Part shown: positions 1 through 29,485 of the stretch, in pieces | Layout of the letters: each line of letters opens with the position of its first letter | Position numbering within the stretch: position 1 is the first letter of the stretch | Source: Octopus sinensis | Taxonomy: Eukaryota | Assembly: GCF_006345805.1 (NCBI RefSeq) | Contig: NW_021833194.1 | Coordinates: 1-29,485, forward strand | DNA: 29,485 nt | Reading direction: 5' to 3' | Position numbers and translations under genes: made by a program | Notes under the pieces: model-generated | What the model saw: the letters and a program-made list of their open reading frames with translations, nothing else | Told to the model about the DNA's origin: nothing | The model's database searches: none

Positions 1-66
1 GTATGGATGTATGTATGTATGTATGTATGTATGCATGTATGTATGTATGTACGTACGTATGTATGT
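1..66. repeat. (GTAT)n microsatellite
   Basis: Direct reading of tetranucleotide array with a few variant units. Confidence 0.95.
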
Positions 67-355
67 AACATCTCTCTAGGAGACGGAAACTCTGAGAGAA
101 AACCTGCGACACTGATAATATTCGATGATGTAGACTTGTTCTTCTTTTCGAGTTTATGTTGTCCACGTTCCGCGAGTGGGGAAAGGATTTGTCCAAATGC
201 TTTCCCCACCATAAAAGAAAGAAATCATAAAGCACAAACATCGCTTAAGAAACATAAATAAGACCTATCACAAAAATGGCTGGTTGTAGCCTTCGCACAC
301 GTGGGATTTTCGATCAGGCGATGGAAATTGTCGGACACGAGTTTGCAGCCATCAT

Positions 356-494
356 GTCTGTCTGTCTGTCTGCCTGTCTGCCTGTCTGCCTGTCTGTCTG
401 TCTGTCTGTCTGTCTGCCTGTCTGCCTGCCTGTCTGCCTGCCTGTCTGCCTGCCTGTCTGCCTGCCTGTCTGTCTGTCTGCCTGCCTGCCTGCC

Positions 495-530
<36 letters not shown>
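356..530. repeat. (CTGT)n/(CTGC)n compound microsatellite
   Basis: Direct reading; source of the LSVC/TDRQ ORFs. Confidence 0.95.
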
Positions 531-531
<1 letters not shown>

Positions 532-680
532 ATTCATCATAACTGTCTGACGAACGGGGACGTGAAACTCTGAGTAACAATTTTGTCGTAATTTTGCAGC
601 TTCAATAAAAGCATATTACTCTACCTTTGGTATTCGAGTACTATATCTCTTCCGCCTTGTTTTGCATTTATATCATTTAT
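531..680 (+). mobile_element. Probable Penelope-like element terminal-repeat remnant carrying the hammerhead
   Basis: Hammerhead followed by AATAAA at 604-609. Minimal hammerheads of this type are a known hallmark of Penelope-like elements; no RT or GIY-YIG sequence seen, so the assignment is inferred. Confidence 0.4.
538..585 (+). ncRNA. Minimal type I hammerhead ribozyme
   Basis: CTGACGA core 547-553; stem II ACG-(GGGA)-CGT 554-563; GAAA 564-567; palindromic stem III ACTC-T-GAGT 567-575; GUA cleavage triplet ending at A576; stem I CATAACTGT 538-546 / ACAATTTTG 577-585 (7 of 9 pairs). Confidence 0.8.
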
Positions 681-689
681 GAGCTTACT

Positions 690-1103
690 TTGTGTGTGTG
701 TGTGTGTGGAGAAAGAGAGATAGAGAGAAAGAGATAGAAGGAAAGACAGACAAGGAAAGAGAGAAAGAGAACGAAGGAGATGGGCAACGAAGGTGTTGGG
801 TGAAGTATTTATATGTCTGTGTGTGTGTACTGTGTACTGTGTTATCTGTGAGAGTGCAGACGGTGAAGAACAAATGAAGAATAGCTCCATTAACGTGCGT
901 GTGCATGTGTGTGTGTGTGTTGTGTGTGTGTGTGTGTGCATGTGTGTGTGTGTATGTGTGTGTGTGGCGGGGTTTAGAAGTGATAGCGAAAGGCTCATTA
1001 ACGTACAGAAGAACGAGTACTGGTCTGTGTGACTGCATTTCTCTCGCTCCACCGAATGAATTAGAAAAATTAAATTAATGCCTGGTAAAGAAATACACAC
1101 ACA

Positions 1104-1135
<32 letters not shown>

Positions 1136-1260
1136 GACAGAAAGAGAGAAAGAGAGAATGAGGGAGGGAGGGAGAGAGAGACAGATAGATACGGAAAGAG
1201 AAAAGCTGGAGTGTAAATGAAGATGGTTGAAATGAGAATAAGGAATGGAAGTAAGAGAAG
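690..1260. repeat. Mixed (GT)n, (GA)n, (AC)n microsatellite block
   Basis: Direct reading. Confidence 0.9.
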
Positions 1261-1509
1261 CTAAGTAGAATTTTGCTGAAGAAGGAAGACGAAATGAAAA
1301 CAAAGCGTCTACAATGTTTCTTTAATTATGTCTTATAAATGTTTATTATTGTTTTAAATTTTTGTCCGCAAAAAAGAATTTAGTTTAATATAATCTATCT
1401 AATTTTGTATGATGTTATTTGCATATTACACATACACATCTGTACTCGTACATATGCACAGGAATATATTATTTTAAAAATATATATATTTTGTAATTTC
1501 AGACATTTA

Positions 1510-2081
1510 TAATAATAATAATAATCTTTTCTACTAAAGGTAAGAGGCTTGAAATTTGGCGGAAGGGGACTGGTCGATTACATCGACCCCAGTGTATAAC
1601 TGGTACTTATTTAATTGACCCCGAGAACATGAAAGGCAAAGTCGACCTCGGCGGAATTTGAACTCAGAACGTAACGGCAGACGAAATACCTATTTCTTTA
1701 CTACCCACAAGGACAGACAAACCGATTAAATCGATTACATCGACCCCCAGTGCGTAACTATTACATAATTTTTCGACCCCGAAAGGAAAAAAGGCAAAGT
1801 CGATCTCGGCGGAATTTGAACTCAGAACATAACGGCAGACGAAATACCTATTTCTTTACAACCCACAAGCGGCTAAACACAGACGGGACAAACAAGGACA
1901 GACAAACGGATTAAGTCGATTATATCGACTCCAGTGCGTAACTGGTACTTAATTGTTCGACCCCGAAAGGATGAAAGGCACAGTCGACCTCGGCGGAATT
2001 TGAACTCAGAACGTAACGGCAGACGAAATACCACTAAGCATTTCGCCCGGCTTGCTAATGATTCCGCTAGCTCGCCGCCTT
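1510..2081 (-). mobile_element. tRNA-derived SINE with Meta-like body, three internal modules, (ATT)n tail
   Basis: Minus strand: head GGCGGCGAGCTAGCGGAATC, B-box-like GAGTTCAAATTCC and GTCGACTTTGCCTTTCATCCTTTCGGGGTCGA body repeated three times (GAACTCAGAAC at 1660, 1818, 2002), then 3' end and ATT tail. Confidence 0.85.
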
Positions 2082-2095
2082 AATAATTCATAATA

Positions 2096-2307
2096 GCAGA
2101 ATCATTAGCACACCAGCAAAATGCTTAACGGCGTATCGTATGCCTTCGAATTTCACAGAGGTACGAATTCCATTTCCGCAGAAATCGACCTTGCTTTTCA
2201 TCCTTTCGGCATCGATGAAATACGTATCAGTTGAGCACTGGGGTCGATGTAATTGGCTGATCCTTGTCAGGGAAATTGCTGGCCTTGTGCCAAAATCTGA
2301 AACCATT
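2096..2307 (+). mobile_element. Older, diverged copy of the same Meta-like SINE family
   Basis: GCAGAATCATTAGCAC head remnant, CTTTTCATCCTTTCGG body, GGCCTTGTGCCAAAA 3' end; head-to-head with the 1510-2081 copy. Confidence 0.75.
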
Positions 2308-2739
2308 TTCAGCTGGGATGAGAGAAGCAACGTGATATTTGGACTTAAATATGGAGTTAACTCGGCCAAAAGACTGTTACGTTGTATGATTCTGTGCAGA
2401 ATCTTCTCTTTCTTAAATAATATTGCTGAGACGCGTCAACGGAAGTAGTTGCGGTTTATCTTCTGGGTGGTTATCTTTCTCTCAACATTTATCTCAGCTT
2501 TTACTTTTGCATCAAATTTTTCATTTATCATTCCTTATTTCGTATTTTCAATTTCATTTAATAATCGACAGTTTTCCTTGGATTGCTAACCTTGTTGAGT
2601 ATTTGTTGCTATTGCTTCTGGCTGTTGTAACAATCAGAATATGATCGGCAAATCTCAATGACTATGGTGTTCCTCGTCAGATTTGGATTCCACTTCATTC
2701 CTAAAGTAGTTCCAATTGTCTTGTCACATTAAAAAAAAA

Positions 2740-2773
2740 TTTATGATGAAGGACAAGCGCCCAAAACGTCAAG
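2740..2773 (+). ncRNA. Decayed hammerhead motif (probably inactive)
   Basis: ATGATGA-A-GGAC-AAGC-GCCC-AAAA-CGTC-AAG: fits CTGATGA..GAAACGTC with C3>A and G12>A and one stem II mismatch; palindromic ACGT stem III, GUC triplet. Confidence 0.45.
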
Positions 2774-2940
2774 ACTATTATTTTTCATTTTAAGCGTTAG
2801 ACTTATATAACTTTCGTTAAAACTTGCCCCACCCGTATTGTTTCCTTTTGTGTTCATTGCCTAGTTTGAATGAAACTGATTCTACGAGTAATGTAAAGAG
2901 TTTTGGTACGATGGAGTCTACTATGAAATATTGTTGTGTA

Positions 2941-3320
2941 ATCAAATCATATAAACAACCTGCAGAGAAACGATCTGGTGGAGGCTGTAACTGAGGAAGA
3001 GAATGTAACTATTCTTTGGGACTTCCCAGTGTCTACAGACTGGACCATCAAAGCAAATAAACAACCTGCAGAGAAACGATCTGGTGGAGGCTGTAACTGA
3101 GGAAGAGAATGTAACTATTCTTTGGGACTTCCCAGTGTCTACAGACTGGACCATCAAAGCAAATAAACAACCTGCAGAGAAACGATCTGGTGGAGGCTGT
3201 AACTGAGGAAGAGAATGTAACTATTCTTTGGGACTTCCCAGTGTGTACAGACTGGACCATCAAAGCAAATAAACCAGATATTGTTGTGAAAGACCAAAAC
3301 AATAAAGTCTGCTTACTTAA
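2941..3320 (+). mobile_element. Fragment of an RLE-class (R4/Dong-like) non-LTR retrotransposon endonuclease domain with internal 3 x 106-bp tandem repeat
   Basis: Third unit reads EEENVTILWDFPVCTDWTIKANKPDIVVKDQNNKVCLL, matching the ILWDF..TD..I.AN.PDIVV motif of PD-(D/E)xK restriction-like endonucleases; units start at 2951, 3057, 3163. Confidence 0.85.
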
Positions 3321-3842
3321 TTAGTTGATTAAATAGTTGCTTGCTTAATTAAATAATTAGTTAATTAATTAGTTGCTTGCTTTATCAATTAGTTAAAAAA
3401 ATCAGTTGCTTGCTTCCTTATTTAATTAGTTACTTAATTAGTTGCTTGCTTAATTAATTAGGTGCCTAAGTAGTTAACTAATTAATTAGTTGCTTCCTTA
3501 ATTAATTAGTCGCTTGCTTATTTAATTAATTAAATATTTGCTTGCTTGATTAATTAGCTAATTAATTAGTTGCTTACCTAATTAATTAGTTAAATAATTA
3601 GCTGCTTGCTTAATTAAATACTTAATGAATTAGTTTCTTGCTTGCTTTATTAATTAGTTAATTAATTAGTTATTAATTAGTTAATTAGTTATTAATTAGT
3701 TAATTAGTTGCTTGCTTATTTAATCTTTTTACATGCTTGCTTAATTAATTGTTTGTTTAATAAATTTCTGAATTAATTAGTTGCTTACTTGCTTAATTAA
3801 TTAGTTAATTAACTAGCTGCATGCTTGCTTAATAAATTAGTG
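3310..3842. repeat. Mosaic satellite of TTAA/TTAG/TTGC tetramers
   Basis: Direct reading; recurring higher-order unit TTAATTAGTTGCTTGC. Confidence 0.9.
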
Positions 3843-4502
3843 TTGCTCTACCTTGAACACCTTACATAATACGGTAAATGTTATCAGTCAAATGACACCT
3901 TTATAATGTCTTGGGCCCATAGTTTGGGCCTGTGGGGCTTTACAGTATAAAACAGGAAGTACAAAACAAAGAAAAACAACTATAATAACGACGATGAGGT
4001 CGATAATAATGAGGATGATAATTGATAATGATGACAGTGTAATGGGTTCTACTATTAGCAGCACAAGACCCGACATTTTACGGGATGGGGCTGTCGATTT
4101 ATTTACCCCAGTACCTGACCCCAGTACCTGACTACATATTACGCTGTAAACACCAGTTGCCGTCTAAGCATCCGACATAAACAATATCGAGCTAGATTAG
4201 TAACCGCTTGTAAAACCTACATTCTGTAAACACCTCACAGTCCACTATAAAGAGAAAGTCTCTATATGATCACATATAGGGACTTTCTAGAAATAGCAGC
4301 CAAAATGCATTCTCAAATCATACCATTCGCGATAAAAGTTGCAGAGGGAGAACATGTCCCTCTCCGTCCTCCATTCCTTTACCAAGTGAAATTTGAATAA
4401 ATCGATGAGAACAAATCGAAAAGGAAAACGTCTGTTTACAATTCTTCCAGTCACGACTACTAGCACACAACATCTTTCCTCATAGCCCCTACACAGAGGA
4501 AC

Positions 4503-4881
4503 TGTGGAAGCACTCCGTCGGTTACGACGATGAGGGTTCCGGTTGATCCGATCAACGGAACAGCCTGCTCGCGAAATTAACGTGCAAGTGGCTGAGCACT
4601 CCACAGACACGTCCCTTAACGTAGTTCTCGGGGATATTCAGCGTGACACAGAGAGGGACAAGGCCGGCCTTTGAAATACAGGTACAACAGAAACAGGAAG
4701 TAAGAGTGAGGAAAGTTGTGGTGAAAGAGTACAGCAGGGATCCCCACCACCCCTGCCGGAGCCTCGTGGAGCTTAGGTGTTTTCGCTCAATAAACACTCA
4801 CAACGCCCGGTCTGGGAATCGAAACCGCGATCCTACGACCGCGAGTCCGCTGCCCTAACCACTGGGCCATTGCGCCTCCAC
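4503..4881 (-). mobile_element. Full-length tRNA-derived SINE with 12-bp TSD
   Basis: Minus strand head GGAGGCGCAA-TGGCCCAGTGG (A box)...GGTTTCGATTCCC (B-box-like); ACACAGAGGAAC at 4491-4502 and 4882-4893; same family as 15414-15797. Confidence 0.9.
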
Positions 4882-5230
4882 ACACAGAGGAACACCACTT
4901 GCTTCACCTTGTTGAAAATTAGTGAGCAATCTTCAACGAAGAACTCGGGTGACAGTCGGAATTCGTCCCACGCGCGACAACAGCTGTTCAACACAATACT
5001 CGGACACAGTGCACGACTGCGAGCTGGATTTGTTTCGGCGTTCAGCCCGCATCTCGGATGTCAAACCTGCCGAAACCTCCATGCTCCCGAAGATTTTCTT
5101 GAACAAGTATGAAATTTGGGTAAAAAGTATCTCTCGAAAGCATTGCCAGTTTTGAAAATTATCCATTGTGATTCCTGACCCGAACGTCTGCGGAAACATC
5201 CCAGCCAGTTCGTCCACGTCGACGCTCCAG

Positions 5231-5858
5231 CAATGCTCCGCAATACTTTTTCACTTGCTCTTTTACTCTTTTACTTGTTTCAGTCATTTGACTGTGGCCA
5301 TGCTGGAGCACCGCCTTTAGTCGAGCAAATCGACCCCGGGACTTATTCTTTGTAAGCCTAGTATTATTCTATCGGTCTCTTTTGCGGAACCGCTAACTTA
5401 CGAGGACGCAAATACACCAGCATCGGTTGTCAAGCGATGTTGGGGGGACAAACAGACACACAAACATATACACACACATACATATATATAAATAAATAAA
5501 TAAATAAATAAATATATATATATACATATATACGACGGACTTCTTTCAGTTTCCGTCTACCAAATCCACTCACAAAGCTTTGGTCGGCCCGAGGCTACAG
5601 TAGAAGACACTTGCCCAAGGTGCCACCCAGTGGGAGTGAAACCGGAACCATGTGGTTCGTAAGCAAGCTACTTACCACACAACCACTCCTACGCTTATGG
5701 TACACTTATATTCATTTCGAAATTCGGCGGCACACCTGAACTAAGAAAATATAATAAAAAAAATATAGGGAAAAATTGTATTAACGTTACACTGCGGCAC
5801 GCCTAGCATTGTCACGTGACATATCAATGTGCCACGACATACCGGTTGCGGAGCACTG
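5231..5858. mobile_element. hAT (Charlie-like) MITE interrupted by a SINE
   Basis: TIRs CAATGCTCCGCAAT (5231-5244) and GTTGCGGAGCACTG (5845-5858), 12/14 complementary; 8-bp flanks CGCTCCAG (5223-5230) and CGCTAGAG (5859-5866), 6/8 identical and close to the NTCTAGAN Charlie target. Confidence 0.7.
5258..5696 (-). mobile_element. CORE-type tRNA SINE with internal (TA/TAAA/CA) microsatellite and (AAAGAGT)n-like tail
   Basis: Minus strand: head GGAGTGGTTGTGTGGTAAG, CORE-like CCTTGGGCAAGTGTCTTCTACT, microsatellite 5455-5532, second body and GAGTAAAAGAG tail; nested in the MITE. Confidence 0.8.
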
Positions 5859-6000
5859 CGCTAGAGTAACGGAATAACACTTATTTGAACCACAAACTCT
5901 ATCATATATTCCGTGAGTCAGGTAGAGTTATCTACCTTGTCTAAAGATCTACTATAATTATCTGCTTGAACTGTGAGAATTACAGGAATAATTCTTATAG

Positions 6001-6070
6001 AGATGGTCATTAAAACCTGTTTTACATGCATTACACCTCCGCCTCATATTTCCGAAGAAGAAACATTCAG
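6001..6070 (+). other. Candidate 70-nt exon
   Basis: TTCTTATAG acceptor ending at 6000 and consensus donor CAG|GTAAGT at 6068-6076; two frames open (one is MVIKTCFTCITPPPHISEEETF). No homology recognised. Confidence 0.25.
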
Positions 6071-6106
6071 GTAAGTCATACTGCAGTGGCATTTAACCCA
6101 GATCCG

Positions 6107-6145
<39 letters not shown>

Positions 6146-6186
6146 ACCACACACACAAATTTCTATATATACAAGAATGTATATGC

Positions 6187-6226
<40 letters not shown>

Positions 6227-6237
6227 ATATATATATA

Positions 6238-6351
6238 TCACCGTGACCGACCAGGCTATCAGATGTTGCTACACATCGCTGGTCCACAATGTGCTTCGCA
6301 TTTTTTTAGCCTTCAAATGACGCCACCCCGCTGGCTAAGCGAGCAGGCCAA
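6238..6351 (-). mobile_element. Repeat fragment, probably the 3' part of a SINE (copy 1 of tandem duplication)
   Basis: Near-identical to 6796-6906, embedded in (TA)n; SINE assignment is from recalled similarity to octopus repeats only. Confidence 0.4.
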
Positions 6352-6367
6352 TATATATATATATATA

Positions 6368-6752
6368 TCTTATATATAAAAGAGAAGTTGTGTGTCTGTC
6401 TCTACGATTTAGTTCCTAACTACTCCCACATTTGCGCGTGCAGTTTAACCAAAACCGGGTATCTTATAGTCGTGATTCATATCGAGCCCTTCTGTGTATT
6501 AGCGCGCGTCTACGATGAGTCTACGATTTTAAAAATAATTTACCATCATTTTTTCCATTTTAATGCATTTTTCGCTAAGGGAAGTAACTCTCTAAAAATG
6601 TCTACAATGAGTCGACGATTTTAAAAAAAATTACCATCATTTTTTTCCGTTTTTAATGCTTTTTTTTTTGCTATTTTTTGGCTATAACTCTCTAAAAATG
6701 CTTATATAGTTATTTCCCTTATAAACCGAGCAACGCCGGGCGATACTGCTAG
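6368..6752 (+). mobile_element. Non-autonomous Helitron, copy 1
   Basis: 5' TC start in (TA)n, two internal ~95-nt subrepeats, 3' GC-rich hairpin CCGAGCAACGCCGGG then CTAG at 6749-6752. Confidence 0.8.
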
Positions 6753-6784
<32 letters not shown>

Positions 6785-6795
6785 ATATATATATA

Positions 6796-6906
6796 TCACC
6801 GTGACCGACCAGGCTATCAGATGTTGCTACACATCGCTGGTCACAATGTGCTCGCATTTTTTAGCCTTCAAATGACGCCACCCCGCTGGCTAAGCGAGCA
6901 GGCCAA
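6796..6906 (-). mobile_element. Repeat fragment, probably the 3' part of a SINE (copy 2)
   Basis: Duplicate of 6238-6351. Confidence 0.4.
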
Positions 6907-6922
6907 TATATATATATATATA

Positions 6923-7315
6923 TCTTTATATATAAAAGAGAGTTGTGTGTCTGTCTCCTACGATTTAGATTCCTAACTACTCCCACATTTTGCGGTTGCA
7001 GTTTAACCAAAACCGGGTATCTTATAGTCGTGATTCATATCGAGCCCTTCTGTGTATTAGAGCGCGGTCTACGATGAGTCTACGATTTTAAAAATAAATT
7101 ACCATCATTTTTTCCATTTTAATGCATTTTTCGCTAAGGGAAGTAACTCTCTAAAAATGTCTACAATGAGTCGACGATTTTAAAAAAAAATTACCATCAT
7201 TTTTTTTTCCGTTTTTAATGCTTTTTTTTTTGGCTATTTTTTGGCTATAACTCTCTAAAAATGCTTATATAGTTATTTCCCTTATAAACCCGAGCAACGC
7301 CGGGCGATACTGCTA

Positions 7316-7316
<1 letters not shown>
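6923..7316 (+). mobile_element. Non-autonomous Helitron, copy 2
   Basis: A|TC start at 6923, hairpin CCCG-A-GC-AAC-GC-CGGG 7289-7304, CTAG|T end at 7313-7316; A/T insertion site as expected for Helitrons. Confidence 0.85.
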
Positions 7317-7349
<33 letters not shown>

Positions 7350-7675
7350 AACATCAAATGGCAACAGGAATCCACCAGAATAAAATAGTAATCAATGGGA
7401 TCCAGGGGAAAAAATGCTTTTCGATTTATAATTTTTTTTCGTAATGAGATAAAAAAAAAACCAAGGCTGTGTAGATTTTAGAACATTTACACAGCCATGG
7501 TTTTTTTTTATCTCATTACGAAAAAAAAATTTCATATACAGACGCTGACATATGACCAACGTTGAACCCCTTATTCGCGTAATCACCGAACCCGGAACTT
7601 AACTATGGTCTGTCTATAGCACTGTGTTCAGCATTACCTGACACCTTGGGTCCAATGACACCATTACCTCTCATA

Positions 7676-7773
7676 ACCTATATATCTATATATATATATA
7701 ATATATATATATTATATACACATATTTATATATATATCTATATATATATATAATTTTATATATATATCATACA

Positions 7774-7816
<43 letters not shown>

Positions 7817-7940
7817 ATTATATATATATATTATTATATATATATATATAATATATACATACATACTTGTGCGCGCACACACACGCCCGGCATTACACAT
7901 ATACACACATGCGTATAAACACGTGTACATTATATATATA

Positions 7941-7979
<39 letters not shown>

Positions 7980-8060
7980 TATATATATGTGTGTGTGTGG
8001 TGTGTGGTGTGTGCATCAGCATATATATAACTATAGAAAAAAAATATATATATACCACAC
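7676..8060. repeat. (TA)n-dominated microsatellite block
   Basis: Direct reading. Confidence 0.9.
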
Positions 8061-8315
8061 TGTAGTCATTGATATATACATACATACATAATACATACAT
8101 GCATACAAATAGACGTACAACTAGACATTTCTCCATGTGTGCATGTGACTGTATGAGTATTTATAAATGTTTTTGTTGTAAGTTTATATAGAAACAATTT
8201 AACTTTAAATTCAAGACTTATTTGTTATACTTTTATAAGAAGAGGGATGGCACTCACTTCGAAGTCCCGCTCAACAAACGTTAATCGAACAAACACGTAC
8301 ACAAAAACACAACAC

Positions 8316-8329
8316 ACTCACATACATAA

Positions 8330-8360
<31 letters not shown>

Positions 8361-8915
8361 GTACATACATACATACATCCATACATACATACATACATAC
8401 ATACATATGTACATACATACATACAGACTACATACATACATAAATGCATGCCTACAACCATACCTACATACAACATACGTACATACATTACATACATACA
8501 TGCATACATACATACATACGACATACATACATACATAATATGCATAACATACATACATACATACATACATCCATACATACATACATACATACATATGTAC
8601 ATACATACATACATACATACATACATACATGCATACATACATACATACATACATACATACATACATACATACACATATACACACATGCATACATACATAC
8701 ATACATATATACATACATACATGCATACATACATGCATACATACATACATACATACATATGTACATACATACATACATACATACATGCATACATACATAC
8801 ATACATACATATATACACACATGCATACATACATACATACACACATACATACATACATACACACACACATACACACATACATACATACGTACATACATAC
8901 ATACATACATACATG
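8316..8915. repeat. ~600-bp (TACA)n array
   Basis: Direct reading; source of the HTYI/MYVC ORFs. Confidence 0.95.
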
Positions 8916-9200
8916 TATCGTCATATATACATATATATATATATATCATCATCAACATATACAATGATGATGATGATGATGATGATAATGATGAAGAGGA
9001 ATCCGTAGCGTTTGAGGAGGCGGAAGCTTCAAGCACAATCACCAATTCTCGCCGCACACGCATGCACGAACACACACACACGAACTCACACCCACCCACA
9101 CACACACACACAACACACACACACCACACACAGGTACACCACACACACTTCTGTGACTGATATCAGACAACTGTTATGCCGTGTCTGTAAAAAATGCGTA

Positions 9201-9307
9201 ACGCTTGTCTGTGGATTGGCCAGCTATTTGCACTTTAATTTCACGCGCTGGCTGTCCCGTTGATCAGATCAACTGGTACCCGCATCGTCGTAACCGACGG
9301 AGTACCA
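9201..9307 (+). mobile_element. 3' fragment of the 4503/15414 SINE family
   Basis: Ends GTTGATCAGATCAACTGG..CATCGTCGTAACCGACGGAGT, matching the 3' end of 15414-15797. Confidence 0.75.
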
Positions 9308-9659
9308 GTTTAGTTTTAGGGAGGTGTATGTGATTATAGTAGGGTATATGATTGTTGTAGTGTAGTGTGATTGTGGGGAAATTTTGTAGTAGTTTGGTTG
9401 TAGTGTAGAGTGGTCCTACCGTGGTTGTATTGTGGTGGATCATGGTTGTGCTGTAGTTGTGGTGCAGTTGTGGCGGCGCAGAGTGGTGTCATTGTAATGT
9501 GATGGTATCGTACAAATCTAGAATGGTCGTGGTATAGTATGGTATATTTCTGTTTGTGATGTAGAGTGGTGTCGTTGTGATGGCGTCGAGTGTTCGTCGT
9601 GGCCAACTCTTCATGTTTTTAGAAGCTGCACTTCAGTCGCCTTAAATAGTTTTGATGGA

Positions 9660-10062
9660 GGCGCTAAGTCGGTTACATCGACCCCAGTGCGTAACTGGTA
9701 TTTATTTTATCGATTCCAAAAGGACGAAAGGGAAAGTTATCTTCAGCGGAATTTGAACTCAGACCGTAAAACCAGACAGAAATATTAGTTTCAAATTTTG
9801 GCACTAGGTCAGTAATGCCTAGGGATGGGGGTAAGTCTATGACATAATCCCCCAGTATTCAACTGGTACTTATTTCATCGACCCCCTCCCCCCGAAAGGA
9901 CGAAAGGCAAAGTAGATCTCAGCGGATTCTGTCATCTCGCCGCCTTGAAAGAATGAAAGGCAAAGTCATCTTCACAGAATTTGGACTCAGAACGTGCAGA
10001 CGGACGAAATGCCGCGAAACATTTTGTCCGAGGTGCTAACGATTCTGCCAGCTCGCTGCCTT
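9660..10062 (-). mobile_element. Cluster of truncated or internally deleted Meta-like SINE copies
   Basis: Repeated GAAAGGCAAAGT / GGAATTTGAACTCAG bodies and heads (CTCGCCGCCTT at ~9935, GCTCGCTGCCTT at ~10051). Confidence 0.8.
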
Positions 10063-10072
10063 ATACAATAAT

Positions 10073-10473
10073 TATTTCTACCTTAGGTACAAGGCCTTGA
10101 AAATTTGGTGGAAAGGGGGCTAGTCAATTGCATCGACCCCAGTGCGCAACTAGTACTTAATTTATCGACCCTGAAAGGATGAAAGGCAAAGTCGACCTCG
10201 GAGGAATTTGAACTCAGAACATAGCGGTAGACGAAATACCTATTTCTTTACTACTCACAAGGGGCTAACCACAGAGAGGACAAACAAGGACAGACAAACG
10301 GATTAAGTCGATTAGATCAACCCTAGTACACAACTAGCACTTAATTTGTCGACCCCGAAAGGATGAAAGACTAAGTCGACCTCGGCGGAATTTGAACTCA
10401 GAACGTAGCGCTAGACGAAATACTGCTGAGCATTTCGCCCGGCGTGCTAACGATTCGGCCAGCTCTCCGCCTT
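10073..10473 (-). mobile_element. Two-module Meta-like SINE with 18-bp TSD
   Basis: GCTGCCTTATACAATAAT at 10055-10072 and 10474-10491; modules 184 nt apart (10210, 10394). Confidence 0.85.
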
Positions 10474-10779
10474 GCTGCCTTATACAATAATATTAATGGT
10501 TCCAAATTTTGGCACGAAGCCTGCAATCTCGCCACCTTGAGTATGAAGATTAACATGCAATGTGGTTTGTAGTTTGATCCAGTGTGATTGTAGTGGTGTG
10601 ATGTAATGCAGTGCACTGTGGGAGCCCAATATGATGTAGTGTGGTTGTATAATCGTAGTGTTATGGTGGTGGTAATGTAGTGCAGTGTGGTGGAGTGAGT
10701 TTGTAGGTGTGGTTGTAGTATAGTGAGAATGGCTATAATGGGATAGTGTTGTGTTGTTGATGCTGGTGCGTTTTATATT

Positions 10780-10935
10780 TTCGTTGTGGTTGTTGTCATG
10801 GAAACTACAGCAACACCATCAGCGGTAGTAGTAGTAGTAGTAGATAAAGTACTAGTAATAGGAGTAGTAGTAGATATAGTAGCAGTGGTAGTAGTAGGAG
10901 TAGTAGAAATAGAAGTTGCAGTAATAGTAATAGTC

Positions 10936-10986
<51 letters not shown>

Positions 10987-12530
10987 GTTGTTGTAGTAGT
11001 TGTTGTAATAGTAGCAAAAAAAGTAGTGCTAGTTGTAGTTAATGCTGTCTTTATTGTTAGTGTTGTTGCTGTTATGGTAGTAGTAGTAGTTGTAGTAGTA
11101 GTAGTAGTTGTTGTTGTTGTTGCTGTTGCTGTTGGTACTTTTGCTGTAGTTGTTGCTTTTATTATTGTTGTTTTAGTTACTGTCGATGTTGTTGCTATTG
11201 TTGGTGTAGTAGTAACAGCAGCAACAGTAGCAGCTGCAGTAATAGTAGTAGTAGTAGTAGTAGTAATAGTGGTGGTGGTGGTGATAGTAGTAGTAGTAGT
11301 AGTTGTTGCTTTTGTTATGTCTCTTTTAGGTTACTGTTGATGTTGTTGCTATTGTAACAGTAATAGTAGTAGTGCTGGTGGTGGTGGTGGTGGTGGTAGT
11401 GGTGGTAGTGGTGGCGGTGATGATGATGGTGGTGGTGCCGGTGGTGGTGGTGGCGGTAGTAGATTGAAGTTTGTCATCACTCACCTTTTGAATGGTATAT
11501 TCCATGGCAGTTGAACCTCTTCGAAGAATATAAACAGAACACAGCTGCCACGACACAACCCATTCTCATTGCCCCAATGAGAATGGGTTGTGTCTGTCTG
11601 ACAGTTATTGTGTGGGTGGTAGTGGTGGTGGTGGTGGTGGTGGTGGTGGTGGTGGTGGTGGTGGTGGTGGCGGTGGCGGTGTTGGGAGGGTGACGCAGGG
11701 AGGGTGGTTGTAGTTTACATGGAATTGTTGCTGGTGATGCTGGTGGCGGTGATGGTGGTGGTGGTAGTACAGATGGTACTGGTGGTGGTGGTGGTGGTGA
11801 TGGTGGTGGTGGTGGTGGTGGTGGTGGTAGTACAGATGGTACTGGTGGTGGTGGTAGTTGTACAGCTGGTATTGGTGGTGGTGGTGGTGGTGATATATTA
11901 GGGGAGGTAATTGTAGTATTGGTAGTGGTAGTGATCGTCGGGAAGGAGGTAGTAGTTACGATGATGGTAGTGGTGGCAGTGGTGGTGGTAGTATTGGGGA
12001 TGATGGTGGTAGTGAGAATGGTGGAGGGTAGTGGTTATAGCGATGATGATGGTGGTGGTAGTGGTGGTGATGGTGGTGCAGGGGTAATGGTTGTGGTGGT
12101 AGTATTGGTGATGATTGTGGTTGTGGGAGTGGAGGAGAGATAGTAGTTATAGCAATGGTGGTAGTGGTGGTGGTGTTGGTGGTAGTGGTGCAGGGGTGAT
12201 GGTTGTGGTGATGGTAGTGGTGGTAGTTCTGACGTAGTAGTAATAACTGTGGTGGTGTTAGTGATGGTTGTGGTGGTAGTGTTAGTGGTAACATTTATGG
12301 TGGTGGAGATAGAATAGGTTATGATAGAAGAGGAGGTAGTAGTTATGGTGATGGTTGTAGTACTAATAGCGATCGTATGGTCGTGGAAGGCATGGCTGTG
12401 GTGGTGGTAGAGGTAGTGGTGGTGGGGGTAGTGGTGGTGGGGGTAGTGGTGGTGGTAGTGGTGGTGGGGGTGGTAGTACTACGGTGATGGTGATGGTGAG
12501 CATGGTGGTAGTGATGGTGATAATGGCAGT
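10780..12530. repeat. Degenerate (GTA)/(GTT)/(GTG) trinucleotide field with one short unique island at ~11465-11610
   Basis: Direct reading; source of the poly-Val/poly-Thr ORFs. Confidence 0.9.
11485..11505 (-). other. Candidate start-codon exon segment (MEYTIQK)
   Basis: Minus strand GCC-ATG-G context at 11505, seven codons, then AAG|GTGAGT donor at 11485/11484. No downstream exon identified. Confidence 0.3.
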
Positions 12531-13074
12531 AAGATGATGATATTGGTGATGAGAGAGAGCGAAAGAGGGAGAGAGAGAGAGAGAGAGAGAGCGAGAGAAG
12601 GAAAGAGAGCAAAAGAGAGCAAGAGTGAGAGAGAGAGAGAGAGCAAGAGAAAGTGAGAGCGGAATGGAGGAGCGGTGAGGGTGACTCAAATCAAGTTTAA
12701 TCCGACTGTTATTACATACACATCAAAAGTACGCGCATTGACAATTATATTGAACATCTTGCATTTCCACACACACACGTACACATACACACACATGCAC
12801 ACACACACATATACACACATACGTATGTACGTGTGTATGTGCGTACACACAAATGCCATCATTTTTCAAAGATTTGTTTCTGGAAACCAAATAATGTCAC
12901 TTGATGCATTTAATAGACATGCTTGGTGTAGTTTTTAGTGCCTTGACCCGTTTGCCCATCGTGCTAATGAGTCGTGTCCGCACAAATAAGACGGTGTAAT
13001 GAGGCGTGCCTCTTTCCTTTGGAGATGTCTGTATAACAATCCATCCATCCATCCATCCATCCATCCAGCTATTC

Positions 13075-13108
<34 letters not shown>

Positions 13109-13132
13109 AAATGATACAAATCTATAGAACAC

Positions 13133-13237
<105 letters not shown>

Positions 13238-13240
13238 TAT

Positions 13241-13432
13241 ACCGGTGATTGTCGTGCACTGATGACGGGTCAATACCCAGAAACTGCAGTCCGTGCGTAT
13301 CACTTAGGTTGACGAGGGAAGGATGACCTCCCTTTGCAAATACCGATAGGGCACAGAAAGTGTGCCTATAGCCAGCTGGAGGAGATGTTCTCCTGGGGCT
13401 ACAAGCTACAGTAACATCCACCCTTAGTGGTT
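13241..13432 (+). mobile_element. ~190-nt hammerhead-bearing structured element, copy 1 (retrozyme-like or Penelope terminal repeat)
   Basis: About 85% identical by hand alignment to 20758-20948 (-); flanked by (TA)n on both sides. Confidence 0.8.
13245..13303 (+). ncRNA. Type I hammerhead ribozyme
   Basis: CTGATGA 13259-13265; stem II GGGT-CAAT-ACCC 13267-13278; GAAA 13280-13283; palindromic ACTGCAGT 13283-13290; GUC cleavage after C13291; stem I CGTGC/GTGCG plus distal GTGAT/ATCAC. Confidence 0.75.
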
Positions 13433-13827
13433 TTATATATATATATATTTATAGATATTATTGACTGCTATGAACATTCAAACTTACACCTTCTGTTTTG
13501 AACATATTAATTTATCAACATTGAAATATTTTAATTTGTCAACATTGAAACTTTAAAAGATGTTTTTCTAATTTTAAACTTTTACCATTGATAAACAAAA
13601 AAAAATATTGTTGAATCTAGTTTGGTATATATGTAAATAAATGTATTTTAAACGTTTACGAGTTTTTAAAATTTAGGTGCATTTTCAATAACACATTTTC
13701 CTATATATATATACTATGTATATTTTAAAATATGATATAAAATACCTAATTTTATGTAAATTATTGCAAATTATAGACAATTGCGGACTAAGTCAGAAAA
13801 GTATGAAAGATCCTATACCAGTACGCA

Positions 13828-13846
13828 TGTCTGTCTGTCTGTCTGT

Positions 13847-13887
<41 letters not shown>

Positions 13888-13955
13888 TGCCTGCCTGCCT
13901 GCCTGTCTGTCTGCCTGCCTGCCTGCCTGTCTGTCTGTCTGTCTGTCTGTCTGTT
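13828..13955. repeat. (CTGT)n/(CTGC)n microsatellite
   Basis: Direct reading. Confidence 0.95.
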
Positions 13956-15413
13956 AATATATATCTAATTATGCAAGTATATATATACATGTGTACAATG
14001 CTTATAATGTATTACACAAATATGTGTATATTTGTGTGTATATGCGTGTATGTATATATGTATGTATGTGCACACACACACACACATACACACACACTCT
14101 CTCTCAAACATACAGTCATTGTGTTTCAAAAACCTGATTAATAACATCAATAGGGAAAAATAACTTGTCATCGAATTAAGAAATCTTCGATAATTCGACC
14201 TCTACTATAATAAATGACCCCAAAGCTTTGAATTCAAAGATGGGATTATTTATACATCTAACACCCAACCAATCAATGTTATTAACGCTGTAATATTGTT
14301 TAGTTTACATCGCTTTTAGCCTTAATTTTCAAGTCTGATATTTTCAGGAACACCCACGCCGAAAAGAAAAAAAAAAGAAGAAAAAAGACCCCCCCCAAAA
14401 AAAAACAGAAACAAAAACAAAACAAAAATATTTAATAGAAGCAATATGAAAGTAAGTTACAGCTGAACAATGAATATGAAGAATAAAATAATGCGAAGCG
14501 ACTAAATTATTAAAGTTCCCTGTATCTACGTAAAAACAGCCTTGCACTCATATTTAGTCATGTAATGCTGAAGCAATCGTATTTGAAGCTGGAATCACTT
14601 CCACAAAACCTATATATCGAGCGTAATCTTAATCCAGGGATAGTGTTGAATTTAAGCATTTGGACTAAGCTTAAATCGAAATTTGGGTTTTTCGTTCAGA
14701 AATATATATGTGAGAAAAAATTTTTTTCATTCAACTACGTCCGGTATTTTGAAGACTAGGATAATGAGGTCAGTGTCAAAGATCCTTGAAAGAGTCAGGT
14801 CAAACGTGAATCAAAGGAAAGAGTTTCATCTTCAAAAAAAGAAGAGTTTTATTCCCAAAACTCTTCAATCAATCTAAGAAGTAAATATGCAATACACATT
14901 CACGCACACACAGACACTCCCACATCCACCCACACCCACCCATCCAATACCCACCCACCTAACACATACCCAATTAACACACACACACACATACGCACCC
15001 ACCCACCCAACACACACACACACACATACACACCTGCACGCACACACATACATGTACATGCACGCACATAATTATGCGAAATGGACTTCTCAATCATACG
15101 GCCATGCCTGTGTGTACATGTACGTATGTATGTCAGTATTGTGTGTGTGTGTGTGTGCGTACGCATGCGTGGTTGTCTGCAAGAGTATGTAACATGTGTA
15201 TAGGTGTATTAACTTTAAGTGCACTATTAGCCTTTTTTTTTATAAATAAACATCTATTATATAAAGTAAGAAAATAGTATACGTACTTAGATTTAAATTA
15301 CTCCCTCTAAGCCAATTAATAAATTAACCAACGTTGACTACGGATGCTGTTTTATGTAAATTATACTAACTAGTTTAACTGAGTCTTAGTTTGCTTATCT
15401 TATAAATAGCTAC

Positions 15414-15797
15414 GGAGGCGCAATGGCCCAGTGGTTAGGGCACCGGACTCGCGGTCATAGGATTGCGGTTTCGATTCCCAGACCGGGCGTTGTGAGTGTT
15501 TATTGAGCGAAAACACCTAAAAGCTCCACGAGGCTCCGGCAGGGGATGGTGGTGATCCCTGCTGTACTCTTTCACCACAACTTTCTCTCACTCTTACTTC
15601 TTGTTTCTGTTGTACCTATATTTCAAGGGACCGGCCTTGTCACCCTCTGCGTCACGCTGAATATCCCCCGAGAACTACGTTAAGGGTACACGTGTCTGTG
15701 GAGTGTTCAGCCACTTACACGTTAATTTCACGAGCAGGCTGTTCCGTTGATTCGGATCAACCGGAACCCTCATCGTCGTAACCGACGGAGTGCTTCC
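15414..15797 (+). mobile_element. Full-length tRNA-derived SINE with 10-bp TSD
   Basis: A box TGGCCCAGTGG 15424-15434, B-box-like GGTTTCGATTCC 15467-15478; AAATAGCTAC at 15404-15413 and 15798-15807. Confidence 0.9.
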
Positions 15798-16329
15798 AAA
15801 TAGCTACAGGTTTCTAAGTCTGTGGCCAGAATATGGTAGCCTTTCTTTGATGAAGGATCTAAGAAAACTAACAACGTTAGCTTAGTTCGTCTTTCTTTTA
15901 CCCACAGTGAGATAAAAGTACCCAAGGTGTGACTATTTTGGTTACATTTCACAGCGAAGCTAAAAGTATGTTTAGTACAAAGGTATAGTTTTGTATTTGT
16001 GCGTGTGTGATGTGTATTTATATATGCATACACGTGTGTGGGTGTGTGAGATGTGCGTGTATTTGTATCTGTACGTATGTAATATATATGTGTGTGTGTG
16101 TATCACATATAAATATATATATATTTATATGTATGTATATATAAGTGTGTATATAACTGTGTCTATTTTTATATATGCATGTATATAATATAATTGCTGC
16201 AGTATGACCACAGCCTTAGGGCTCAAGTGTGTAATAGAATAAAAGTAAAAAGAATATATATATATATGGAAAGATAGATAGACCGATTATATACATATGC
16301 ATACTTAAACAAACATACGCGCACACACA

Positions 16330-16332
16330 TAC

Positions 16333-16416
<84 letters not shown>

Positions 16417-16577
16417 TTTATTTATTTATTTATTTTTTTTGTTCTTTTCTTCCCTTTTACGATCTCTCTTGATCGAAAACCTACGTCACCCCTTTTTTTT
16501 TTCCATCCCCCAAAAGAAAAGCTCTACCTTGTAACTTGTCCCATCTGTGTGCAGCCCTGTGTGGCCAATAAAGAAAC

Positions 16578-16656
<79 letters not shown>

Positions 16657-16870
16657 CACAAACATATACACTTATACACACACACATACACACACGTATA
16701 CACTCACACATACACACACACATTCTCACACGTACACACACACACACACATTCTCACACGTACACACACATACACACACACAGGCACACACACACACACA
16801 CACACACGCACACACACATACACACACACATACATACACACTCACAGGTACACACGCACACACACACATT
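16330..16870. repeat. (CTAT)n and (CA)n arrays around a short repeat 3'-end fragment at ~16500-16580
   Basis: Direct reading. Confidence 0.85.
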
Positions 16871-17169
16871 CCAACGTCGGGGTTGACTACATGTAAAGAA
16901 TAAAGCATCGGAAACGTGCGTCTAAGTATATGTGACATGGAGTCACAGGGGGAGGAAAGGAGTGACAGTAATGACAGGTGACACCTTATATCTATCTACT
17001 CTGCTGCTCCTCCTTCAATATACCATTATCAATGACAACACCCACGCCTCTCCGCCCTCTTCTGTTGAGAGTCTTTTTTTTTTGTGTGTTTTGGAAAATT
17101 TTAAAATTCCTATTTAAACATTTTGTTTGTCTTTTAAAATATGTTCCTCGCTTTTCAGTTCTTATTTAC

Positions 17170-17205
17170 ACCACCACCACCACCACCACCACCACCACCA
17201 CCACC

Positions 17206-17253
<48 letters not shown>

Positions 17254-17597
17254 GTTAGAAATGCATGTATCGTCATCACAGCCCATCATCATCATCATCA
17301 TAGTCGTCGTCATCATCGTCATCGTCATTGCCATCATTGTTGTAGTCATCGTCATCATCATCATCATCGTCGTCGATGTCGTCCTCTTCCTCCTTCTTCT
17401 CCTCCTCCTCTTCTTCCTCCTCCTCCTCCTCCTCTTCATCTTCATCATCATCCGTGCCATTACAATTACAATCATAATCATGATCGTCACTATGATCGTC
17501 ATCACATTGTCATCAGTATATAACATCGTTGTATATAGTGGATGTCATTATCGTGTCACCATCATCATCATCATCATCATCGTCATCATCATCATCG

Positions 17598-17629
<32 letters not shown>

Positions 17630-17959
17630 ATCATCATCGTCATTATCATCGTCATCGTCATCATCATCATCATCATCATCGTCATCATCATCATCGTCGT
17701 CGTCATCGTCATCGTCATCGTATCATCATCGTCATCATCATCGTCATTATCATCGTCATCGTCATCATCATCATCATCATCATCATCGTCGTCGTCGTCA
17801 TCATCATCGTCATCATCGTCGTCGTCATCATCATCATCATCGTCATCATCATCGTCGTCATCATCATCATCATCATCATCATCGTCATCGTCATCATCAT
17901 CATCATCATCATCATCATCGTCGTCGTCATCATCATCATCATCATCGTCATCATCATCG

Positions 17960-18003
<44 letters not shown>

Positions 18004-18071
18004 GTCGTCGTCATCATCGTCGTCGTCATCATCATCATCATCATCATTCTCATCATCATCCTCCTCATCAA

Positions 18072-18108
<37 letters not shown>

Positions 18109-18190
18109 GTCGTCATCATCATCATCATCTCCTGTCATCACTGCCACCACTATTATCGTCTGTCATTACTTTAGATCTCACGTCCCCAGC
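17170..18190. repeat. (CAC)n, (TAC)n, (CCT)n and ~900-bp (CAT/CGT)n arrays
   Basis: Direct reading; source of the poly-Ser/His/Asp/Ile ORFs. Confidence 0.95.
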
Positions 18191-18803
18191 GTCAACAATC
18201 ATCGACTATCATAGTCATCTCCCAACATCGCCATCATCGTGTGTCGTTATTTCATCTACTTGAAACGCAAATCATTATCGCATATATTTGCATGAGTGAG
18301 CGAACGAGCGAGAGAGGGAGAAAGAGAGAAAGAGAGAGAGAGAGAGAAAAGAAAGAGAGAGAGAGAGAGAGAGGATGCAATCAGAATGTAAATCTTGAAA
18401 TGTTTATTTCTTGTCCAAGTACATCAATAATAATGTAAGCACTTGATGATAATATAAACATTAGAGATACGGAGAGGGTTGCCTCGTCCTCAGGAACATC
18501 TATTTCACTCAAGTACGAAGCACCAATATTTATATAACGGAATTGGTGGAAGGGTTCTTTTTTTTTTTTTGTTATAAGAAGATGAGGACTAGTTTTAAAA
18601 GCATCCCGAAAGCAGGGAAATTCGTGAAAAGAAAGTCATGTCTGTATTATATGTAACAACAAAATACTCAACGTGTCTTGACGTTTTTAGATAACGTATA
18701 TCCTTGCATTGTTTTTCGTAAAACCTTAGTATAGGTCTTAGTATATGTCTTTGTTTGCACTAGTAAAGAGTCCTGGTCGTCATAACAAAGAATTATTATT
18801 ATA

Positions 18804-18945
18804 AAGGCGGCGAGCTGGTTTTGTGTTCAAATTCCAGCGAGGTCGACTTTACCTTTCATCCTTTCGGGGTCGATAAATTAAATACTAGTAATCGACTAGT
18901 CCACTCCCCACAAATTTGAGGCCTTGTGCCTTCAGCAGAAAGGGC

Positions 18946-18989
<44 letters not shown>
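18804..18989 (+). mobile_element. Internally deleted Meta-like SINE with (ATT)n tail
   Basis: AAGGCGGCGAGCTGG head joined to GTTCAAATTCC and GTCGACTTTACCTTTCATCCTTTCGGGGTCGATAAA. Confidence 0.8.
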
Positions 18990-18990
<1 letters not shown>

Positions 18991-19459
18991 ATATTTTCCA
19001 GATATCCCCGGTCGGACAGTATGCTACCAGGGGTTGAGCATTGTAGGTTTGCGATTGAACATTGTAGGTAGCGATTTTCTTCACTACTTCAGGGAGTGAC
19101 GACCCTGCCTGACACGAGTCCAGGGCTCAGTTGGCTCCGGCTGACAGTACCCTGTATGGGCCCCTATCCAGGTTTACGGAAAGGAGACAGCCATCAAAGA
19201 AATCCGGAGTGGAGCCCCGTAGGCAGTTTAGTGTTCGACTTGACACTCTTCCGGCAGCTCCTGCAACCAAGCTGGTGCCAAATGTAATGCTCTGCACTCC
19301 TTTGGACTACGTCAGCAAGGTCGAGAGAGAAATCCTGACGACTTTTCTTACGTCAAGCCCGGGCCTGCGCAGAACTGGAGAGGACATGAAATGTAAAAAC
19401 CAGACTGGATTAGTTTATGCGCAACTCCATTGTCTCCCAAGAAAAAAGGATGCCAACAA
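18990..19459 (+). mobile_element. Probable RTE-derived non-autonomous retroposon (5' UTR-like body, short 3' end)
   Basis: First 71 nt recur at 20084-20154. GGCAGCTCCTGCAACCAAGCTGGTGCCAAA..CCTTTGGACTACGTCAGCAAGG resembles RTE 5' UTRs as I recall them; family not verified. Confidence 0.5.
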
Positions 19460-19494
19460 TTATTACTTTCGTCTTCATCATCATTATTATTACT

Positions 19495-19762
19495 GAAGGC
19501 AGCGAGCTAGCAGAATCGTTAGCACGCCGGACGAAATGTTTAGCGGTATTTCGTTCGTTTTCACGTTCTGGTTCAATTTCCACCAAGATCGACATTGTTT
19601 TTCATCTTTTTGGGGTTAATGAAATAAATATTAATCAAATAATGAGATCGATGTAATCGACTAGCCCCTGTCTCAAAAACGATCGGCTTTGTGCCAAAAG
19701 TTGAAATAACTTTCATCATCATCATCATCATCATCATTATTACTATCATTATCATTATTACT
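19495..19762 (+). mobile_element. Meta-like SINE, diverged
   Basis: GGCAGCGAGCTAGCAGAATCGTTAGCACGCCGG head, body, (CAT/ATT)n tail. Confidence 0.8.
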
Positions 19763-19770
19763 ATTTTTAT

Positions 19771-20083
19771 AAAAGCGACAAGCAGGCAGAATCGTTAGCA
19801 CCGCTGACAAAAAGCTTAGCGGCATTTAGTCCGTCTTTACGTTCTGAGTTCAAATTCCGCCGAGTTCGACTTTGCCTTTCATCTTTTTGGGGTCGATAAA
19901 ATAAATACCAGTTATACACTGGGATCAATCTAATCGGCTATCCCCCTTCCCCCGAATTTCACGCCTTGTGCTTATAGCAGAAAGGATTATTATTATTATC
20001 ATCATCATCATCATCATCATTATTATTATTTGATGTATATTATTATTATTATATTATTATTATTATTATTATTATTATTACTA
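19771..20083 (+). mobile_element. Meta-like SINE
   Basis: GCAGAATCGTTAGC head, GAGTTCAAATTCC, TTCGACTTTGCCTTTCATC body, (ATT)n tail. Confidence 0.85.
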
Positions 20084-20154
20084 CATATTTTCCAGATATC
20101 CCCGGTCAGACAGTGTGCTGCCAGGGGTTGAGCATTGTAGGCTTGCGATTGAAC

Positions 20155-20620
20155 TCCACAGACACGGAAGCACGATCTGCTGTGCCTGTCCGAGATGTGC
20201 GCAGGACAACGAAACTTTTCTGCATGCACGTCTTCAGTGACCGAGCCATGGTGACTCTTGGAGTTATTTGAAATAACTGCCACCGTATGTAAGACAGATA
20301 GGGCTATCAGCCAAGTCTATTATGAAGATTGTTCCGCTGTCTTCTTTGGCCTGGAAAGGAAAGCAGCTTTCGTCTGTCTAGTGGCCTTGGCGAATGATAT
20401 TGCAATGGACAAAACTGAAAAGGCTTAAGACAACCTTTTTTTTGGCCAAACCATCACCAAGGTTTCTTAAAAGTTTTATTTGAGAAAGGAAAATGAGTGT
20501 GGAGAAGGAAGTGCCTCCCAGTAAATTTAATAAAAGGTGAAAGTGGAGCGCATATCCTGCTCTGAGCATGCGCTTGAAGATTGGAGCTGGACAGCTGGTT
20601 GAGGGCGCTGTGCTTTAGTG
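20155..20620 (+). mobile_element. Decayed Tx1/L1-type LINE ORF2 C-terminus (zinc knuckle)
   Basis: From 20187: CPRCAQDNETFLHARLQ*P, i.e. Cx2C..ET..H..(C>stop), typical of the zf-RVT motif; downstream stops and frameshifts. Confidence 0.7.
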
Positions 20621-20757
20621 GCTGAGGTGACCGAAGTTCTTTGTGATATTTCCACGTGCATATCTCCGAAGTTTCTCTTTGATCTTTTGGGTAAATCTTT
20701 CTCTGTTTTGAATATTGCTTTTTCATCGTGACATATATTTGCCATTTAAATATGGCT

Positions 20758-20948
20758 AACCCCTAAGGGTGGACGCTACTGTAGTTTGTAGCCCCAGGAG
20801 GACACCTCCTCCAGCTGGCTTTAGACACACTTTCTGTGCCCTACCAGTATTTGCAAAGGGAAGCCATCCTTCCCGTCTTCAACTTATGATACACGCGGAC
20901 TCGAGTTTCTGGGTATTGACCCGTCATCAGTGTGTGACAATCACAGTT
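20758..20948 (-). mobile_element. ~190-nt hammerhead-bearing structured element, copy 2
   Basis: Reverse complement aligns end to end with 13241-13432. Confidence 0.8.
20886..20944 (-). ncRNA. Type I hammerhead ribozyme
   Basis: Minus strand CTGATGA (20930-20924), GGGT-CAAT-ACCC, GAAA (20909-20906), palindromic ACTCGAGT, GUC cleavage after 20898; stem I partly eroded. Confidence 0.7.
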
Positions 20949-21172
20949 GTCGATGAAAAGTAGGTTCCCTTAGCAAATACTTATCCCTTTTCCAGTATTG
21001 TAAAGACACTGATATCGAAAAAGTGTAATCAAGCAATAATAAATCTTAGTGTTTTTGTTGTTCCATATTTGTCAGCAGTATTTTTATATAATCCTAAACT
21101 TATCATTTTTACACCACCTTCGACTTTTAATAATCTTTTCAAGTTAATAAAATATTTATTGCTATTGTTATG

Positions 21173-21203
<31 letters not shown>

Positions 21204-21268
21204 ACACTTGGTATTTTATTGTTGTTCTGCCGGTATTGGATTACTAGATACCAATTGTATTCCGTATA

Positions 21269-21349
<81 letters not shown>

Positions 21350-21699
21350 TTGTGTATGCATGTATATATATGTGTGTCTGTATGCGTGTGTGTGTGTTGA
21401 ACGTACGTGTGCGTGTGGTATTTATATACATTCCGTTCATTAGATATACAAGTGTCAAAAGTAGGTGCTATTGTAAACTATACATCGATTCCTTCTATAG
21501 TTCAGTTTTTCCATTTCCTTCTTTCTTTCTTTCTTTCGTTCTCTCCTCCTCCTCCCCCTCCCCCTCCTCCTCTCTTATTGTTTCCTCTACTCGTTTATTC
21601 AGTGGATGCTTTCTTAATTAGATAAGCTAATTAACGGTAAGACTTTAATAGCTCGAGAAGGCACAAACCAACCTCATCGACAATACTGAAAACTCAAAT

Positions 21700-21711
21700 A
21701 CAAACAACAAT

Positions 21712-21757
<46 letters not shown>

Positions 21758-21782
21758 CCGAAAATAGCAACAGCAACAATAA
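21700..21782. repeat. (AAC)n microsatellite
   Basis: Direct reading. Confidence 0.9.
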
Positions 21783-22201
21783 CCGAAGACTAAAACAGTT
21801 AATGTCAAAGACAACAATGCTTCCATGGATAAAGAATATTGGTAAAGAAGCTAAAAATGGAGTTGAAACAAAGAAACGAAATGAAAATCGAAATACACGA
21901 ATAAAATAAACATTGTCTAGACACGTTAATTAATTATTTTTTCTTAGATTGATTTCGCCATCATAGTGAGACCAAACTGGATTATCGCCTTCCGTCATAA
22001 TTTTTATCATAACTTTCTTATATCTACTTTTTAATGCTACTTTTGCGAGTTTAACGATTAAATTTATTTTCGCGTTGCAATTATGTTTATATCTTGGTTT
22101 CTCTGTCGCTATTATTACAATCATTGGACTCTCATATATGTGAATGTGTGTATGTGTGCATGCATAGTTCTCTTCTCTCTCTCTCTCTCTCTCTCTCTCA
22201 A

Positions 22202-22243
<42 letters not shown>

Positions 22244-22251
22244 CTCTAATC

Positions 22252-22314
22252 GGACACAGACTGTGTGTCGTTAGCCAGCTGGAGGAGATGTCTTCCTGAG
22301 GCTCTAAACAACAG
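22252..22314 (+). mobile_element. 3' fragment of the hammerhead-bearing element (no ribozyme)
   Basis: GACACAGACTGTGTGTC..TAGCCAGCTGGAGGAGATGTCTTCCTGAGGCT aligns with ~13350-13411; in (TA)n context. Confidence 0.7.
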
Positions 22315-22354
22315 ATACAAATATATATATATATTATATATATATATAATGTAA

Positions 22355-22410
<56 letters not shown>

Positions 22411-22718
22411 TATACAAGATAAGAAAATGGAGAAATACATCTAATCGAATATCAATTATCAGATAATACTCAATCACATACTTTATTAAACCACCACATA
22501 AGAGACTGTAGGGTTAAACATAAAAAAGCAGAACAAATCAGTGTACATAAAGGGATGTACATAAAAGAGTGATGTAGTATAATAAGTAGAATATATATAA
22601 AAAAGAGAATATACATATAAGTAAATATAAATATAAGTATAGATTACATCTTACAGCTGTTTCGGCCATGTAGATAAGTATGTCTCATTTTACCAATATT
22701 GGCCTTTTATGGTAGGTC

Positions 22719-22750
<32 letters not shown>

Positions 22751-22947
22751 ATATGTACGTATGTATGTATGGATGGATGGATCAAAACAGTTTGATTCAA
22801 ATTCATGGGTACTCTTGAGCTTTCAAGCGTCAAATTCGAAATGGTTGACGACCAGCATCAAACGAATTTGAATCAAACAGTTTTGATCCATACATGTAAC
22901 TCCAAATAAATTTGTTGAGTGTCCTTCTTTCGTTTGTCTACTCTCTC

Positions 22948-22985
<38 letters not shown>

Positions 22986-23719
22986 TATATATGTATAATG
23001 TGTGTGTATATATGTATGTATATCATATGTGTATGTACAAATGCATGTACAAGCATATATACATGTATATGTGTGCATGTGTGTGTATAATCACAATGAG
23101 GATATTTAAACCTCATAGAGGGATATTTTTTATCCAGGATACGCTAGTTTAATGCATTATATTATTCAATGAATATATTATATAAAATACCGTAAAATAT
23201 CAAATATTATTAATTAATCAACATATTCACCTACAATTGTTTCATATTGCAAGCAAAATTAAAATTACAAAACATATATATATATATAATATATATATAT
23301 ATATAATATATATATATATATATAATATATAAATATAATTTTGCATTTTAAATACCTTGGATGGAAAATCATCAGGGTGTACAAAGGACAGTACAAAGAT
23401 TACATTAGGATACGTTTGGAATACTCAGAATATATATATATGTATTTATTTACGTATATATGTGTGAATGTGTGTATGCACATGTACAACACACACACGC
23501 ACTCACATATATTAGCCGCATATGTCTATATGTATATGATTGGTATTCTTTGTAATATTACACTAAATGACTTTCATTTCATTTCATTGCCACCCCCGTT
23601 CCACCCCGGTGGATGGATGCAACAGGTGATATGCATTGTAATCACACATTGCGAGCAGAATGACACACGAGCCTTCCTTGTTTCTTTCTGTTCGAGCTGC
23701 TGCACATTCTATAAAGATG

Positions 23720-24080
23720 GTCGTGATGATGATGATGGTGATGATGATGGTGATGTGATGATGATGGTGATGGTGATGATGATGATGGTGATGGTGATGA
23801 TGAAGATGATGATGATGATGATGATGATGATGGTGGTGGTTATGGTGGTAGTGGTGATGATGATGATGATGATGATGATGGTGGTAGTGGTGATGAGGAT
23901 GAAGACGTTGACGGTGAAGATAAAAGAAAAGGATGATGATCGATGATGATGATGATGATGATGATAATGATGCTGGCGATATTGATGGCGATGATGATGG
24001 TGATGATAATGACAATGATGATAGCGATGATGATGATGACGATGACGATGATGGCATTGATGCTGGTGATATTATTAAGA
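23720..24080. repeat. (GAT/GGT)n array
   Basis: Direct reading. Confidence 0.9.
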
Positions 24081-24239
24081 AGGTAATCAGGTGTGTCTTA
24101 AAGAAGCTGCTGACACTTACATAAGTTCTATTCCCACCCCTTTCCCATCCGTTAATCCAACCCTCTACCCCATCACCTCTCTCAGGTAAGTTCTGTTGTT
24201 TAATAAGAAAACACTTTGACAGGTGAAAATCTATTTCTT

Positions 24240-24750
24240 ACATTGTGTGTGTGTGTGAATGTGTGTGAATGTGCGCATGTGTGTGAGTATGCGTATGACT
24301 ATGTGTGAGTATGTGTGTGTGTGACTGTATGTGTGTTTGTGTTTGAGTGTGTGGGCGTGTGTTTGTGTGTGTGTGGTGTGTTTGTGCGTGTGCGTGTATA
24401 TATGTATGTGCGTGTATGTGTGTACTTGAGTGTTTGTGTTTGTGTGTGTGTGTGAATGTGCGCGCGTATACGTGTGTTTGACTATGTGTACATGTGTGGG
24501 CGTGTGTTTGCGTGTGTGTATGTGTATTTGTGTGTTTGTGTTTGTGAGAGTAACTGCGTGTGTTTGTGAGAGTAACTGCGTTTGTGTGTATGTGTGTGAG
24601 TACGTATGTAGTGGGTGCGTGTGTATGTGTGTATTGTTCAGTCTTCTTGTATGCATCTCAGTGTATGTGTGCTTCTGTGAGCCACAATGAATTTTCGTGT
24701 GTCTGTGTACGTTTGTCTATGTATTTATGTATGTACGTATGTATATAAGT
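24240..24750. repeat. Degenerate (GT)n field
   Basis: Direct reading. Confidence 0.9.
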
Positions 24751-25016
24751 ATATATGTGCATTCCCAGTGTATATATATATATATTCCCAATGTTTCATT
24801 AATTAATAATGTGATCCTGTCCCTGGTTACCTGCATGTAGGAAAAATAGGATAGGATGGTCACAGTTGAATTGTCTTTGATCACAGGTCTGTTCGATTAG
24901 GATTCGACCTGGGGTTAAACCATTAAGCCACAACAACTACAACAGTAGCTATACAATACACGAAGACATAATCATCCCTACGAACTAAATGCGATATCAT
25001 GGTCCTCTGATTCATG

Positions 25017-25085
25017 CTGCAGTTCCCGACCTTTTTTGTACCATGGATCATTTTCATGCAAGACAATTTTCCCCCACACTGGGAG
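25017..25085 (+). mobile_element. Single terminus of a Charlie/MER1-like hAT element
   Basis: CTGCAGTTCCCGACCTTTTTTGTACCATGGATCATTTTCATGCAAGACAATTTT resembles the recalled CAGCGGTCCCCAACCTTTTTGGCACCAGGGACCGGTTTCGTGGAAGACAATTTT end; no partner end found. Confidence 0.5.
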
Positions 25086-25383
25086 ATCACGCGCATAACA
25101 AAACACAATAAAGTGCATAATATATAATTTAATTATTACATATATAATAGATACATACGCACGTACCTATGTATATATATATATATAATGTATTGTTCCG
25201 TGATAGAGAGATCAACAAAAGAAAAAGTACTCTATATGCTGCCTCCTCAGCTTTTTCGCGTTTCTTTGCTTATTCAATTTTTTTGAGTTCGTTATATGTG
25301 GTTGATTCTTGATGAATATGTTTGAGATATTTCTCAATATATGAAACTATTAATAACACTATACATATATATATATATATATA

Positions 25384-25434
<51 letters not shown>

Positions 25435-25443
25435 CTATGTGTG

Positions 25444-25775
25444 GTTAGTTAGTTAGTTAGTTAATTTGGCTCAAAAGCAATATCAAGGCCATGTAGGGGG
25501 ACAGGAGTTAAGTACAGGGTGGTGTTCATGTAAAGAGTTCAGGCCACTTGAGGTCCGGGAGGCTTTTGAACAAAGCGGTCGTCGGCATCTTCACCATCCT
25601 TCTGGCAGCTTGTTCCACGGATCCGCAGGTAGAACTTTTCGGAATGACCCCGCAGCCGACGCTCTGGAGCAGGAGTGAAGAACAGGCTCTTTCGAGAGGT
25701 TACACTTTCCGCTTATGATGTTGTGGGCGAGAATGAGATCAACACGGGCGGCGGCGTTTTTCTAGAGAATACAGG
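25444..25775 (-). mobile_element. 3' end of a CR1-group LINE with (TAAC)n tail
   Basis: Minus strand with frameshifts: LYSLEKRRR..DLILAHNIISGK..RLRGHSEK..DPWNKLPE, the conserved CR1 ORF2 C-terminus; tail seen as (TTAG)n at 25445-25463. Confidence 0.85.
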
Positions 25776-25879
25776 TCGTGTGTGTGTATATATATATAAA
25801 GGTGTGTGTGTGTATATATATATAAATATATATATCTATATATATATATATATATATATAAATATATATATATGTGTGT

Positions 25880-25925
<46 letters not shown>

Positions 25926-26136
25926 GTGTGTGTACGTGTGTGTGTGTGCGTGTGTGTGTGTGTATGTATATAGGAAATGAGATGACAAAGAGGGATAAAA
26001 CGATTATTTTAGAAATTTATTAGCTTATGGCTGTTTCCTCTATAAGATGTGAACTCATAGTTGAGTGCCTGAAGTGTACGTGTATTGAGTTCTACACCAG
26101 ATTATTAGTGTCACAATGTCTAAGCGAAATATTGAA

Positions 26137-26200
<64 letters not shown>

Positions 26201-26220
26201 TGTGTGTGTGCGTGTGTGTG

Positions 26221-26410
26221 TGTTATCCAAGTGAAAGGTAAAGGCCAATACAACTTGGCACCAGTGACATCGTAACTCGTTTCAACAGACGAGTGAAATG
26301 GAGCAACGTGAAATAAAGCATCTTGCTCAAGAACACAACACATAATCAAGTCCACGAATCGAACACACGATCTCATGATTGTAAATCGACGCTCTTATCA
26401 TCGAGCCATG
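26221..26410 (-). mobile_element. CORE-type tRNA SINE, diverged
   Basis: Minus strand ATGGCTCGATGATAAG..GTTCGATTC head and TGTGTTCTTGAGCAAGATGCTTTATTTCACGTTGCTCC CORE-like block. Confidence 0.75.
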
Positions 26411-26779
26411 AGTCTACAATATCGAAAAATATACTTCACCTCGTTTCAAGACTGCCGGGTAAAATCTGAGTTGTCATTTCCAGCAGATTTACCGACCATG
26501 GGGAGCATTATTTAAAGTGAAATAAAACGTGGATCACTATTAATAGAGACACCCATCATTATGTAATGAATCTGAGGAAAAGGTTGCCTAGCAGATCCGA
26601 GGCTGTAGACGAGGTAGAATTTGAGCATAGTATGGCAATGTAACGAAACATTTGTCATTCAAACAGTATCCTCACTGTTATTAACATTGATTGGAGTAAC
26701 TATATCCTCTTTCCTTATGTTACATTTTTTCAGACAAGCAGATTGCGCAGCCTTGGAGTCCAATAGCAAAACTACAACA

Positions 26780-27206
26780 CTGCATAACACACATACACAC
26801 ACACACACACACTCTCTCTTCACACACACACACATTCACACAGGCACATGCAACACTCTCACACACACACACACACACATTCAAACAGGCACATGCAACA
26901 CTCATTCACACACACACGCACATGCAGATGCACACATACGCGCGCGCACAGACATTCAGATAAACATATACACACACAACACGCACACACGCATACACAC
27001 ATTAAAATACTCATACACACACACATACGTACGCGCGCACACACATGTTCAGATTCACACCCATACGTGCATGCATGTACGCACGCACACACAGAGAAAC
27101 AACCACATTCTCTCTCTCGCTTTCTCTCTCTTTCTCCCTCTCTTTCGCTTTCTCTCTCTTTCTCTCTCTCGTTCGCTTTCTCTCTCTTTTTCTCTCTCTT
27201 TCGCTT

Positions 27207-27244
<38 letters not shown>

Positions 27245-27250
27245 ACACAC
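26780..27250. repeat. (CA)n then (CT)n microsatellite field
   Basis: Direct reading. Confidence 0.9.
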
Positions 27251-27253
27251 ACA

Positions 27254-27382
27254 GAGTCACACTTTCCGCGTGGGTAAACGATTGACTCATCGTCGAAACT
27301 TTTTACAATTCCCTTATGCGGTTGACTCAGAGTAGTGACTCTTGGACGGGGATAAGCAATTCTGACTCGGAGCGCTGACTCT
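27254..27382. promoter_or_regulatory. Candidate enhancer: six TGACTC motifs (two perfect AP-1 TGACTCA)
   Basis: Sites at 27254 (reverse), 27283, 27323, 27336, 27363, 27376; function inferred from motif only. Confidence 0.4.
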
Positions 27383-27619
27383 CAGAGACAGTAAGTAGTA
27401 ATCCTTCTTACTCGTGGCGCGCCGTCGCCATCGTCGTTGTCCGCTGTCGCCGTCGTCGCCGCCACAATGGCCTTGCATCTATGTAATAAATCACCCCCAA
27501 CACCATCATCGTCATCACTGCACTCACAGCCACCACCACCACCACCACCACCACCACCACCATTGTCAACATGAATATAGTGTTCTGCACCAATGTAATA
27601 AATCATCATGTTCATTATT

Positions 27620-27633
27620 TCAATGAAGACGGC

Positions 27634-27665
<32 letters not shown>

Positions 27666-28154
27666 CGACTACCATGATGACGATGATGATGATGAGGATG
27701 ACAATGACGATGATGATGACGATGACAACAATGACGATGGTGATGAGGATGACGACGATGATGATGATGAAGACGACTACCCTGATGACGATGATGATGG
27801 TGATGATGATGATGACAATGACGATGATGATGACGATGACAACGATGATGATGACCTCGACGACAATGATGATGATGATGATGATGATGACAATGACGAC
27901 GACGACGATGATGATGATGATGATGATGATGACGATGATGATGACGATGATGATGATGATGATGACAATGATGACGACGACGATGATGATGATGATGATG
28001 ACGATGACAATGATGATGATGATGGTGATGTTGGTGTGGTTGCCATCACCATCATCACCATCGTCATAATCATTGTCTATGAACCTTCACACTTATTAGC
28101 AGTCTTTCTAATTCTGTTCACCACCACCACCACCACCATCTTCGCTCCGTCATC

Positions 28155-28200
<46 letters not shown>

Positions 28201-28262
28201 ACAACATCGTCGTCATCGTCACTGTCATCACTGTCATGAGTGGTGGTGGTGGTGGTGGTGGT
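27620..28262. repeat. (GAT/GAC)n array followed by complementary (CAT)n array
   Basis: Direct reading. Confidence 0.95.
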
Positions 28263-28859
28263 CAAACGGATGCAATGCCAGCATCCAATTTAGCATAAAG
28301 TAAAGGGTTAGCTGAGCAGAGAGAAAAAAACAACCCTAGAGAGGAGGAGGGGGGAGGGAAGAAGAGAAAGGAAGAGAGAGAGAGCGAAAGAGAGAGAGAG
28401 AGTGAGAGAAAGAGAGAGAGAGTGATAAATACAGAAAGAGAGAGAAAGCCTAAAAAAAAAACTAATACAAATGAACATAAAACAAACAAAAAAAAACCTA
28501 CAACTATTTGGGTCTGTTCCGTTAGAGTGATGTGGTGGCGTCGTCAGCGTAGGTGGTGGTGGTGGTGGTGGTGGTGATGGTGATGGTGATGGTTAGCCAT
28601 GTTGGCCCCAGAGTGGGGCAGTTGGGTGTTATAATGAAAAATTGGGATGAACGCACTTTTCCTATTGTTACACTCATTGTCATTGAGGAGGGGGAGGGGG
28701 TGAGGGCAGATAGTTTTGCTGTTGTTGTTGCTGTTGGTGTTGGTGGTGGTGTTGTTGTTGCTTGTGCCATTTTCTTTCTGCTTCTTTGTTTTTATTGTTC
28801 CTTTCACTTTTTTTTAATCTGTTTTTCTTTCTTTTCCATTTTCTTGTTATCTATGAATG

Positions 28860-28953
28860 TGTACATGCATGTGTGTGTGTGTATATATATATGTATACAC
28901 GCACACATATATATACATTTGCACATACATATATATAAATATATGTATATGTT

Positions 28954-29014
<61 letters not shown>

Positions 29015-29035
29015 CGTTTATCCTTTAATACACAT

Positions 29036-29069
<34 letters not shown>

Positions 29070-29246
29070 GCATGTATATATATATATAATATATATATAC
29101 ACACATATGTATATCTAGCGCTACGTATACGTGTGTATATATATATGTATATATGTGTGTGTGTATTTATCTATTTATCTATCTATCCATCTATTCACAT
29201 ATCTATCTATATGTACACACACACACACATAGACACGTACACACAT

Positions 29247-29300
<54 letters not shown>

Positions 29301-29320
29301 TGTGTATGTATGTATGTAAC
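28860..29320. repeat. (TA)n, (CTAT)n, (CA)n microsatellite block
   Basis: Direct reading. Confidence 0.9.
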
Positions 29321-29485
29321 CAGCTCTCTTCGTCTCTATCTTTTCTTCTTTCCAATACATTTTATTCCCCAACTCAACTGACCCTCTGACCCACGAATGA
29401 TTAATTACCTGTTAGGTGGGCGTTGAGGGGCTTCCCCCAATCTTACAACCAGACACAACCGCACCCCTGTCCTCTCCACATCTTA

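What the first reader, a model, noticed from the sequence alone, without database searches (positions are those of the whole stretch)
13241..20948. Dispersed ~190-nt hammerhead-ribozyme element (retrozyme-like) with a palindrome-preserving change between copies
Seen: copies at 13241-13432 (+) and 20758-20948 (-) are about 85% identical by hand, yet the 33 nt from CTGATGA to the GUC cleavage site differ at only two positions. That change (ACTGCAGT vs ACTCGAGT) keeps stem III a perfect palindrome. Established: minimal type I hammerheads with palindromic stem III cleave as dimers and occur in Penelope-like elements and in non-LTR retrozymes that make small circular RNAs. Inference: this is a non-coding, ribozyme-processed mobile RNA family. 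The copies include sequence 5' of the cleavage site, which suggests an uncleaved, multimeric or circular template. Caveat: both copies have A.C oppositions next to the core in stems I and II, which may slow cleavage. The class is known; I cannot tell whether this family is described.
Basis: partly seen in the sequence, partly recalled or inferred. Interest (0 to 1): 0.85.

Follow-up and report, generated by a model that had tools for sequence, protein, structure and literature searches.

The report
Dispersed hammerhead-ribozyme retroelement copies (retrozyme-like)
A 192-base non-coding repeat carrying a classic animal-type self-cleaving hammerhead ribozyme occurs three times in this microsatellite-rich invertebrate-like DNA; it looks like an ordinary new family of an already described class of small ribozyme-bearing retroelements.

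Summary
Two about 190-nt copies (13241-13432 +, 20758-20948 -) are 87% identical. The 33 nt from CUGAUGA to the GUC cleavage site differ only by GC to CG in the centre of ACUGCAGU/ACUCGAGU, so the palindrome is kept.

I also found a third, 5'-truncated copy (22247-22314 +) and a 37-nt inverted fragment abutting the 5' end of copy B.

The motif is a full "canonical metazoan type I" hammerhead, not a minimal one:
- Helix I has 6 bp, a UGU/U internal loop and a 5-bp outer stem.
- Helix II has 4 bp with a 6-nt loop.
- Helix III has 2 bp with a palindromic tetraloop.

A structure descriptor expects about 0.003 such motifs per random window.

No Rfam model detects it. Rfam also misses a clean relative in a metagenome contig, so that negative result is weak.

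Copies A and C lie inside (TA)n tracts, a known Penelope-like element target. There is no tandem array and no RT/endonuclease gene in the window. The source genome could not be searched.

Best reading: solo, unit-length offspring of a non-autonomous, probably Penelope-dependent, hammerhead retroelement whose ribozyme works as a dimer. It is a new member of a known kind, of modest interest.

The parts
13241..13432 (+). Copy A, full 192-nt unit (51.6% G+C against about 38% for the window)
13245..13303 (+). Hammerhead of copy A: outer helix I GUGAU/AUCAC, internal loop UGU/U, inner helix I CGUGC(A)/(C)GUGCG, core CUGAUGA, helix II C.A + GGGU/ACCC with loop CAAU, GAAA, helix III A-U and C-G with loop UGCA, C17
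13283..13290 (+). Palindromic octamer ACUGCAGU (A15.1 to U16.1). It is a 2-bp helix III with a tetraloop in the monomer, or an 8-bp intermolecular helix in a dimer
13291..13292 (+). Predicted self-cleavage site, between C17 (13291) and C1.1 (13292)
   Evidence: standard hammerhead numbering applied to the sequence; not tested experimentally
13349..13367 (+). 3'-domain hairpin GGGCACA-GAAAG-UGUGCCU. One pair changes G-C to G-U to A-U across copies A, B and C, and the closing pair changes G-U to C-G in copy C
13370..13400 (+). 3'-domain stem AGCC...GGCU enclosing hairpin GGAGGA-GAUG-UUCUCC. Changes among the three copies are U/C opposite G only
20758..20948 (-). Copy B, full unit in opposite orientation, 87% identical to copy A
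20886..20944 (-). Hammerhead of copy B. Core, helix II and loop 2 are identical to copy A. Helix I carries one compensatory change (G-C to A-U), one U-G to C-G change and an extra A.C mismatch. Predicted cut after C20898
20899..20906 (-). Palindromic octamer ACUCGAGU of copy B
20945..20981 (+). Inverted fragment matching element positions 66-105 (29 of 39 identical), joined head-to-head to the 5' end of copy B
   Evidence: score 18 against shuffle mean 8.5, sd 1.1, max 14.5
22247..22314 (+). Copy C: 5'-truncated, matching element positions about 100-167. It lacks the ribozyme and its 3' end runs into (TA)n
13135..13240 (.). (TA)n tract immediately 5' of copy A. A shorter (TA)n follows the copy at 13433-13452, so the copy interrupts a TA microsatellite

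Best explanation
These are solo, unit-length (192 nt) and truncated genomic copies of a small non-coding retroelement that carries a canonical metazoan type I hammerhead ribozyme near its 5' end and a hairpin-rich 3' domain. It belongs to the non-LTR retrozyme / Penelope-derived class.

Inferred mechanism:
1. Active master copies, which are not in this window, are transcribed.
2. The hammerhead has a helix III too short to be stable alone. It is therefore largely silent in a single unit and cleaves after GUC when two units pair through the palindromic loop 3 into an extended helix III, in tandem transcripts or in trans.
3. The RNA is copied into DNA by a borrowed reverse transcriptase/endonuclease, most likely from a Penelope-like element, which nicks microsatellites such as (TA)n.

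This mechanism would account for four observations: copies sitting inside (TA)n, the 5'-truncated copy, the inverted fragment at a 5' junction, and both orientations.

The copies contain the cleavage site internally and share the same ends, so the template was an uncleaved linear RNA with defined ends or a religated circle, not a cleaved monomer. The copies in this window are probably inert offspring.

Shown: the motif, its copies, their context and the pairing energetics. Inferred: cleavage, dimer use, the RNA intermediate and the Penelope partner.
For: - **Core and helices.** The hammerhead core and three helices are present in the type I arrangement.
- **Beyond chance.** The descriptor expects 0.003 hits per random window.
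- **Conservation.** There are no substitutions in the 29 nt spanning the core, helix II and loop 2, against 14% divergence overall. All 7 hammerhead differences fall in helix I or loop 3.
- **Helix I.** It shows one compensatory change and one wobble change.
- **Loop 3.** It stays palindromic. Homodimer helices score -11.1 and -10.7 kcal/mol against -2.3 for the A-B heteroduplex. Helix III adds only -0.6 kcal/mol in the monomer.
- **Dispersal.** Three dispersed copies lie on both strands, and one is 5'-truncated.
- **Insertion sites.** Copies A and C sit inside (TA)n, although (TA)>=5 covers only 3.5% of the window. My estimate is p about 0.006 for 2 of 3.
- **Inverted fragment.** It abuts the 5' end of copy B.
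- **3' domain.** Copy C carries compensatory changes in a hairpin.
- **Literature.**
  - Canonical metazoan hammerheads have exactly this helix I/II/III layout and act as dimers (PMC4209133).
  - Non-LTR retrozymes have 150-450-bp units (PMC7229834).
  - Retrozyme monomers are dispersed along chromosomes, and retrozymes are related to Penelope terminal repeats (bioRxiv 10.64898/2026.07.22.740005).
  - Penelope-like elements prefer microsatellite targets, including (TA)n, and make inverted or tandem insertions (PMC8557442).
Against: - No Rfam hammerhead model matches, even at E<=10 on a 72-nt slice. The same models also miss the clean relative in L001.
- The normally conserved G10.1-C11.1 pair is replaced by a C.A opposition, position 2.1/1.1 is A.C, and copy B has a second A.C in helix I. 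Activity may therefore be low or absent.
- The window holds no tandem array, no RT/GIY-YIG remnant among ORFs of 96 aa or more, and no clear target-site duplication.
- Only two ribozyme-bearing copies exist here, so the covariation controls are uninformative. Substitutions are not significantly depleted in paired columns (p = 0.10). Folding z-scores are modest, at -1.0 and -2.0.
- G+C of 51% is above the <45-50% quoted for animal retrozymes.
- No other family member was found in the searchable public collections.
Confidence: 0.6

Rival explanations
1. The copies are not a separate non-autonomous family. They are extreme 5'-truncated or solo terminal-repeat (pLTR) remnants of an autonomous Penelope-like element whose coding part lies elsewhere in the genome.
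For: Most Penelope insertions are 5'-truncated and keep only one terminal repeat with its hammerhead. The microsatellite target preference and inverted adjacent fragments are Penelope hallmarks and are seen here.
Against: Copies A and B start within about 4 nt of each other and end at the same base, which random 5' truncation would not give. The window holds no RT or endonuclease remnant among the ORFs scanned. Metazoan Penelope elements usually carry the loop-less min-HHR with a long helix II, not this canonical form.
Confidence: 0.2
2. It is a SINE-like element of the Schistosoma Sm-alpha type. A polymerase III or internal promoter would transcribe it as a linear RNA with fixed ends, and a LINE would mobilise it. 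The hammerhead would be a passenger or regulator.
For: The copies are unit length with fixed ends. One copy is 5'-truncated, as in target-primed reverse transcription. Copy A ends in GGTTTT, which could be a pol III terminator remnant. The template switch implied by the inverted fragment at the 5' end of copy B fits a linear template with a real 5' end.
Against: ARAGORN finds no tRNA-like head and I saw no recognisable A/B boxes by eye. There is no poly(A) or LINE-type 3' tail. Copy B lacks the T run.
Confidence: 0.1
3. It is an ordinary DNA repeat, such as a satellite fragment or a segmental duplication, that only resembles a hammerhead. It would have no ribozyme activity and no RNA-mediated mobility.
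For: There is no Rfam hit. Mismatches flank the core in helices I and II. The evidence for fold stability and covariation is weak.
Against: The full motif is expected 0.003 times per random window. The 29-nt catalytic block is invariant while the flanks diverge. Differences in helix I and loop 3 mostly keep pairing or palindromy. The flanks of the copies are unrelated, so this is not a segmental duplication. An unrelated metagenome contig carries the same unusual CGGG...CCCA helix II and the CUCGAG variant with a perfect helix I.
Confidence: 0.07

Closest known systems
Metazoan non-LTR retrozymes (Cervera and de la Pena 2020, PMC7229834; Li, Clavereau and Pollet 2026 preprint, 10.64898/2026.07.22.740005)
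   Same: Both are small (150-450 bp) non-coding units that each carry a type I hammerhead with a short helix III and a palindromic loop. The family is species-specific. The preprint reports dispersed monomer copies in the genomes it examined, mainly vertebrates.
   Different: This window shows only single units and fragments, with no head-to-tail arrays. G+C is 51%, not below 45-50%. Circular RNA and expression are untested. The base of helix II is a C.A opposition.
Hammerheads in Penelope-like element terminal repeats (Cervera and de la Pena 2014, PMC4209133; Craig et al. 2021, PMC8557442)
   Same: Shared features are the type I topology, palindromic 15.2-16.2/loop 3, inferred action as dimers, insertion into microsatellites including (TA)n, and inverted or truncated partial copies at junctions. 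An extra nucleotide after A9 is common in PLE hammerheads; here a C follows A9.
   Different: The typical metazoan PLE motif is the min-HHR, with no loop 3, a 7-8-bp helix II and a short helix I. This one has the canonical 6-bp helix I with an internal loop and a 4-bp helix II. No RT/GIY-YIG ORF is nearby.
Schistosoma Sm-alpha repeat hammerhead (Ferbeyre et al. 1998, as cited in PMC6155905; architecture recalled from my own knowledge of the Martick and Scott 2006 structure)
   Same: Helix I is 5-6 bp inner stem, a 3-nt bulge on the 5' strand and an outer stem. Helix II is 4 bp with a 6-nt A-rich loop (UCAAUA here, CAAAUA there). Both sit in a short SINE-like or satellite-like repeat.
   Different: Sm-alpha has a G10.1-C11.1 pair and is a fast monomeric ribozyme. 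It is about 335 bp and often tandem. There is no sequence similarity outside the core.
Newt satellite 2 and axolotl retrozyme hammerheads
   Same: Helix III is very short and capped by a palindromic tetraloop. Activity is weak as a monomer and efficient as a dimer.
   Different: These are vertebrate 330-350-bp tandem units with one base pair in helix III. The element here has two base pairs and is from an invertebrate-like genome (CpG observed/expected 0.83-0.89).

Membership tests
Hammerhead ribozyme, type I (canonical metazoan form) | Conserved core: C3 U4 G5 A6 N7 G8 A9, G12 A13 A14, A15.1-U16.1, H17 | tested here: met
   CUGAUGA ... GAAA ... U C is present in both copies at the right spacing
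Hammerhead ribozyme, type I (canonical metazoan form) | Three helices around the core with helix I open: helix I about 6 bp, helix II about 4 bp, helix III 1-2 bp with a 2-4-nt palindromic loop (definition in PMC4209133) | tested here: met
   Copy A has helix I of 5 bp plus A.C, then a UGU/U loop and a 5-bp outer stem; helix II of GGGU/ACCC plus C.A; and helix III of A-U and C-G with loop UGCA. Copy B meets this except for an extra A.C in helix I.
Hammerhead ribozyme, type I (canonical metazoan form) | Highly conserved G10.1-C11.1 pair at the base of helix II | tested here: not met
   C opposite A in copies A and B, and also in the metagenome relative L001
Hammerhead ribozyme, type I (canonical metazoan form) | Match to a curated covariance model (Rfam hammerhead families) | tested here: not met
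   No hit at the gathering threshold or at E<=10. The L001 hammerhead, which has a perfect helix I, is also missed, so the test has low power for this short-helix-III class.
Hammerhead ribozyme, type I (canonical metazoan form) | Mg2+-dependent self-cleavage 3' of H17 | not testable with these tools
   Needs in vitro transcription of monomer and dimer constructs
Metazoan non-LTR retrozyme | Head-to-tail tandem repeats (dimers to multimers) of a 150-450-bp unit, each unit with a hammerhead | tested here: not met
   Unit size of 192 nt fits, but self-blast and nhmmer find only two solo units and one fragment, with no tandem copies in 29.5 kb. A genome-wide test was not possible.
Metazoan non-LTR retrozyme | Non-coding, with no LTR, PBS or PPT | tested here: met
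   The sense strand has stops in all frames. The open antisense frame has no homologue. There are no terminal repeats.
Metazoan non-LTR retrozyme | Low G+C (<45-50%) | tested here: inconclusive
   51.6% and 50.8% G+C, slightly above the quoted range
Metazoan non-LTR retrozyme | Expressed as linear and circular monomeric RNA | not testable with these tools
   No transcriptome is available and the source organism was not identified
Penelope-like element (terminal repeat or truncated copy) | Associated ORF with RT and GIY-YIG endonuclease | tested here: not met
   The window has no long non-repetitive ORF. Ten ORFs of 96-127 aa gave no RT or endonuclease Pfam hit. Shorter decayed remnants were not scanned exhaustively.
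Penelope-like element (terminal repeat or truncated copy) | Insertion bias for microsatellites, with inverted or tandem partial copies at junctions | tested here: met
   Copies A and C lie inside (TA)n. An inverted 37-nt fragment abuts copy B.
tRNA-derived SINE / Sm-alpha-like SINE | tRNA-like head or pol III A and B boxes | tested here: not met
   ARAGORN finds nothing in the window. No box A/B match was seen by eye.

The most novel reading that the evidence does not exclude
The family may be a distinct 'solo' kind of hammerhead retroelement. In this reading it spreads as exact unit-length copies from an uncleaved, linear RNA with fixed ends, targeted to microsatellites. The palindromic loop 3 (CUGCAG versus CUCGAG) would act as a subfamily-specific dimerisation code: only like units pair and cleave, so mixed or single units stay intact and remain competent for reverse transcription. 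A second, unrelated hammerhead unit with the same layout at 534-692 would make this a general architecture in this genome.
Probability: 0.12. Interest if true: 0.55.

Novelty: new member of a known kind. Interest (0 to 1): 0.3.

Why it matters
If confirmed genome-wide, this adds a compact (192-nt) hammerhead retroelement family from an invertebrate-like, microsatellite-rich genome. Its clean unit-length insertions have ends that do not coincide with the ribozyme cut site. Together with the (TA)n targets and the inverted 5'-junction fragment, these copies could help settle an open question: are animal retrozymes copied from circles, from multimers or from uncleaved linear RNA, and do Penelope-like enzymes do the copying? 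It also shows that curated Rfam models miss this short-helix-III class, so genome annotations will overlook such elements. In itself the finding is an expected member of a described class.

Tried and rejected
- **Rfam.** The whole window at gathering threshold, and three slices at E<=10, gave no hammerhead hit. The control on L001 was also negative, so I did not treat this as evidence against a ribozyme.
- **Public DNA scans with the hammerhead pattern.** Viral contigs gave 0 hits and bacterial/archaeal genomes gave 0. Metagenomes gave one hit, L001, which shares only the ribozyme and not the element.
- **Public DNA scans with the 3'-domain pattern.** The only hit was a chance match inside a bacterial gene, L002. 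Viral contigs gave 0.
- **Recovering copies or the host through spurious ORFs.** Two protein searches found nothing, and three exact-product look-ups found nothing. The organism remains unidentified. 'Shrimp-like' or 'cephalopod-like' is only my guess from the repeat content.
- **Literal sequence search in papers.** No hits. No supplements are held for PMC4209133.
- **Pfam on window and L001 ORFs.** No RT or endonuclease hit.
- **CpG decay as the cause of the A.C oppositions.** This is attractive because an ancestral CGCGCG/CGCGCG helix I would explain all the helix I differences by single transitions. However, CpG is barely depleted in the window (observed/expected 0.83-0.89), and both copies plus L001 share A11.1. 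I left it as a possibility only.
- **Target-site duplications.** None are recognisable.
- **Covariation statistics.** Two sequences are too few.
- **tRNA-derived SINE.** Rejected.

Full report
**Observation**

The two copies are real.
- Copy A (13241-13432, +) and copy B (20758-20948, -) align at 87.3% identity over 189 nt. nhmmer E-values are about 1e-69.
- The 33 nt from CUGAUGA (13259) to C13291 differ only at 13286-13287, GC to CG. This turns ACUGCAGU into ACUCGAGU, and both are perfect palindromes.
- Sensitive searches of the window add a third copy at 22247-22314 (+). It matches element positions about 100-167, so it is 5'-truncated and lacks the ribozyme.
- A 37-nt inverted fragment at 20945-20981 (+) matches element positions 66-105 at 29 of 39 bases. 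It is joined head-to-head to the 5' end of copy B. Its alignment score is 18, against a shuffle mean of 8.5, sd 1.1 and maximum 14.5.
- The flanks of the copies are unrelated, so these are insertions and not a segmental duplication.

**Anatomy of the ribozyme**

In standard numbering, copy A reads as follows:
- outer helix I GUGAU/AUCAC
- asymmetric internal loop UGU/U
- inner helix I CGUGC/GUGCG, plus an A2.1.C1.1 opposition
- core CUGAUGA
- helix II GGGU/ACCC with loop CAAU (equivalently 4 positions plus the 6-nt loop UCAAUA), over a C10.1.A11.1 opposition
- G12 A13 A14
- helix III of A15.1-U16.1 and C-G, capped by the palindromic tetraloop UGCA
- C17, with the cut predicted after 13291

Cervera and de la Pena define the canonical metazoan type I hammerhead as helix I of 6 bp, helix II of 4 bp with interacting loops, and helix III of 1-2 bp capped by a 2-4-nt palindromic loop. 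They contrast it with the loop-less min-HHR of Penelope-like elements (PMC4209133). From my own knowledge, the layout of inner stem, 3-nt bulge, outer stem and A-rich 6-nt loop 2 mirrors the Schistosoma hammerhead.

**More than chance?**

- A helix-aware descriptor finds copy A and expects 0.003 hits per first-order Markov random window on both strands.
- Copy B fails that descriptor only because of a second A.C mismatch in helix I.
- No Rfam family matches, at the gathering threshold or at E<=10 on slices down to 72 nt.
- A metagenome contig (L001) carries the same unusual CUGAUGA-CGGG...CCCA-GAAA-CUCGAG arrangement with a perfect ACUCU/AGAGU helix I, and Rfam misses it too. The Rfam negative therefore says little about this short-helix-III class.
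- L001 also shows that the C.A opposition under helix II recurs in an unrelated sequence. That argues against simple decay in these two copies.

**Conservation pattern**

- Copies A and B differ at 28 aligned positions plus one gap.
- None of these falls in the 29 columns covering A2.1, the core, helix II, loop 2 and GAAAC. At 14% divergence that has a probability of about 0.013, judged post hoc.
- All 7 hammerhead differences lie in helix I (5) or loop 3 (2).
- In helix I one pair changes G-C to A-U, one changes U-G to C-G, and one goes from G-U to A.C.
- In the 3' domain, the hairpin at 13349-13367 keeps pairing through G-C, G-U and A-U in copies A, B and C. Its closing pair changes G-U to C-G in copy C. 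A second hairpin (13378-13393) varies only U/C opposite G.
- With two or three sequences the formal controls are uninformative. 386 of 500 shuffles reach the observed values, and substitutions in paired versus unpaired columns give p = 0.10.
- Folding z-scores are modest: -1.0 and -2.0 for the linear form, -1.2 and -3.5 for the circular form.
- The pattern is therefore suggestive of selection on an RNA, not proof.

**Dimer reading**

- Helix III contributes only -0.6 kcal/mol to the monomeric fold.
- The self-complementary octamers give -11.1 kcal/mol (A with A) and -10.7 (B with B), but only -2.3 for A with B. The co-fold minimum for two A units contains the 8-bp intermolecular helix III.
- Dimeric cleavage through an extended helix III is established for hammerheads of this design in newts, axolotl and viroid-like RNAs.
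- The GC to CG swap is a single event here, so it is an anecdote in favour of selection for self-complementarity. It would also make the two variants mutually incompatible; that is my inference.

**Mobility and partner**

- The element is non-coding. The sense strand has stops in all frames, and the open antisense frame has no homologue. It has no tRNA-like head.
- Copies A and C sit inside (TA)n tracts, although (TA)>=5 covers only 3.5% of the window. My estimate is p about 0.006 for two of three.
- Penelope-like elements have a documented insertion bias for microsatellites, including (TA)n. They produce 5'-truncated copies and inverted partial copies at junctions (PMC8557442).
- A 2026 preprint argues that animal non-LTR retrozymes derive from Penelope terminal repeats. 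It reports that their monomer copies are evenly dispersed while multimers cluster.
- The features here fit that picture.
- Against membership of the retrozyme family as defined, the window has no tandem array and G+C is 51%.
- Against a direct Penelope remnant, there is no RT/GIY-YIG signal among the ORFs scanned, and copies A and B share both ends to within a few bases.

**What the ends say**

- The cut site lies 51 nt inside the unit.
- The identical 5' ends of A and B, and the template-switch-like inverted fragment exactly at the 5' end of B, fit a linear RNA with a real 5' end at unit position 1.
- They fit equally well with one round of copying on a circle from a fixed start.
- I cannot separate these two with three copies.

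**Context and limits**

- The window is eukaryotic. Perfect microsatellites make up 13% of it, G+C is 38%, and CpG is barely depleted (observed/expected 0.83-0.89). This points to an invertebrate.
- I could not identify the organism or reach its genome.
- Copy number, tandem loci, core enrichment and the autonomous partner therefore remain untested.

**Verdict**

The element is best filed as a new member of a known kind: hammerhead-bearing non-autonomous retroelements of the retrozyme/Penelope sphere. Interest is modest. What keeps it from being trivial is the clean unit-length solos, the (TA)n targeting, the recurrent C.A variant that Rfam misses, and a second hammerhead unit at 534-692 with the same layout.

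Noticed in passing
window 534-692 (+), motif 539-590: A second, unrelated hammerhead-like motif: CUGACGA (547-553), helix II ACG-GGGA-CGU, GAAA, near-palindromic CUCUGAG, then UA with the cut predicted after A576, and an interrupted helix I. It passes a relaxed descriptor that expects 0.005 hits per random window. It sits at the 5' end of a roughly 160-nt unique stretch between (CTGT)n and (TG)n, the same layout as the 192-nt element.
   Followed up: partly
L001 583-625 (+) (metagenome contig ERZ1740055 NODE-19508): A hammerhead with the same unusual helix II base (CGGG...CCCA, i.e. C.A opposition) and the CUCGAG palindrome, but with a perfect helix I (ACUCU/AGAGU), a GUA cut site and unrelated flanks. 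Rfam also misses it. No RT domain was found in the contig's ORFs.
   Followed up: partly
window 1509-2260, 9639-10491, 18818-20002: A repeat family with units of about 120-180 nt, present as short arrays on both strands at 70-90% identity. It contains GGCGGAATTTGAACTCAGAACG, which resembles the reverse complement of a tRNA B box by eye, though ARAGORN calls no tRNA. It is probably a SINE-like family.
   Followed up: no
window 2941-3274: Tandem repeat with a 106-bp period, about three units at 97.5-98.7% identity.
   Followed up: no
window 6192-7349: Tandem duplication with a period of about 558 bp (605 nt aligned at 96.5% identity). It has internal sub-repeats of about 100 nt.
   Followed up: no
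window 4505-4879 and 15414-15798: A 385-nt inverted pair at 94% identity, 10.5 kb apart, with a related 98-nt piece at 9206-9303. This is another dispersed repeat family.
   Followed up: no
window 10.8-12.3 kb, 17.2-18.2 kb, 23.7-24.1 kb, 27.6-28.1 kb: Long, imperfect trinucleotide arrays of (GTG/GTA/GAT)n type. Some are in inverted orientation to each other, for example 17.7-18.1 kb against 27.6-28.1 kb at about 80% complementarity. Perfect microsatellites make up 13% of the window.
   Followed up: no
window 13258-13261 with 13287-13290 (copy A): In copy A the minimum-energy fold pairs ACUG of the core with CAGU of loop 3, at -14.4 kcal/mol against -9.3 for the catalytic fold. This is a possible inactive alternative conformer. 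The loop-3 change in copy B weakens it.
   Followed up: no
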